From an uncultured Candidatus Rokubacteria bacterium (GTDB taxonomy: Bacteria > Methylomirabilota > Methylomirabilia > Rokubacteriales > DASRDR01), in contig CAVPSB010000029.1 in NCBI GenBank assembly GCA_963708025.1, positions 73,411 to 137,410 of the forward strand: 64,000 nt of DNA. The letters are read 5' to 3'. Made by a program: the position numbers and the translations under genes. Numbering within the stretch: the stretch's first letter is position 1; each line of letters begins with the position of its first letter. This document shows, in pieces, positions 1-64,000 of this stretch. The notes below the pieces were generated by a model that did not search any database, had not been told where the DNA came from, and saw only the letters and a program-made list of their open reading frames with translations.

Positions 1-100
1 GCTCGAGGGCCGCGAGTACCTCAGCGATCTCCGCGTCCGCGCGGGCCACGTCGGCCTTGAAGCGCTCGGGATCGGTCGGGGGACAGGCGAGCCTGCGCGC

Positions 101-265
101 CTAGCTCTTTTTCGACGTCTGCGCCATGAAGCCGCCCAGCTGCGGCATGACCTTCGTGCCCTTGCACTTCGGGCACTTCACGTTCCCCTTCTCCCGCTCG
201 GCGATGGTCATGATGAGCTCGAAGGGTTTCCTACACGTCTCGCACATGAACTCATAGCGTGGCAT
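101..265 (-). CDS. FmdB-family zinc ribbon protein (54 aa; not in ORF track)
   Basis: Manual translation MPRYEFMCETCRKPFELIMTIAEREKGNVKCPKCKGTKVMPQLGGFMAQTSKKS*, with MPxYEY/F-CxxC...CPxC signature and a GAGGAG RBS upstream. Confidence 0.9.
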   Translation of the reverse strand: MPRYEFMCETCRKPFELIMTIAEREKGNVKCPKCKGTKVMPQLGGFMAQTSKKS

Positions 266-328
266 GGTTGACTCCTCGTTCTTGTCTGGCGCCCATGCCG
301 TCCCAACACACGATTCCGGGCCCAGCCC

Positions 329-1153
329 TCAGGCTACAAACGGCGGGATGGGCGGAACCTCGAGAAGCTGTTCCTTCACGTCGATGACGCCAGGGACGGC
401 TCGCGCCACCTCAGTCGCCTTCTCCAGGGCGGCCGTGCCCTCGAGCCGGATGACGCCCTGCTCGGCCTCCACAGTGATCCGGTACTTGCGTGTCTCCGGG
501 TGCGCCGCCAGGGCGGCCCGCACCCGAGACGCCAGCGCCCGATCGCGCACGGCCTGGCGCGACGCCTCCGTCGCAGTCAACTCCGGCTGGTGCAAGAGCC
601 CGATAATGAGGCCAACTCCCGCTTCGAACGAGAGCTTCTCGGTGGTGATCACGAGATCGTACAGCGCCGGATCGCTCCAATTCACGTCGAAGAGGTACCG
701 CATCCGACCGGACTTCTCCCGGTCGGTCCGCCGCACGAACTCGGCCGCCGCCCGGGCGTCCACGCTCTCCCCCTCGTCCGCCATCTTCTTCATCACCCGT
801 CGAACCCGCAGGTCGAAGGGTCCCCGCACGAACACGCGCAATACGTGCGCGATCCCCTGGAGGAGCACCTGTCCGCTCCGGCCCATGATCACGGCGTTGT
901 CCTGCTCCGCCACATCCAGCACGGCCGACTGGAGAACCGTGATGTAGTGACGCGTCTCCACGTCGAACCGCTCGAGGAATGAGGGCTTCGTCTCGTCGAG
1001 TTGCGCCAGCCTTCCCTCGAGGCACCCGTACCGTAGCGCCGCGTGCGAGATCATGTCCTGGTCCACGTACCGATATTCCAACCGCTCGGCCAGTGCCATG
1101 CCGATCACGGACCCGCCCGCGCCCATTTCGTGGGAGATCGTCACAATGGCCAC
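329..1153 (-). CDS. Cytidylate kinase-like family protein with C-terminal BON domain
   Basis: N-term IVTISHEMGAGG..IG..LAERL, VIMGR, YDLVI motifs; C-term 'ITVEAEQGVIRLEG...VARAVPGVIDV' is BON-like. Confidence 0.85.
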   Translation of the reverse strand: MAIVTISHEMGAGGSVIGMALAERLEYRYVDQDMISHAALRYGCLEGRLAQLDETKPSFLERFDVETRHYITVLQSAVLDVAEQDNAVIMGRSGQVLLQGIAHVLRVFVRGPFDLRVRRVMKKMADEGESVDARAAAEFVRRTDREKSGRMRYLFDVNWSDPALYDLVITTEKLSFEAGVGLIIGLLHQPELTATEASRQAVRDRALASRVRAALAAHPETRKYRITVEAEQGVIRLEGTAALEKATEVARAVPGVIDVKEQLLEVPPIPPFVA

Positions 1154-1674
1154 ACCACACCTCCGATCCAGGCGGAGCGCCGCGAGTCTCGCCCCGGCGT
1201 GAAGGATCCCCGGCGGGGTGCCGCCCCGAAGCTTGCCCGCCGACGGTCACCCGTGCCCCCAAGACTCTGAGCGCCCTTCGACTCCCGCTCGGCCGGGCTC
1301 GGTGGTGGACCACGACGCGCCCGGCTCGCCCCCTTCTTCGCGGCCGAGTCCACCGGCGGCCTCGCGATCTTCGGTCCAGGGCCCGCGCCATCCCCCCAGC
1401 GTGAAGCTGTGCAGCCACCCAAGGGGCGGCCCTCGAGATCCTCAGGCGGCCCCAGCGTGCGTGCCTCCGAGACAGCGGAGTGCGTCACCGCCATCGGTGC
1501 AGTTCTCCGCCGACGGCGTTGCACTCATGCCGACCAACGTGCCCCCTCTCGAGGTGGCATGCCCCACCACTGTATCTTGCGGCCGTACAGGGAGGACACG
1601 CCTCTAGAAGTCCCACGGCCTCATAGTCGTCACCGAGCGGCGAACATCCCCTGCGGCTTCTGAGGCTGACCTCA

Positions 1675-1770
1675 GTTCGGGACCTCCGCCCCCCCCCCCT
1701 TCGACGGCCTTCGGCCTGTGGCCGGGGGGAGGGGGGAGCCGGAGGACCCCATTCCTTCACACGCTCTCGG
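1675..1770. repeat. REP-like palindromic element (family B)
   Basis: Shares the exact 19-mer CCACAGGCCGAAGGCCGTC (1721-1703, minus) with 12972-12990; flanking C-run/G-run arms. Confidence 0.55.
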
Positions 1771-1796
1771 TCTGTTCCGGCTCGGTGGAGAGACAT

Positions 1797-1906
1797 ACGC
1801 CCTCGCCAGCCATCTCAGTGGCTGAACGAGGGCGTCAGTAGGTTGTCCGGTGACCCGATCCAGGGGCATCGCTGCCTCCCCCGAGGGTCGGACGGTCACG
1901 GTTGTG
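1797..1906 (-). ncRNA. Candidate small structured RNA of unknown family
   Basis: Lies just downstream of a good sigma70 promoter. Long stem GTGACC(1899-1894)/GGTCAC(1855-1850) capped by GGCA-GCGA-TGCC (GNRA loop), then a near-perfect hairpin at 1835-1797. Confidence 0.4.
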
Positions 1907-1912
1907 AGGAAG

Positions 1913-1941
1913 ACGCTACTGCGTTACGCAAAGCACGTCAA
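1913..1941 (-). promoter_or_regulatory. sigma70-type promoter
   Basis: TTGACG-17 bp-TAGCGT on the minus strand. Confidence 0.6.
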
Positions 1942-2117
1942 GCCCTTTGCTGTCGCCGGGCTGAACCATTCCTCCTTTACACGGAATCGCCGTACGTTCC
2001 CCACACCCCGCAGGAATATTGTCTGACACTGCCTACGTCGGCGGGCCTGGCGCCATGAAGGATCTTGTCCAAGAGACCGACGCGGGCCGCCGCCCGCCGA
2101 AGGCTCAGGCGGCCGGT

Positions 2118-3173
2118 CTAGGCGTGGTGATGAGGATGGCCGCGCTCGTAGTGGGCGCGGAGGAGATCGAGGCCGAAGTCGCGCTTCGGGTCGTGCCAGA
2201 CCGAGTGGATGTGGTTCGCGTTGTTCTGGGTATTGTCGTACTCGATCAGCAGGGTCGGCCCGTGCAGCCGATAGTAGTGGGCCCGGCCCGGCTCGATCGG
2301 CCCCGCCCACGCGAAGTGGATCCGCTCGAGTCCGGCCTCGCGCATCCGCCGCAGCTCCTGCTCGGCCAGCTCGCCACGCATGTTGCGCGCGTACTCCTCG
2401 ATGAGCTTCGCGGCCAGGCCGCGCTGGTCACCGGTCATGTCCGCCAGGGCCAGCCCCGCGGGCGCGGCCAGGCTGTCGGAGCGGCCCGGGCCGGTCACGA
2501 TGTCGCCGAGGGACTGCGCGGCGATGACGGTGCGGGCGCGCTGGGCGTCGGTCAGGCTCCGGGCGAGGGCGCGCCCCAGATCCTGCTCGGCGGCGAGCGC
2601 GCGCAGCCCCTGCCGCGGGCCCGACGGCACCTCGGCGGGATTCGCGCCCATGAAGGCCGGGGTCACCGCCACCGGCTGGCCGGGGACGAGGGTGAAGTTG
2701 AGCGAGAGATGGTGGCCCTCGGCGCGCCAGCCCCAGGGGGCGGCGGCGCCCGGGTTGCCGAAGACAGTGAAGGCGTAGTTCTCGGGATCGCGCGAGAGCC
2801 CGAAGGTCTCGATCCGGCGCAGCACCTCTTCGAGCTGGATGACGTTCACCGCCTTGCCGTAGCCCGCGGCGCTGAGGCTCGCCTTCATCAGCTCGTGCGC
2901 CGCGGCCCGCGCGGGCGCCGGCATCGCCTTGAAGGGCACGCCTTCACGGCCGCGCGGGACGTAGTGCCAGTTGAGCCGTTCCTTGTCGCCGAAGGCGAAC
3001 ACGGCGCGCTTCCGCGCCTCGGCGGGGAGCGCGCCCAGGAAGGTTAGCGCGGCGGCCGCCATGGCCGCCGGCGCCGCGTCGCTGGCCTGGGCGAGCGCCG
3101 GACGCGGGAGCGCGCCGGCGGCTGCGCTCGCCGCCAGCCCGTGCAGCAGCCGGCGGCGGCTGAGGTGAGCCAT
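2118..3173 (-). CDS. DUF3500 domain protein with Tat signal
   Basis: SRRRLL Tat motif; WHYVPR, WGWRAEGHHLSLN, YYRLHGP..LIEYDN..NHIHSVWHD..DFG motifs. Confidence 0.9.
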   Translation of the reverse strand: MAHLSRRRLLHGLAASAAAGALPRPALAQASDAAPAAMAAAALTFLGALPAEARKRAVFAFGDKERLNWHYVPRGREGVPFKAMPAPARAAAHELMKASLSAAGYGKAVNVIQLEEVLRRIETFGLSRDPENYAFTVFGNPGAAAPWGWRAEGHHLSLNFTLVPGQPVAVTPAFMGANPAEVPSGPRQGLRALAAEQDLGRALARSLTDAQRARTVIAAQSLGDIVTGPGRSDSLAAPAGLALADMTGDQRGLAAKLIEEYARNMRGELAEQELRRMREAGLERIHFAWAGPIEPGRAHYYRLHGPTLLIEYDNTQNNANHIHSVWHDPKRDFGLDLLRAHYERGHPHHHA

Positions 3174-3176
3174 GGG

Positions 3177-3830
3177 CTAGGAGTACTTGACCGTGCAGCC
3201 GTACGCGCGGGTGACCGGCGTCTTCACCGCCTGGCCGGACGCCACCGCCTCGAGCGCGGCGCGCACGTAGTTGTTCGCGCCCTGCACGTCGGCGCGCCGC
3301 GAAGTCGGCCGGTCGTCGATGGCGCCGGCGTAGACGAGCGTGCCAGCCTTGTCCACCACGTACATGTGCGGGGTATTGGTCGCGCCGTAGAGCTTACCGG
3401 CCGCGCCCTTGGTGTCCAGCAGCACCGCGGTGGGCGCCGCCTTGCGCGAGGTGGTCAGCTCGTCGGCCTGAGCCGGCGTGACGTAGCCCTGCGTTCCCGG
3501 CACCGAGGAGATCACGGTGAGCCACACCACGCCCTGCCCGGTGGCCTCGCGCTGCAGGCCCTGCATGTTGCCGGACTCGTAGTGCTTCCGGACGTAGGGG
3601 CAGTCGTGATTGGTCCACTCCAGCACGACCACTTTCCCCTTCTGCGCGGCGAGACTCATGGGCGAGCCGTTGGTGGCGCTGACCGTGAAGTCCGGAGCAG
3701 GCTGGCCGACCTTCGCGGTCGAGGCCCACGCCGGCAGCGTGGCGGCGAGGGAGGAAGCGGCGCCGGCCACGACGAGGCCGGTACCGGTGCGGGCCAGGAA
3801 GCGGCGACGGCTCAGCAGTTCAGGCGTCAT
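3177..3830 (-). CDS. Exported thioredoxin-like/redoxin (AhpC-TSA family)
   Basis: True start MTPELLSRRRF (Tat) at 3830 inside the long ORF; VVLEWTNHDCPYV, TPHMYVVD, YAGAIDD, terminal YGCTVKY. Confidence 0.9.
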   Translation of the reverse strand: MTPELLSRRRFLARTGTGLVVAGAASSLAATLPAWASTAKVGQPAPDFTVSATNGSPMSLAAQKGKVVVLEWTNHDCPYVRKHYESGNMQGLQREATGQGVVWLTVISSVPGTQGYVTPAQADELTTSRKAAPTAVLLDTKGAAGKLYGATNTPHMYVVDKAGTLVYAGAIDDRPTSRRADVQGANNYVRAALEAVASGQAVKTPVTRAYGCTVKYS

Positions 3831-5965
3831 AGCGTCTCCTTGTCGATAGCTTCGATGATGGTGCCTTCGCTCAGGATCTGCGGGAGCACCCGGGGCTCCG
3901 GCGCGGCCGTCTGGCCGGACCGGGCGGGATAGACGACGTAGAGCGGAACACCGCTGCGGCCGAAGGAGCCGAGCACCGAGGCGATCTCGGCGCTGCGGCT
4001 GGTCCAGTCGGCCTTGAGGTAGACCACGCCCTGGCGGGCGAAGGCCTCGGCCACCGCGGGCGAGCGGAGCGCCACGCGCTCGTTCACCAGGCAGGTGATG
4101 CACCAGGCCGCGGTGAAGTTCACGAAGACCGGCTTTCCCTGCGCGCGCAGCTCGGCCAGCCGCTTCGGGGAGAAGGGCTCCCACCGGACGCCCTCGGCGA
4201 GGCCGCCGGTGGACGCCGCCGGCGGGCTCGCCGCGGCGAACGGCGCCAGCGCGATGGCCACCGCGACACTGCCGAGCGCGATGCCGGTGGCGGCGCGGCG
4301 CCAGCGCGGCGCGGCGGCGCGCCCGGCGTGATGCACCCACGCGGCGAAGCCGATCAGCAGCAGGCCCACCAGCACGAGCGCCACGCCGTCCGGGCCGGTC
4401 TGGCGGCTCACCACCCAGACCAGCCACGCCACCGAGGCGTAGAGCGGGAAGGCGAGGGCCTGCGCGATCCGCGCCATCCAGGGTCCCGGCCGGGGCAGGA
4501 GCCGGCGCCACGCCGGCACCAGGCTCAGCGCGAGGAAGGGCAGGGCCAGGCCGAGGCCGAGCGCCTCGAAGACGGCGAGCGCGGCGGCCGGCGGCTGGGT
4601 GAGCGCGTAGCCCACCGCCACCCCCATGAATGGCGCGGTGCAGGGGGTGGCGGCCACGGTGGCGAGCGCGCCGGTGAAGAAGGAGCCCGCGTAGCCGGGA
4701 CGGGTCGCGAGGCCCTGGCCCATGCCCGTGAAGCGGCCGCCGATGACTACGAGGCCGGAGAGGCTGAGCGCCAGGGTGAAGAGCACGTACGCCAGCACGG
4801 TGACGACCAGCGGGGACTGGAGCTGGAAGCCCCAGCCGATCTGGGCGCCGCCAGCGCGGAGCGCGAGCAGCGCGCCCGCCACCACGGCAAAGGACGCCAG
4901 CACGCCCGCGGTGTAGGCGAGCCCGTGCCGGCGCACGACGGATGCCCTCGCCTCGGCGTGTCCGACGAGCGCCAAGGCCTTCAGGGACAGCACCGGGAGC
5001 ACGCATGGCATGAGGTTCAGGATGAGGCCGCCGGCCAGGGCCAGCCCCATCGCGGCCAGGAGCGACAGCGACGGCCCCGCCCCGGAGCTCCCGCCGGCCA
5101 CCGCCGTGATGGCGAAGGCCTGGCTCACCGGGCCCTGGTCGAGCTTCTCCCGGATCACCAGCACACCGTCCAGGTCCGCGGCGGCGCCATCGGGCAGGAG
5201 CCCGCGCGCTGCGCGCAGCGTGATCCCGTTCCTGCCGATGGTGACCTCCTGGGGCGCCGCGTGGTCGATCACGCCCCAGCGGCCCGGGAAGAACCAGACC
5301 TCGGCGATGCGGTCGGCGACGAGCCCGGGGGCGGCCACCTCGATGCTCACGGTCTCGGCGGTCGCGTGAAGAGCGGCGGGCCAGGGGCTCGGCGCCGGGA
5401 CCGCGCGCCGCGCCCGTTGGATCAGGGGCGCTCCCGTCGCGTCCGGGGCGGGCTTGCCGGCGATCACCGGAAGCGTCAGCGCCACGTCCGCCTCTTCCGG
5501 GATGCAGATCTTCTCGCAGACCAGCCACGCGACGTGCGCGCGCAGGGCGGTCGGCGTGCCCGGCGCGAGCGCGGCGGGCGCGGTCAGCCGCGTGAGCAGC
5601 ACGACCTCGTCAGCGTAGCCGTAGCTCATCAGCGGCGCGACCGGCACGCGCTCGGGCTGCGGGAAGACGAGCGGGCTGGCTTGCCAGCCCGCGGGCAGCG
5701 CCCAGTCCACGGTGGGCGGCTCGCCGGAGTCGCCCGGATTGGTCCAGTAGGTGTGCCAGCCGGGCGCGATGCGCTGCCGGAGCCCCACCCAGAAAGACGA
5801 GCCGGGCTCGATGGACGCGGCCTCGCTGAGCAGGGTGACGGAGACCTTGGGCGGACCGGGAGGCGCGGGGTTCTTGACGGTTGGCGTGCGCGCCGGCTGG
5901 GCGGCCAGCCCGGATCCGGCCAGCATGCCCACGATGAGCGCGGCGACGAGGAGCCGGATCGCCAT
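3827..5965 (-). CDS. dsbD: Thiol:disulfide interchange protein DsbD family
   Basis: GWHTYW.NPGDSG N-domain with CEKIC; LNLMPCVLPVL and ATPCTAPF TM cysteines; C-terminal thioredoxin WCITC. Confidence 0.92.
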   Translation of the reverse strand: MAIRLLVAALIVGMLAGSGLAAQPARTPTVKNPAPPGPPKVSVTLLSEAASIEPGSSFWVGLRQRIAPGWHTYWTNPGDSGEPPTVDWALPAGWQASPLVFPQPERVPVAPLMSYGYADEVVLLTRLTAPAALAPGTPTALRAHVAWLVCEKICIPEEADVALTLPVIAGKPAPDATGAPLIQRARRAVPAPSPWPAALHATAETVSIEVAAPGLVADRIAEVWFFPGRWGVIDHAAPQEVTIGRNGITLRAARGLLPDGAAADLDGVLVIREKLDQGPVSQAFAITAVAGGSSGAGPSLSLLAAMGLALAGGLILNLMPCVLPVLSLKALALVGHAEARASVVRRHGLAYTAGVLASFAVVAGALLALRAGGAQIGWGFQLQSPLVVTVLAYVLFTLALSLSGLVVIGGRFTGMGQGLATRPGYAGSFFTGALATVAATPCTAPFMGVAVGYALTQPPAAALAVFEALGLGLALPFLALSLVPAWRRLLPRPGPWMARIAQALAFPLYASVAWLVWVVSRQTGPDGVALVLVGLLLIGFAAWVHHAGRAAAPRWRRAATGIALGSVAVAIALAPFAAASPPAASTGGLAEGVRWEPFSPKRLAELRAQGKPVFVNFTAAWCITCLVNERVALRSPAVAEAFARQGVVYLKADWTSRSAEIASVLGSFGRSGVPLYVVYPARSGQTAAPEPRVLPQILSEGTIIEAIDKETL

Positions 5966-5976
5966 CGTGACCGAAC

Positions 5977-6078
5977 CTAGGGGCGCGGCTTCACCTTCTC
6001 GAAGAGCGGCAGGTACTGGCCGTACCCTTCCTCCTCGAGCTTGGCGACGGGGATGAACCGCAGCGCCGCCGAGTTGAA
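5977..6078 (-). pseudogene. msrB: C-terminal remnant of methionine sulfoxide reductase B
   Basis: Manual translation FNSAALRFIPVAKLEEEGYGQYLPLFEKVKPRP* matches the MsrB tail (...YCINSAALRFIP...LE.EGY); no start codon, begins 4 nt after the iorB stop. Confidence 0.8.
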
Positions 6079-6082
6079 AGGC

Positions 6083-8419
6083 TCACACCTTCAGCTGATC
6101 GCGGATGGGCAGACGCCGGATCCGCTTGCCCGTCGCCGCGAAGATCGCGTTGCACAGGGCCGGCGGGATCGGCGGCACGCCGGGCTCGCCCACGCCGCCG
6201 AGGGGCCGGTCGAAGTCCCCGGGGATGAGGTGCACCCGGATCTCGCGGGGGGCGTCGGCCAGGCGGGTGACCCCGTAGTCGTGGAAGTTGCTCTGCTCCA
6301 CCCGGCCCGCCTTGAAGCTGATCTCGCCCAGCGTCGCGACGCCGACACCCATCACGCACGCGCCCTCCATCTGCGCGCGCACTCGCTCCGGGTTGATGGC
6401 GGCGCCACAGTCCACCGCGATGTCCACTCGCGGGATCGTCAGCTCACCCTTGTCGTTGACCGCGACCTCCACGACCGCCGCCACGTAGGTCACGAAGCTG
6501 TAATGCGCGGCGATGCCCAGTCCACGGCCCTTGGGCAGCGTCCGGCCCCAGCGCGCCTCGCGCGCCGCCGTTTGCACGACGCGCCGCAGGCGGCCGGTGT
6601 CCACGGGATAGCGCTCGGGCGACTCGTCGTGGTTCCAGGCATCGGACAGGCTCTGTGGCGTCATCCAGCGGGCCGGGCCGATCACGTCCAGCAGGAAGTC
6701 CTTCGGGTCACGACCCGCCGCCGCGGCCAGCTCGGCGACGAAGGACTGGACCGCGAACGCATGGGGGATGTTCGAGACCGATCGGAACCAGCCGATGCGC
6801 GTGTGGGCGGTGGCCTCCGGGTTCTCGATGCGGACGTTGGGAATCGCGAACGGGACGTTGATGACCCCCATGCCGAGCTCGAACGCATCCTCCTGCTTCG
6901 CGTCGGCCTCGAACGTTGACTTGATCGTCGGCGCGACGCTGCGGTGCAGCCAGGCCACCGGCTTGCCGCTGGCATCGACGCCGGCCTCCAGGTGCTCGAC
7001 CGACACCGTGTGGAAGTAGGAATGGTGCAGGTCGTCCTCGCGCGTCCAGGTCACCTTGACCGGCTTGCCGTTGACCGCCTTGGACAGGACGGCCGCCTCG
7101 ATGGCGAAATCGGGCTTGGACTTGCGTCCGAAGCCGCCGCCCAGCAGCGTGACGTGCACGGTCACGTCGGCCGCCGACATGCCCAGCCGCTTCGCCACCA
7201 GGTCCCGGGCAGCCTGGGGAGACTGGAAGCAGCCCCACACCTCGCACTTGCCCTGCACGATCCGGACGGTCGCGGCGGGCGGCTCCATGGTCGCGTGGGC
7301 CAGGTGCGGGGCGTAGTACTCGGCCTGGAGGCGGCGCGCGGCGCCGGCCATGCCCGAGTCGACGTCGCCATCGTTGCGCACGACCTTCCCGGGCTTGCGC
7401 GCGGCTTCCTCGAGCGTCGCCTTGAAGGCCACCGAGTCGTACCCCGCGTTCGGGCCGTCGTCCCACGCGATCTTCAGCGCCTTGAGACCCTGCATGGCCG
7501 CCCAGGTGTTGCTCGCGATGACTCCGACGCCGCCCAGCGGATTGAACTCGGCGGGCGGCGCGCTGCCCTCGATCTCCACCACCTTCACCACGCCCGGAAC
7601 CTTGAGCGCCTCGGCCGCGTCGTAGCTCGCCACCTTGCCGCGATACACCGGCGGACGGGCCACGACCGCGTAGAGCATGCCGTCCAGTCGCGTGTCGATG
7701 CCGTACTGCGCCTTGCCGGTGACGATGTCGCGGCCGTCGACCAGCTTCAGCTCACCCTTGCCGATGTAGCGGAACTGCGCCGGATCCTTGAGGCGCAGTG
7801 TCTCCCGCGCCGGGACGGGCAGGCTGGCCGCGGCCTTGGCGAGCGATCCGTACCCGGCGCGCCGGCCCGTCGGGCGATGCACGACCTCGTGGTTCTTCGC
7901 CTCCACTTCCTTCACGGGGACGTTCCAGCGCGCGGCGGCGGCCGCTTCGAGCATGGTGCGGGCCGCGGCGCCGCAGCGGCGCATGGGGTCGAAGAAATGC
8001 CGCGTGCTGCGCGAGCCATCGGTGTCCTGGTTGCCGAAGCGCTGCTCGTCACCGGGCGCCTGCGCGACGCGCACGCGCTTCCAGTCGGCTTCGAGCTCGT
8101 CGGCCACGATCATCGGCATGCCGGTCCGCACGCCCTGTCCCATCTCGGAACGGTGGCACACGATGGTCACGGTGCCGTCCTCGGCGATGGCGACGAACGC
8201 GAGCGGATCGTCGACCCAGCCGTGCGGCATGCCGTCGGCCCCGTACTTGGGCGGCTCGGCACCGCGCAGGCGGGCCGGATATCCGAGTGCCAGCACCAGT
8301 CCACCGAGTGCGGACACTCCCTGGAGGAACCGGCGCCGGCTCACGTTGGCGATCACCAGCGGCTCGTCGCGCAGCGCATCGGCCGTCGTGCGGGACATCG
8401 GACCGCGTGACCCGTTCAT
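6083..8419 (-). CDS. iorB: Xanthine dehydrogenase-family molybdopterin subunit (isoquinoline 1-oxidoreductase beta type)
   Basis: Tat-like [38 protein letters not shown] motifs; ATG at 8419 overlaps the stop of the small subunit. Confidence 0.92.
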
Positions 8420-8884
8420 GGGTTCGCTCCTTGCCTGGCCGCCGCCTGCTTGACGGCGGCCCGAATGCGCCCGTACGTGCCACAGCGGCAGATGTTGCCG
8501 TTCATGGCCTGGTCGATGTCGGCATCGGTCGGCTTCGGCTTGCTCTTGAGCAGCGCCGTCGCCGACATGATCTGCCCGGCCTGGCAGTAGCCGCATTGCG
8601 GCACGCCGATCTCGATCCACGCCGTCTGCACCGCCTGGCCGACCTTGTCCGCGCCGATCGCCTCGATGGTCGTGATCTTCTTGTTCGCCACCGCGGAAAT
8701 CGGCGTCACACACGAGCGCATCGGCTGGCCGTTGACGTGCACGGTACAGGCGCCACACAGCGCCATCCCGCAGCCGAACTTGGTCCCGGTCAGCCCCAGG
8801 TGGTCACGTAGCGTCCACAACAAGCGGGGTATCCGGGGGCAGGTTGACGTCGTAGCGCCTGCCGTTGACGGTGACTGGGGTCAT
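8416..8884 (-). CDS. iorA: (2Fe-2S)-binding small subunit, +1 frameshift near 8825
   Basis: [20 protein letters not shown] / [28 protein letters not shown]...QCGYCQ...[17 protein letters not shown] before 8884. Confidence 0.9.
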
Positions 8885-9026
8885 GGCGATTCTCCTCTCA
8901 TCACCTGGACGATCGAGGGCCACTTCGCGGGCGGGGCGGAGACTCTACAGGGGCGGGCACTCCTTGCCGTCCGGCTATCATGACCCGCGAGGCCTTGTCA
9001 AGCGGCGTGCTGGAAACGCCGGGTTT

Positions 9027-9542
9027 CTAGCCGGGGAAGCGCCAGAGGCGGCCGGCGGGGGGCTCGTCCGAGAGCCGGAACTGGGGCAGAAGGAAGTCGG
9101 GGGCGAGCGGCTGGAAGCAGACCGCGACGCGCGCGCCGATGGCGACGCGCTCCTCGGGCTCCGGCCGGAAGTCGGGCGTGACGAGGTTCGCCACCAGGCG
9201 GAGGCCCTCGTCGGGCGTCGGCGCGCCGCGCTGCTCGTCCAGCTCGACGACCACCACGGGGTAGGGCGCCCACTCGCGAAAGCCGGGCTGGATGGCCTGG
9301 ACCACGATCTCGTAGCTGTAGATCGTGCCGCCCCCGGACACCGGCTGCCACGTCCACCGCAGCGAGCCGCACCAGGGGCAGCCGACGCCCGGCGGGTAGC
9401 GGAGGAGCCGGCAGTCCTCGCAGCGGCGGACGACCAGCCGGCCCGTCGCCGCGGCCTCGAAGTAGCCGCGCCACTCCGAGTCGGTCTCGGGGACGATCAG
9501 CGCCATCCCGCGATACTCGACCCGCGCGGGCAGCCCGGCCAT
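9027..9542 (-). CDS. Zn-ribbon/OB-fold (DUF35) thiolase partner protein
   Basis: RCEDC..LRYPP..GCPWCGS, GTIYSYEIV, PYPVVVVELDEQ; adjacent to a thiolase. Confidence 0.9.
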   Translation of the reverse strand: MAGLPARVEYRGMALIVPETDSEWRGYFEAAATGRLVVRRCEDCRLLRYPPGVGCPWCGSLRWTWQPVSGGGTIYSYEIVVQAIQPGFREWAPYPVVVVELDEQRGAPTPDEGLRLVANLVTPDFRPEPEERVAIGARVAVCFQPLAPDFLLPQFRLSDEPPAGRLWRFPG

Positions 9543-9546
9543 CGCG

Positions 9547-10768
9547 CTACCGCCTCAGGATCAGGGCGCTGCCCGTCGCCGGGGTCGCCCAGCCCATGTT
9601 CATGGAGATCTCGGCGTCCCGGACCTGGCGGCAGCCGCCCGGGCGGTGGTCGTAGGTGTGGACGCCCTTCGCGGCGTCCGGGCAGTAGTCGTCGGCCGCC
9701 CCCCGGAGCTGGCGGACGTTCTCGATCACCATGCTCATCCCGTGGGTGTACCCCTCGCAGAGGTGGCCGCCGCTGGTGTTGTTCGGGCGCGCGCCGCCCA
9801 GCTCGATGGCGCCGCTCGCCACGTAGGCCCCGCCCTCGCCCTTCGTGCAGAACCCGAACTCCTCGAGCTGCAGCATCGCGGTGAAGGTGAAGGCGTCGTA
9901 AGCGCCGGTCACGTCCACGTCGGCCGGCTCGATGCCGGCCCCGGGGAAGACCACCTCCCGGGTGTGGACGCCGGCTACCTGGGTGATCCGGCCGTTGTAG
10001 AGGTAGTCGGCGCGCGGCTTGGACACCCGGCCGGCGGCGGCCATGACGTGGATCGGCCGCGCCCGGCAGTCCCGGGCCCGCTCGGCCGAGGTCAGCACCA
10101 GCGCGGTGGCGTTGTCGGTCTCCACGCAGCAGTCCAGCAGGTGGAGCGGCTTGACGATCCAGCGCGAGGCGAGCACCTCGTCCACGGTCACCGGCGTCTT
10201 GAGGAGCGCCTTCGGGTTGCACGCGGCGTGCTTGGAGTGGGCGACCTTGACGTGGGCGACCTGGGCCGAGGTCGTCCCGTACTCGTACATGTGGCGCATG
10301 AATGTCGGGGCGAAGCGCTGGCCGGCGCTCATCATGCCGTAGGGCCGGTCGGCCAGCTCGAGGCCCCGGACCGGCGCCGCCGCCCGCGCCCCCGTCCCGC
10401 CGATCCGCACCTCGGTGTAGCCGTTCATGGCGCGGAAGAGCACGACGGCCCGGCAGAGACCGACCTCCATGAGCCCGAGGGCGTAGGCGACCAGCCCCTC
10501 GGTGCTGCTGCCGCCCCCGATCACGTCGGCGAAGGTGTTGAGCCGGAGCCCGAGGTCGGCCGCCACCGCGGTCGAGGGCGTCGAGTCGTTGGAGTGGTAC
10601 GAGAGCATCCCGTTCGACTTCGTCGGACCGCAGCCCGGCGTCGGCGAGCGCCTTCGACACGGCCTCCACCGCGAGCGCGCGGGTCGAGCGTCCGGAGGCG
10701 CGACTGTACTCGGTCTCGCCGACGCCCACGATGCAGTAGCGGTCGCGGATCCCGGCCATCCGGGTCAT
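9547..10768 (-). CDS. SCP2/lipid-transfer-type thiolase family protein, frameshift near 10615
   Basis: N-term CIVGVGETEY..ALADAGL in one frame; LHLLDCCVETD, YDAFT, NTSGGHLCEGY.HG, ENVRQLRG in another. Confidence 0.88.
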
Positions 10769-10810
10769 GGCGCCCTATCTTACACGGCGGGCGCGGTCGC
10801 CGGGACCGCA

Positions 10811-10939
10811 TTCCCCGGCGAGGCGGGGCGAGCAGGTTGGCGCGAGCCGAGGGAGCGGCATCGCCGAAGGCCCAGGCGGTCGTTCCCCCGACGTCGAAGA
10901 CGAGCCCGCTGAGCAAGGGCCCCAGCGACGAGGTGGGGC
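10811..10939 (-). repeat. Degenerate duplicate of the MFS gene 3' end (other copy about 11655-11793)
   Basis: Translates PTSSLGPLLSGLVFDVGGTTAWAFGDA..LLA vs MFS PTSSLGPVLGGLVFDVTRSYAWAFGGA..LLA; long identical nucleotide runs. Confidence 0.9.
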
Positions 10940-10941
10940 TG

Positions 10942-11358
10942 TCAGTCGAGGGGATGGCGCCAGCGGAGACCGGGGAACCGAGCGTAGTCACGGTCAGCCG
11001 TTACCCACTCGGCCCCGGACTCGATGGCGAGGGCCGCGAGGTAGCATCGGGCACGAGGCTCGCTCGCGCGCCGGCCCCTCGGCAGAGCCGAGTGAAGATC
11101 GCCCAGCGTCGCTCGCCGGGAGAGACAGAGAGGCAGTTCGGGTGGGCGAGGTCCGTGATCAGGCGTATCGAGCGGAGTCGGATCACGGAACACGCGGGGA
11201 TGCGTGACAACCCCGAGGAAGCCACTGAGGACGAGATCCGTCATGCCGTACGCGGTGTCCGACTGCATGACGTCTCCCAGCCAGGCCCGATACCGCGCAT
11301 GCTCCGGCGCATCGAGCCGGTGGGCGTAGACGAGGACGTTAACGTCGATCAGGAACAG
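10942..11358 (-). pseudogene. vapC: VapC PIN-domain toxin, degraded
   Basis: LFLIDVNVLVYAH...THPRVF..PT...LVPDA/YLAALAIESG..WVTADRDYARFPGLRW; no canonical start codon and two internal frameshifts. Confidence 0.85.
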
Positions 11359-11596
11359 CCGCGGGCTCCGTCAGGTCGAGCAGTGCAGCGCTGTCGTCGA
11401 GGTCGACTCCAGGCTGGAGGCCGCCAACCCCGAAGGTCGTGAGTTCGACCCGCCCGGGACGACCCGCGCGCCGGCGGCGGGCGAGCGCTTCCCTGAGGGC
11501 GTCCTCGACGAGGGCCGTCATCGTCGTGCCCGACGCGGCGGCGAGCTTCTTGAGCCGCGCGATCAGATCGTCAGGAAGGTTGATCGTCGTACGCAT
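11339..11596 (-). CDS. vapB: VapB-type ribbon-helix-helix antitoxin
   Basis: MRTTINLPDDL...LVEDALREAL...GLQPGVDLDDSAALLDL, immediately upstream of the PIN gene. Confidence 0.88.
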   Translation of the reverse strand: MRTTINLPDDLIARLKKLAAASGTTMTALVEDALREALARRRRAGRPGRVELTTFGVGGLQPGVDLDDSAALLDLTEPAAVPDRR

Positions 11597-11623
11597 GCAT
11601 CAAAGCATACGGTCGATGCATCA
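11594..11623 (-). promoter_or_regulatory. vapBC -10 box and palindromic operator (probably leaderless mRNA)
   Basis: TGATGCATC...TATGCT..TGATGC-ATG: two ATGCAT palindromes around a TATGCT -10 hexamer about 7 nt before the ATG. Confidence 0.55.
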
Positions 11624-12856
11624 CGATGGCAACTCGGTCACCGGCTCGGGGGCTCTCCCCGGCGGCCGGGCTAGGGCGAGCAGGCCGAGCGCGAGCAGGT
11701 TGAGGACCGCGGCGCCGCCGAAGGCCCAAGCGTAGCTCCGGGTGACGTCGAAGACGAGGCCGCCCAGCACGGGCCCCAGCGACGACGTGGGGCCGGCGAT
11801 CCCGAAGATCAGGCCGACGAGGCTGCCCGAGTGCGCCGGGCCGAAGAAGTCGCCGATGATCGCCGGCATCAGCGCGGTGACCGCCCCGTAGGCGAAGCCG
11901 TAGACCCCCGACGCGGCGAAGAGGCTCGGGGCGCCCGTCGGCAGCGCCAGGCCGACGAAGGCGAGCGCCTGGAGGGCGAGCGAGACGGCGAGCGCCGCCC
12001 GGCGGCCGATCCGATCGGAGACGGCGCCCATGGTCAGACGCCCCGCCAGGGAGCCGGCGCCGAGGGCCGACAGCGCGGTGGCGCCGGCGGCGGGCGAGAG
12101 CCCGAGGTCCTGCGCCAGCGGGACCAGGTGCACCGGCGCCATGAAGACCGGGATCCAGGTGGCGGTGTAGACGCCGGCCAGTGCCAGGAACGACGGGTGG
12201 CGGAGGGCGCGCCGCACGGGCCAGCTCGGGGCTCCGGGCTCGGCCGCCCGGTCCCCGGCCGGCGCGCCGCCGTAGGGCCGGAGGCCGCGGGCGGCCGGGT
12301 CCCGGACGAGGAGCCGGGAGAGCCCGGCGAGCGTCAGCGCGAGCCCGGCGCCGAGGGTCAGGTAGGTGGCGCGCCAGCCGGCGCGGTCGATGAGCAGGGC
12401 GATCAGGCGCGGGCAGACCAGGACACCCACGCCGGCGCCGGCCATGACGAGGCCCACCGCGGTGCCGCGGCGGGCGGTGAACCACCGGACGGCGGTCGAG
12501 CTGCACGGCACGTAGGCGGTGCTCATGCCGAGGCCGGCCACGAAGTACGTCGCGTAGAGCGGCGCTAGCGAACGGACCGTGCCCGAGGCGCCGAGCCCGA
12601 GCCCGAGGAGCAGCCCGCCCAGGGCGACGACGCGCTGCGGCCCCCAGCGGTCAGTGAGCCGGCCTGCGATCAGCCCCGTGAATGAGTACGTGCCCGCGTA
12701 GAGCGAGAAGACGCCGGCCAGCGCGGCCCGGCTCCAGCCGAACTCGGCGGTGAGCGCGGCGAAGAAGAGGCCGAAGGCGTACTGGACGCCGTAGGTGAGG
12801 AACATCACCATGAAGCCGGCCGCGACGACCACCCACCCGTAGTGCAGTCGGCTCAT
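11621..12856 (-). CDS. MFS transporter (MCT/OFA-like)
   Basis: Start MSRLHYGWVVV; GRLTDRWGPQ and GAVSDRIGRR MFS motif A; multiple TM segments. Confidence 0.92.
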   Translation of the reverse strand: MSRLHYGWVVVAAGFMVMFLTYGVQYAFGLFFAALTAEFGWSRAALAGVFSLYAGTYSFTGLIAGRLTDRWGPQRVVALGGLLLGLGLGASGTVRSLAPLYATYFVAGLGMSTAYVPCSSTAVRWFTARRGTAVGLVMAGAGVGVLVCPRLIALLIDRAGWRATYLTLGAGLALTLAGLSRLLVRDPAARGLRPYGGAPAGDRAAEPGAPSWPVRRALRHPSFLALAGVYTATWIPVFMAPVHLVPLAQDLGLSPAAGATALSALGAGSLAGRLTMGAVSDRIGRRAALAVSLALQALAFVGLALPTGAPSLFAASGVYGFAYGAVTALMPAIIGDFFGPAHSGSLVGLIFGIAGPTSSLGPVLGGLVFDVTRSYAWAFGGAAVLNLLALGLLALARPPGRAPEPVTELPS

Positions 12857-12949
12857 CCCTGCCGCTCTTCGACTGGATGGAGATGCCCCGGAGGAGACTC
12901 CCTCCGGCCCTAACGTCCTGAGGGGACCGAGGTCATAGAAGGCGGGGGC

Positions 12950-13135
12950 AGGGCCGAGGAGCGAGCAGCGCCCACAGGCCGAAGGCCGTCCGAGAGACGC
13001 AGGGAGTCGCCGACCGCAGGCGTATGCCGCATACGCCGAGGATCGGCGACGAACCGAGGACGACCATAGGTCGGGACGGACGCCCAAGGGCCGAAGGCCG
13101 TCCGACCGTCGTAGGCCGAGCGCGTCTCGACCGAG
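12950..13135. repeat. Composite REP-like intergenic element (family B)
   Basis: Two GGCC-GAA-GGCCGTC hairpins (12972-12990, 13089-13102) and nested stems GTCGCCGA..GGCGTATG-CCG-CATACGCC..TCGGCGAC. Confidence 0.65.
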
Positions 13136-13167
13136 ATGGACATTGCGAAGCTCATCGGCCCTGCCCC

Positions 13168-13641
13168 CTACATCGTGTCGTGGGCGTGGGGGTGGAGGAG
13201 TCTCGCCTCGATCCGGCCGAGCACCTCCAGGATGAGCAGGGCCAGGACGGTGCCGACGAGCGGGACCCAGATCAAGCCCGCGCCCACCGCCAGGCCGATC
13301 GCCGCCGCGATCCAGACCGAGCTGGCCGTGGTCAGGCCCTTGACCAGCCCCTGGCCCTCCAGCTTGATGATCGCGCCGGCGCCGATGAACCCGATGCCGG
13401 TGGCGATCCCCTGGATCACGCGCGTGATGTCGGCGGCCGCCGCGCCCGCCTCGAGCGGCGCCAGCACGAACAGGGCGGAGCCCAGGGAGACCAGCATGTG
13501 AGTGCGGAGCCCGGCCGTCTTGCCGAGCCGCCCGCGTTCCCAGCCGAGCGCGCCCCCGAACAGGGCGGCCAGGGTCAGCCGGACGGCGACGCGGAGCGCC
13601 GCCCCGAAATCGGGGTTCTGGATGATCGCGTCCAGCGACAC
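13168..13641 (-). CDS. MgtC/SapB family membrane protein
   Basis: GWER....KTAGLRTHMLVSLGS, GIGFIGAGAI, GLTTASSVW..AAIGLAVGAG. Confidence 0.93.
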   Translation of the reverse strand: MSLDAIIQNPDFGAALRVAVRLTLAALFGGALGWERGRLGKTAGLRTHMLVSLGSALFVLAPLEAGAAAADITRVIQGIATGIGFIGAGAIIKLEGQGLVKGLTTASSVWIAAAIGLAVGAGLIWVPLVGTVLALLILEVLGRIEARLLHPHAHDTM

Positions 13642-13671
13642 GTGTCCCCCCTCCCCGGTCGCTCGCCGCCG

Positions 13672-16479
13672 CTATCGGCCGCGGCGATCGGCGCCCGCGC
13701 CGTGCCTGACCAGGACCTCCCGCAGGTACTTTCCGGTGTACGACGCGGCGACCTGGGCCACGACCTCCGGCGACCCCTCGGCCACGATCTCGCCGCCGGC
13801 CTCCCCCGCCTCGGGACCGAGGTCCAGGATCCAGTCGGCGCTCTTGATGACGTCGAGGTGGTGCTCGACGACCAGGACCGTGTTCCCGGCGTCGACGAGC
13901 CGCTGGAGGACGCCGAGGAGCCGCCGGATGTCGTCGAGGTGCAACCCGGTCGTGGGCTCGTCGAGAATGTAGAGGACGTCCCGCCCGAGCCGCGCCCCCA
14001 GCTCGGCGGCGATCTTCAAGCGCTGCGCCTCCCCGCCCGAGAGCGTCGTGGCCGGCTGCCCGAGCCGCAGGTACCCGAGCCCGACCTCCTGGAGGACCTG
14101 GAGCCGCCGGACGAGGGCCGGCACGGCCCCGAACAGCTCGACGGCCTCGTCCACGGTGAGCTGGAGCACCTGGCTCACGTCCTTGCCCCGGTACGTGACC
14201 TCGCGGACCTCGGCGCGGTAGCGCCGGCCCTCGCAGGCCTGGCAGGTGACGTAGACGTCCTCGAAGAAGTACATCTCGAGCTTCTCGAAGCCGTCGCCCT
14301 CGCACGTCTCGCAGCGCCCGCCCGGCACGTTGAACGAGAAGTGACCGGGGCCGAACCCGAGGGTCTTGGCCCGGGGCAGCCCGGCGAAGAGCTTGCGGAT
14401 CTCGTCGAACGCCTTGATGTAGGTCACCGGGTTCGACCGGGGTGTCCGGCCGATCGGCTCCTGGTCGATGAGCTTCACGCCGCCGAGGTGCTCGAGGCCC
14501 GTGAGCGCGTCGTACGCCCCCGGACTGTCGAACTCGGCCTTGAAGGCCCGCGCTACCGCCCGGTACAGGGTGTCGTGGACGAGCGTGGACTTGCCGGAGC
14601 CCGAGACGCCGGTGACGCAGGTGAGCGTGTGGAGCGGGATGCGGGCCGTGATGGCCTTGAGGTTGTGCTGGCGGGCGCCGACCAGGGCGAGCCAGCGGCC
14701 GCTCCCGTCCCGGCGGCCGAGCGGGAGCGGGATCGTCTCACGACCCGACAGATAGCGGGCGGTCAGCGACCGCGGATCGCGGGCGAACTCGTCGCGCGGC
14801 CCGGCGAAGATGACCTCGCCCCCCCGCTCGCCGGAGCCCGGGCCCAGCTCCACGCAGTAGTCGGCCGCCTCGATGAAGCTCCGGTCGTGCTCGACCACGA
14901 CGACGGTGTTCCCGGCGTAGGCCAGCTCGCGACACAGCTCGGCCAGCCGGCTCACGTCCCGGGCGTGGAGGCCGATGGAGGGCTCGTCCAGGACGTACAG
15001 CGTGCCGACGAGCTGGGCGCCAAGCTGGGTGGCCAGGGCGATCCGCTGGGCCTCGCCGCCGGAGAGCGTGCGCGTCTGGCGGTCGAGCGCGAGGTAGCCG
15101 AGCCCCACCCGCCGGAGGAACGCTAGCTTCGCCTGGAGCCGGGCGCGAACGTCGCGCGCCACCTCGGTCTCCCACGCCGTCAGCCCGAGCCCGTCGAGCC
15201 AGGCGGCGACGTCGTCCACCGTCCGGCGGCAGAGCTCGGCGATGGTGAGGCCGTCCACGGTGACGGCGAGCGCCTCCGGCCGGAGCCGCGCCCCGCGGCA
15301 CGTCGGGCAGGGTGCCTGGCTGCGATAGCGCGAGAGGAACACGCGGACGTGGAGCTTGTAGCGATACCCCTCGATCTCCTCGAAGAAGCCCCGGACCCCG
15401 CAGAAGTCGTCGTCGCCGTCCTGGACCCATCGCCGCGCCGCCTCGGGCAGCTCCCGGTAGGGGACCTTGACGTCCACCTTGCGGCGGCGGGCGGTCCGCA
15501 TCAGCTCCTTCTGGTACCACTCCCCGGACGGGTGTCGCCACGGCTGGACCGCGCCGTCGGCGAGCGAGAGGGTCGGATCCGGCACCACCCGGCTCTCGTC
15601 GTAGCGGAGGAGGTGGCCGAAGCCGCGACACTCGGGGCACGCGCCGACCGGGTGGTTGAAGGAGAAGAGGAGCGGCTGGGGGCGCTCGATCGCCTGCCCG
15701 CAGGCGTGACAGCCGAAGCGGTCGCCGTAGCGGTGAAGGGCGGGTGGCTGACCGTCGCGGAGGACCTCCACCACCGCGCGCCCGCCCCCCTCGCGGAAGG
15801 CCTGCTCCAACGAGCCGGCCATCCGGCTCTGGCGTGCGGGTTCCAGGGGCAGCCGGTCGAGGACGACGAGGAGCTCGGGGTGGCCGGTCAGATCGACGGC
15901 CGGCAGCGGCGTCAGCGGCTGGATCTCGTCACCGATCTTCACCCGCACGAAGCCGCGGGCGGCGAGGCGCCCCAGGAACTCCGCGGCCGGCTCCTTGGTC
16001 GGGACGGGGAGCGGGAACATGACGAGGGCGCGCGCGCCGGGCCAGGCGCGGCACAGCTCGTCGGCGACCCGGTCGGGGGCGTCGGCCCGCGCCTCCCGGC
16101 CGCAGCGGGGGCAGTGGACGCGGCCGATCCTCGCGTAGAGGAGGCGCAGGTAGTCGGCCAGCTCGGTGGCGGTCCCGACGGTGGAGCGGGCCGTGCGTAC
16201 GGGATTCTTCTGCTCCAGCGCGATGGCCGGCCGGATGTGCTCTACCTGGTTGACGTCGGGCCGGTCGATCCGCTCGAGGAACATCCGCGCGTAGGACGAG
16301 AGCGACTCGACGAAGCGCCACTGGCCCTCGGCGAAGATCGTGTCAAAGGCGAGCGAGGACTTCCCGGACCCCGAGACGCCGGTCACGACCGTGAGCTGGT
16401 CGTGCGGCAGCGCGAGCGAGACGTTCTTCAGGTTGTTCTGTCGGGCTCCGTGGATCCGGAGCCATGAGGACTGCGCCAT
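13672..16479 (-). CDS. uvrA: Excinuclease ABC subunit A
   Basis: GARQNNLKN, two GVSGSGKS Walker A motifs, two [16 protein letters not shown] zinc-finger motifs. Confidence 0.95.
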
Positions 16480-16612
16480 GCCGTCGAACCCCCTGAGGGG
16501 CGATTGTACCGCGACCCGGAGGCGGCGGCGAGGAGCGGAGGCCGAGTCTCTCGCGCGCGACGGGCGGATCGAGCCCGACCTTCGAGCTCTTGGCGAGCTC
16601 TTGGCGACGCCT

Positions 16613-16765
16613 TGAACCAATGCCGACGACTCTGACTCCATCACCCGTCGGCTTCTCGCAACCCTCGGACTCGGGCCACGCGGCCGTGACGTTCGGCTTC
16701 GAGCCGCGGCTTCGCCGCGGCCTCCGAGGGGGGGCTTCGGGGGGGCTTCCGAGACCCCCCGGAAG
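16613..16765 (-). repeat. Structured intergenic repeat family A, copy 1
   Basis: Homologous to 31847-31990 and 34273-34436; starts right after the stop of the MetX-like gene. Confidence 0.8.
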
Positions 16766-16767
16766 TC

Positions 16768-17969
16768 TTAGTCGCGCAGGAACTTCCGGATGGTCTCCCC
16801 GGCCTTGGCGACGGCGAGGACGCCGTCCAGGTGGCCGCCGTCCCCCTCGATCTCGACGTACTCGACCGACTTTCCCTCCTTCTTCAGGAGCGCCATCGCC
16901 TGCTTCGAGTAGTCGGGGAACAGCAGCAGGTCCGACGACGCCGGGATCAGGAGGACCCTGGCCTTCACGTCGCGGAGGCCTTCCGGGAGCGACCCCTTGT
17001 GTCCCGTGACGAAGAGCTGATTGGCCTTCACCAGATAGAGGAAGTGGTTGGCGTCGGACACCTTGGCCCGCGCCGCGGCGGTCCTGTCCAGGACGTCCTC
17101 GACCGCGAACTTGTTCTCCCAGCCCCTGGCCGGGTCACGGTCGGCGGCCGCCCACTTGCGACCGAACGCCTTCTCGGCCCAGCCGTAGTGGCGGGCGTGG
17201 AGGGTGACCGTCTTGAGCGCCAGCGCCAGGCCTTCGAGCGGCGCTTCCTTGTCGTAGTAGTCACCCCGGTTCCACCGGGGATCCATGAGGATGGGCGCCG
17301 CCCAGATGTTGAGCCAGCCGATCATGTAGGCGTTGGCTTCGACGGCGCCGATGACCGGGATGACGCGCTCGACCATGTCGGGATAGGCGGCGGCCCATTC
17401 GAAGCTCTGGAGGGCTCCCATGGAGGCGCCGGTGACGGCGTGGAGCTTCTTGACGCCGAGCGAGTCGAGGAGCGCCTTCTGGACGTTGACGAAGTCGCGG
17501 ATGGTGACGACGGGGAACGTCATCCCGTACGGCCGGCCGGTGTCGGGATCGATCGAGGCCGGACCGGTGGTGACGGTGTTCGGTCCTTGGTGTTGAGGTT
17601 CACCAGCGTGTCCGCGCTGATGACGAAGAACCGGTCGGTGTCGATCGGCTTTCCGGACCCGATGATGGCGTCCCAGTAGCCCGGCGCCGCGTCGCTCGCC
17701 TGGTACTTGCCGGCGGCGTGGGAATTGCCGGAGAAGAAGTGGGCGACCAGGACGACGTTGTCCCGGGCGGCGTTCAGCGTCCCGTAGCTCTCGTAGCCGA
17801 CGCGGACGTTCTTGATGGTCTGGCCGCCCACCGTGGTGTAGGACGGCATGGTGAAGACCTTCTTCTCCACGGGGCCGTCGTACGCCCAGCCGGGGGCGGC
17901 GACGGCGAGGCCGATCAGCACGAGCGCGAGCGCGGGGAGCGAGCGGGCGGCGTGGACGAGGCGAGTCAT
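16768..17969 (-). CDS. Exported MetX-like alpha/beta hydrolase (homoserine O-acetyltransferase fold), frameshift near 17583
   Basis: Signal peptide; GYESYGTLN, HFFSGNSHAAG, nucleophile GASMG, D..LFP, GHLDG; two frames join at TKD/PNTV. Confidence 0.85.
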
Positions 17970-18104
17970 GGGGATTCCTCCACTTCTGTCCGGCGTCGGA
18001 CATCCGGGCGGGGCTGCGGCTGGCCCGGACCCTAGCAGACGGCGCGCGCCGATGTCAATGGATCGTCCTGCCGCCCCTCGTGGTCATGATCATGGCTCCT
18101 TACG

Positions 18105-18120
18105 TGGCATTACTTGTGCA
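18105..18120 (+). promoter_or_regulatory. Possible sigma54 promoter (variant)
   Basis: TGGCATT-ACTT-GTGCA; GG/GC spacing correct but -12 TT imperfect; about 200 bp upstream of the DUF302 gene. Confidence 0.35.
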
Positions 18121-18326
18121 CACCGAGACCACTGTGGATCGATCTGGACGAGAGATCCGGAAGCCCGGTCGGTCGCCATCGGTTCGGCGTCCCCCGTGCG
18201 CATGGTGGCACCCCGGTGCACCAGTTCCCGCCTGGGCGGGTAGAGTCTGCGGCCGGAATGGAGGAGTTGGCCATGCCACGGCCCCGACCGTTGCGGTGGT
18301 CCAGCACGTGAAACAGGAGGACAGCC

Positions 18327-18710
18327 ATGCTTCACATCGTTGAGTCGCGCAAGCCGCTGGATCGGGTCGCGAAGGACTTCGTCGAAGCCGCAGCTCGCCA
18401 CAAGTTCGGCGTACTGGGCGTTCACGATCTCAAGGCCAAGATGGCCGAGAAGGGCGTGACGTTCGACCACGAGTGCCGGATCTTCGAGGTCTGCAACCCG
18501 CACCAGGCCAAGAAGGTGCTCGACACCAACCTGGCGATCTCGACCGCCCTGCCGTGCCGGGTCTCGGTCTACGAGGAGGGCGGGATCACGAAGCTCGCCA
18601 CGATCAAGCCGACGGCCATGATCGCGCTGTACGGGAACCCTGAGCTCAAGGGAGTCGCCGAGGACGTGGAGACGACCCTCGACCGGATCATGGCGGAGGC
18701 CGCCCAATAG
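18327..18710 (+). CDS. DUF302 domain protein
   Basis: FGVL..HDLK, IFEVCNP..A..VL, ALPCRVSVYE; AGGAGG RBS. Confidence 0.92.
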   Translation: MLHIVESRKPLDRVAKDFVEAAARHKFGVLGVHDLKAKMAEKGVTFDHECRIFEVCNPHQAKKVLDTNLAISTALPCRVSVYEEGGITKLATIKPTAMIALYGNPELKGVAEDVETTLDRIMAEAAQ

Positions 18711-18748
18711 GAGGCCACGGCGGTACCACGCAGCTGACACGGAGGTCC

Positions 18749-19126
18749 GTGATGGAGAGAAACACGGTCCGTGGGACGAACCTCACCGGAAGACCCCCGT
18801 CATGGAAGACGCTGGCCGGCGGACTGTGTGGCGGGCTGAGTGGCATCGCCGCCCTCCCCATCAGCGCGTGGGCGCAGGAGCGCCCGTGGGGCTGGGGCTG
18901 GCATCCGATGTGGGGGGTATGGGGAGCGTGGGGCGTCGGCATGATGCTGTTCATGCTTGCGTTCTGGGTCCTGGTGATCGTGGGCGTGGTGCTGGGGATC
19001 CGTTGGCTGGCGACCCAGGGACGCGAGTCGCGAGCTGACACCGCGCTGGAGATCCTGCGGCAGCGCTACGCGCGGGGCGAGATCAACAAGGAGGAGTTCG
19101 AGGCCAAGAAGCGGGATCTGAGCTGA
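18749..19126 (+). CDS. SHOCT domain membrane protein
   Basis: Trp/Gly/Met-rich linker, TM helix, ALEILRQRYARGEINKEEFEAKKRDL. Confidence 0.9.
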   Translation: MMERNTVRGTNLTGRPPSWKTLAGGLCGGLSGIAALPISAWAQERPWGWGWHPMWGVWGAWGVGMMLFMLAFWVLVIVGVVLGIRWLATQGRESRADTALEILRQRYARGEINKEEFEAKKRDLS

Positions 19127-19187
19127 TCGGTCTCCGAGGGTCGGTGCACCAGGCGGGGTATGTGGCCAGGTAGGCAGCGCCCCGTCG

Positions 19188-19227
19188 GTGGGGCACCGCC
19201 GCCCCACCTGCTGTTCGGATGCCCCAC
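19188..19227 (+). promoter_or_regulatory. Tandem palindromic upstream activator site
   Basis: GTGGGGC-ACCGCC-GCCCCAC followed by a second GCCCCAC 20 bp later; same motif at 29658-29696. Confidence 0.65.
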
Positions 19228-19323
19228 TCCCCGCCCTGACCGGGTGCCGGGGCGTCGGTGATCCCCTCCGCCTCGTCAATGCTGGAGGACAGTTGGCGGG
19301 CCCTTACCGACGCGGGTCCGATC

Positions 19324-19339
19324 TGGCAAGCACTTTGCT
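19324..19339 (+). promoter_or_regulatory. sigma54 (-24/-12) promoter
   Basis: TGGCAAG-CACT-TTGCT; same arms as 29562-29577. Confidence 0.8.
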
Positions 19340-19381
19340 CGAACCATGATCGACATGCGTTTCGGACGAGGTGCTCCAGCC

Positions 19382-19606
19382 ATGCGCGCCGCGGGGTTCA
19401 TTGCCCTGCTCCTCATCGCGGCCTCGATCCCCTGCCTTGTCCATGCCGATTCCGGTGACTCCGATGATCTCTGCCTCAGCTTCGGCCCGCTCGTCGGGCC
19501 GATCGCGGTGCCCCTCCTTCTCCCGGCCGGTGACTCTCACGCGGCTCCCGTGACCGTTCACCAGGCCGTGCCGGTCAACCTGCCCGTTCCCCCGCCCGAG
19601 GCCTGA
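19382..19606 (+). CDS. Small leader protein L1 (signal/TM, C-x12-C, terminal LPVPPPEA)
   Basis: GAGGTG RBS; paralogous to 29304-29543; first ORF after the sigma54 promoter. Confidence 0.7.
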   Translation: MRAAGFIALLLIAASIPCLVHADSGDSDDLCLSFGPLVGPIAVPLLLPAGDSHAAPVTVHQAVPVNLPVPPPEA

Positions 19607-19723
19607 CGCCCCCGGACCCGCGCGCTCGAACGCGCGGGTGAACCGACTCGAACGACACAGGCCGGCGCCGCGCCGCGCGCCGCCGGCCATCCGAGGGCCA
19701 TCTCGGGCGCAAAGGGGGCGCTG

Positions 19724-20665
19724 GTGTTCGATCACCATGAAGTCCGCCCGGCTCGCCGACCGGCCGCACGGCCGGTCCGGACGACGGGTCGGGGTCTGCT
19801 CGTCGCGGTGGCGACGCTCGCCGTCCTGGGCACCGCCGGGGCGGGGGCGCAGACGCCGCCTCACGGGATGCCGGGGTCGCTGCCGGGCCCCGGCGCGGAG
19901 ATGGCCCACGACCGGCCCTTCTACCGGGAGGGGACGTTCCACGCGCTCGTCGGCGCCGTCCTGATCGGCGGCGCCCTCGTCGCCTACCGGTTCCTACGTT
20001 CCCGGCCGCGCTGGCGTGCCAGGCCGGCCGGGTTCGTGAGCGAGGCCGTCCTGGCGGTCAACCTCATGGACTCCACCCACCTGGCGACGCACTACGGCGA
20101 GGCGGTGGCCCTGCGTGCGCGGAATGCCCTGGAGGAACAGGTTCGCCGCCTGACCGAGGCGACGCGCGCGTTCCTCGAGACGACCGGCGACGGCTGCCTC
20201 GTGACGTTCCCGGCCGTGACGCCCGCGCTCGAGTCGGCCGTCGCGCTCGTCCGGGAGCGGCACGAGGGGCCGACCGACCTGGGGCCGGCAGGCCGGCTCG
20301 AGGTCCGGGTCGGCGTGACGTACGGCGAGATCCTCCTCGACGCGCGCGGTGTCCGCCATGGCACCGCCATCAACAAGGCCTATCGGCTCCTCAGCGTGAA
20401 GGCCAAGGATCTCGTCGAGCTGAAGGGCGACGCCGAGGGGACGGCGCTGTCCGAGCGGACCCGGATCCTGGTCGATGAGGACGCGGCGCAGGAGGTGGGC
20501 CGCACCGTGGGACTCGGGTTCGTCGGTTACGCCCGGCTGAGGGGCTTCACCGGCCTCCACGGTCTGTACGAGGCGAGATGGCGGGCTGGCACCCAGCCGA
20601 CCCCGCCCGCCGGCGCCGCGGACCCGCAGGGCCGGGCCTCCGGCCCGCACGGAGGCATCCTGTGA
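19724..20665 (+). CDS. Membrane-anchored class III nucleotidyl cyclase-like protein
   Basis: Two hydrophobic segments, then AVLAVNLMDST, TGDGCLVTF, VRVGVTYGE, GTAINKAYRL, LRGF motifs. Confidence 0.8.
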   Translation: MFDHHEVRPARRPAARPVRTTGRGLLVAVATLAVLGTAGAGAQTPPHGMPGSLPGPGAEMAHDRPFYREGTFHALVGAVLIGGALVAYRFLRSRPRWRARPAGFVSEAVLAVNLMDSTHLATHYGEAVALRARNALEEQVRRLTEATRAFLETTGDGCLVTFPAVTPALESAVALVRERHEGPTDLGPAGRLEVRVGVTYGEILLDARGVRHGTAINKAYRLLSVKAKDLVELKGDAEGTALSERTRILVDEDAAQEVGRTVGLGFVGYARLRGFTGLHGLYEARWRAGTQPTPPAGAADPQGRASGPHGGIL

Positions 20666-23600
20666 GCGACACGCATCGGGGACGGATGGACAGCCCGCCC
20701 GCCGGCCGCGGCAACATCAGCCGCTGGTCCATCGAGCATCCCTACGCGATCATCGCCTTCTACCTCGGCGTGGCGCTGCTCTCCCTGCTGGTGGTCGTCG
20801 TCCAGATGCCGCGGCGCATGATGCCCTACGTCGAGAGTCCGCTGGTCGGCGTCGTCTCGATGATGCCGGGGCTCTCCGCCGAGGAGATGGAGATCTACTT
20901 CTCCAAGCCCATCGAGGAGCGGATGGTGGACCTCAAGAACGTCCACTTCGTCCGCTCGACCTCCCAGGAGGGGTTCTCGATCGTCACCGTGGAGTTCTGG
21001 TACGGCACCGACATGAGGAAGGCGCTGTTCGACGTCCAGTCGCTGATGAACGTCGTCCAGGCCGACCTCCCCATGACGGGGGCGAACCTCAAGCCGTCGT
21101 GGGTCCTGGCGATCGACCCCCTGAACATCCCGGTCCTGTCGCTGGCCGTCACCGGGGAGGGCTACGAGCCCGTGCAGCTCCGCACGCTGGTCGAGAACGA
21201 GGTGGTCAACCGCCTGAAGGTCGTCAAGGACGTCTACTCGGTGGTGCCGTTCGGCGGGCAGAAGCTCCAGATGCAGGTGCTCGTCGACCGCGAGCGGCTC
21301 GCGGCCTACCGGATGTCGCTCCCCGACCTCAAGCGCATGCTCGACATGCAGAACCAGTCCCGGCCGGCGGGGACGCTCACGTTCCAGGACCGCGAGATCC
21401 TGGTCCGGACCGACGCCCGCGCCCGCGCTCCCGAGCAGGTCGCCGCCTACCCGATCGGCAGCATGGAGGGCCGGACCGTCTACCTGCGAGACGTCGCGGA
21501 GGTCGTGAACGGCCCCCGCGAGCAACGCAGCCTCTACCGCTTCAACGGGAAGGAGGCCATCGAGATCTCGGTCGTCCAGCAGCCGGACGCCAGCTCGGTG
21601 CGGGTGATCGAGGGCGTCAAGGCCAAGCTCGCGGAGATCCAGCGTGACTTCCCCGGGCTCCGGTTCGAGGTGGCCTACGACAACGCCACGTTCGTCGGCT
21701 ATCTCATGCGGAACATGGTCGAGGAGCTGGTGGTGGCGGTGCTCCTCACCGGGCTGGTGGTCCTCGTCTTCCTGGGGAACGTCCGGGGCACGCTCATCTC
21801 GGTCGTGACCATTCCGATCTCGCTCGGCATGGCCCTGCTGGCGATGGTGCCCTTCGGCATGACGCTGAACAGCTCGACCCTCATCGGGCTCCTGCTCTCG
21901 ATCGGGCGGCTGGTGGACGACTCGATCATCGACCTCCACTCGATCGAGCGCCACCTGCGGATGGGGAAGTCGCCGAAGGACGCCGCGGTGGACGGGATCA
22001 CCGAGGTCCGGCTGGCCGTCCTGGCCATCACGCTCATGGTCTGCGTGGCGCTCCTGCCCCTGGCCTTCTCGGGCGGCATCGTGCAGTACATGTTCGAGGG
22101 GATCGTCTGGCCGATCGTCTTCGCCCTGCTCGCGTCGGCCGTGGTCTCGTTCACCCTGACCCCGCTCCTGGCCGCGCACCTCTTCGGCCCGCACGGCGAC
22201 GGGACGCGGGCATCGCGGCTCCAGCGCTGGGTGCTCGACCCCTCGCAGCGGCTCCTGGACCGGCTCGAGACCCGCTACCGCGGGGGCCTCGGGTGGGCGC
22301 TCCGCAATCGCTTCCTGGTGCTGGCCGGCGCGGTCGCGACGATCCTGGTCGGGGTCGCGCTCTACCCGCGGATCGGCAGCGAGATGATGCCGCTGGCCGA
22401 CGTCTCCCAGGCGTACGCGCTGCTGGAGGCGGCGCCGGGGACCTCGTTCGCCCGGACGTCCGACATCGCGGCCGAGGTGGAGCGCCTGCTCCTCCGGCAG
22501 CCGGAGGTGGTCAAGGTCTCCTCGGAGGTCGGCTTCGAGCCGGGCGGCACCTACTTCACCGGCTACAGCATGGGGGCCGTCAATGCCGCCGGCCTGATGA
22601 TCACCCTCACGGACTCCTCGAAGCGCCGGCGCGACATCTGGCAGGTGATCGACGCGGTGCGGGACGAGGCCGTCCGGACGATCCCGGGGATCCGGCGCCT
22701 GGCCATCAAGGAGATGGGCGCCGACGTCATGGCGTCGAGCGCCGCGCCCATCCAGGTCATCGTCTACGGCCCCGAGCTCGAGAAGCTGCACGAGCTCGGG
22801 GAGCAGGCGCGCCAGCTCGCCGAGCAGATCCCGGGCTTCTCCCAGGTGTCGACCTCGTGGGCCCACACCCTGCCCCAGCTCCACGTCGTGGTGGACCGCG
22901 CCCGCGCCCAGGAGATCGGCCTCTCCGTGGAGGAGGTGGCCGACCAGGCCTACTACGCGCTCAAGGGCGGGCTCACCAACGAGTTCTACCGGCTGGACAA
23001 CAAGCGCCTGTTCACGATCCTGCTCCGCTATCGCGGGGACCAGCGGCGCGACTCGAGCGACCTCCAGCAGGTCAAGATCGTGGGCAAGAACGGCGAGGTG
23101 GTGCCCCTGGCCTCGGTCGCCCGCGTCGAGGAGCGTCCCGGGGCGACGCTGATCGAGCACGACAACTTCCGCCGGGTCGTCAGCGTGCTCGGGTTCTATC
23201 GCAAGGGCGGCCCGCCGAGCATGGAGCTGTCGATGGACCTGCTCATGGCGGCCCACGGGAAGCTCGACTTCCCGCCGGGCTACGGCATGGAGCTGCGGGG
23301 CGACATGACCCAGATGGAAGAGTCGTTCGCGCGGCTGCTCCGCGGCCTCTACCTGGCGGTGATCTTCATGTTCCTGCTGCTCGTGGCCCAGTTCCGGAGC
23401 CTGATCGAGCCGCTGAACATGGTCTTCTCGCTCTCGCTCATGCTCACCGCGATCGTGGCCGGCCTGCTGCTGAACCGGCAGACCTTCTCCACCGTCTCCA
23501 TCCTGGCGGTGGTGATCCTGGCCGGCATGATGATGACGGTCGCGGTGCTGCTGATCGACCTCGTGCTCAAGCTGCGGGCCCAGGGCCTGCCGCGCGACGA

Positions 23601-23886
23601 GGCGATCCTGACGGCCGGGCCCATCCGGCTCCGGCCGATCCTGATGACGTCCCTCATCACCGTCGTCGTGCTGATCCCGGTCGCGCTCTTCCCGCGGACC
23701 GGGATCGACGCCTACGCGCCGCTGGCGACCGTGGTGATCGCCGGCCTCTCGGTGGGGACCGTGCTGGCCCTGTTCGTCGTCCCGGTGGTCCACACCTACA
23801 CGGACGACCTCGCCCGGCTCACGGCGGCCGCGTGGCGGCGCCTCACCGGGCGGCGCCCCGCCCGCCCGGAGAAGGTGTCGACGTGA
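20662..23886 (+). CDS. RND efflux permease (AcrB/CusA/CzcA superfamily)
   Basis: GTGA overlap with the cyclase stop and GGAGG RBS; PG.SAEEME, VDD in TM4, VSFTLTP, RLRPILMTS. Confidence 0.95.
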   Translation: MSDTHRGRMDSPPAGRGNISRWSIEHPYAIIAFYLGVALLSLLVVVVQMPRRMMPYVESPLVGVVSMMPGLSAEEMEIYFSKPIEERMVDLKNVHFVRSTSQEGFSIVTVEFWYGTDMRKALFDVQSLMNVVQADLPMTGANLKPSWVLAIDPLNIPVLSLAVTGEGYEPVQLRTLVENEVVNRLKVVKDVYSVVPFGGQKLQMQVLVDRERLAAYRMSLPDLKRMLDMQNQSRPAGTLTFQDREILVRTDARARAPEQVAAYPIGSMEGRTVYLRDVAEVVNGPREQRSLYRFNGKEAIEISVVQQPDASSVRVIEGVKAKLAEIQRDFPGLRFEVAYDNATFVGYLMRNMVEELVVAVLLTGLVVLVFLGNVRGTLISVVTIPISLGMALLAMVPFGMTLNSSTLIGLLLSIGRLVDDSIIDLHSIERHLRMGKSPKDAAVDGITEVRLAVLAITLMVCVALLPLAFSGGIVQYMFEGIVWPIVFALLASAVVSFTLTPLLAAHLFGPHGDGTRASRLQRWVLDPSQRLLDRLETRYRGGLGWALRNRFLVLAGAVATILVGVALYPRIGSEMMPLADVSQAYALLEAAPGTSFARTSDIAAEVERLLLRQPEVVKVSSEVGFEPGGTYFTGYSMGAVNAAGLMITLTDSSKRRRDIWQVIDAVRDEAVRTIPGIRRLAIKEMGADVMASSAAPIQVIVYGPELEKLHELGEQARQLAEQIPGFSQVSTSWAHTLPQLHVVVDRARAQEIGLSVEEVADQAYYALKGGLTNEFYRLDNKRLFTILLRYRGDQRRDSSDLQQVKIVGKNGEVVPLASVARVEERPGATLIEHDNFRRVVSVLGFYRKGGPPSMELSMDLLMAAHGKLDFPPGYGMELRGDMTQMEESFARLLRGLYLAVIFMFLLLVAQFRSLIEPLNMVFSLSLMLTAIVAGLLLNRQTFSTVSILAVVILAGMMMTVAVLLIDLVLKLRAQGLPRDEAILTAGPIRLRPILMTSLITVVVLIPVALFPRTGIDAYAPLATVVIAGLSVGTVLALFVVPVVHTYTDDLARLTAAAWRRLTGRRPARPEKVST

Positions 23887-23977
23887 GCCTCCGGGCACGG
23901 TCCGCGGCGGCGATCCAGGGAAGCCCAGCGCCAGAGCCTGGCGCGCAACCCATCGTCGAGCTGGCAGGGAGGACGCG

Positions 23978-25492
23978 ATGAACATCGACGGCGTGGACCG
24001 GGACGATCTGCGGACGCCCGGATCCGACGGCGAGCACGCGGTCGTGGGCCGGCGCGCCCGCGGGCGGGGACCCGTTCGGCGCACCGTTGCGGTCCTGGTG
24101 GGCCTCGCGCTCGTCGCGGCGGCAGGCGCGTGGGCGTACTACGCGAACATGGCCGCCGGCCGGCCGGCGATGGACATGACGATGCCGGTGAGCGGCGGCG
24201 CGGCGGCCTTCCCGGTCGTGCTGACCCCGGTCGAGCGCGGGCCGATCACCGGCACCGTGACGTACACGGGGAGCGTGGCGGCCTTCAACGAGGAAGAGAT
24301 CTACCCCCGCGTGACCGGACGGATCGTCGAGATGGCGGTCTATCCCGGGGACGCCGTCCGGGCGGGGCAGGTGGTCGCCCGGCTCGATGACGTGGAGTTG
24401 AGCTCCCGGGCGCGGGAGGCGGCCGCCAGCGCGACGGCGGCGGAGGCCAACCTGGCCCAGATGGAGGCCGACGTCCTGGCGGCCGGGCACGGCGTCACCC
24501 AGATGGACCGCGAGCTCGCGATGGTCGAGGCGGAGGTCGAGTACCAGGAGCAGCTCGCCGCCCGGGAGGAGCGGCTGTTCCGCGTGGGAGCGGTCTCCCG
24601 CCAGGACGTCGAGAGCGCTCGCGCCATGGTCGCCGCCGCCCGGGCCAAGGTCGCGGCGGCCCGGGCGCGGGCCGAGCAGGCCAAGGCGATGGAGGTGAGC
24701 GCTCTCCGCAAGCGGGACGCGATGACGGCCATGGCGAGCATGAGCCGGGCCCAGCTCCGCACGGCGGAGGTCGTGCGCGACTACGTGACCATCGTGGCGC
24801 CGAGCGCCGGCTACGTCGTGAAGCGCCTGGTGGCCCCGGGCGTCCTCGTCCAGCCCGGGATGGCCATTCTGAAGATCGCCCAGCTCGACCGCGTGCGCCT
24901 GCAGGCGAACGTCGGAGAGAAAGACGTCGGGTCGATCCGGGTCGGGGCGCCGGTGACGGTCACGTCGACCGACGGCCGGCCGCCCGTGGCCACGGGCGTG
25001 ACCGCGGTCTTCCCCTTCGTCAACCAGGGCCCGCGGACCGCGGTGGTGGAGGCGCTCGTGGACAACGCGGGCCGCCGGTTCCTGCCGGGCCAGTACGTGA
25101 CCATGCAGTTCGTGACCGGGGAGCGCCCGGAGGCCCTCAGCGTGCCGCGCGGGGCGGTCGCCCGGATGGGCGGCAAGGCCCGCGTGTGGGTCGTGGCCGA
25201 CGGGCGGGCCGAGCCGCGGGAGGTGACGACGGGCCTCGAGACCCCGGAGCGGGTGGAGATCGCGGGAGGCCTTCGCGGGGACGAGCGGGTCGTCGCGCGC
25301 GGCCACGAGGGCCTCTACGCCGGGGCCCGGGTCAGCGACGTGGCGAAAGGCGCCGCGGCAGCCGGCGGGGCCGGCGCACCGGTCACTCCCTCGCATGGCG
25401 GGGCGGGGGCCGGAGCCGCGCACGGCGGCCGCCGGCACCGGCGCCATCCGCCACGCCCCCTCAGCCAGCTGGTCAACCAAAGGAGGCGCCCC
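23978..25492 (+). CDS. RND periplasmic adaptor (MFP); no stop before tolC in this assembly
   Basis: TM anchor, PRVTGRI..V.PGDAVRAGQVVARLD, IVAPSAGYV, LPGQYV, VPRGAV, V.TGL, GL.GDERVV. Confidence 0.88.
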
Positions 25493-26856
25493 ATGGCACC
25501 ACGCACTGAGCGGATGGTGAGACGGTGGACGCGTGTGGCGGCAGGGTCGATCCTCGGCCTGCTCGCCGCTGGATCCGTGGCGGCGCAAGGGTTGCCGCCG
25601 CTCCCCCGGGTGGACGCGCCGCTGACGATGGAGCAGGCCGTGGACCTGGCGCTCCAGAAGAGCCTGCGCGTCCGGGCGGCCCAGGCCGACTCCCGCACGA
25701 TGGAGTCGATGCGCCGGGAGGCCCAGGCGCCGTTCTGGCCGCAGCTCTCCGCCAACGGCTACGCGAACGACCAGAACCTCGCCCCCAACGTCTACTCGTC
25801 CGCCGGCACGACGATGGCCCGGAATACCCAGGTCTTCCTGGCCGACCAGACGGGGGACGCGAACCTGACCGCGATGTATTCGCTCTTCTCGGGCGGGCGG
25901 GACTACTACGGCTACAAGGCGGCCGCCGCCCGGGCCGACGCCTCCCGCCAGATGCTCCGCGGCGCCGAGATCGACGTCGCCATGCAGGCCCGGCTGGACT
26001 ACATCGCGGCCCTGCGCGAGGCGGAGAATGTCGGCGTCACCGGCGACCTCGTCCGCCAGGTCGAGGAGCGGCTCCGGGTGACCCGCGAGGCGTTCGACGC
26101 CGGCCGGGTGCCGCGATACTACGTGCTCCGCGACGAGGCCGAGCTGGCGAACACCGTCCAGATGGACGCCATGGCCCGGAGCCGGGCCGGCCAGGCGCTG
26201 ATCGCCCTGAAGACCACGCTCGGGATCGACCTCGCCTCCACCATCGCGCTCGCCGACCGACTCGCCTACACGCCGGTCCCGGTGTCGGTGGAGGAGGCGA
26301 TCCGCGGCGCCAGCGACGCGCATCCCGAGGTGCGGGCGGCCTCCAAGCAGCGGCAGGCGGCGGAAGCCGACGTGCGGGCGGCCTACGGCAACTACTTCCC
26401 GCAGGTGAGCGTGGCCGCCATGTACGACTGGGTCAAGACGAAGACCAGCGGGTCGAACGACTCCGACCAGGGCTACTCGGTCGGCCTCGTCGTCACCCTG
26501 CCGATCTTCGACGGCTTCATGCGCGAGAACGCCGTCCGGACGGCCAAGGCCAAGCTCGACCGGACGCTCCAGGCCGAGGGGCTCGCCCGCCAGCAGATCG
26601 CGAAGGAGGTGTCCCAGGCCGCGCTGATGCTCGCCGCGGCCGAGAAGAGCGTGGAGGCGAGCGGTAAGGGACTCGAGCAGGCCGAGGAGGAGGCCCGGAT
26701 CGTGCAGGAGCGCTTCGCCGCCGGGCGGGGCATCCAGCTCGAGATCCTGGACGCGCAGGCGAGCCGGACGCGCGCCCGCTTCAACGCGGTCGCCGCGCTG
26801 CCGAGTACCAGACGGCGCTCGCCATGTGGCGCCGCGCCATCGGCGAGATCCGATGA
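25493..26856 (+). CDS. TolC-family outer membrane efflux protein, frameshift near 26801
   Basis: Own AAGGAGG RBS and signal peptide; LTMEQAVDLAL, FPQVSV, LPIFDG, LEILDAQ; corrected tail AEYQTALAMWRRAIGEIR*. Confidence 0.88.
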
Positions 26857-26910
26857 GCCGAGCAATCGGCCGAGCGAAGGAGGCCGGTGGCACATGAGAG
26901 GAGAAGGCAA

Positions 26911-27237
26911 ATGAAACGGACGGGTGCAAGTCTGATCGGCGCAGGGGCCATGGTGCTGGCACTCGTCGCTGGCGCGGCGTGGGCCGAGACCAAGATCACC
27001 GTCACGCGCGAGGAGAGCAAACCCCAGAAGGTCGAGGTCAAGGTTGGGGAGGAGGTGCGCTGGGTGAATGCCTCCGGCGGCACCGCCCACATCGCGTTCG
27101 GCGGCGTCGATGGCGTCCAGTTCTACCTCGGCAAGGAGGGACGCGTGAAGTTCGACAAGCCGGGAACGTACGACTACACCGTGCACATCTCGGGCATCAA
27201 GGCGCATGCCCACACCGGAGCTGTCGTCGTGAAGTAG
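26911..27237 (+). CDS. Small exported cupredoxin-fold protein
   Basis: Signal peptide; P..VEVKVGEEVRWVN....H, FDKPGTYDY, G.VVVK; GGAGAAGG RBS. Confidence 0.8.
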   Translation: MKRTGASLIGAGAMVLALVAGAAWAETKITVTREESKPQKVEVKVGEEVRWVNASGGTAHIAFGGVDGVQFYLGKEGRVKFDKPGTYDYTVHISGIKAHAHTGAVVVK

Positions 27238-27261
27238 GGACTCCGGGACCGGGCCGTCCAA

Positions 27262-27345
27262 CGGCCTTCCCAATCGAACGCCGGGTCGACCACGGCGGCC
27301 TTGGGTACGAGACCGGCGTCGTCCCGATCGTCGCGGGAGAGGTTC
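27262..27345 (-). pseudogene. Short glgX (glycogen debranching enzyme)-like remnant
   Basis: NLSRDDRDDAGLVPKAAVVDPAFDWEG resembles the GlgX segment D.RDSA..VPK.VVVDP.FDW.GD. Confidence 0.5.
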
Positions 27346-27406
27346 CCCGGGACGACCGGAACGTCTCCATGGCGACCCTCCTCACCTGCCAATCCAAATT
27401 CGCGGG

Positions 27407-28360
27407 TCATGGTCTGATGTCCCGTTCAAACGAGCGGACCAGGGCCCAGACTCGCTCGGGCTCCCGGAGCAGCACCTGGTGATCGGCCCCGGGTAATGCG
27501 ACGAAGCGGGCGTTCGGGCGGGTGGCGGCCAGCGCCCGGGCCGCCGCGAGCGGCGCGACCTGGTCATCCTGCCCGTGGATGAACAGCACGGGTGTCGCCA
27601 CCGTGCGCATCAGAGCCGTGGCATCGGTGCCGAGGATCGTCTCGTGGAGCGTGCCGGAGAGAGAGCCCCAGGTGTGGCGCATCGAGTCGGTGTAGACGTC
27701 CTCGGGCAGGCCGACCCACGCGGCCAGCCAGGGCCAGGCGTAGAGCGCCCGGAGGTAGTGGGCGACGCGCAGCGACGGACTGCCGGCGAGCATCTGGCGA
27801 AACAGCCAGGACCGGCGGCCGAGCCGGGCCAGGGCGTCGGCCTCGTCCCGATAGAGGGGGAGCCCGATGAGGACGGCGCCCTGGAACCACGCCGGGCGGC
27901 GACTGACCAGGCCCAGCGCTACGACCGCGCCCAGCGAGTGCCCGACCAGCCAGCCGTCCCCCCGGTCGAACCCACGCTGCCGCAGAAGGTGCTCGAGGGC
28001 CGCGAGGTGGTCGTCGAGGCCATACCGGGCGCGGGGCTTCGGCGACTCGCCGAAGCCCAGGAGATCGGGGATGAGCAAGGTGTGGTCGCCGAGCAGCGGG
28101 GCGACCCGATCGACCCAGTAGCGCCCCGAGCCGGCCAGGCCGTGCACGAGGACCATGCGTCGCGGCCCCTGGCCGACCTCGACCGCACGAAGCTCGGTCG
28201 CGGTCGGGTCGAACGGCGGCGCCGTGGCCTCCTGCCAGTAGTTCCACGCCCCGAAACCCGCGAGCGCGGCCACCGCGAGGCCGAGCGCGATCAGGCCCCG
28301 GCGGAGGGCCGTCCACCGCCGGGCGGTGACGGACGTCGGCCGCGGGACGAGAGGCATCAT
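27407..28360 (-). CDS. Membrane-anchored alpha/beta hydrolase
   Basis: LVHGLAGS, PDLLGFGES, GHSLG nucleophile, IHGQDDQV, ADH. Confidence 0.9.
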   Translation of the reverse strand: MMPLVPRPTSVTARRWTALRRGLIALGLAVAALAGFGAWNYWQEATAPPFDPTATELRAVEVGQGPRRMVLVHGLAGSGRYWVDRVAPLLGDHTLLIPDLLGFGESPKPRARYGLDDHLAALEHLLRQRGFDRGDGWLVGHSLGAVVALGLVSRRPAWFQGAVLIGLPLYRDEADALARLGRRSWLFRQMLAGSPSLRVAHYLRALYAWPWLAAWVGLPEDVYTDSMRHTWGSLSGTLHETILGTDATALMRTVATPVLFIHGQDDQVAPLAAARALAATRPNARFVALPGADHQVLLREPERVWALVRSFERDIRP

Positions 28361-28583
28361 GCGAGCTGGCGGCGGAGTCGCCAGAGCCCGAGCCCGAAGA
28401 TCGCGAACCCGAGGGTCGCCATGGCCAGCGCCTGGGACCAGAACGCCGTCAGGCCGGCGCCCTTGTGAGGAAGATGAGGATCCCGGCGTCCGGAGCCGGC
28501 CGCCCGAGCCAGAGCCACGCGGCGACTCCGGCGCCGGCCAGGGCCACCACGGCCGCGGCCGGCGCCCACCGTCTCGTCGTCAC
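28357..28583 (-). pseudogene. Deletion scar: N-terminus of an HlyD-type adaptor joined to the C-terminus of an ABC-2 permease
   Basis: MTTRRWAPAAAVVALAGAGVAAWLWLGRPAPDAGIL joined to IFL/KGAGLTAFWSQALAMATLG.AIFGLGLWRLRRQLA*. Confidence 0.65.
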
Positions 28584-28599
28584 GGGTTTCCCGGCCTTC

Positions 28600-28977
28600 C
28601 TACGGCTTCTGCGCGCCCATCATCTCGGTCATCCGCTTCTGCATGTCCGCCATGCGCTCCCGCATCTTCGGCATGTCGGACATCATGCCCGGCCCCATCC
28701 CCTTGCCGGTGGATGCCATGCCTCCCATCATCGTGCCCATCTCCTTCATCATCTCGCCCATCTGCTTCATCTGCTCCGGGGACATCTGGCCCCGCGCCAT
28801 CCGGTCGCCCATCTGCTCCATCAGCCCGCTCATCTGCTGCATCATCCCGGTCATCTGCGGGTGCATGCCCATCATGCCGGGGCCCATCGCGCCGCCGGGA
28901 GGTGGCGCGGGCTGCTGAGCGAGTGAGGTGGCCACGCCGAGGAACACGACTCCGAGAATCGCCATCGCCGTCTTCAC
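28600..28977 (-). CDS. Exported methionine-rich putative Cu(I)/Ag(I)-binding protein
   Basis: GGAGG RBS + GTG, signal peptide, about 30 Met in about 95 mature residues. Confidence 0.8.
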   Translation of the reverse strand: MKTAMAILGVVFLGVATSLAQQPAPPPGGAMGPGMMGMHPQMTGMMQQMSGLMEQMGDRMARGQMSPEQMKQMGEMMKEMGTMMGGMASTGKGMGPGMMSDMPKMRERMADMQKRMTEMMGAQKP

Positions 28978-29050
28978 GGTTGCCTCCATGGACGAGTGAT
29001 GCCGCGCCTGGTTCGTCGAGCGCAGCCCCTCGCCGGGCCGGGTCGTTGTT

Positions 29051-29197
29051 TCACGCCTTCACGTACTGCGCGGGCGCCTTCTCGAACTTGGCCTTGCAGG
29101 CGCCCGAGCAGAAGTAGTAGGTCTGCCCCTGGTGGGTGGCCGTCGCGGCCGCGGCCTTTTCGTCGACGGCCATCCCGCACACCGGATCCCTCGTCAT
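29051..29197 (-). CDS. YHS/TRASH domain metal-binding protein
   Basis: MTRDPVCGM.VD...TYYFCS..CK..F...PAQY; AAGGAGG RBS. Confidence 0.92.
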   Translation of the reverse strand: MTRDPVCGMAVDEKAAAATATHQGQTYYFCSGACKAKFEKAPAQYVKA

Positions 29198-29303
29198 GAT
29201 CGAACCTCCTTCCAATCGTCGGTCGAGCGCCCCACGTGAAGAGTCTCCTCTCCCGATGGTGATTCCCGTGGGCCCTCTGGTCTGAGGGCGATCGAGGCCG
29301 GGG

Positions 29304-29543
29304 TCAGGCCTTGGGAGGCGGAGCGGGCAGATCGAGGCTGAACAGGGGAGTGGCGCCGGGCGGCTCGAGCGCAACCATTCCCACCAGGCCACGGGGAGGG
29401 CCGAGATCGGGGGCGCGCGTGACGGCCACGACGACCAGGCACAGGTCCTCACCCGCCGACTCGGATCCGTCGAGGAGACACGTACCGAGGACCAGAAGCA
29501 GGGTCACCGCGAAGAGGGCAGTCAGCCGGGTCATCGCGTGCAT
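29304..29543 (-). CDS. Small leader protein L2 (signal/TM, C-x12-C, terminal LPAPPPKA)
   Basis: Paralog of 19382-19606; start at ATG 29543 or 29534 directly after the sigma54 promoter. Confidence 0.7.
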   Translation of the reverse strand: MHAMTRLTALFAVTLLLVLGTCLLDGSESAGEDLCLVVVAVTRAPDLGPPRGLVGMVALEPPGATPLFSLDLPAPPPKA

Positions 29544-29561
29544 CGCTCCGGTCAACGGCGA

Positions 29562-29577
29562 AGCAACCGGCTTGCCA
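29562..29577 (-). promoter_or_regulatory. sigma54 (-24/-12) promoter
   Basis: TGGCAAG-CCGG-TTGCT on the minus strand. Confidence 0.8.
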
Positions 29578-29657
29578 GCCTCGACGTGTCGGATCGCAAG
29601 CTCACGGGTCTTCAGCGGTTCTCCGGCACCGGCCGCTGAGCCGCGGCCTGGACACGC

Positions 29658-29696
29658 GTGGGGCGCCGGCTCACCACTGGGGCGACCGCGCCCCAC
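29658..29696 (-). promoter_or_regulatory. Tandem palindromic upstream activator site
   Basis: Minus strand GTGGGGC-GCGGTC-GCCCCAG then GTGGTGA-GCCGGC-GCCCCAC, 80-120 bp upstream of the sigma54 site. Confidence 0.65.
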
Positions 29697-29710
29697 CGGG
29701 CGACCCCGCG

Positions 29711-30232
29711 TCAATGGTGCTGCTCGTGGCCGCCCTGAGCGCCGCCCCCGCCCGGGGGCCGGAGGGCACGCAGGAAGGCAACGAGATCGATCACCTCCTG
29801 AACGGTGACCGAGTCGTTATAGGACGGCATCTTCGAGGAGCCATCCGGCGCCTCGTAGCCCTTGCCCCGCTCGATCACCGCGCTCGGGTTGATGATCGCC
29901 TCCGCGAAGTATTCCGGCTCGTGGAGCGGCCCCATCATGGACAGCTCCGGCCCCACCTTGTCCGGCTCACTCGGCACCGGGAATGGGTTCCCCCGCACCT
30001 CGTGGCAGCTGTAGCACTCGAGCTTCTCGAACAGCGCGCGTCCCTTGGCGGGATCTCCCTTCGGCCAGGCGAACCGCCAGCCGGCCGGCGTGCCGTGCTC
30101 ACCTTGGCCCTGACCCGGGACCGAGGGCGTCGACGACCCCTGACCCTGATTGGCGGGTGCGAGCCAGGTCGCCGAGAGGAGGCTCACGATGCCGACCGCG
30201 ACCAGGAGCGGGAATGTCCGTCTGCGTTGCAT
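29711..30232 (-). CDS. Monoheme c-type cytochrome
   Basis: Signal peptide, GDPAKGRALF, CYSCH, GPELS, SKMPSYN, His-rich tail HEQHH. Confidence 0.9.
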   Translation of the reverse strand: MQRRRTFPLLVAVGIVSLLSATWLAPANQGQGSSTPSVPGQGQGEHGTPAGWRFAWPKGDPAKGRALFEKLECYSCHEVRGNPFPVPSEPDKVGPELSMMGPLHEPEYFAEAIINPSAVIERGKGYEAPDGSSKMPSYNDSVTVQEVIDLVAFLRALRPPGGGGAQGGHEQHH

Positions 30233-30319
30233 GCGCCCCTCCGGGAAACGCGGGAGTCGGGTCCAGCGGACGCGCGAACGTCCGCGCGCCGATCGTTGCG
30301 AGGGCCGGGCGGTCGGGAT

Positions 30320-30664
30320 CTAGTTCAGGAGCGCGGCGTGCAGGAGGAAGCGAGGCGGCCGGAGGACCGGCACCGGCACGGAGGGAGAGTGATCGGCCGG
30401 CGCGGGCGCGCTCGCGACCCCCGGGGCCTGGGCCCAGCCGAGGAGGACCGCGGGGGCGCCGACGGTGGCGCCGGGCGGGGTCTCGCAGTCCGCATGGTGG
30501 TCCGCGGCGGAGCCGAGCTCCGAGGAGGCCGTCGCGAGTGCCGCGGCGATGGCGCCGACGCCTTCACCGGGCTCCGGCTCGGCACACGTGTGCCCCGCCG
30601 CGGTGGCCATTGCCGCCAGCAGGACGACCAGGCGGAGGGTCCCTCTTGCCCCTCGGTGCCGCAT
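30320..30664 (-). CDS. Small leader-like protein L3 (signal, HTC...HHADC, C-terminal RPPRFLLHAALLN)
   Basis: ATG 6 nt after a TTGACA-18-GATGCT promoter; hydrophobic N-terminus; upstream of the cytochrome c gene. Confidence 0.6.
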   Translation of the reverse strand: MRHRGARGTLRLVVLLAAMATAAGHTCAEPEPGEGVGAIAAALATASSELGSAADHHADCETPPGATVGAPAVLLGWAQAPGVASAPAPADHSPSVPVPVLRPPRFLLHAALLN

Positions 30665-30670
30665 GGAAGG

Positions 30671-30700
30671 AGCATCCCGCCCCACCCGGCTTCCTGTCAA
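30671..30700 (-). promoter_or_regulatory. sigma70-type promoter for L3 (leaderless)
   Basis: TTGACA-18 bp-GATGCT. Confidence 0.5.
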
Positions 30701-30774
30701 GGCTGCCCGCGGTGGGTGCTGCGGTGGGCAGGGCATCGGCGACGGCCCGGACCGAGCGGGAGGTCGCTGGCGGC

Positions 30775-30837
30775 TTGACACCCCGGCGGAGCTCGGCTAT
30801 CGTCGAGGCTGTCGTTGTTAGGAACGATTCTCATTAC
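30775..30837 (+). promoter_or_regulatory. sigma70 promoter plus Fur/PerR-type box
   Basis: TTGACA-17 bp-TATCGT (30775-30803), then AT-rich GTTAGGAACGATTCTCATTAC (30817-30837) resembling a Fur-family operator. Confidence 0.7.
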
Positions 30838-30862
30838 CAACCAGGATGGAGCCGAATTCCCG

Positions 30863-31372
30863 GTGAGAGGCAATCCCGGTCGTACCGCCGCCCGGCCCGC
30901 TCCCGAGCCGCGCGCGGACGCCACGCTCCGGACGGACCTCGCCCGCCGCGGGATGCGGCTGACGGATCAGCGCCGGCTGATCCTGACCGCCGTCCAGGCG
31001 ACCGACTCGCATCCGACCGCGGAGTGGGTGCACGAGGCGGTCCGGAGACGGCTGCCGCGGGTCAGCCTGGCGACGGTGTACCGCAACCTGCGTCTCCTCG
31101 CGCGCCACGGCTTGCTGACCGAGATCCAGAACGGGCCCAGCATCCGCTTCGACGCGCGGGTCCACCGGCACCACCACTTCACCTGCGCCGCCTGCCGGCG
31201 CATCTTCGACCTGGACGAGCCTGTCGATGCCCGGCTGGAAGCCCGCGTGGCGGCGCGGACCGGCTTTCGTGTCTCGCACCACCGCATCGAGTTCTTCGGC
31301 CTGTGCGACGGGTGCACGTCCCGACGGGCGCGGCGACCGCCACGCGGCCGGGACGCGTCCGTGGTCCGGTAG
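30863..31372 (+). CDS. Fur-family repressor, probably PerR-like (start uncertain)
   Basis: RLTDQR..IL, HPTAE.V, SLATVYRNL, HHHFTCAAC, FFGLCDGC; heads the rubrerythrin operon. Confidence 0.9.
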   Translation: MRGNPGRTAARPAPEPRADATLRTDLARRGMRLTDQRRLILTAVQATDSHPTAEWVHEAVRRRLPRVSLATVYRNLRLLARHGLLTEIQNGPSIRFDARVHRHHHFTCAACRRIFDLDEPVDARLEARVAARTGFRVSHHRIEFFGLCDGCTSRRARRPPRGRDASVVR

Positions 31373-31394
31373 TCCAACAACGAGGAGGGTCGTC

Positions 31395-31841
31395 ATGGCG
31401 AAGGCACTCAAGGGCACCAAGAGTCACACCAATCTCAAGGAGGCGTTCGCGGGCGAGTCCCAGGCGAACCGGCGCTACCTCTACTTCGCGCGGGTCGCGG
31501 ACATCGAGGGGTTCCCCGACATGGGCGGCCTCTTCCGGGACACCGCGGAGGCGGAGACGGGCCACGCGTTCGGCCACCTCGACTTCCTCAAGGAAGTCGG
31601 GGACCCGGTGACCGATGTGGCATTCGGTCGGACCGAGCAGAACCTCAAGTCGGCCATCGAAGGCGAGACGTACGAATACACCCAGATGTACCCCGGCATG
31701 GCCAAGACCGCGCGCGAGGAAGGCCTCGCCGAGCTGGCCGAGTGGTTCGAGACGCTGGCCAAGGCGGAGAAGTCGCACGCCGGGCGCTTCAACAAGGGTC
31801 TCCAGGCGATCGCCGGCCGCGAGCCGGCCGACGCGATCTGA
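31395..31841 (+). CDS. Rubrerythrin (short form without rubredoxin domain)
   Basis: NLKEAFAGESQANRRYLYFA, ETGHAFGH, GETYEYTQMYP, AEKSHA. Confidence 0.95.
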   Translation: MAKALKGTKSHTNLKEAFAGESQANRRYLYFARVADIEGFPDMGGLFRDTAEAETGHAFGHLDFLKEVGDPVTDVAFGRTEQNLKSAIEGETYEYTQMYPGMAKTAREEGLAELAEWFETLAKAEKSHAGRFNKGLQAIAGREPADAI

Positions 31842-31846
31842 GAAGA

Positions 31847-31990
31847 TTCGGGGGGGTCTCGGAAGACCCCCCCGATGCCGCGCCCTCGGAGGCGAAGCGG
31901 AACGCCAGGGCCGCGTGGCGGAAGCCAGAGGGTTGCGGGAAGCCGACCGGGGGTGGGAAGGGGAGCCGCCGGCATCGGTTCACAGACTCT
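31847..31990 (+). repeat. Structured intergenic repeat family A, copy 2
   Basis: CGGGGGGGTC-TCGGAA-GACCCCCCCG hairpin then GGCCGCGTGG..GAGGGTTGCG.GAAGCCGA..GGCAT.GGTTCA shared with copy 1. Confidence 0.8.
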
Positions 31991-32059
31991 CAGAGCGGGC
32001 GGCGCCGCGGAGCCACGCGAGACGAGGTCCCGCGGTGGTTGCGGGGCGGAGAAGCACGC

Positions 32060-33334
32060 ATGAGCGCGTTCGACATCCGGGCTCCCGAGTTCTGGAGCCA
32101 GCCCGCGCTCGATACCGAGCTGCGGCGCGTCTTCGACATCTGCCACGGCTGCCGCCGCTGCCTGCCTCTCTGTCCTTCCTTCAAGGACCTGATGCGCTCG
32201 CTGGACCGGGACGAGGTCAACGGTGAGGTCGATCGACTCCCGGCCCCCGACATGCAGCGGGTGGTGGACCTCTGTTACCAGTGCAAGCTCTGCTACAACC
32301 ACTGCCCGTACACGCCACCCCACCGCTGGGCGATCGACTTTCCCCGCGTGATGCTGCGGGCCCGGGCCGTCGCCGCCCGGGAGCGGGGCGGCGTCACGCT
32401 CCAGGATCGGATGCTCGGCAACACGGAGCTGATCGGACGCGTGGGTGGCGCCACCGCCCCGCTGTCCAACTGGGCGAACACGAACCCGGCCAACCGCGCG
32501 CTCATGCAGGCGACCGTCGGCATCCACAAGGACCGGAACCTGCCGCCGTTCAACCGCCAGTCCTTCAGCCGCTGGTTTGCGGCGCACCCGGCGACCTCGG
32601 CCGCGCCGGCGGCCGCCCGGGTGGCCCTCTTTGCCACGTGCCCCGTCGAGTACCACTATCCGGCGGTGGGGCGGGCGGCGGTCGCGGTGCTGCGGCACAA
32701 CCGGGTGGACGTGACCCTGCCGGCCCAGCGCTGCTGCGGGATGCCCTACCTCGACGGCGGGGCGGTGGACGAGGCGCGTCGGCTGATCGACGAGAACGTG
32801 CGGAGCCTGGGCGCCGTGGCGCGCGAAGGGCGCGAGGTCGTGGTGCCGGGCCCCACCTGCTCGTACATGATGAAGCAGGAGTGGCCACTCCTGGCCACCG
32901 ATCGGGAGACGGCCCGGGTGGTGGCCGACCACACCCGGGATCTCTTCGAGTACCTGGCCCGGCTCCACGCCGGCGGGAGGCTCGACACCGCGTTCCCGAG
33001 CCGGCCCGGCAGGGTCGCCTACCAGATCCCGTGTCACCTCCGGGCCCAGAACATGGGGACCAAGTCCGCCGACGTGCTGCGCCTGACGGGAGCCCAGGTG
33101 ACCGTGATCGAGCGATGCTCGGCCGTCGACGGGACCTGGGGGTTCAAGCGCGAGTACTACGAGCTGTCGATGAAGGTGGCCGAGCCCCTGTTTCGCGACG
33201 TCGAGGCGGTCCAGCCGGACCGGACGGCGAGCGACTGCCCGCTGGCCGGTCTCCAGGTCGTGCAGGGGACCGGCCGGCGGGTCCAGCACCCCATCGAGAT
33301 CATGGCCGAAGCTTACGGCCTGTCCACGGAGTGA
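32060..33334 (+). CDS. Fe-S oxidoreductase (GlpC/HdrD-like, rubrerythrin-associated)
   Basis: CHGCRRC..LCPSF, CYQCKLCY.HCPY.PPH, CCGMP, PCHLR, CSAVDGTWG, SDCPLA. Confidence 0.92.
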   Translation: MSAFDIRAPEFWSQPALDTELRRVFDICHGCRRCLPLCPSFKDLMRSLDRDEVNGEVDRLPAPDMQRVVDLCYQCKLCYNHCPYTPPHRWAIDFPRVMLRARAVAARERGGVTLQDRMLGNTELIGRVGGATAPLSNWANTNPANRALMQATVGIHKDRNLPPFNRQSFSRWFAAHPATSAAPAAARVALFATCPVEYHYPAVGRAAVAVLRHNRVDVTLPAQRCCGMPYLDGGAVDEARRLIDENVRSLGAVAREGREVVVPGPTCSYMMKQEWPLLATDRETARVVADHTRDLFEYLARLHAGGRLDTAFPSRPGRVAYQIPCHLRAQNMGTKSADVLRLTGAQVTVIERCSAVDGTWGFKREYYELSMKVAEPLFRDVEAVQPDRTASDCPLAGLQVVQGTGRRVQHPIEIMAEAYGLSTE

Positions 33335-33339
33335 GAGCG

Positions 33340-33933
33340 GTGAAGAAGATCGAGCTCGACGACGTGAAGAACCTCTACGAGTACGAGAAGATCCGGGATG
33401 CCGTCCGGCGCGAGATCATCGCCCTGAAAGCGCGGCGGCGGGTCGCGGTGGGCGACCGCCTGTCGCTCCTGTTCGAGAACCGGCTGACGGTGCTGTTCCA
33501 GATCCAGGAGATGATCCGGGCCGAGCGGATCGTCGCCGACGAGCGCGTGCAGGACGAGATCGACGTCTACAACGAGCTGATCCCCGGGCCGGGGGAGCTG
33601 TCGGCGACGCTGATGATCGAGATCGAGGACAAGGAGCGGATCAAGCCCGAGCTGGACCGGTTCATGGGCATCGACGAGGGCGACCACGTGTGGCTCCAGA
33701 TCGGGCACGGCGACGCGTCCTGGGCCGTGTCGGGGCTGTTCGAGGCCGGGCACTCCAAGGAGGACAAGCTGGCCGCCGTCCACTTCGTCCGCTTCGCGGT
33801 GCCGCCGGCGGCTCGGGCCGCCCTCGCCGTCGGCCCGGCGGCCATCGCGGTCGAGCACCCGAACTACCGGGCGCGGACGGAGCTATCGACCGAGCTGAGG
33901 GCGGCGCTGGCCGAGGATCTCGGCCAGCAATGA
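33340..33933 (+). CDS. DUF3501 family protein
   Basis: YE..R, RRVAVG, LFEN..TV.FQIQEM.RAE, YN.LIP..GELSATLMIE, AVHFVRF; follows rubrerythrin and the Fe-S oxidoreductase. Confidence 0.9.
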   Translation: MKKIELDDVKNLYEYEKIRDAVRREIIALKARRRVAVGDRLSLLFENRLTVLFQIQEMIRAERIVADERVQDEIDVYNELIPGPGELSATLMIEIEDKERIKPELDRFMGIDEGDHVWLQIGHGDASWAVSGLFEAGHSKEDKLAAVHFVRFAVPPAARAALAVGPAAIAVEHPNYRARTELSTELRAALAEDLGQQ

Positions 33934-34268
33934 GCCGGCGGGCGCCTCTTCTCGCGCTGCTGGGGGCCGTGCTGCTGCTGGTCGCCTGCGAGGAGCAGAA
34001 GCAGGCCACGCCCGGCCCGGGCGAGGGCGATCCCAACCTCGGGCGCCAGGTCTTCCTGGCGCAGTGCACCGTGTGCCACGGCAGCGATCCCGCGCAGCGG
34101 GGGCCCATGGGACCGCCGATCAAGGGGGCCTCGCGGGAGCTGCTCGAGGCCCGGATCCTCCGCGCGAGCTACCCGCCCGGCTACACCCCGAAGCAGAACA
34201 CCGCGGTGATGCAGCCCATGCCCCAGGCCGCCTCGCACATCCCCGACCTGGCGGCCTACCTCCGCTGA
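33930..34268 (+). CDS. Cytochrome c lipoprotein
   Basis: LLLVAC lipobox, GRQVF, CTVCH, YPPGY.PK, MQPMP. Confidence 0.88.
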   Translation: MSRRAPLLALLGAVLLLVACEEQKQATPGPGEGDPNLGRQVFLAQCTVCHGSDPAQRGPMGPPIKGASRELLEARILRASYPPGYTPKQNTAVMQPMPQAASHIPDLAAYLR

Positions 34269-34272
34269 AAGA

Positions 34273-34436
34273 CCGGAGGGGGCCTCGACGGCCCCCTCCG
34301 GGACCTTCCCCCGGACCGGATTGCGGCGGCAAAGCCGCCGCTCGAAGTGGAACGCCCTGGCGGTGAGCCAGATCCAACGCGCTGCGAGAAACCGGGGAGG
34401 AACGGGAGGGGAGCGGACCTCCCCTCCCGCCATCGG
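34273..34436 (+). repeat. Structured intergenic repeat family A, copy 3 (diverged; may also terminate the convergent genes)
   Basis: CGGAGGGGGCC-TCGAC-GGCCCCCTCCG, GCGGCGGC-AAA-GCCGCCGC-TCGAAG..GAACG, TGCGAGAA; extra terminal hairpin. Confidence 0.7.
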
Positions 34437-34452
34437 AGAGGAACCGGCCGGC

Positions 34453-35151
34453 CTACCGCATGAACTCGAAGAGCAGGTAGAAGATCAGGGCCAGGACGAA
34501 GCCGGCCCAGAGGGTGCCGGAGACGGTAGCCAGGGGCTTGGCCGCCCCCTTGCCCGGCGTGCCCATCAGCGCGTTGACCTCGCAGGCGACCATGACGATC
34601 CCGGCGATGATCCAGAAGGCGAGGCCGGACCGCGGCATCGGCAGCGCCAGGTGCGAGGCCGCGCCCATGTAGAAGAGCATCGGGATCGAGAGCATCGTGT
34701 TGGTCCGCGACGCGAGCCCGGCGCGAGCACCGGCCCCCGCTGCCGCCGGGTTCGCCGGCCGGCCCGCTCCCGTGTCGATCGCGTTCTGGATGACGATCTT
34801 CTGGTTCGGCCAGATCACGAACCAGACGTTGGCCCACATCAAGCTGCCGAGAAGCCCGCCCAGCAGGATCGCCCAGCTGTAGGAGCCGGCGGCGAAGCCG
34901 CGGCGCCCCACCTGGTCGAGCAGGTAGAGCCACCCCGAGAGGAACGTGATCATCGCGCCCCAGCGGAACCACCAGAGCGCCCGGGGAACGAGCTTCTGGA
35001 CCGCGCCGCTCCGGACCGGCGCCTCGGTCTCCGCGAAGAACGGCGTCTGGACGAAGTTGAAGTAGTAGAGCAGGCCGATCCACGTGATGCCGGCCAGGAA
35101 GTGGATCCACCTCAGAATGAACAGCCATCCTTCGGTCGTCAGCAGGGCCAT
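34453..35151 (-). CDS. Urate hydroxylase PuuD N-domain-like membrane protein
   Basis: RWIHFLAGITWIGLLYYFNFVQ, ALWWFRW, M.ANVWFVIWPNQK, ASRTNT.LSIPML. Confidence 0.85.
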   Translation of the reverse strand: MALLTTEGWLFILRWIHFLAGITWIGLLYYFNFVQTPFFAETEAPVRSGAVQKLVPRALWWFRWGAMITFLSGWLYLLDQVGRRGFAAGSYSWAILLGGLLGSLMWANVWFVIWPNQKIVIQNAIDTGAGRPANPAAAGAGARAGLASRTNTMLSIPMLFYMGAASHLALPMPRSGLAFWIIAGIVMVACEVNALMGTPGKGAAKPLATVSGTLWAGFVLALIFYLLFEFMR

Positions 35152-35335
35152 GGACTCCTCCCTCTCGGCCTACGCCCAGGTGAGCATCGAGATCGCCGCA
35201 TCGACACCGGTCGGTGGGGTTGCCAGAGCCGTTGGAAGCTCCTTCGGGATCGTTCGGTGCCGCGCCGCCCGCACGTCCACCGCGTCTTCAGCCTCACTCC
35301 CCGGGGGTGGTCAACGAGGGCCCGAAGTCGGGCTG

Positions 35336-35365
35336 ATTACACTCCATCCGGCCGGCGACTGTCAA
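35336..35365 (-). promoter_or_regulatory. sigma70 promoter giving an approximately 180-nt 5' UTR
   Basis: TTGACA-18 bp-TGTAAT. Confidence 0.6.
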
Positions 35366-35531
35366 CCGGCCACCCGATCGCGGCCAATGGCGCCTACGGG
35401 CCGCGGACGGCGTATCGGCCCAAGACACCGCGGCGGACCGGACGCCTGCCGCTGGACGGGCCGTGGCGTCCGAGCAGTCGTGCCCCGGGGGAAACCCGCA
35501 TGGACTCGCGAAGGGCGGCCGGTCGTCCTGC

Positions 35532-35547
35532 TGGCATCTCGATTGCG
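35532..35547 (+). promoter_or_regulatory. sigma54 promoter (distal)
   Basis: TGGCATC-TCGA-TTGCG. Confidence 0.55.
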
Positions 35548-35723
35548 TGAGGACCAGGAAGAATACCTTACGGGCAGCGTCCCAGGCCCGGGCACTGCCT
35601 TTCTCCCCAAAGGGCCGATTTCGGGCCCTTTGGGGGGACCGAGCCATGATGTGTCTGAGGAGCCGGCGTCCCACCCCCCGGTGGTTTCCCGGCGATCAAA
35701 CGGGCATGGGCTCACGGGACCAT

Positions 35724-35739
35724 CGGCAATCTACTTGCT
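35724..35739 (+). promoter_or_regulatory. sigma54 promoter (proximal to dksA/traR)
   Basis: CGGCAAT-CTAC-TTGCT, 27 bp before the ATG. Confidence 0.5.
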
Positions 35740-35765
35740 GACTGGGGGCAAAGGAGTGGACGGAG

Positions 35766-36170
35766 ATGAAATCGGGGCAAAATCGTCGAAGACTCCATGA
35801 CTCGCCTCTGGACGATCTCGAGCGCTTGTTGAGGGAGAGGCATGCAAAGCTGACCCAGAGTCGCGCGGAAATCGTTGCGCAGCAGCGCGCCGAGGCGGCG
35901 GAGCGTTCCCCTGACACCGGCCTCTCGGCGAGTCAGACGCTGCGCGGGGAGCTTCAAGCGGCCCTTGTGGATCGCCAGAATCACCAGCTGGCTGCCGTCG
36001 AAGCGGCGTTGGAGAGACTGGCCCGGGGAGAATACGGGATCTGCGGTGACTGCGGCGGGCTCATCGGGACAGGGCGCCTCCGGGTGCTGCCTTTCGCCCA
36101 GCGGTGCACCGCCTGTGAGTCACGGGATGATTCGCGGGTTGAGCGGCACGCTCGATCGGTTGCGGGGTGA
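35766..36170 (+). CDS. TraR/DksA C4 zinc-finger protein
   Basis: Coiled coil then ALERL..GEYGICGDCG..I...RL.VLPFA.RCTAC. Confidence 0.88.
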   Translation: MKSGQNRRRLHDSPLDDLERLLRERHAKLTQSRAEIVAQQRAEAAERSPDTGLSASQTLRGELQAALVDRQNHQLAAVEAALERLARGEYGICGDCGGLIGTGRLRVLPFAQRCTACESRDDSRVERHARSVAG

Positions 36171-36555
36171 CCCAGAGGCCGTAGCGGCGACGGGTGCAGT
36201 GGTCAACGCTCATCACCGTGGCTGTCGTCGGCTCCCCGAAGGGACTTCCGTCTTCCCGCCAGCGCGGCGACCAGTACGCGATGCCATCCTGAACAGTCCT
36301 CTAAGAATTCCCCTTCAACATCTAGGAACCCCCCTTCGCATCTGGGAAGGCGTCTTCGCCTCGCGGAAGCCGCTGTGGCCTCAGGGTTCCGAGAAGAGCT
36401 CCTGGAACATCAACCCGGAGGCCGAGGCAACACGGGCCGCCGAAGCCTGGCTGACGCGGTGGAGCGCTCCGCCGACGGGATAAACCTTGCGGAGTGCTGC
36501 GAGGAACCGCTCGTTGGCGCGCGACGTCTCCGCCGCCTAGGTCAGCGCGGTCTTT

Positions 36556-38502
36556 TCATAGCCGCGGGCCGTTCCGTCCGTTCCCTCCGTTCCCTCCGTT
36601 CCCTCTGGTCGTGCGCGCCCCCGGTCGGTTCGAGGTCCCAGAAGAGGCGTTGGACCGATCCGGGACCTGTCCGAGGAGCGCGATGAGCTCATCGTAGCCT
36701 CGGCGGGAGGCTCCTGGCGGTGGCTCATTACCGGGAGCGGAACCGCCCGGTTGGTCTTCCGGGGCCGGGCCGGTTCGCGAGGGATGCGCGGTTCTCCACC
36801 TCGCGTACATGAGGGCGGTCCACCCCATCCTGTCCGTGACCGCCGGATCTGCGCCCGCGTGGAGCAGCCGCCGGACCAGGTCCATGTGCCCCTGCCAGGT
36901 CGCATACATGAGAGCCGTCCAGCCGGCATCGGTTCGGGCATTGACGTCAGCGCCACGCTCGAGCAGCGGCTGGAGGAGCACGGAACGGTTGTTGTTCGCC
37001 GCCATCATCAACGGGGTGACCCCCGCGCGATCCCGGGCGTTGACGTTGGCGCCGTGCTTGAGCAGGGTTCGGACGATCCCGGCATGGCCGTGGATGATGG
37101 CGACCATGAGGGGGGTCAGCCCGTTCTCGTCCCACGGGTTGGGCGAGACATTCGCGCGCAGCCGCGCACTCACTGCCTCGAGATTCCCCGCCTCGGCGCT
37201 GTTCAGTAGCGCGCGTTCCTCGGGCGAAAGCGGGGGCTCCGCCATCCCCGCCGCCGGCCGGCTCGCCGCTCGGCGTGTCGGCGCACCTCGCTCGCGTTTC
37301 ACGCGATCCTGCAGGGGGGTCACCGCCACCGGTCGCGGCGCGGACCCCCCTGCCGTGGGAGAGAGCGCGGTCCGCGCAACGGCTGCCGCTCGTACTCCGC
37401 GTTCGCCCAGGGTCGGGGGCGCGAGAGGCTGGATCGAGACCACCGGCGGCTCGGATCCTGTTCTGGCCACGCGGGGCGGAACGAGGCCGGGGGCGGTCGT
37501 GAGCCTCGGATGAGCCGCCTGCGTGCCGAGGAACAGGCACAGGCACACCAGCCCGAGCTCCGCCCAGCCGACCCTCGGGATCAAGGCAGTTCGGAGTCTG
37601 CGAACGACGCCCGCCGGCCACCTCGGCTCGCGCTTCGTCTCGGGCTCGGTCGCCTCGATCGAGGCCGCTTGCGCCTCGGGCTGGCCGGATGCCTGCGGCG
37701 ACACCAGGTCGAGGACACCCGCAGCTTCGTCGACGCCCGCCGCAGAGACGGTCGTCTCCCGGGACTCGTAGACGCGCGTGAGCGCGGCATCGCAGATCTG
37801 GCCGATCAGTCGGGGCAGACCCTGGGCATAGAGCGCCACCCGCTCGAGGGCCTCGGGCGAAAACAAGTCGCCCCGCTCGGCGCCAGCTCGGCGCAGTCGC
37901 CACTGGACGTACGGACCCACCTCTTCGGTGGAGAGCGGCCCCAGCGCGACGCGCGTGGCGAATCCTGGGCCGTGACGCGTCGTCAGCCTGTCGAGCGTGG
38001 CCTCCAGCTCGGCGTCGCCGGCCAGCAAGATCTGCAACCGTCTATCTCGACTCGAGCCGAGCTGGGTTAGAGCGTGGAGACTCGCCAGCACATCTGGACT
38101 CAGGAGCTGGGCCTCGTCGATGGAAACCACGACGAGATCGCCCGTCGTGTCCTCCACCGCAAGGTACGCGTTGAGCTTGTCCAGGCACTGCGGCGGGGTG
38201 TCTCCGGCGACCAGGATGCCCAGGTACTGGCAGAGCGACGTGGTCATCTCGTCGAACGTCTCGGCGACATGGCATGACAACACGCGAACACCCGCAGCCT
38301 CGAGGTCTTGAATGACTCGACGGAGCAGGGTCGTCTTCCCGGTCCCGGGCTCGCCAGTCAACGCGATGAGAGCCTCGCGCGCGCGACTCGTGGCGAGCAG
38401 GCGGACCAACGCGCCTTGGTGGGGCGCCCCCGGGTAGAGGAAGGATGGATCCGAAGTGACGGGGAACGGGCGCTCCCGAAGGCCGAAGTAGGCGTTGTAC
38501 AC
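36556..38502 (-). CDS. ExeA/GspA-type AAA ATPase fused to C-terminal ankyrin repeats
   Basis: GTG-YNAYFGLRERPF..TSDP.FLY, GEPGTGKTT, IDEAQ, GLPRLI..ICD.AL; TM; then GLTPLM, GVTPLM, GWTALM x2 ankyrin repeats. Confidence 0.88.
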   Translation of the reverse strand: MYNAYFGLRERPFPVTSDPSFLYPGAPHQGALVRLLATSRAREALIALTGEPGTGKTTLLRRVIQDLEAAGVRVLSCHVAETFDEMTTSLCQYLGILVAGDTPPQCLDKLNAYLAVEDTTGDLVVVSIDEAQLLSPDVLASLHALTQLGSSRDRRLQILLAGDAELEATLDRLTTRHGPGFATRVALGPLSTEEVGPYVQWRLRRAGAERGDLFSPEALERVALYAQGLPRLIGQICDAALTRVYESRETTVSAAGVDEAAGVLDLVSPQASGQPEAQAASIEATEPETKREPRWPAGVVRRLRTALIPRVGWAELGLVCLCLFLGTQAAHPRLTTAPGLVPPRVARTGSEPPVVSIQPLAPPTLGERGVRAAAVARTALSPTAGGSAPRPVAVTPLQDRVKRERGAPTRRAASRPAAGMAEPPLSPEERALLNSAEAGNLEAVSARLRANVSPNPWDENGLTPLMVAIIHGHAGIVRTLLKHGANVNARDRAGVTPLMMAANNNRSVLLQPLLERGADVNARTDAGWTALMYATWQGHMDLVRRLLHAGADPAVTDRMGWTALMYARWRTAHPSRTGPAPEDQPGGSAPGNEPPPGASRRGYDELIALLGQVPDRSNASSGTSNRPGARTTRGNGGNGGNGRNGPRL

Positions 38503-38612
38503 GTTACTCAGACGTTCGGGCGGCCGGCCGCCCGCGGTGTTCAGCCCGCCCGAGCACTCCATTCCAGCTCCCGTGTCAAGCAGTTCCTCGTCGGTTCGAG
38601 GCGCAGCTTCGT

Positions 38613-39324
38613 TTAGGTGTGGATGACCGCTTCGACGCGCCGGTTTCGGGCGCGGCCAGCCGGGTTGTCGGTGCCATCGGGTTTTTGGTTCGGAGCGATG
38701 GGGCGCGACTTGCCGTACGCCTCGACCGCGAGGCGGTCTCGGCGCACCCCTTGCCCGATCAGCTCGCGGGCGACCGTCTCCGCCCGGCGGCGCGAGAGGG
38801 CGAGGTTGTACGCCTCGGTGCCAACGTAGTCGGCGTACCCCTCGAGGACGACCTTTCGGTCCTGCGCCCGCGGGTGATTGAGCACGAATGCGATTCGCTC
38901 CACGACCCATCGCGCCTCGGCGTCGAGGTCTGCCCGGTCGAAAGCGAAGTGCGCCATGGGCAGCGTGATCACGACGCCCCGCGGAGTCTCACGGATCTCA
39001 GGGACCGCGTCGCCCGCGGACGGCAGGGCCGGTCCCGACGGAGCCGTCGCGGATCTCCCGGTCGCGGATCCCCCGGTCGCGGATCCCCCGGTCGCCGAGC
39101 GGCCGACGCCTTGCTTGCGCAGCTCCTCCATCAGCTCACGGTTGGTGAAGGGGGTGGTGGACGGACCTGGGGTGGTTGACGGACCTGGGCTGGTGAGTCG
39201 GAGCGGCCGATGACCCGGGAGTGGCCGCCGGGGCACCTGCGATCTCGGGCTGCGTCACAGGCCTCCGTGCGCAGCCATCGAGCAGAACGATGGCGAGCGC
39301 CAGAACCCCGAAGAGTCGCCGCAT
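38613..39324 (-). CDS. OmpA-family peptidoglycan-binding lipoprotein, frameshift near 39215
   Basis: LLDGC lipobox in 39324 frame; FAFDRADL, EGYAD..G..AYNL.LS.RRA, YGK.RP, NRRVE in 38613 frame; low-complexity GGSAT/PGPST repeats. Confidence 0.85.
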
Positions 39325-39475
39325 GCCGATCGGCTCCTGATCGGCGACCGGCGTCGCCGACCGTCAGCCCTCCCCAGTGAAGGGATGATAGCAGGGCGGG
39401 CTGGACGTGCACAAGGACATCCAAGTGCCCGGACCCAAAGGGCGTGCCGCACATGCAGGTCTTCGGAACGACCAA

Positions 39476-40108
39476 TCAGAAGAAACCCGCGACCCGATAA
39501 TAGAGGTGCGCAAGCGCCTCCTGAAGCACCAGGCGCATCACCTCCAGGCGGCCCTCGGGACTTCGGGACCATCCCCGAAGCGTGTCGGGTGCCGGCAACA
39601 CCACGAAGCCGGCTCGCTCGAACACTCTCTTCGCCCTCCCCATGCCTTCCCAGTCCACGATGAGGAGCACACGGTGAACGCCCCGCGCCCCCAGCAGACT
39701 GCGCATCCTGGCCGCTTCTTCCCGTGTTGTGTGGGCCGTCGTCTCGGTCAAGAGGGCTTCGCTCGGTACGCCAAGCCGTCGAGCGAGCCCGGCCCGGACC
39801 TCCGCTTCGGCGGGGCGAGACGTTTCTGCAGGGCCGGAAAAGACGAGCAGTGGCGCAAGGCGCCGTTGATACAGAAGGATGCCGTGCATGGTTCGACGCA
39901 TGGAATTGTCGCCCAGTGTGCCGTCGGCTCGGACGCCATCGGCACCGAGCACGACTATCGCATCGGCAGGCTCGAGCCTCGGCCAGTATCCCATGGCGTG
40001 ACTCAGGAGATCGGGCAGGGGCGTGAAGGCCGCGGCCATGAAGAGCGCCAGGACGAGCAGCCCCACGAGACGTAATGCGGTGGTCGGATGCTTCGCGCCG
40101 CTCGACAC
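39476..40108 (-). CDS. YdcF/ElyC (DUF218) family protein
   Basis: ADAIVVLG, LVFSG, EAEV, E..A.TT.EEA, RA..VFE.AG..VLPAP, E.LA..YY. Confidence 0.88.
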   Translation of the reverse strand: MSSGAKHPTTALRLVGLLVLALFMAAAFTPLPDLLSHAMGYWPRLEPADAIVVLGADGVRADGTLGDNSMRRTMHGILLYQRRLAPLLVFSGPAETSRPAEAEVRAGLARRLGVPSEALLTETTAHTTREEAARMRSLLGARGVHRVLLIVDWEGMGRAKRVFERAGFVVLPAPDTLRGWSRSPEGRLEVMRLVLQEALAHLYYRVAGFF

Positions 40109-40416
40109 GAGTCGGTTACTCGACCGCTGGGGCGCTGGTGGCGACGCCTACCGTGGGTCCGGATTTCGCTGGAGCGCTCGTCGGCGTCGGCGACGACACG
40201 CTCCAGTCCACCGAGCACGGCTGGGCCACGGTCCCGACCGTGAACCATCACGACCCACACCTTCGCCGTCTCGGTACTGATGATGAGCGTTCGGCCGCCG
40301 CCTAGCATGGCACGGGCTCCGCCACCTGAGGCCGCCGGCAAGCGTCTCGACGCCACCGCCAGCATATCCTGCGCGGTGAGCCCGACGTGCACCGGCGGCC
40401 GATTTCCGGTCGGGCC

Positions 40417-40795
40417 TTACCGGCCGCCTCTCGTCGGTCGCGGTTTTGTTCTTACTCTTTTCCTGCCCGGCGTCCGCCTGCCCGGCGTCGGCCTCTTCTT
40501 GGGCTTCCTGGACGGTCTCTCGTAGACATCGATGTCTTCGTCCCTGTAATAGAGCCGAAAGCCGGCGGTGTCCCAGAGGTCACGCTCCGGAACTGTCAGG
40601 GGTCTCCGGCGGGGTTGCCGGCGCCGATCGGCATCCACAGGCAGGCCCTCCGCACGCCGCTCTGCCCGTCGGCGGTCGAGGATCACCTCGAACCCGCTCG
40701 TCTGACTGGAAGTTTCGACGCAAGTCCGCGTACAGTTCGCGTCGCTCCTGTTGCACGATGATGAGCCACCGAGGGAGCTGAGTCTTGTCAGTCAC
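40417..40795 (-). CDS. Small hypothetical protein with VILDRR..ERR motif, frameshift near 40690
   Basis: GGAGG RBS; WLIIV..ERRELYADLRRNF..DERV / VILDRRRAERR...DRRR read across two frames. Confidence 0.55.
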
Positions 40796-41255
40796 TGAAG
40801 ATCACCTCCGTGCCGTGGGCGCCTCAGCGCCAGTTGTCACCGACGTAGGCGCTGGTATGCCGAACTGCCACGTGCCACTGATGGCCATCGGGGCTGGAGC
40901 GCATGGGCTCGCCAGATTCGATGGACGGTGCTACGTGCGATACGCCGACGAGGGACGCGCACATCGCGGCTCGTCCGGTGCCGAGCCTGGCGCCGGCGGT
41001 CTCGAGCGTGGGCCCGACGACCTGCGCCCGCGTCCGGGCGCTCACCGTCGGCAGCGGGCCTGACCGCGCCGCTCGTGCAGCCCTGCCCCTCTTCTTCCGA
41101 GAACCGCTGGGCGCATCCGGTGTGGCCGGTCCACGTTGCCGCCTCCACGCCCGACCCAGGTCGAGCTTGATACGATTCGCCTCGGTCAGTACGATGGGGC
41201 GAGGCTGGTTGGGAATCGCTCCCTCCCCAAATGCCATGGCCTATACTAACCAATA

Positions 41256-41410
41256 CTAGTGTCCCGTCCCAGAGATTCGATGGCAAATTCGGGCCAGGAT
41301 CTCGTCGGCCGTCTTCGTCCGGATGAAAGGCATGGGCTCCGCGTTGATAACGGCGATGGTACTGCCGGATCGCCGCTTCGAGGGCCGGCGTGCTTCGATG
41401 CACGTCGCGG
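41256..41410 (-). mobile_element. IS630-family transposase C-terminal remnant
   Basis: HRST.ALEAAIRQY / NAEP.PFI.TKTADEILARIC.RISGTGH*, ending at CTAGTA. Confidence 0.75.
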
Positions 41411-41931
41411 CAAAATCCGCCTCGGCTCGGACGACGACGACGTGCAGTGCGGATTCGTAAGTGAGCGCGACGCTCGTGTCCCTCCGCTCGTGCAAGGCGA
41501 GCAGCCGAAACGCGGGATCTTCGGCCAGGGGTCTGCGTAGCCCGCCGGGCAGTTGTAGACGGACTGACGGAACAGATCAGGCAGGGGAATTGGCGGTCGC
41601 GTCCGGTGCGGGGTCGTGAGGTGTCGCTCGATTAGGTTCAGGATCTTGGCCGAGCCTCTCGGTGTTCCTGCATGCAGCGGTAGGCCGCCGCAGGATTCCC
41701 GGACTCGAGATGCGGGCTGACCTCGGATGGAATGGGGCAGCGGGGTGCCCAGAGTGTGAAAAGATTTTCCTCAAAGGGGCGTCCCTCCATCCCCCCGGGC
41801 ATCCCAGTCGGACGCTCACAGCCCGCATCGGGGCTGTTTCATCAATGAATTCCGATTCTTCGTAAGATGCTCTCGTCCGCGGGCGCCGCGCTCGTGGATG
41901 GAGGTTGCTCGAAGCTTTCGGCTCCCGTCAT

Positions 41932-41947
41932 TGGCATTTGTCTTGCG
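41932..41947 (+). promoter_or_regulatory. sigma54 promoter upstream of the polysaccharide locus
   Basis: TGGCATT-TGTC-TTGCG, about 175 bp before wzm. Confidence 0.6.
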
Positions 41948-42122
41948 CTAACGCTCTCGTGCAATGGGGATCGGGAAGGACGCTGCTGCGCGACACGACA
42001 GAGATGGGGAGGGCGCGAATCACCACCAACGGGCTCGTTGACAGTCCGCATGCCGCGAGGGAGCGACTGGGACGGCCGATCAGCGGGAGCCGCGAATCGC
42101 GCGGCACCTGCCGGCGACTGAC

Positions 42123-42965
42123 GTGACGACGGCGGTCTATACACCGGATCCCCAACTCCGGAGACCGGGCCGACTGGTTCACGAGATGATTCGTGACCTG
42201 TCCGCCTCCCGGGAGCTGGCCTGGCGTATCTGCGCCCGTAACATAACCGCCCAGTATCGGCAGACCGCTCTGGGGTACGTCTGGGCGGTCGTCCCCCCCC
42301 TGATGACCAGCCTCGTCTTCATTCTGCTCGATTCCTCGAACCTCCTGAGGACGGGCGACACCGGCATTCCCTATCCCGTGTACGTCTTGATGGGAACTGT
42401 GTCATTTAGCTTCTTTCTCGATGCGCTCAACGCCCCCCTGGCGGCGGTCGGCGGATCGCGCGGGGTGCTGGCGAAGATCAACTTTCCTCGGGAGGCACTC
42501 CTGCTCGCCGCGGTGGGACAGGTACTCTTCAGCTTCGCCGTGAAGCTCGCGCTGGTCGCGGCGGTCTTGCTGGCGTTTCGAGTCCCGGTGCAGCCGACGG
42601 CAGCACTGGCAGCGGTTCCCCTGGCGGGGCTGTTGATGATGGGCGTCGCGCTCGGAGTTCTGCTCATTCCCATCGGCGCGCTGTTCCAGGACGTCGTGCA
42701 CGGCCTGGCCATGGTGGGCACTGGCCTCGTGTTCTTGACGCCCGCCGCCTATCCGCCTCCCCGCCACGGCCTCCTCGGTGTCCTGACGGCCTGGAATCCG
42801 CTGACCCCGCTGATCATGGCGGCCCGTGACTTGGTCGTGCTCGGGTCGAGCAGCTATATGGTGCCCATGATCATCGTTGTGCTGGTCACGATGGTGGTGC
42901 TCCTTCTGGCCTGGGTTGTGTTCCGGTTGGCCATGCCGATCCTCATCGAACGAATGGGGAGCTGA
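42123..42965 (+). CDS. wzm: Polysaccharide ABC transporter permease
   Basis: RELAW....R.I.AQYRQT.LGY.W, KINFPRE, FLTP..YP, NPLTPLI. Confidence 0.92.
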   Translation: MTTAVYTPDPQLRRPGRLVHEMIRDLSASRELAWRICARNITAQYRQTALGYVWAVVPPLMTSLVFILLDSSNLLRTGDTGIPYPVYVLMGTVSFSFFLDALNAPLAAVGGSRGVLAKINFPREALLLAAVGQVLFSFAVKLALVAAVLLAFRVPVQPTAALAAVPLAGLLMMGVALGVLLIPIGALFQDVVHGLAMVGTGLVFLTPAAYPPPRHGLLGVLTAWNPLTPLIMAARDLVVLGSSSYMVPMIIVVLVTMVVLLLAWVVFRLAMPILIERMGS

Positions 42966-44416
42966 TGAGCGGAGAGGTACTCATCGAGGTCGAGGGAATC
43001 TGGAAGAAGTTCTGCCGCCGCCTCAGGCATTCGCTATGGTACGGCCTGAGTGATCTCGCAAGGGAGATGACAGCTCGGCCTCATCGCGGGACCAACCTGC
43101 GAGCCAACGAGTTCTGGGCACTCCGGGACGTGTCGTTCTCAGTGCGGCGGGGCGAGATGATGGCTTTGATCGGTCGGAATGGCGCCGGGAAGAGCACGCT
43201 GCTGAAGATGCTCAACGGAATCATGCGGCCGGACCAGGGGCGAATCACCATGCGTGGGAGGGTCCAGGCGCTGATCGAGCTGGGCGCGGGATTCAGCCCC
43301 ATTCTGTCCGCCCGGGAGAACGTGTACATCAATGCCGCCGTGTTGGGGATGCGACGGGCGGACGTCGATCGAGCGCTTCCGGAGATCATTGACTTTGCGG
43401 GCTTAGAGGACTTCGTGGAGACGCCGCTGCAAAGCTTCAGCTCGGGGATGAAGGCTCGGCTCGCCTTTGCCGTGGCGACACAGCTGGACCCGGATGTGCT
43501 GCTCATCGATGAGGTTCTCGCCGTCGGCGACATGGCGTTCCAGGAAAAGTGCATGCGTCGGATGGAAGCGTTTCGCCGATCGAACAAGGCGATCATCTTT
43601 GTCACTCACAGCCTCTATCAGGTCGAGGCCATGTGTAACAGAGCGTTGTGGCTCGACGACAGCGGCGTGGTCTGCTATGGCGCCGCCAGCGATGTGGTCC
43701 GGGCATATCTGGATGCCCAGGAAAAGCGAGCCATCGCCGAGGCCCACGCGGAGGGAGTCGCGTACCAAGCGCGAGCGATCGCCGCCACCCGGACATACTT
43801 TCAAGCGAGAGACGAGGAGAGGGCGAAGGTAACCCGAGACGCGCTGTCCCGCAGTGAGCCGGTCCAGGGTCGAGCCGCCCAGATCCTTGAGCCCGCCCGA
43901 AGTGAGCCGATCCAGATTCGAGCCGTCGAGATCCTGGATGGAACAGGCCAACCTTGTACCGAACTTCCGTTCCTATCCGATCTGAGGGTGCGCATTCAAT
44001 ACGAAGCAATGGAGCCCATCGAGCGACCGCTCTTCGGCCTGAAATTCTTCACCGAGGAGCGCGACGTCTTCGAAGCCAGCATGCTGGCGGACGGGCCCGG
44101 CCCGGAGCAGGTGGAGGGTCCGGGAGTCGTTGAGTGTCGGATCCCGCGGCTTCCACTTACGCCAAAGGCCTATCGGGTGGTGCTCAGCGGTTTCCGGTCC
44201 GGGGCTGCATTCGCGGAGGTCATGACCATGCGCACGGTCGCCCATTTTCGGGTGACCGACGAGGGAATGGGCCGCGTGTCGATGCGGGGCCCTCTGGCGC
44301 TGACTCATTTGCGTCAAGGATCACCGGTGTACGTGCCGCGAACGTGGCACTTCTACAACGGTCACGGGGGTGAACCTGTCGCCACCGTGGAGGCGTATGT
44401 CGCCGAGTCTCGATGA
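42965..44416 (+). CDS. wzt: Polysaccharide ABC transporter ATPase with C-terminal Wzt_C domain
   Basis: FWALRDVSF, GRNGAGKS, FSSGMKARLAFA, DEVLAVGD..FQ.KC; C-terminal beta domain. Confidence 0.93.
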   Translation: MSGEVLIEVEGIWKKFCRRLRHSLWYGLSDLAREMTARPHRGTNLRANEFWALRDVSFSVRRGEMMALIGRNGAGKSTLLKMLNGIMRPDQGRITMRGRVQALIELGAGFSPILSARENVYINAAVLGMRRADVDRALPEIIDFAGLEDFVETPLQSFSSGMKARLAFAVATQLDPDVLLIDEVLAVGDMAFQEKCMRRMEAFRRSNKAIIFVTHSLYQVEAMCNRALWLDDSGVVCYGAASDVVRAYLDAQEKRAIAEAHAEGVAYQARAIAATRTYFQARDEERAKVTRDALSRSEPVQGRAAQILEPARSEPIQIRAVEILDGTGQPCTELPFLSDLRVRIQYEAMEPIERPLFGLKFFTEERDVFEASMLADGPGPEQVEGPGVVECRIPRLPLTPKAYRVVLSGFRSGAAFAEVMTMRTVAHFRVTDEGMGRVSMRGPLALTHLRQGSPVYVPRTWHFYNGHGGEPVATVEAYVAESR

Positions 44417-44536
44417 TTAGACGATCCTGGTTGGGCAAACCTCGGGTGAGCGCCTGGGCGAGCTTCAGGTTGGCTACGACCTGTTCAACAACTGGCTTGA
44501 ACACCACATGCTAGAAGCTCAGGACTCTACGACCCG

Positions 44537-45850
44537 ATGAGTAGGCTAAGCGAAGTCGCCCGGCTCGCGGGCCGGCTCTTTGGAGCCGTAGGAGGGCGTC
44601 CGAGAATTCTTCTCCTCAACGACACGCGCGACCAGAACAATTGGGGAAGTGTCGCCCTGACGGAGGCACTGCTCGCTATTCTGAAAGATGCCTGCCCGGA
44701 GATGGAGCTGCGATGCATTCCCTCGATCAGCCTCTGGAGCTCCACGTCTCCGCGTGGCGCGACGACCATGGTGCTGCCCGAGCTCGCGGACGACTATGAG
44801 GAGACGGCTTCCGCGTGGCAGTCGGGGCGAGGGGGACCCGAAGCGGATGCGTTCATCCGGCAAGTTCAATGGGCGGATCTGGTGATTTACAATGGTGAGG
44901 GCAGCATATACCGGCGGAACCACAGCGCCGTCAAAGCGCTGTTCATGTCCTGGTACGCGCGCAAGATCCTCGCCAAGCCCTGTGCGTATCTGAACGGGGG
45001 ACTGCATCTCACGCACGTCGAGCCGTTTCTCCCACCCATGGCGCGCAAGACGCTGCTCGAGCTCGACGCGGTAACCATCCGCGAAAGCTGGTCGTTCAAG
45101 TGTGCGCAGGAATTCGTACCAGGCGTCGAAGCGGAGCTCCTACCCGATTCGGTATTCTACTACGCTTGCCAATCCACTGCGGCTCCGGTGCCGACACGCG
45201 CCCCGAAGGATCTGGCGTCGGAGGATTACTTCTGCGTGGCGGGAGGACAGATGCCGCACTCTCTAGTACGCGGCAAAGACGCTCCTCTCTGCCGTCTCAT
45301 TCAGGCGCTGCAGAGGAAGGGATTGAGGGCGATTATCCTGGCGCGGGAGGACGAGGACCAGTACCTCGCCCGAGTCGCCGAGATGTGCGGATGCACCTTC
45401 TATGGTCGCGAGCTGGGAGTGGGCGAAGTGCAGGACGTCCTCCGCTCCGCCGCATTGCAGCTCAGCGGCCGTTATCACCACTTCATCTTTGGCGCTCTCT
45501 GGGGCGTTCCATCGATCGGGTTTTCAGCCATGTCCCATAAAGTTCAGGGCCTTGCCGAGTGGTTCGGGCCCTTGCTCAAGCCAGTGCGCAACAGCACCAT
45601 GCTAGGGATGGAATGGGAAGAGACGATGGCTCAGGCCGAATCCTATCTGGCGGGTGGAGTTCAGTTCCGGCAGCAGATCGCACACCGCGCCCGCGAACTG
45701 GGGGAGTTGACCCGGCGCTACGGAGCCATCGCCGCTTCACTGGCCAGTCGTCCTACTCAGGCGACAGCGTTCGAGCGGAGCAAAGGGCGTTCGATCGCCT
45801 CGAACGGCGGGACCGGCTCATCGAGCGATCCGCGCCGAACTTCTGAATAG
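44537..45850 (+). CDS. Polysaccharide pyruvyl transferase family protein
   Basis: NWGS, NGEGS, IRE..S, PDSVF, SGRYH, GVP.I, HKV.GL. Confidence 0.8.
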   Translation: MSRLSEVARLAGRLFGAVGGRPRILLLNDTRDQNNWGSVALTEALLAILKDACPEMELRCIPSISLWSSTSPRGATTMVLPELADDYEETASAWQSGRGGPEADAFIRQVQWADLVIYNGEGSIYRRNHSAVKALFMSWYARKILAKPCAYLNGGLHLTHVEPFLPPMARKTLLELDAVTIRESWSFKCAQEFVPGVEAELLPDSVFYYACQSTAAPVPTRAPKDLASEDYFCVAGGQMPHSLVRGKDAPLCRLIQALQRKGLRAIILAREDEDQYLARVAEMCGCTFYGRELGVGEVQDVLRSAALQLSGRYHHFIFGALWGVPSIGFSAMSHKVQGLAEWFGPLLKPVRNSTMLGMEWEETMAQAESYLAGGVQFRQQIAHRARELGELTRRYGAIAASLASRPTQATAFERSKGRSIASNGGTGSSSDPRRTSE

Positions 45851-46360
45851 TTCGGCGAATGAGAACTGAACACGTGTCCCTCTGGGATGCGAGCGATGGA
45901 CCCGGGACTCTTCGCGTGTGTGCGCGGTGATGGCATGCTGGTCGAAGTTCCGTGCCGCCAGAACGTCGGTGACAATCTCGTCCGACTACGCGAGGAATGC
46001 GCAGGTAAGGGGTCGAGCACCAGCGGCTCGCATCTGTCGGCAACGACCATAACGATCTAGCATACGTCTGCACGCCGAGATCGGCTTGAGCTACCACGGC
46101 GACCTCTCCATCGGCAACCGTTCGATCGACGCCCCTGTCGTCGCGGGCTGCGACGCACGAAATGTCCAACAACCACACCAGATCCTCTTGCCCCACTCGA
46201 GGTCAGGGCGGTTGCCCGGAAGACGCGATCGCATGAGCGTGAGCACAGTCGAAGAAATCGAGGCGGCGGCGTCCTTGGATCGCTCGAGACTCATCCTGCC
46301 ACACCGCACCGGCGTCTATCCTGCATGCCTCTTCGCTTCGCAGGGAAGCCCGATCCACCC

Positions 46361-48001
46361 ATGAGGCTACTCGACACGCTGCGCGGCCTTGCGACGAGGA
46401 GGGGCTCTGCTGCCAGAGCCTGCGACACTCCCGACCTACTGGTCCGATTCAAAGCGCTGATGACCACCCGGAAGCCGCGTCTATCGGCATCCGAAAAGCT
46501 GTTTCCCCGCGTAGGGTTCGCCTCCTTTGGCGCTGGGGCCAATCACCTCGTCATCGATTGTCTGCTCGCCCACGCGCTCCAACTTCGTGGAGCCGCCTGC
46601 CAACTGCTGGTTTGCGATCTACCGGAACTTCCCGGCTGCGACGAACGCCTTATCGTATCCGAGAACAACCATCGCTGCGCAGGCTGCATCTCACCCAAGC
46701 TTCCGTTCCTGGAAGCGTCCGGCCTGGACTGGGTAAGACTGAGCGGCTTCCTCGACGATCCCGCCGCCACTCTGACCTTGGCCGCCGAGGCCGTTGGCGC
46801 TTGCACCGACGACGAGCTCACACGGTTCGAGTACGAGGGCTGGAAGCTGGGCGAGTGGCTTGGGTCTTCCGTCGCCTCTTTTCTTCGGAGCGATAGCCAC
46901 GGAATGCGTCCCGAGGTGATCGAGGCTCGCCGCCGCTACCTGACAAGTGGCATCGTGGCCCTCATCGCTGCCCGCCGCTGGATCGATACGTGGCGTCCCG
47001 ATATCCTCATCGTCATCAGCGGCCGCCACATTTTCTGGCGCGCAGCCAGGGAGGTCGCGCAGTCCAGGGGGATCAAGGTGGTGTCTCGCGAGATGTTCAA
47101 CGAAGACTTCGACTGTCACATCTATGCGGTCAATTCGAGTTGCGAGGATCCCGCGATGCCCGACGCCTGGGCTCAAGCTCGCGACACGCCGCTCACCGCC
47201 TCGCAGGAAAGGCTAGTGGCCGGATATCTGAAGGGGCTTCCCGCCTATGCCCGTCAGGTGGCAAACGATCCCGTGCTCGAAACGCGGACGTCGGCCATCC
47301 GAACCGAACTCGGGCTGGCCCCGGATCGACGCATGATTGTCCTCTTCACGAATGTGACATGGGATCTGTTCGTCGCCGAGCGGGACTCCGCATTCGACGG
47401 GCAGATGCAGTGGATCGCCGCCACCCTCGATTTCATCCGGCGGCACCCGGAACTCGATCTCGTCGTGCGCGCACACCCCGCGGAGATCGTGCCGAAGTTT
47501 CGCACACGCGGACGCATTGTCCGCCAGATCGAGGAAGCATTCGCTCCTCTTCCTCAGAATCTGCGCATGGTCGGGCCCGAGAGCGCTATCTCTTCGGACG
47601 TGCTCCGGGCGATGGCTTCTCTGAATCTCGTCTACTGCGCTTCGGTGGGTCTGGAAGCGGTCATTGCCGGTCAGCCGGTGCTGATCTGCGGGAATCCGTA
47701 CTACGCGCGGAAAGGGTTCACGATCGATGTGGAGTCGCCTGGACACTACGATCGCCTTCTGGAGGATCATGCCGCGGGAAGAGCGCCCACTTCGCCCTCC
47801 GCGAGCGTGGATCTGGCCCGGAGATTCCTGTACCTGTTCAGATTCCGTTATGGGATGCGGATGGGGCTGACCACCGACGACGTGACGGCGACCGCGCTGA
47901 AGGTTCGCAGTTTCGATCGACTGGAGCCCGGCGTGTCGCTCCCATTGGACACGGCGTGCGATGGCATTCTCCACCGCGATGAGATTCTTCTCCCTAGCTA
48001 A
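46361..48001 (+). CDS. Capsule polysaccharide biosynthesis protein (KpsS/Capsule_synth-like GT-B)
   Basis: LFTNVTWD, F..Q..WI..T, LVVRAHPAE, SVGLEA, G.P.Y..KGFT. Confidence 0.7.
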   Translation: MRLLDTLRGLATRRGSAARACDTPDLLVRFKALMTTRKPRLSASEKLFPRVGFASFGAGANHLVIDCLLAHALQLRGAACQLLVCDLPELPGCDERLIVSENNHRCAGCISPKLPFLEASGLDWVRLSGFLDDPAATLTLAAEAVGACTDDELTRFEYEGWKLGEWLGSSVASFLRSDSHGMRPEVIEARRRYLTSGIVALIAARRWIDTWRPDILIVISGRHIFWRAAREVAQSRGIKVVSREMFNEDFDCHIYAVNSSCEDPAMPDAWAQARDTPLTASQERLVAGYLKGLPAYARQVANDPVLETRTSAIRTELGLAPDRRMIVLFTNVTWDLFVAERDSAFDGQMQWIAATLDFIRRHPELDLVVRAHPAEIVPKFRTRGRIVRQIEEAFAPLPQNLRMVGPESAISSDVLRAMASLNLVYCASVGLEAVIAGQPVLICGNPYYARKGFTIDVESPGHYDRLLEDHAAGRAPTSPSASVDLARRFLYLFRFRYGMRMGLTTDDVTATALKVRSFDRLEPGVSLPLDTACDGILHRDEILLPS

Positions 48002-48017
48002 GCCCTCTGCTTGGCGA

Positions 48018-48951
48018 GTGAGCCGCCGGCGTGTCGAGACCCGAAAGTTCATCTTTCTCTATCACCGGATTGCCTCTCCACAGCACGATCCCTTCGCGCT
48101 GGCGGTCCCGGAGAGCTGGTTTCAGGATCACTTGGACATCCTGAGGTCCCACTGCCGGCTGGTGACCCTCGACGAGATCCTCGACACCGGTGCTGCCAAC
48201 TCCCCCATACTCGCTTCGATCAGCTTCGACGATGGGTATACCGACAACCTGACGACGGCGTCGCCGATCCTGCGCCTGGCGGGGATCCCCGCCACGTTCT
48301 TCATCTGCACCGGCTGTCTGGGCGATGTACGAGGATTCTGGTGGGACCGCCTTGCGAGCGCGATTGCTGCCGCGGATACGCTCTCGTCCGAATCTGCGCC
48401 CATGAAGATGCTCTCGGTGACGGATGATTTGAGCAGCCCCGAAGCTCGGAGGAAGGCGACGCTGGAGATCGCTGCGCGCCTGCAACGCATGCACCCCTCC
48501 GATAGGGACCGGGTCGTGGCGGATCTCGAGAACGTCCTGCTCGCCGGAGGCAGCGGCAAAACCGAACCGTGCCCGGTCCTGGATGAGGCTGGAGTGCGGG
48601 AACTCGGCTCGCAACCGCTTGCACAGCTCGGCGCACATACGCACAGTCACGCGATGCTGTCCATGCTCACGCGTGAGGAACAGCTCGCTGAGATCAATCG
48701 TAGCGTCACGAAACTCCAGGACATCACCGGGACAAGACCCCGGTTCGTCGCGTATCCGTACGGGGGCGAGCAGGACTACAACACAGATTCGTGTCTGGCA
48801 GCCAGGGACGCGGCGCTACGAGGCGGCGTTCGTCAACCACGCGGCCCGATTCGATCCCAAGGGCCAGCCCTATCGCGTTCCCCGGTACTACGTGCCACCC
48901 CTCCCGGCCGACGAGTTTCGCACCTGGTTGCGTGGAATCCTACGCGCGTGA
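48018..48951 (+). CDS. Polysaccharide deacetylase (CE4), frameshift near 48815
   Basis: LYHRI, ISFDDGY.DN, FWWD, GAHTHSH..L, AYPYG; tail YEAAFVN...VPRY in the next frame. Confidence 0.85.
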
Positions 48952-49641
48952 AAGGCCTTCGACGCATCGCTCGCATGCTGCGCAGAGGATTTCGCGTGGC
49001 CCGAGGGCGTCTGCTCCTCGCCGGAGGCGTTCAGCCCGTGAGCCGAACCTTCGGGTACGAGCGCGGACAGCCCATTCATCGATACTATGTGCAGCGATTC
49101 TTCGAGAGCCACTCGAGCCAGATCCGGGGCCGCTGTCTGGAATTTCACGATCCCGGGTATGTCCGCACCTACGGTGAAGGGAGGCCGTCGCGGATAGACG
49201 TACTCGATCTGAGCGCGGAGAACCCGCACGCGACCATCGTCGCGGACATGACCAAGCCGAACGACCTCCCCTCCGACACGTTCGACTGCATCGTGTGCGT
49301 GCATGTTCTCCACCTCGTGTACGAGGCCGACGTCTTTACGAAGGAGCTTCATCGTCTCCTCGCTCCCGGAGGGCACGCTGCTTCTCGCAGTGCCGGGAAC
49401 GTCCATGATCGATCCAAACTGGACTGAATACCGACGCTGGACCGGTCTAGGCGTCCAGACTTTGCTCCGCCAGTTCTTTCGCCCCTCCGACATCGTGGTC
49501 GAAACGTACGGCAACTCGCTGGCCGCGGCGGCCGAGATGAGGGGTCTCGCCTCGGACGAAATCGCACCATGGGAATTGAACGCCAAGGACGATCTCTTTC
49601 AGGTAGAGGTGTGCGGCCTAGCCGTCAAATCCAATGCTTGA
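48948..49641 (+). CDS. Class I SAM methyltransferase, frameshift near 49370
   Basis: PVSR.FGYERG.PI.RYY..F, FDCIVC..VLH, L.PGG / TLLLAVP, VETYGN.LAA. Confidence 0.85.
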
Positions 49642-49653
49642 CGGGATCCGCAT
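49615..49653 (+). repeat. Direct repeat copy 1 (39 bp)
   Basis: GGCCTAGCCGTCAAATCCAATGCTTGACGGGATCCGCAT; recurs at 51396-51433. Confidence 0.92.
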
Positions 49654-49741
49654 AGAGGCGACGTTGGGCGCTCCGGACGCGTGGGGATTCGGGGCCCAGG
49701 GCCGAGCGGTGGTGGGGAGTTCCGTCACAAGGGGGGGAACC

Positions 49742-50638
49742 ATGAAGCTATACTTGGATCGTGAGAAACTCCTGGAGGTTGCCCGCACGAACAGAGGGCG
49801 GTACGCGACCGCCGAGCCGTTCCCCCACGTCGTCCTCGATGGGCTGTTTCCCGAAGAGGCCCTGGACGGTGTCCTGCGGGAGTTCCCCGAGCCGGAGAGT
49901 CCCGTCTGGAAGGAATACAAGAACTATCACGAGGGGAAACTCGAGACCCAGGGCGAGGGGAACATCGGTGCCTTCACCTCGCTCCTGCTGTATCAGTTCA
50001 ATTCAGCGCCGTTCCTGCAGTTTCTCGAGGAGCTGACTGGGATCAAGAATGTCATTCCCGATCCTTACTTTTACGGGGGCGGCCTGCATCAGATCCCGCG
50101 CGGCGGCAAGCTTGGGATCCACGCAGATTTCAGCAGCCATGGCAGGCTTCTCCTGGATCGACGGGTAAACGTCCTGATCTATCTGAACCGCGAGTGGAAG
50201 GACGAGTATGGCGGGCACTTGGAGCTCTGGGCGCGGGACATGTCCCAGTGCGTTCAGAAGGTCCTGCCGATTTACAACCGGACCGTCGTCTTCAGCATCA
50301 CGGACTGGGCGTTCCACGGCCATCCGGAGGCTCTCACCTGCCCGGAAGGCATGACCCGGAAGTCCATCGCCCTCTACTACTTCACCAATGGACGCCCACC
50401 CGGAGAAACGAGACCGGACAAGCTCTCCACGCAGTTCGAACAGCGTCCCGGAGAAGTCGTGCCGCCGGGGACGATCTTCTCGCGCGGTCAGCACTATACG
50501 GGTGTCAAGGGGTCGAGCATTTCGCCGCAACAGCACCCCAAGGCCTCCGGTCTGCGTCCCGGTGCCAAGTGGGTCGTCAAGAAGGTGACGCCGCCGATCA
50601 TCATCGACCTGGGACGGTACTTGATCGGGAGGCGCTAG
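49742..50638 (+). CDS. 2OG-Fe(II) oxygenase
   Basis: A.PFPHVVLD, DPY..GGGLH, LGIHADF, YLN..W..YGG.LELW, FHGHP, RKSIALYY. Confidence 0.9.
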   Translation: MKLYLDREKLLEVARTNRGRYATAEPFPHVVLDGLFPEEALDGVLREFPEPESPVWKEYKNYHEGKLETQGEGNIGAFTSLLLYQFNSAPFLQFLEELTGIKNVIPDPYFYGGGLHQIPRGGKLGIHADFSSHGRLLLDRRVNVLIYLNREWKDEYGGHLELWARDMSQCVQKVLPIYNRTVVFSITDWAFHGHPEALTCPEGMTRKSIALYYFTNGRPPGETRPDKLSTQFEQRPGEVVPPGTIFSRGQHYTGVKGSSISPQQHPKASGLRPGAKWVVKKVTPPIIIDLGRYLIGRR

Positions 50639-50662
50639 ATCCGCAAGTAGGAACTGAGCCCA

Positions 50663-51295
50663 ATGCACGACAACAGCCAGCTCATGTTTGACCGCTACGC
50701 CAAGCCGTATTTCACCCCCGGCCAGCGCGTGCTCGAGATCGGGGCGACGCTGGACACATCGACCTACCGACGGTCGGTCGGCCTGCCCTCGATCACATGG
50801 GAGACGCTGGAGCTGACGGAGTGGGGATCACGACTGCCAGGCGTGACGTATGTCGCATTGGACGAATATCGCTATCCGATTCCCGAAAACACCTTTGACA
50901 TCGTGGTATCGGCGAACGTGGCCGAGCATGTGCGGCAACTCTGGGCTTGGATGGCCGAGCTACGGCGGATCGTGAAGCCCGGCGGACTCATCATCACCGT
51001 CGCGCCAATCTCGTGGCCGTATCACGACGCGCCGGGCGATTGCTGGCGCCTGTATCCCGAGGCCATGCGCGCGCTGTGTGACTACACCGATCTGAAGCTC
51101 GAGCTTTGCGAGTTTGACTCGCTGGAGGCCGCTCGCTACTGCCGCGTGTGGCCAGGTCGCGGGCGGATCAGCGCGATCGGGGCCTCGCGACGGCGGTATG
51201 CCTGTTTCCGCGTGCTCTCGTGGTTGGGCTACGCTGTGGAGGTCGCCTATGACCTGATTGCGGTCGCGCGCAAACCGACCGAGGTTGCAGGATAG
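50663..51295 (+). CDS. Class I SAM methyltransferase
   Basis: RVLEIG, FDIVVS.NV.EHV..LW.W..EL.RIVKPGG, PYH..P.DCWR. Confidence 0.9.
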   Translation: MHDNSQLMFDRYAKPYFTPGQRVLEIGATLDTSTYRRSVGLPSITWETLELTEWGSRLPGVTYVALDEYRYPIPENTFDIVVSANVAEHVRQLWAWMAELRRIVKPGGLIITVAPISWPYHDAPGDCWRLYPEAMRALCDYTDLKLELCEFDSLEAARYCRVWPGRGRISAIGASRRRYACFRVLSWLGYAVEVAYDLIAVARKPTEVAG

Positions 51296-51395
51296 AACCA
51301 CATCACGGGGCGACCCGATCGGTTGTCGGCCGGGTCGAAACCGCCATCAGCCAACCTTGTCGATCACGCCACAGGTCTCCGAAAGTCGAGGCATG

Positions 51396-51433
51396 GGCCT
51401 AGCCGTCAATTCAATGCTTGACGGGATCCGCAT
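51396..51433 (+). repeat. Direct repeat copy 2 (38 bp), contains the GT start codon
   Basis: GGCCTAGCCGTCAATTCAATGCTTGACGGGATCCGCAT. Confidence 0.92.
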
Positions 51434-52616
51434 CCTTGCCGTCCATCACGATCCTGGGCTCAATGGGGCTGCACTTCTCTTTCAGTCAGTCCTCGAAGGG
51501 CTGGCGAAAGACCATGGCGCTTCCGTCTGGACGAGGTTCCCACGAGAAGGTCCCATCGTTGCCCGCGCCCGAGAACTCGGCCCGGTACACGTGGCTGATT
51601 CACCGCCGGCCGCGCGAGCACGCATATTCTTCGCCCGGGTCGCACGCCGCCTGGGCTGTCGAACCCTTCGGGAGTGGAGGATAGCGTGCGACCTGATCTT
51701 CGCAAACTCGGTTGAGTCGCTGGCAACCGTCGAGCGAATTCAGGTTCGGGATGGAACTCCATTGGTAGTCTACGTGCACGAGTCGCATTTCTTGCTCCAG
51801 AAGGGCGATTTTCAGGCGACAACTCGGATGTTGCGACGGGCGAGTCTGATCTTCGCCGTTTCTGCCGCCGTTCGCAAGACGCTGGAGGACGTGATCCAAC
51901 CCTCAGCAAGGATCGCCATCGTAAGCGGGTTCCTGCCTGAGCGTCCGGGTACGGGAGAGTCAACTGAACTCCCGCCCGCCGTGCACGCCGCGGTCTGCTC
52001 CGGCGCCAAGATCATTGGAGGAGTGGGAACGATCGCCTGGTACAAGGGAACGGACCTGTTCGTCGCGGCCGCCCGCCGGATTCGCCAGTTGCTGCCGCAG
52101 CAACAGCTCAGATTCATATGGATCGGCGAGGAAGGGTACCCGGAGGCACGTCGTCTACTGGAGCACGATATCAAGCGGGCAGAGCTCGAGGGGGTCGTGA
52201 TTCTCCCGGGCGGGACGAAGGACCCCACCTCATTCTTTCAATCGCTGTCACTCTTCCTGCTGCCGTCCAGAGAGGATTCCTGGCCCCTGGTCATGCTGGA
52301 AGCAGCTACGGCAGGCGTTCCGATGGTATGTTTCCAGAACTCGGGGGGCGCCGAACAGTTCGTGGCGACCGGGGGAGGAACCGCTGTCCCATACCTGGAC
52401 GTGGAGGCAATGGCACAGGCTGCGGCTCGCTACCTGTCGGACCCCGACCTGATGGCCCGGGATTCCCGCGTCGCCCGCGAGATCGGGCGTTCGGTCACTG
52501 GCAAAGAACAAACCCGAAAGATCGCCTCCGAGCTCGCAGCGATGCTCGCTTCACGACCCCCGAGGGCGGCGACGGCGCGCGATTTCAAGGGTCAGCAGAT
52601 TGGGCCACTCGGCTGA
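51414..52616 (+). CDS. Glycosyltransferase family 4
   Basis: HD...NGA, VYVHE, KGTDLF, LPSREDSWPLVMLEA..G.P. Confidence 0.88.
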   Translation: MLDGIRILAVHHDPGLNGAALLFQSVLEGLAKDHGASVWTRFPREGPIVARARELGPVHVADSPPAARARIFFARVARRLGCRTLREWRIACDLIFANSVESLATVERIQVRDGTPLVVYVHESHFLLQKGDFQATTRMLRRASLIFAVSAAVRKTLEDVIQPSARIAIVSGFLPERPGTGESTELPPAVHAAVCSGAKIIGGVGTIAWYKGTDLFVAAARRIRQLLPQQQLRFIWIGEEGYPEARRLLEHDIKRAELEGVVILPGGTKDPTSFFQSLSLFLLPSREDSWPLVMLEAATAGVPMVCFQNSGGAEQFVATGGGTAVPYLDVEAMAQAAARYLSDPDLMARDSRVAREIGRSVTGKEQTRKIASELAAMLASRPPRAATARDFKGQQIGPLG

Positions 52617-52929
52617 CGGGTATGCTTGGTGGTGACCTATACGAACTGCTGCCAAAGGGCCGAGGTGGCCAATTCCCTCGTTTTGCAGGGCCTCTCGGGA
52701 CCTTGCGGATTCGACGGCGAGAGATTTCAGAATCTCCGCAAGAATGGTTCGAAGGGGTTGCCCGGGGGTGCCGGGGCTTGCTCGCCTGAGGGAGGCTGGC
52801 GTGACGGAATCGGCTGATCGCCAAGGCGTTTGGAGAGCGATTCTGTACTTCCTGATGCGCGCGTGGTACATCTCTTGCTAACACGGTCCCGCGGAGGTCT
52901 CTGGGCCGGGCGTCAGGACGTCCCAAGCA

Positions 52930-53060
52930 TGGGAGGCTGGGAGATGGACGAGCGCAAGGGGGGGGGACTTCCTGGAGCCCGAAGTGGTTGAGCACGAGGA
53001 GACGCTCGCGGAGATTACTCAGCAGAATAGTCGGCTATGGCGCCGATTGAGTTCGACTTC
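52930..53060 (-). mobile_element. Possible IS91-like transposase C-terminal remnant
   Basis: Broken IGAIAD....VI...VLNHFGLQEVPPP resembles the I.AI.D..VI..IL.HLGL...PP tail. Confidence 0.3.
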
Positions 53061-53262
53061 CCCCGCGCCCGACGGGATCGATCGGCAACTGCCTGCAAGT
53101 GATGTCACGGCTCGCGCAGGAGGGCTTCGAATGCAGCTCTCCCGAGCGCTCACTCCCCAGGCAGTCAAACGTAGGGCGTGCTCGATGCGCCTTTCACCAA
53201 CTCCGGGGTCCCGGCCGCGCCCGCTCGAGCCAGTTCCTCGGGCGCCCGTGTCACGAGGGCGC

Positions 53263-53529
53263 TCAAAGTGCTGCCCGTTGATCGCGCGCGGGTCCGATTC
53301 GCCGCACCAGGCCGACGGGCAGTTTGACGGTGAACACCAGGGTTGGCTCCGGGAGCGGCATCTCCTGCGGATGGTGTTGAGCCCCATCGACGTAGCGCCG
53401 GGCTTGCCGCAGCGACACGTGGTACCGCTGGACGAGCATGCTCAGGACCGCCGGGACGGAGAAACGGCGCAGCAGCACCAATGCCCGATGGGCATACTGC
53501 CTGGCCTGGGCCCGCCGGCGCCCGCTCAT
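53263..53529 (-). pseudogene. Small HTH-like accessory ORF of the type found beside mobile serine recombinases, truncated
   Basis: L..RY.VS.RQA.RYV..A...P.PEP..VFTVKLP..LVRRI; recognised from memory, not searched. Confidence 0.45.
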
Positions 53530-53644
53530 TTGCCGTTACTGTATGATCCTTTACGTCCTTACTCCGTGAAACTTTCGGCGGCCTCGCCGCGGGCAGGCGA
53601 ACACGCGGTCCCAGACGAAGTTCGCACGGGCAGGTGGAGACCGA

Positions 53645-54448
53645 ATGACCAGACGGCCGCTTGATGCCGCACTGGCTCGTGCTGTGAAGCTGAGACTGCT
53701 GCGCATGCACTACGAAGCCGGTGTCGGACATATCGGCGGAAATCTTTCGGCCATCGACATTCTGCTGAGTCTGCATCATCACGTGATGCAGCCGGATGAT
53801 CGCTTCGTTCTCTCCAAGGGGCATGCCGCCGGCGCCCTGTACGTCACGCTGTGGTCGCTCGGAGTGCTGGACGAGGCGGAGCTGACATCGTTCCACAAGG
53901 ACAACACGCGTCTGTCGGGTCATCCCCCCGCCGAGGGGATTCCCGCCATCGCATTTGCCACGGGAAGCCTCGGGCATGGCCTCGGGCTTGCCGCGGGTCT
54001 CGCGTTGGCCAAGCGACTCACCGGCCAGTCGGGACATGTCTTTTGCCTGACTTCGGATGGCGAATGGAACGAAGGGTCGGCCTGGGAGTCGTTGATCTTC
54101 GCCCATCATCATCGGCTTAACAATCTCACGTTCATCATCGACGTGAACGGCCTGCAAGGCTTTGGCACGACGCGGGAAGTGGCCGACCTCGAGCCACTGG
54201 CCGACAAGTTTCGCGCGTTCGGACTGCATACCACGGAGGTGGATGGGCACGACATCAGTGCCCTGGGTAAAGTCCTGATTCCCGACGACACGGACCAGGG
54301 CCCGCGCGCCATCGCCGCCAAGACACGCAAGGGGTGCGGTGTCTCGTTCATGGAAGGACGGATGGAGTGGCACTATCTGCCGCTGACGGCGGCGCAATAC
54401 GAGGACGCCGTGAAGGACATCGAGCGATGCAACGACGAATCCGGATGA
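53645..54448 (+). CDS. Transketolase, N-terminal (ThDP-binding) subunit
   Basis: GHIGGNLS, VLSKGHAA, LSGHP, TGSLGHGL, SDGEWNEG..WE, VDGHD, KG.GVSFME..WHY. Confidence 0.93.
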   Translation: MTRRPLDAALARAVKLRLLRMHYEAGVGHIGGNLSAIDILLSLHHHVMQPDDRFVLSKGHAAGALYVTLWSLGVLDEAELTSFHKDNTRLSGHPPAEGIPAIAFATGSLGHGLGLAAGLALAKRLTGQSGHVFCLTSDGEWNEGSAWESLIFAHHHRLNNLTFIIDVNGLQGFGTTREVADLEPLADKFRAFGLHTTEVDGHDISALGKVLIPDDTDQGPRAIAAKTRKGCGVSFMEGRMEWHYLPLTAAQYEDAVKDIERCNDESG

Positions 54449-54473
54449 CCCGCCCAGGGCGACGCGGCGAGGC

Positions 54474-55385
54474 ATGAGGGACGTCTTCTGCAAGGCACTG
54501 GTGGAGGCCGCCGGGAAGCCCGACTTCGTCTTCCTCACCGGGGATCTCGGGTTTCGCGCGCTGGAGCCGCTGCGCCATGCCCTGGCCACGAGGTTCATCA
54601 ACGCCGGCATCGCTGAGCAGAACATGGTCTCGGTCGCCGCCGGTCTGGCGCGCGGGGGGATGCGGCCGTGGGTGTACAGCATCGCGCCGTTCCTCTACGC
54701 GCGCCCATTCGAGCAGATTCGCAACGACGTCTGCCTGCACAATCTTCCCGTTATCCTCGTCGGCAACGGCGGTGGGTATGCGTACGGCGTCATGGGCGCG
54801 ACGCATCATGCCCTGGAGGATTACGGAGTGTTGCTGGGTCTTCCCGAGCTACGCGCGTATGTCCCGGCCTTCGACGGCGATGTGATCAGCCTTGTGGATC
54901 GCCTCATGCGCTCGGATTCCCCCGCCTATCTCCGGTTGGGCCTGTCCGAGCAACCGAACGAGATGCCGCTCCCCCCGTATGCGCCGTGGCGACGACTACT
55001 GGCGGGCCACGGACCGACGCTCGTTGTGGTGGGACCGCTGGTGGGCGGCATCGTCAGTGCCGCGCGACAACTGGATGAGCTGCGCCGTCCGACGATCTGG
55101 CTGCTCAGCGAGTTTCCTCTCCCAGACTGTCCACCCGAGCTGCTTGACGATATCCAGCGCTCCGGTCATCTCGCGGTCGTGGAAGAGCATGTCGCCCAGG
55201 GCGGCGCCGGACAGATGCTTGCCCGGCAATTGCTCCTTCAGGGTGCCGCGCCGCCGAACTTCACCCATTGCGCGGCGCGCGGGTATCTGTCGGGACGATA
55301 CGGCTCACAGCGATTCCATCGGACGGAATGCGGCCTCGATCCGACATCTGTGCTCGCCCAGATCGGCGTGGGAAAAACCTCATGA
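54474..55385 (+). CDS. Transketolase, C-terminal subunit
   Basis: LTGDLG, NAGIAEQNM..AAGLA, EQIRND, G.THH.LED, PAYLRL, VEEH..GG.G. Confidence 0.93.
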   Translation: MRDVFCKALVEAAGKPDFVFLTGDLGFRALEPLRHALATRFINAGIAEQNMVSVAAGLARGGMRPWVYSIAPFLYARPFEQIRNDVCLHNLPVILVGNGGGYAYGVMGATHHALEDYGVLLGLPELRAYVPAFDGDVISLVDRLMRSDSPAYLRLGLSEQPNEMPLPPYAPWRRLLAGHGPTLVVVGPLVGGIVSAARQLDELRRPTIWLLSEFPLPDCPPELLDDIQRSGHLAVVEEHVAQGGAGQMLARQLLLQGAAPPNFTHCAARGYLSGRYGSQRFHRTECGLDPTSVLAQIGVGKTS

Positions 55386-57407
55386 CACCCCACGCGGACG
55401 AAACCCTCCCTGGTCGCCTCTCGGCGCTGGAATCCAAGATCAGAAAGCTTCAGGGGCCGATCCTGGTGCTGGGCGGCAGCGGGTTTGTCGGCGCCAATCT
55501 GCTCCGCGCCATAGTGCGCGTTCGCGGCGACGTTGTCGGAACGACCTCGCGGCTGCCCGCCTGGCGGCTCCATGGGCTGGCTGAGCAGCATGTGCGCATG
55601 GTCGATCTGTTGGTGAATTCCAATCTCGACGCGCTGCTGGATGAGGTCAAGCCGCGGACGATCTACGATTGCGTGGCGTATGGCGCCTATTCGTTCGAGA
55701 CGGACAGCGAGCTAATCTACCAAACCAACTTTACCTTCGTCTCGCGGCTTCTGGATCGGCTGGCCGACCGCAGCGTCGCCTGTTATGTCCACGCCGGCAG
55801 CTCCTCGGAATACGGTGACAACGCCTCCGGCCCCAGTGAAGCCGATCCGTTCGCCCCCAACAGCGAGTACGCCGTCTCGAAGGTGGCGGCCGCCCACCTC
55901 ATCTACTTCTGGGGCAAGCAAAGGAAGTTTCCGTGCTGCAACCTGCGGCTCTACTCGGTCTATGGACCACTGGAAGACTCCTCGCGCCTGATCCCCACCG
56001 TCGTGAAGCGCGGTGTGGAGGGCACGTATCCGGAGTTCGTAAATCCCGAGATCTCGCGCGACTTCATCTACATCGACGACTGCACCGAAGCGTTCATCGA
56101 CGCCGCCCTCAACCTCGCGGAACAGGATTACGGCGAATCGTTCAACATCGGAACGGGAACCAAAACAACCATCGGGGAGATCGCCGAGATCTCCCGTCAG
56201 CTCTTCGACATCAAGCAGTCTCCGGCGTTCACGATGCCGGAGCGCCGCTGGGATGTCGCAGATTGGTTCGCCAATCCCGAGAAAGCCCGGCGGCGCTTGG
56301 GATGGCGCGCAAAGACCGCCTTCTCGCAGGGCCTGGCCCAGACCGTCGCCTGGTATCACACGCTTCCAGACAGGAGCGCCTACGAACGTTCGAGTAAGAA
56401 ATTCGGCCTCGACACTACGCACAGCGTCAGCGCCATCGTCACCTGTTACAAGGACAACCAAGCGATTCCGATCATGTACGAGCGGCTGACAGCCGTCTTC
56501 TCGAAGCTCAACATTCAGTACGAACTCATCTTCGTCAACGACTGCAGCCCGGACGACACGGAGGACGTGATCTGCAGTATCTCGCGGAACGATCGGCGCG
56601 TGGTCGGTATCTCGCATTCACGAAACTTCGGCTCGCAAGCGGCATTCATGAGTGGCATGCGAATCGCGTCGAAGAATTCGTGTGTCCTCCTCGACGGCGA
56701 CCTTCAAGACCCGCCCGAGCTGATCGAGCAGTTCGTCGCTGAGTGGCGCAAAGGATTTGATGTCGTCTACGGCCGCCGCGTGAAGCGCGAGGCGAGTATC
56801 TTCATGCAGCTCGCGTACAAGGCCTTCTATCGGCTCTTCGATTATTTTTCGTACCTGCACGTTCCCCACGACGCGGGGGATTTCTCGCTGATGGATCGTC
56901 GGGTTGTGCAGGCAATCCTGCAATTCCCCGAACGCGACCTGTTCTTGCGGGGCGTCCGCGCCTTCGCCGGCTTCAAGCAGACCGGCGTTCAACTACATTC
57001 GCCAAGAGCGGATGTTCGGGCGGACCACCAACAATCTGTGGAAGAACATCGGCTGGGCGAAGAAGGGAATCCTCAGCTTCAGCAACACGCCGTTGAATAT
57101 GCTCAGTTGGGCGGGAGTCACGCTCTTCTTCCTTGGGATCTCACTCGCGGTGTACCAAGTCCTCGGCAAGCTGCTGTTTCCGCGTCTTACCCCGCCAGGT
57201 CTGACAACGATTATCGTGCTGATTGTCTTCTTCGGCTCACTGAACCTCTTCGCGCTGAGCATCATTGGTGAGTATCTTGCCAAGGTCTTCGAGGAAGTGA
57301 AGCAGAGGCCGGTGTTCATCCGCCGGAGCATCATTCGCGACGGTAAGGTTCGTCCTGCCACCGACGCGCGAGTGGATGCCTCAAACTCCGAAAGAACGAC
57401 TGTCTGA
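55382..57407 (+). CDS. NAD-dependent epimerase/dehydratase fused to a polyprenol-phosphate GT2 (GtrB-like), frameshift near 56990
   Basis: GGSGFVG, SSSEYG, YAVSK; then FVNDCSPD, SRNFG.Q, DGDLQDPP, GDFSLMDR; two TMs and IIGEYLAKVFEEVKQRP in the next frame. Confidence 0.9.
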
Positions 57408-57643
57408 ACCACCTCCGCTAGCGAATGAACCAGGCTCACCGCCAGAGGGAATCCTGGCAACCGCCTTTCTTTGCGGCACCATCGGCGACCGTCGCCGGAA
57501 CGCCTGGGCGCAGGCGGCGTGGCCGAGGGCCTTGGCCACCGTGGTCTTGCCGGTGGCACGGCGGATCATCTACACACTGCAAAGTTCCCGCGCCCGGTCG
57601 CCACTGAGTACCCCTGGCAGCCGCTCGTTGGACAGTCACTGAC
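57401..57643 (-). mobile_element. IS21-family remnant (istB Walker A fragment plus end-like sequence)
   Basis: ATGKTTVAKALGHAACAQ resembles IstB G.GKT.LA.ALG..AC. Confidence 0.5.
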
Positions 57644-57893
57644 AGCGAAGGGCCGGAAACGTACTTCGGCGGAAGAGTCCTACCCTCATCTGCTTACTCC
57701 CCGACGGCACGCCCATCGTGTCGCTTGCCGCCCTTCTCGAAGTCGAACCGCTCGTCAACGCGCTTCGCAGTCCCCCCGGCCGGCCAACGAAAGCTCTGTG
57801 GCGGCTGTGGCGCCACGAGGGGCGGAATGATCCTCGAGAGCCGCTGGCGGAAGGGTTCACGGAGAGACACTCACCTATACGGGGGACGAAACG

Positions 57894-59480
57894 ATGGCCG
57901 AGCCAAGGTCAACACAGACCTCTCAAACTGATGTCCTGCGAGACCTTCGCGAGTCCTGTCTCGGCCTATACAGAGAGTACAGCGGCGCGTTCGCCGGCCT
58001 TCTAGTACTGCAGTTTGTCACGTACACGTATTGCTTTACCTCGCTGATCTTCATGAACCATACCTTTCCGGATTCATGGGTCTATCCCTATCCCTCTCAT
58101 CAGACGTGGGCCGAGGGCCGTTGGCTTGCCGACGCAATTCTCTTGCTCCAAGGAGGCTCTGGTGTCCAGCCCTTCCAGATGGCCCTCGGGGTCGCCCTAC
58201 AGACTGTCAACGGGATCCTCTTCGCTCGCTTCGTGGGCCTCGAGAGACGCCTCGATACGACGCTCGCTGCCGCGTTCCTGTGTCTCTACCCCGCGTTTCT
58301 TGACTACTATTCCTTCCCGACGCAGCACATTACGTACACCATCGGCGACACGTTCGCACTACTCGGAATACTCTACTGCAAGCACACGCATCCCTCAGGA
58401 ATCCACGCAGCCACCAGCGGGGCCCTCTTCGTGCTGACGCTCGCGACATACCAACCGAAGATAGCGCTCGTGGGGCTGCTGTGCGTCTGCTATCTCGCAA
58501 TGCGCATCACGGAAACCAATGGCGGACGGTCATTCTCCTGGAAGGAGACAATGTTGGCGACTGGATATGTTGGTTGCGTCCTCTTAGGGGCGTGCCTGGT
58601 GTACTTCCTTTCGACGAAGTTAACCATCACGGCCGATGTTGACGAGCGGCGGGCTTACTTGAATTCACTGTCTGAGATGGTCATAGCGATCCGCGCGTCA
58701 TTTGGCAAGACTCTCCTGTACTACACCATCGGCGCGGATTATCTGCCCAGACCACTACGCTTTCTGCCATCGCTCGGAATCGCCTTGGGGTGCTTCGCCA
58801 TACTTCGTAAAGCATACAGGAAGAGTGTGGGGGCAGTCGCTGTCGTGGTTGCACTGCTCTTGTTGATTCCGGTGGTGCTGCAAGCCTCCTATATCATCAA
58901 CAAGAATTCGTGGGTGCATGCGGGGCGAATCGTCTTTGTCAATGGGTATGCTTTGCTGTTTTTCCTGTCCTGCGGCTTCCAGGCACAAAAGACCAGGAAG
59001 TTGACGCTGGGAATAGCGACAGCGTGCCTTTACTTCTTCATCGTCGTCGGTACTCAGGAAAGTAACGCTGCTGCTTTCAAGACGGTGTACGACATCAACA
59101 TGATCAACCGAATCGGCTCGCGCATCGAGACTGTTGTCGAGGACCTGTACGAGAGGAAGTATGCGCTTGTCGTGGCTGGTCACTATCCGGAGTTTGCCAG
59201 GTCAAGATATGTGAGGATGCCGAATGTGAGAAACGAAGCCTACATTCGGCGCTTTGCGTTTGCGGGCTATCGTCAGGAGCAGATACTCAACTATCTCTTC
59301 GGAAAGAATATCCTGCGGAGACCGACCCCGGCAGAGATGGACAAGGCTCTGGCGTCAGTTCGAGGACGACGACCGTGGCCGTCAGGAGAATCCGTGTATG
59401 TCGTAGATGGCGTTGTCGTGGTGGTCCTCGAGAAGTACCGTCCTGATATGCCGCTAACCTGGACCTCTGGGCACGAGTAA
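57894..59480 (+). CDS. GtrII-like multi-pass membrane glycosyltransferase (GT-C)
   Basis: EGRW, L..YQ motifs, multiple TM segments, soluble C-tail ending PWP...SV..VD..VVV; visibly more AT-rich. Confidence 0.75.
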   Translation: MAEPRSTQTSQTDVLRDLRESCLGLYREYSGAFAGLLVLQFVTYTYCFTSLIFMNHTFPDSWVYPYPSHQTWAEGRWLADAILLLQGGSGVQPFQMALGVALQTVNGILFARFVGLERRLDTTLAAAFLCLYPAFLDYYSFPTQHITYTIGDTFALLGILYCKHTHPSGIHAATSGALFVLTLATYQPKIALVGLLCVCYLAMRITETNGGRSFSWKETMLATGYVGCVLLGACLVYFLSTKLTITADVDERRAYLNSLSEMVIAIRASFGKTLLYYTIGADYLPRPLRFLPSLGIALGCFAILRKAYRKSVGAVAVVVALLLLIPVVLQASYIINKNSWVHAGRIVFVNGYALLFFLSCGFQAQKTRKLTLGIATACLYFFIVVGTQESNAAAFKTVYDINMINRIGSRIETVVEDLYERKYALVVAGHYPEFARSRYVRMPNVRNEAYIRRFAFAGYRQEQILNYLFGKNILRRPTPAEMDKALASVRGRRPWPSGESVYVVDGVVVVVLEKYRPDMPLTWTSGHE

Positions 59481-59562
59481 GGAATGCCCCGGCACTCACA
59501 CCACACCTAGTTCGACGGTGAAGCCGAGATCGTGAAGCGGCGCGACCAACGTCTCGCGAGCT

Positions 59563-59691
59563 TCACCGAAGCACCCCGGCCCGGGTCATCTCGTACACGT
59601 TGACGGGCATCTCCAGGCCCTTGACCACGGTCAATCCGCTCGGCCCGGTGGTGAGATAGCCCTTGGCGAGGCGGAGCGTGCCGGCGGCCAA
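59563..59691 (-). pseudogene. Adenylate/guanylate cyclase internal fragment
   Basis: LAAGTLRLAKGYL...G.T.VKGLEMPVNVYEM matches the class III cyclase C-terminal VKG...PV.VYE segment. Confidence 0.6.
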
Positions 59692-59756
59692 TCTCGGCGA
59701 GGTGCCTAGGCCTGTAGGAGTCAGGGCCGGGCGTGCGCGCGGCGGACTGGCCCCTC

Positions 59757-61270
59757 GAACTCTGCGGCTTGACCGACACCGTGATCATCGACGCCGACGG
59801 CATCTACGATCCCCGCCTCCTCAACGACCGCCTGCTGCTGGGCCTCAAGGGGACTATCAGCGAGGCCGAACTGGGCTGGCTTCGGCAACGCGCCTATGAA
59901 GGGCTCCTGGCCAAGGCCCGCCGCGGGGAACTCCTTCTGCCGCTGCCCGTCGGCTTCGTGCACACGCCCGACGCGCGCATCGAGAAACATCCGGACCAGC
60001 GCGTCCAAGCGGCCATCCGCCTGGTCTTCCAGCAATTCGCGGCCCTCCGCAGCGCCCGCCAGGTCTTGCTCTGGTTTCGCCAGGAGCAGCTCCCCCTGCC
60101 GGCACTCACCGCCGCGGCGCCCTGGGGCGAGCGGGTCACCTGGCGCCCCCCGATCTACAACACCATCCTGAGCCTGCTGCGGAATCCCGTCTATGCCGGG
60201 GCTTACGCCTTCGGCCGGACCGGGACCCGGACGCGCATCGTTGACGGGGCCGCCCTGAAAACGCGGGGCCACCGCCGGGAGCGCGACGCGTGGTTGGTCT
60301 TGCTGCCCGGTCATCATGCTGGGTATATTGCGTGGGACACGTACGAGCGGAACCTCCAGCTCCTCGCCGACAACGCACAGATGAAGGGCCTCATGGCCAA
60401 GGGCGCGGTCCGCGCCGGCCCGAGTCTGATCGCCGGGCTTCTCCGGGCGGCCCCTGTGGCCGGCGGTTGCAGGTGGCCTACTCCGAGGCCGTGGTGCGCT
60501 ACACCTGCCGGAACCAGGCCGCGGCCGGGTGCAGCCTGGCCTTTGGCGGCCTCCGGGTTGACGCGGCCGTCGAGCGCGAGGTCCTGCGCGTGCTGACCCC
60601 CGGGGCGATCGAGGCGGCGCTCGTCAGCGCCGACTCGGGCGACGCCGACGCCGCGGGGAGCCGCCGCGCGCTCGAGCTCGAACTGCGTGAGGCGCGATAC
60701 GAGGCCGAGCGGGCTCAGCGGCAGTATGATGCCGTGGAACCCGAGCACCGGCTGGTCGCCGCAACCTTGGAGCAGCGGTGGAACCTGGCGCTCGAGCGCG
60801 TCGCGACCCTGGAGCAGCGCCTCGACCAGCTCGCGGCCGCCCCGGCCCCGCCCGCCCCGCCCGATCGCGCGACCCTCCTCGCCCTGGCCCAGGAGTTTCC
60901 CACCGTGTGGGCCGATCCCGCCACCGATGGGCGGACCAAGAAGCACCTCGTCCGCCTGCTGATCGAAGAGATCGTGGCGTCGGTGCCCAACCACCGTGAG
61001 GTCGAGCTCCTGATTCACTGGAAAGGCGGGAAGCACACTCGGCTGACCGTGCCTCGCAATCGCCCGGGGCAGCACCGCCGGTGCACCGACCGCGCCGTGG
61101 TGGACGTCGTCCGCGATCTCGCCCGTCGGGTGCCTGATGCGCAGATCGCGCGCATCCTGAATCGCCTCGGCTATCGGACCGGGGCCGGGAACACCTGGAC
61201 CCAGCAGCGCGTGGTCAGTCTCCGGCACGCGCATGCGATCCCCGTCTACACCCCGAGTCCCGAAGCCACG
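59757..61270 (+). pseudogene. Large serine recombinase, N- and C-truncated, frameshift near 60450
   Basis: YDP...NDRLLLGLKGTISEAEL, KARRGEL, LRNPVYAGAY, HAGYI.W, RYEAERAQRQYDAVEP..RLVA..LE.RW; catalytic N-terminus absent. Confidence 0.85.
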
Positions 61271-61274
61271 CGCG

Positions 61275-62087
61275 CTGACCCGGGAGCTCCTCCTCAGCGA
61301 GCTCTTCGGCCACGAGCGGGGCGCCTTCACCGGCGCGATCGAGCGCCGGACCGGGCTCCTGGCGGCGGCCGAGGGCGGGACGGTGTTCCTCGACGAGGTG
61401 GGCGAGCTCGCGCCCGAGGCGCAGGCGATGCTGCTCCGGTTCCTCGCGTCCGGCGAGGTCCGGGCCGTGGGCGCGACTCGAACGCGTACGGTGGACGTCC
61501 GCGTGATCGCGGCGACCCACCGCGACCTGCTCGGCGAGACGCTGGCGAGCCGCTTCCGCGTGGACCTCTACTACCGGCTGCGGCGGGTCGTCCTCCGGGT
61601 GCCGGCCCTGCGAGAGCGGCGCGGGGACCTCCCGCTCCTCATCGAGCATTGCCGCCAGCAGGCGAACACGCGGCACGGCCTGGCCATTGCCGGCCTGACG
61701 CCCGCCGCGCGCCGGCGGCTCGCCGGGCACCCCTGGCCCGGCAACGTGCGCGAATTGGAGGCGGTGCTCGAGGAGGCAATGATCCTGAAGGGGCGGGGCT
61801 GGCTCGGGCCGGACGACCTTGTGCTGGATGACGGCCCCGTGCCCGGCGTCCACCCGTCCGGCTATGCGGGCCGCGAGGCAGTCGCGCTCCGGCTCGCCAT
61901 CACCCAGGGTGTGGTCACGCGCCGAGAGCTGGCCGTCGCCTGTGGGGTCTCCGGCGAGGTCGCGCGTCGGACGCTGGTAGCCCTCGTCGTGCACGGGCGG
62001 CTCCAGCCTGTTGGCACAGTCCATGACTGGCGACGCGGCGCTACTTCCAGATCACCCTGTCGGCAACCGGGGCCAGGATTGGCTTGA
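61275..62087 (+). pseudogene. sigma54-dependent activator fragment (AAA domain lacking Walker A)
   Basis: SELFGHERGAFTGA, GGTVFLDEVGEL, FR.DLYYRL, WPGNVREL; no start codon, abuts the recombinase remnant. Confidence 0.85.
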
Positions 62088-62149
62088 GTTTGTCTGGATC
62101 CCGCTCTGCCATGATGAGCGTCATCTCTTGGGCCGAAAAGGGCCCCACC

Positions 62150-62186
62150 CCCCGGTGGACATCTCAAATCCGGCCATACGTGGACA
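62150..62186 (+). mobile_element. IS21-type terminal repeat, cut by IS66
   Basis: CCGGTGGACATCTCAAATCCGGCCATACGTGGACA, a tandem GTGGACA...CCGGCCA end motif interrupted at its second unit. Confidence 0.55.
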
Positions 62187-62264
62187 GTAAGTCCTCGCGA
62201 TTCCCCGTCTGGTCGGTAACCCGCCGGTCGGGGCATCGTTGCGCCATCACGAGGAGGTGCAACG

Positions 62265-62624
62265 ATGAACGACGCGATCCGCGCGCTCCGGTCTGAAGCG
62301 CACCAGCTCACTCGCGGGAAGGCCCCCAAGGCCATCCGGTACCCGGTCGCATTTCGCGAGGCCGTCGCCGCGCTCACACGGGCGCAGCTCGACCAGGGTG
62401 CCTCGATAAATCGCGTGGCCGGGGCGCTGGGGTTGCCGGCGCAGAGCCTCACCCGCTGGCTCCAGCAGAGTGCCCCGCCGGTGCTCCGCCCCGTCACGGT
62501 CCGGCCGGACCCGGTGGCGCCGGCCCCGCCTGCGGCCGGCCCCGTGCTCCTCACCCCGCAGGGCGTTCGGGTCGAGGGGCTCGATCGCGACACCCTCCTC
62601 GCCGTGCTCCGGGTCCTCGGGTGA
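62265..62624 (+). CDS. tnpA: IS66 TnpA (HTH)
   Basis: YP..FR, VA..LG....L.RW, P.GVRVEGL; GAGGAGG RBS. Confidence 0.85.
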   Translation: MNDAIRALRSEAHQLTRGKAPKAIRYPVAFREAVAALTRAQLDQGASINRVAGALGLPAQSLTRWLQQSAPPVLRPVTVRPDPVAPAPPAAGPVLLTPQGVRVEGLDRDTLLAVLRVLG

Positions 62625-63014
62625 TCGGCTCCACCCGGCAGGTCGCCGTCTGGGCGTACGGCGCCGCCGCCGATCTCCGGAAAGGCTTCGACGGCCTGAG
62701 CGCGTTGGTGAGCCAGGGGCTCGGGCGCGATCCGCTCTCGGGCGACTGCTACCTGTTCGTCAATGCCACGCGCAAGCGGGCCAAGGTGCTCCTGTGGGAC
62801 GGGACGGGGCTGTGCATCTACGCCAAGCGCCTGGAGCGGGGCCGCTTCGCGTCCCTGTGGCGCGACGCCGACGCCCGGAGCGTGCGGCTCGACGATGAGC
62901 GAGCTGCAGCTCTTCCTCGAGGGCAGCACCCTCGTCGGCCGCCTCGCGCTGTCGCCCCCACCGTTCGTCGTCGCGGAAACGCGAAAAGATCTTGCATCGC
63001 GCGCGACGAGATGA
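62621..63014 (+). CDS. tnpB: IS66 TnpB accessory protein, frameshift near 62890
   Basis: DLRKGFDGL, DPLSG..YLF, KVL.WDGTG..Y.KRLE.GRF / EL.L.LEG. Confidence 0.9.
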
Positions 63015-63026
63015 TGTAGTGCGTTC

Positions 63027-64000
63027 GTGCTCCGTCTCGAGACGATCCGCGATGCTGACATGCTTCGTCAGGTCGCGGTCCTCCTCGAGCGCGAGAACGA
63101 GAAACTCCACGCGAAGGTCGCCGCGCTCACCCACGAGCTCGCCCGCCTCCGCGGCCACGACGCCTCCGCCGCTGAGCGTCAGCTGGCATTCCTGAAAGAG
63201 CTGCTCGCACAGCGCGAGCAGGCCCTCTTCGGTCCGTCCTCGGAGCAGCGCCCGCGCCGGCCGGATGCCGAGCCTGTTCCCGCGCCGGCGCCCCGGCGTG
63301 GCCACGGCCCCGAAGGCCCAACCCGAGTTGCCCCGCGTCGAGATGGTGCACGTGCTCGACCACCGCCGATCACACGTGTCCTCAGTGCGGCGGTACGCTC
63401 CGGCCGATGGCCGGGCAGACGGAGGACGCCGACGAGATCACCGTCGTCGAGCGGCGGTTCGTGCTCGTCACCCACAAGCGCCAGAAGTACCGGTGTGCGT
63501 GTAACGGGTGCGTGGACACGGCGCCGGGGCCGCTGCGCCTGGCGGCTCGGCCCGACGCGCGGGGCCGGCGCTACGCTCCGGAGTTCGCGGTCGAAGTCGC
63601 GATCGGCAAGTACGGCGATCATCTGCCGCTCGAACGCCAGGCGCGGGTGATGCGGCGCGAGGGGCTGGACGTCGCGTCCCAGACCCTCTGGGATCAGATC
63701 GAGGCCCTCGCCACGGTGCTGCAGCCGACGTACGAGGCGCTGCACCGGCACGTGCTGGCCGCCCCAGTCATCGGGGCGGACGAGACGTGGTGGCGGTTCA
63801 TGCAGGGGCGCGAGGGCAAGCGCTGGTGGGCCTGGAGCGTGACGAGCGCGGACGCGGTCGCCTACATGATTCTGGAGAGCCGGTCGCAGGAGGCGGCCCG
63901 GCAGGTGCTCAACGGCTACGGCGGCATCGTGCTCGCCGACGGGTATGGAGCCTACGACGCCCTGGCCCGCGCCGGGCCCCGGTTCACCCTGGCGCACTGC
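63027..64000 (+). CDS. tnpC: IS66 TnpC transposase (partial, frameshifts near 63315 and 63370)
   Basis: LFG.SSE, R.KY.C, KY.DHLPL.RQ, ADET.W, DGY.AY motifs read across frames. Confidence 0.9.

Follow-up and report, generated by a model that had tools for sequence, protein, structure and literature searches.

Candidate CutF-like metal-sensing arrest leaders in sigma54-driven cassettes of Rokubacteria

Two operons in the stretch of DNA analysed here (64,000 nt from the genome, G000, of an uncultured Rokubacteria bacterium; hereafter the window) each begin with an enhancer, a sigma54-type promoter, a small ORF ending close to a PPP motif and a spacer (L1 and L2, Table 1). This raises the question of whether the resemblance is real and, if so, what the small ORFs do. 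A preliminary description had interpreted them as metal-responsive arrest leaders; most of the comparative tests that we ran came out in favour of this interpretation, which we regard as partly supported.

Table 1. Features of the L1 and L2 loci, in positions of the window
Locus	Feature	Position	Strand	Remark
L1	Enhancer (UAS) GTGGGGC-N6-GCCCCAC	19188-19207	+	perfect palindrome; extra half-site GCCCCAC 19221-19227
L1	Sigma54-type promoter TGGCAAGCACTTTGCT	19324-19339	+	-24 GG, -12 GC
L1	Small ORF, 83 aa	19355-19606	+	start kept in orthologues
L1	Cys codons	19433-19435, 19472-19474	+	
L1	PPP codons; stop codon	19589-19597; 19604-19606	+	
L1	Spacer, 117 nt	19607-19723	+	up to GTG 19724
L1	Spacer hairpins	19616-19639; ~19660-19688	+	first 9-bp; second GC
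L1	Downstream SD AGGGGG	19713-19717	+	ahead of GTG 19724
L1	Membrane-anchored protein, 313 aa	19724-20665	+	class III cyclase-like motifs seen by eye
L1	RND permease (ACR_tran), longest ORF	20578-23886	+	Pfam match from residue 47
L1	MFP and outer-membrane factor (TolC), one 978-aa ORF	23978-26914	+	
L1	Cupredoxin-like secreted protein, 116 aa	26887-27237	+	weak match
L2	Enhancer, two abutting palindromes	29696-29677; 29677-29658	-	1 mismatch; 2 mismatches
L2	Sigma54-type promoter TGGCAAGCCGGTTGCT	29577-29562	-	
L2	Small ORF	29304-29543	-	79 aa from 29543 or 76 aa from ATG 29534
L2	Cys codons	29478-29480, 29439-29441	-	
L2	PPP codons; stop codon	29313-29321; 29304-29306	-	
L2	Spacer, 106 nt	29198-29303	-	up to ATG 29197
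L2	Spacer hairpin, 6-bp; SD GGAAGGAGG	29272-29289 (hairpin)	-	SD ahead of ATG 29197
L2	YHS-domain metal-binding protein, 48 aa	29051-29197	-	solid match
L2	Met-rich secreted protein, 129 aa	28600-28989	-	
L2	Alpha/beta hydrolase, 317 aa	27407-28360	-	last gene of L2 unit on this strand

The two promoters, first described as TGGCAAG-N4-TTGCT, are the sole matches to TGGCA-N6-TTGCT in the window (0.05 expected; one of 100 shuffles reaches two), and the leader promoters satisfy the canonical -24 GG/-12 GC spacing (TGGC-N7-TTGC). Transcription of L1 probably starts near 19349. The enhancer had been called tandem at both loci; this is true of L2, with two sites carrying one and two mismatches, but L1 has 1.5 sites, not two full ones, since its second element is only a half-site. 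Between the start of the enhancer and the promoter lie about 100-136 nt at the two loci (136 nt at L1), and the number of enhancer palindromes in the window is not significant (three matches against 1.17 expected; 11 of 100 shuffles reach three). Scans of positions 18900-29900 for sigma70 promoters, terminators and Rfam families returned nothing at the leaders or spacers.

Both ORFs have the C-x12-C motif, the position and the C-terminus (PPP-E/K-A-stop) that had been ascribed to them, although their size is now put at 76-83 aa, L1 being 83 aa by the start that its orthologues P0003, P0005 and P0006 retain at the equivalent of 19355 (further in-frame ATGs lie at 19346 and 19382). The second Cys stands 39 residues from PPP in L1 and 40 in L2, PPP occupies the fifth to third residues from the end in both, and the spacers announced as about 110-120 nt measure 117 and 106 nt. 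Contigs of RNA libraries span 29304-29520 (X18) and 19396-19584 (X20), for which carried-over DNA is a possible source. The two proteins are only weakly alike (18/56 identities, E = 0.054) and the GC3 of both ORFs, at 0.77-0.80, is lower than that of typical genes. Taken with the non-significant palindrome count in the window, these values would suit a chance resemblance, or an artefact of gene calling in a genome rich in GC and in spurious ORFs.

That reading, to which we attach a negligible probability, is already refuted by the comparative evidence, which places the L1/L2 pattern beyond chance. We identified homologues of the small ORF in 46 of 251 genomes and 32 of the 68 genera of the class (Rokubacteria/Methylomirabilota), and a profile search recovered 192 protein clusters in metagenomes, with shared architecture, promoter and enhancer. 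Nine representatives were found at E <= 1e-3 among 1.84 billion sequences, and a degenerate DNA pattern search of the genome contigs gave five loci. The family, put forward as a candidate in the preliminary description, is real but narrow. A sigma54-like site lies within 90 nt upstream in 42 of 44 family ORFs (1.5% of 5000 random windows), an exact TGGC-N7-TTGC in 36 of 44 (0.24% of random windows) and the enhancer in 38 of 44 (2.7%), although the members are related to each other and these counts are not independent. The leader is almost always the first ORF behind these elements, its start codon mostly 29-74 nt from the start of the sigma54 site, in agreement with the expectation that homologues would sit first behind the same UAS and promoter.

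The genome encodes rpoN (sigma54) and has 26 activator-like matches. We identified eight enhancer-plus-sigma54 promoters in G000, six of them without a leader ORF, and these six do not head metal or envelope operons. The enhancer also serves leader-less promoters, which fits the earlier view of the leaders as layered under a shared sigma54 enhancer. The activators encoded in the leader operons of five relatives are nearly identical at their DNA-binding end; in a search of G000 for the cognate activator, the best match to that end was just 41-45% identical (C18:603625-604947).

The family is not a member of Pfam DUF2946, the group with which the preliminary description had compared it. PF11162 and its relatives did not match L1 or L2 even at E <= 10; six-frame searches with DUF2946 at the Pfam cut-off (23.7 bits) gave nothing in G000 and picked out one of the 251 genomes, at a different locus; and the central CxxC of DUF2946, as given in PMC8456105, is absent from both leaders, which have C-x12-C. 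No Pfam or NCBIfam model matched the leader family. In the ESM Atlas the nearest named clusters are labelled DUF2946 and CzcI (0.88-0.90), which we note as a lead only.

The 44 family ORFs encode 74-112 aa. The two Cys (C19 and C32) and PPP are invariant, PPP being missing in two of 44, and G52 and D30 nearly so. The C-x12-C motif itself is not fixed: present in L1 and L2, it varies across the family in an Asp/His-rich loop of x8 to x19, and a few members have an extra CxxxC ending at the second Cys. Conservation is at the protein level: 42 members use 15 different codon triplets for PPP, and the five pairs examined give dN/dS values of 0.32-0.65. A basic N-terminus followed by a hydrophobic stretch is present in 41 of 44 ORFs. 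L1 has a VHA-D site, and most members are without a clear cleavage site or lipobox, so that the N-terminal segment may be an uncleaved anchor. We rejected by eye a lipoprotein role for the first Cys, which is often preceded by L, F, I or P. Beyond the Cys pair lies another hydrophobic segment, with 17-residue Kyte-Doolittle means of 1.2-2.9, compared with 2.1-3.1 in the N-terminal one. This second segment, with the conserved Gly, is equally compatible with a folded two-helix membrane protein.

The distance from the second Cys to PPP is nearly invariant in the family, and bears out the claim that linker length is kept between the Cys motif and the tail. It is 40 residues in 117 of the 120 best independent database matches and 39 in the other three, a count somewhat biased by the indel penalty of the profile that retrieved them; among 58 sequences it is 40 in 45, 39 in nine and 41 in two, the remaining two having no PPP. 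The 39-residue linker is on average 22% identical, its length kept. In CutF (PMC8456105) the corresponding distance from C73 to P114-P-P-R-L118-stop is 41 residues, with PPP followed by two residues and the stop. The tail after PPP is not fixed in distant members, extending over 2-11 residues in 42 of 44 family ORFs and 2-16 in the 120 database matches. AlphaFold gives the linker no confident fold (pLDDT 50-66), and coil is predicted after residue 40. Few indels within a membrane segment would not be unusual.

Leaders head operons rich in metal and envelope genes, as the proposed linkage to metal genes foresaw: downstream genes encode YHS, Met-rich, DUF5676, RND/MFP/OEP, HtrA or P-type ATPase proteins, or a kinase with an NtrC-type activator. 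In the relative G013 a single operon comprises leader, YHS, Met-rich, DUF5676, cyclase-like and RND genes, and in G000 an operon of this type is split into two halves, each with its own cassette. The genes assigned to the two halves at first fared unevenly on closer inspection. The YHS protein is solid, but the 313-aa cyclase-like protein has no Pfam match and a weak NCBIfam match (E = 0.046), with 47% identity to an operon member of G013; the RND pump leans towards multidrug models (597 bits, against 371 for CusA/CzcA, both under their cut-offs); MFP and TolC are fused in one ORF, with an internal SD, ATG and signal peptide at residue 505; and the cupredoxin match (20.3 bits) is below the Pfam cut-off of 27. 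The Met-rich protein has no Pfam match, and was called from composition, signal peptide and homologues in the leader operons of relatives.

In a different account, the ORF encodes a trans-acting small membrane protein and the ribosome has no regulatory role. Such a two-helix hairpin would bind metal in its periplasmic Cys/Asp/His loop and act as a chaperone, a sponge or an accessory sensor for the membrane kinase of the same operon (MgrB/ZraP logic), with the PPP-K/R tail as a cytoplasmic interaction or positive-inside motif. The two hydrophobic segments, the invariant or nearly invariant Cys pair and Gly, and dN/dS below 1 are in keeping with it, as are the at least nine loci with a kinase and/or NtrC-type activator in the leader-headed operon, among which the L039 and L041 kinases show an ICMT/PEMT-like membrane domain but nothing recognisable as a periplasmic sensor domain; a post-stop hairpin could favour the yield of the first gene over that of the genes behind it. 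Against it stand a linker of constant length and little identity, predicted as low-confidence coil, and the two-copy genomes (G000, G008 and G193), where each copy heads its own operon, with neither a kinase nor an activator adjoining either copy in G000. The ORF is also missing from six of the eight G000 enhancer-plus-sigma54 promoters, precisely those that do not head metal or envelope operons, and CutF of Rhodobacter capsulatus, of the same geometry, escapes detection as a protein and works solely in cis (PMC9973294). We consider a trans-acting role unlikely, while giving it real weight.

We investigated the spacer as the site of a possible output step. The pairing test used 38 of the 44 loci, with spacers of 63-163 nt, and set aside L057 and L058, where the SD-plus-start calls fall inside the hairpin. 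In minimum free energy folds of L1, L2 and some dozen relatives the downstream SD looked convincingly shielded, and in L1 a post-stop CGCCCCC is able to pair with the SD. Family-wide, such pairing does not exceed that of shuffled controls: between the SD and the 16 nt that follow the stop, 2.98 base pairs are expected, against 3.01 when this segment is shuffled (38 loci), and the PPP codons, often CCUCC, are likewise rejected as an anti-SD (1.93 against 1.71 for 64 synonymous recodings; 36 loci). The apparent shielding is a compositional effect, and SD unmasking is not supported statistically as the output step.

A consensus structure of 18 spacers (MAFFT and RNAalifold) contained no pairs because hairpin arms were misaligned, and a per-locus hairpin scan took its place. 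A strong hairpin (dG <= -10 kcal/mol) occurs in the first 60 nt past the stop in 23 of 44 loci (mean -10.7, against -5.6 in shuffles) and is absent in 21; stem sequences differ between loci. It mostly starts 18-25 nt after the stop, and hence, in most members, beyond the melting reach of a ribosome paused at PPP. How far the hairpin lies from PPP or from the stop is not conserved in long-tailed members, and we discarded it as a constant of the family. Pyrimidines make up 64.5% of the first 20 nt past the stop, compared with 49.2% behind 3797 other genes (reached in none of 10000 resamples); this tract is G-poor as well. The hairpin lacks a T-run and no intrinsic terminator is predicted at it.

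The pyrimidine-rich, G-poor tract, the hairpin without a T-run and the start of the ORF near the promoter are in keeping with a reading in which the act of translation alone matters, ribosomes on the leader protecting the transcript or averting premature termination (general polarity control), with the Cys pair and PPP incidental and no metal-dependent arrest. We judge this improbable, and clearly more so than a trans-acting protein, as it leaves unexplained the invariant Cys pair, PPP and 40-residue spacing (about 180 sequences), and the rare CCT codon used for the middle Pro of PPP in 28 of 42 members, against 3% of the genome's Pro codons.

Our preference, held with slightly more belief than doubt, is for a CutF-like co-translational metal-sensing arrest leader under a sigma54 regulon. 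Each locus is a portable cassette in which an enhancer for an NtrC-type activator precedes the sigma54 promoter, the leader ORF and a structured spacer. What the comparisons establish is the conservation of this cassette and of the protein, the ruler and the kinds of operon that follow; we infer that the leader is targeted, binds metal, stalls and acts in cis: the N-terminal hydrophobic segment would bring the translating ribosome to the Sec translocon, the Asp/His-rich loop between the two Cys would be exposed at the periplasmic face, and exactly 40 residues past the second Cys the ribosome would reach PPP, intrinsically slow and EF-P-dependent (an EF-P gene is encoded in the genome). The state of the loop (bound metal, or a disulfide), through the pull on the nascent chain, would decide whether the ribosome lingers there, and the time spent by the ribosome at the 3' end of the leader would set expression of the downstream metal and envelope genes. 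Control would then be exerted in two layers, on transcription by activator and sigma54, and on translation of the leader. As alternatives to SD unmasking, the output may depend on the post-stop hairpin or on Rho loading at the pyrimidine-rich tract (cf. CruR, TnaC).

A more general proposition, which we hold to be somewhat short of an even chance, is that these ORFs form a previously unnamed family of transmembrane metal-sensing arrest leaders, carried in a portable cassette and defined by the 40-residue ruler from the last metal-binding Cys to PPP. If so, selection would act on how far the peptidyl-transferase centre lies from the periplasmic face of the translocon, such sensors would have arisen or been kept in distant phyla under one physical rule, and through the cassette a broader stress regulon would gain a second input, specific to the operon. 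The near-invariant spacing makes a sharp mechanistic prediction, and offers a sequence-independent signature for finding such leaders. CutF-type nascent-chain sensing of periplasmic metal would, if confirmed here, not be confined to DUF2946 proteins of Proteobacteria and Bacteroidota, but would extend, with its geometry unchanged, to a soil phylum that is uncultured. The finding marks about 190 'hypothetical protein' clusters as likely regulatory leaders rather than structural genes, and gives names to a sigma54 regulon of Rokubacteria, a group with a physiology so far read from genomes alone.

Several known systems share parts of this arrangement. In ZraPSR-type systems a two-component kinase and an NtrC-type activator control sigma54 promoters of periplasmic stress or metal genes through palindromic enhancers; ZraP itself differs from a PPP-ended leader in being a folded periplasmic chaperone. 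The leaders described here resemble SecM, MifM, VemP and the RAPP-motif peptides in having a putative N-terminal targeting segment and a candidate arrest motif near the C-terminus, and in those peptides the force on the nascent chain sets the arrest length, according to the introduction of bioRxiv 10.1101/2025.02.05.636593. The same text presents them as monitors of the export machinery that regulate Sec or YidC components, whereas here the motif is PPP, not FxxxxWIxxxxGIRAGP or RAPP, and the operons are of metal and envelope genes. CruR of Bordetella pertussis (PMC9426467, and as described by Ozturk et al.) is likewise an upstream ORF with a Cys motif and a Pro-rich C-terminus, and controls a downstream copper gene. 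Its signal peptide is reported to be dispensable, copper to relieve its stalling, and its output to run via Rho-dependent termination, which would fit the pyrimidine-rich tract seen here; in contrast to our leaders, CruR matches Pfam DUF2946 and has CxxC.

The closest likeness is to CutF, for which we used Ozturk et al., PMC8456105, PMC9973294 and bioRxiv 10.1101/2025.02.05.636593, and whose mechanism is a metal-dependent, EF-P-sensitive arrest at PPP (Ozturk et al.). Leaders of a CutF-like class, with Cys/His motifs of various kinds and RND genes downstream, have already been described, found by iterative search from CutF (lists B-D) and by rule-based criteria that include <150 aa and an N-terminal signal peptide (PMC9973294). 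L1 (83 aa), L2 (76-79 aa) and the family at large (74-112 aa) fall within that size, and L1 and L2 within the rules on PPP position and spacer. Like CutF, the leaders are small, with an N-terminal segment that may serve for export or as an anchor, a central Cys-based motif that is a putative metal site, and a C-terminus of PPP, a basic residue, one more residue and the stop; the last Cys lies 40 residues from PPP here and 41 in CutF. They similarly stand first in their operons, separated by a short structured spacer from a metal gene, and RND, MFP and OEP are among the commonest neighbours of CutF-like genes. They differ in showing no detectable sequence or HMM similarity to CutF, in C-x8-19-C with an Asp/His-rich loop in place of CxxxC, in a second hydrophobic segment after the Cys, in an SD that in most cases lies outside the spacer hairpin, in a cassette driven by sigma54 and an NtrC-type enhancer, and in their presence in Rokubacteria rather than Pseudomonadota or Bacteroidota. 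The preliminary designation as a new family holds for the sequence, the type of leader having been described before: on their sequence features, we place these ORFs as a new family of probable CutF-like leaders.

The preliminary description had placed one architecture at two loci of the window (positions 73411-137410 of contig C29 in the 8.17 Mb, 71% GC, 49-contig source genome). We found the enhancer, sigma54-like site and small ORF in place both at L1, the plus-strand cassette, and at L2, its minus-strand counterpart, although the L1 enhancer, described as tandem, consists of one perfect palindrome and a half-site only. The sigma54-like pattern occurs in the window at these two sites alone, against 0.05 expected; the palindrome count is not significant within the window by itself. 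The two peptides have C-x12-C and a PPP-x-A-stop ending in common, and are otherwise 32% identical across 56 residues (E = 0.054). Genome-wide, 13 ORF tails match [LIVMF]P.PPP..-stop, and only L1 and L2 combine this with a hydrophobic N-terminus and a Cys pair. In public runs, contigs assembled from two metatranscriptomic libraries align at 94-96% identity to 29304-29520 (the L2 ORF) and to 19396-19584, within the L1 ORF, a weak hint that leader ORFs are transcribed in relatives.

Coordinates of the cassettes and associated features (positions without a contig or locus label are those of the window)
Feature	Position	Strand	Remarks
L1 enhancer	19188-19207	+	perfect GTGGGGC-N6-GCCCCAC; extra half-site 19221-19227
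L1 sigma54-like site	19324-19339	+	TGGCAAGCACTTTGCT; pattern match
L1 small ORF	end at 19606	+	
L1 PPP codons	19589-19597		CCC CCG CCC
L2 enhancer	29696-29658	-	two imperfect palindromes, abutting
L2 sigma54-like site	29577-29562	-	TGGCAAGCCGGTTGCT; pattern match
L2 small ORF	29543-29304	-	
L2 PPP codons	29313-29321		CCG CCT CCC
MFP/outer-membrane factor single ORF	23978-26914	+	978 aa; no stop between parts
Enhancer and strict sigma54 promoters without leader	C2:279486-279591, C2:292131-292252, C2:346781-346867, C2:353479-353620, C16:116593-116677, C35:61967-62074		loci L090, L092-L094, L096, L098
Leader-operon activators	L043:5054-6619, L056:3864-5330, L058:2238-3575, L061:187-1599, L063:4100-5638		
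A-rich GAAC stretch	19640-19660		also in spacers of L002, L039, L041, L043, L049, L050, L057

We investigated the distribution of the leader ORF in related genomes and in protein databases. A word-indexed search with L1 returned five close metagenome proteins, an exhaustive phmmer search of 1.84 billion representatives with L2 returned nine at E <= 1e-3, and six-frame searches identified diverged copies in relatives. A profile of 19 sequences (A3) matched 46 of 251 class genomes, in 32 of 68 genera, including 19 of 104 high-quality genomes; when 5.8 billion proteins were searched with one of 50 sequences (A6), 192 clusters matched at E <= 1e-3, of which the best 120 contain no Pfam domain and are named solely as hypothetical proteins. 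Five matches to the DNA pattern carried labels of Candidatus Rokubacteria/Rokuibacteriota MAGs, with one labelled Gemmatimonadetes and one "uncultured bacterium"; one unpublished genome within the searched set (G038) supports no claim made here. The homologue search thus bears out the expectation of a conserved family, and the comparative data rule out an artefact, whose probability we consider negligible. By sequence, the leader ORFs form a well-supported, unnamed family, which may overlap the CutF-like list of PMC9973294 (File S1).

The N-terminus of family members is basic and leads into a hydrophobic helix closed by the first invariant Cys, usually within C-L-F/L-D. Next comes an Asp/His/Gly-rich loop of 8-19 residues that runs up to D-L-C, which holds the second invariant Cys, then about 19 moderately hydrophobic residues, a nearly invariant Gly, about 19 poorly conserved residues, and a C-terminus of (D)-L-P-x-P-P-P-K/R, after which near relatives have 2 further residues and distant members 3-16. 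AlphaFold2, run with the 50-sequence alignment, predicts helices at residues 2-21 and 29-40 and low-confidence coil beyond (mean pLDDT 66.8). The 42 members with PPP use 15 different codon triplets to encode it, and dN/dS was 0.32-0.65 in the five leader pairs examined, indicating that selection acts at the protein level.

What we consider the most telling result is the distance from the second Cys to the first Pro of PPP, measured in 58 sequences (44 six-frame ORFs and 14 database proteins). It is exactly 40 residues in 45 of the 58. Nine, made up of the L1 clade and three members that carry an extra CxxxC, have 39; two have 41, and PPP is absent from the remaining two. Among the best 120 of the 192 profile matches, obtained after the pattern was first noticed, the distance is 40 residues in 117 and 39 in three. 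Across the sequences measured, the loop between the Cys varies between x8 and x19, PPP is followed by 2 to 16 residues, and the 39-residue linker has a mean pairwise identity of 22%. In both sets the members are related, and profile searches disfavour indels. Polarity control by translation only, which we regard as improbable, would leave the Cys pair, PPP and this fixed distance unexplained. A two-helix membrane protein acting in trans, as a metal-binder or kinase accessory, is a possible but doubtful reading; it would account for the conserved Cys pair and Gly, but a linker fixed in length and free in sequence is not easily explained by it.

The leader ORFs are closely associated with a sigma54-like promoter. 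A sigma54-like site (at most two mismatches, GG and GC retained) lies within 90 nt upstream of 42 of the 44 family ORFs, compared to 1.5% of 5000 random windows of the source genome; exact TGGC-N7-TTGC precedes 36 of the 44 (0.24% of random windows), and TGGGGC-N6-GCCCCA with at most two mismatches lies further upstream of 38 (2.7%), so that most homologues were found behind the same enhancer and sigma54 site, as anticipated. Counted from where the promoter element begins, the ORF starts only about 30-75 nt downstream (start codons being heuristic), which requires a short 5' untranslated region.

For 42 loci we determined the downstream genes from our own ORF calls and Pfam searches on 134 ORFs. 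At about 20 leaders a secreted protein of 131-153 residues without a Pfam match comes next, followed either by a kinase and an NtrC-type activator (two of the kinases with an ICMT/PEMT-like membrane domain) or by YHS, Met-rich and DUF5676 proteins and an RND pump. This secreted protein is the commonest gene right after the leader (for example L041:1830-2243, L043:1835-2248 and L045:395-808), at a nearly constant gap of 73-84 nt; it follows neither L1 nor L2. Seven leaders precede an HtrA-type protease and then RND, MFP and OEP genes, four to five an RND pump directly, and the remainder DUF5676, a P-type ATPase or SHOCT. The kinases in these operons would suit an accessory acting in trans, a reading which does not easily explain the presence of one leader copy per operon.

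In the genomes with two copies (G008, G193 and the source genome), each copy heads its own operon. A relative, G013, has a single operon of leader, 131-aa protein, YHS, Met-rich, DUF5676, cyclase-like and RND genes; its cyclase-like and Met-rich proteins share 47% and 60% identity with those of L1 and L2, respectively. By this comparison, the source genome carries the G013 unit in two halves, with enhancer, promoter and leader on each, which favours a cis-acting cassette over one diffusible product.

The gene content assigned to L2 held up, with a clear YHS protein and a secreted Met-rich protein, then an alpha/beta hydrolase. That of L1 did so in part: the supposed cyclase (19724-20665) has cyclase-like motifs but no Pfam match, the pump is RND but not clearly of heavy-metal type, MFP and TolC are both encoded but in a single ORF with an internal start signal, and the cupredoxin match lies under Pfam's cut-off. 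The internal signal, at residue 505, comprises an SD with an ATG and a signal peptide, and the two proteins are encoded by overlapping genes in relatives (L062, L072); possible causes of the single ORF are in-frame fusion, loss of a stop and misassembly. DUF302 and SHOCT-domain proteins are encoded just upstream of L1 (18327-19126, plus strand), and some leader operons in relatives also include SHOCT homologues (L048, L052, L055). The gene for a c-type cytochrome (29711-30232, minus strand) terminates right at the L2 enhancer, and the region just beyond L2 (30815-33334, plus strand), encoding a Fur-family regulator, rubrerythrin and a CCG/4Fe-4S protein, is a metal/oxidative-stress neighbourhood.

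We additionally identified enhancer promoters without a leader. The source genome contains 14 palindromes with at most one mismatch, eight of them 50-136 nt upstream of one of its 58 strict sigma54-like sites. Leader-less promoters drive a citrate synthase with a radical SAM protein, a Fer4_5 membrane protein with an EB_dh haem protein, a Pfam-less secreted protein, a PEP-utilising enzyme, two universal stress proteins (Usp) and small membrane proteins; two further promoters, with two half-sites each, drive Hsp20 with Usp and an HbpS-like protein. No small leader ORF was found at these six and two promoters. Thus, the enhancer lacks metal specificity, and the leader adds a further layer on metal/envelope operons, consistent with the earlier proposal of a leader layered under a shared enhancer; its absence from the other regulon promoters is not easily explained by a membrane protein acting in trans. 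Together, the enhancer promoters resemble a regulon for general stress or energy, controlled by a single activator. In five relatives, the leader operons encode NtrC-type activators whose C-terminal DNA-binding ends are almost identical, which fits the conserved enhancer. None of 26 activator-like matches in the source genome has this end (best 41-45% identity, C18:603625-604947), and the enhancer is retained there at eight or more promoters despite this. Genes for sigma54 and EF-P were found in the source genome.

In minimum-energy folds, nucleotides after the stop pair with the SD of the next gene in L1 (CGCCCCC with GGGGGCG), L2 and about 12 relatives. Across 38 loci, SD shielding by this segment equals that of shuffled controls (expected pairs 2.98 vs 3.01), and the PPP codons pair with the SD no better than synonymous recodings. 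A stable hairpin lies within 60 nt of the stop at 23 of 44 loci (mean -10.7 vs -5.6 kcal/mol for shuffles), its stem differing in sequence and similar in position among loci. It usually starts 18-25 nt past the stop, beyond reach of a ribosome held at PPP, and contains neither a T-run nor the SD; an output step by SD shielding has no statistical support. Three RNA features stand out: the hairpin, a pyrimidine-rich tract that follows the stop (64.5%, compared to 49.2% after other genes), and the codon of the middle Pro. CCT, a rare codon that accounts for 3% of Pro codons in confident genes of the source genome, is used at this position by 28 of 42 members, which could reflect a rare-codon slow-down or selection on CCUCC. 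An A-rich stretch with GAAC (e.g. AATCGAACCA) recurs between the hairpin and the next SD.

Finally, we compared the family with known leaders. Neither peptide matched Pfam DUF2946, and no Pfam or NCBIfam entry matched them even at E <= 10 or E <= 1; DUF2946 reached its cut-off nowhere in the source genome and, across the phylum, in one of 251 genomes, at another locus, and the family is not a DUF2946 member. By ESM Atlas features, the nearest clusters are unnamed Rokuibacteriota and the nearest named ones carry DUF2946 and CzcI labels (0.88-0.90), a lead only. Among the literature matches listed, those on CutF, DUF2946, proline-rich leaders and copper comprised Rhodobacter and Bordetella work and one review only, and none joined CutF-like proteins to sigma54, Rokubacteria or Methylomirabilota.

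According to PMC9973294, bioRxiv 10.1101/2025.02.05.636593 and PMC8456105, CutF of Rhodobacter capsulatus is targeted to Sec as a nascent chain and binds copper through a periplasmic CxxxC, prolonging an EF-P-sensitive stall at the C-terminal PPP that opens a stem-loop hiding the cutO ribosome-binding site. PMC9973294 defines CutF-like proteins as those under 150 aa that carry a signal peptide, have PP within their final 15 residues and lie within 1000 nt of a gene on the same strand, and lists 5,334 (File S1) in 29 clusters with differing Cys/His motifs, most commonly beside OEP, ACR_tran and HlyD_D23. We lean towards reading the leader family as a CutF-like co-translational metal sensor, since it agrees with this definition in size, PP and neighbours, probably has the signal peptide, and shares the Cys-to-PPP geometry. 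During a pause at PPP, the second Cys would lie about 41 residues from the peptidyl-transferase centre, roughly the length of tunnel plus translocon for an extended chain, and the inter-Cys loop would just have been presented to the periplasm; the output might come from attenuation or stability governed by the hairpin or, as in CruR and TnaC, from Rho loading onto the pyrimidine tract. CutF itself (PMC8456105) has C69xxxC73 and P109EPEGPPPRL118, which places PPP 41 residues after the last Cys, and ends in PPP, a basic residue, one residue and stop, the same geometry as in the leader family.
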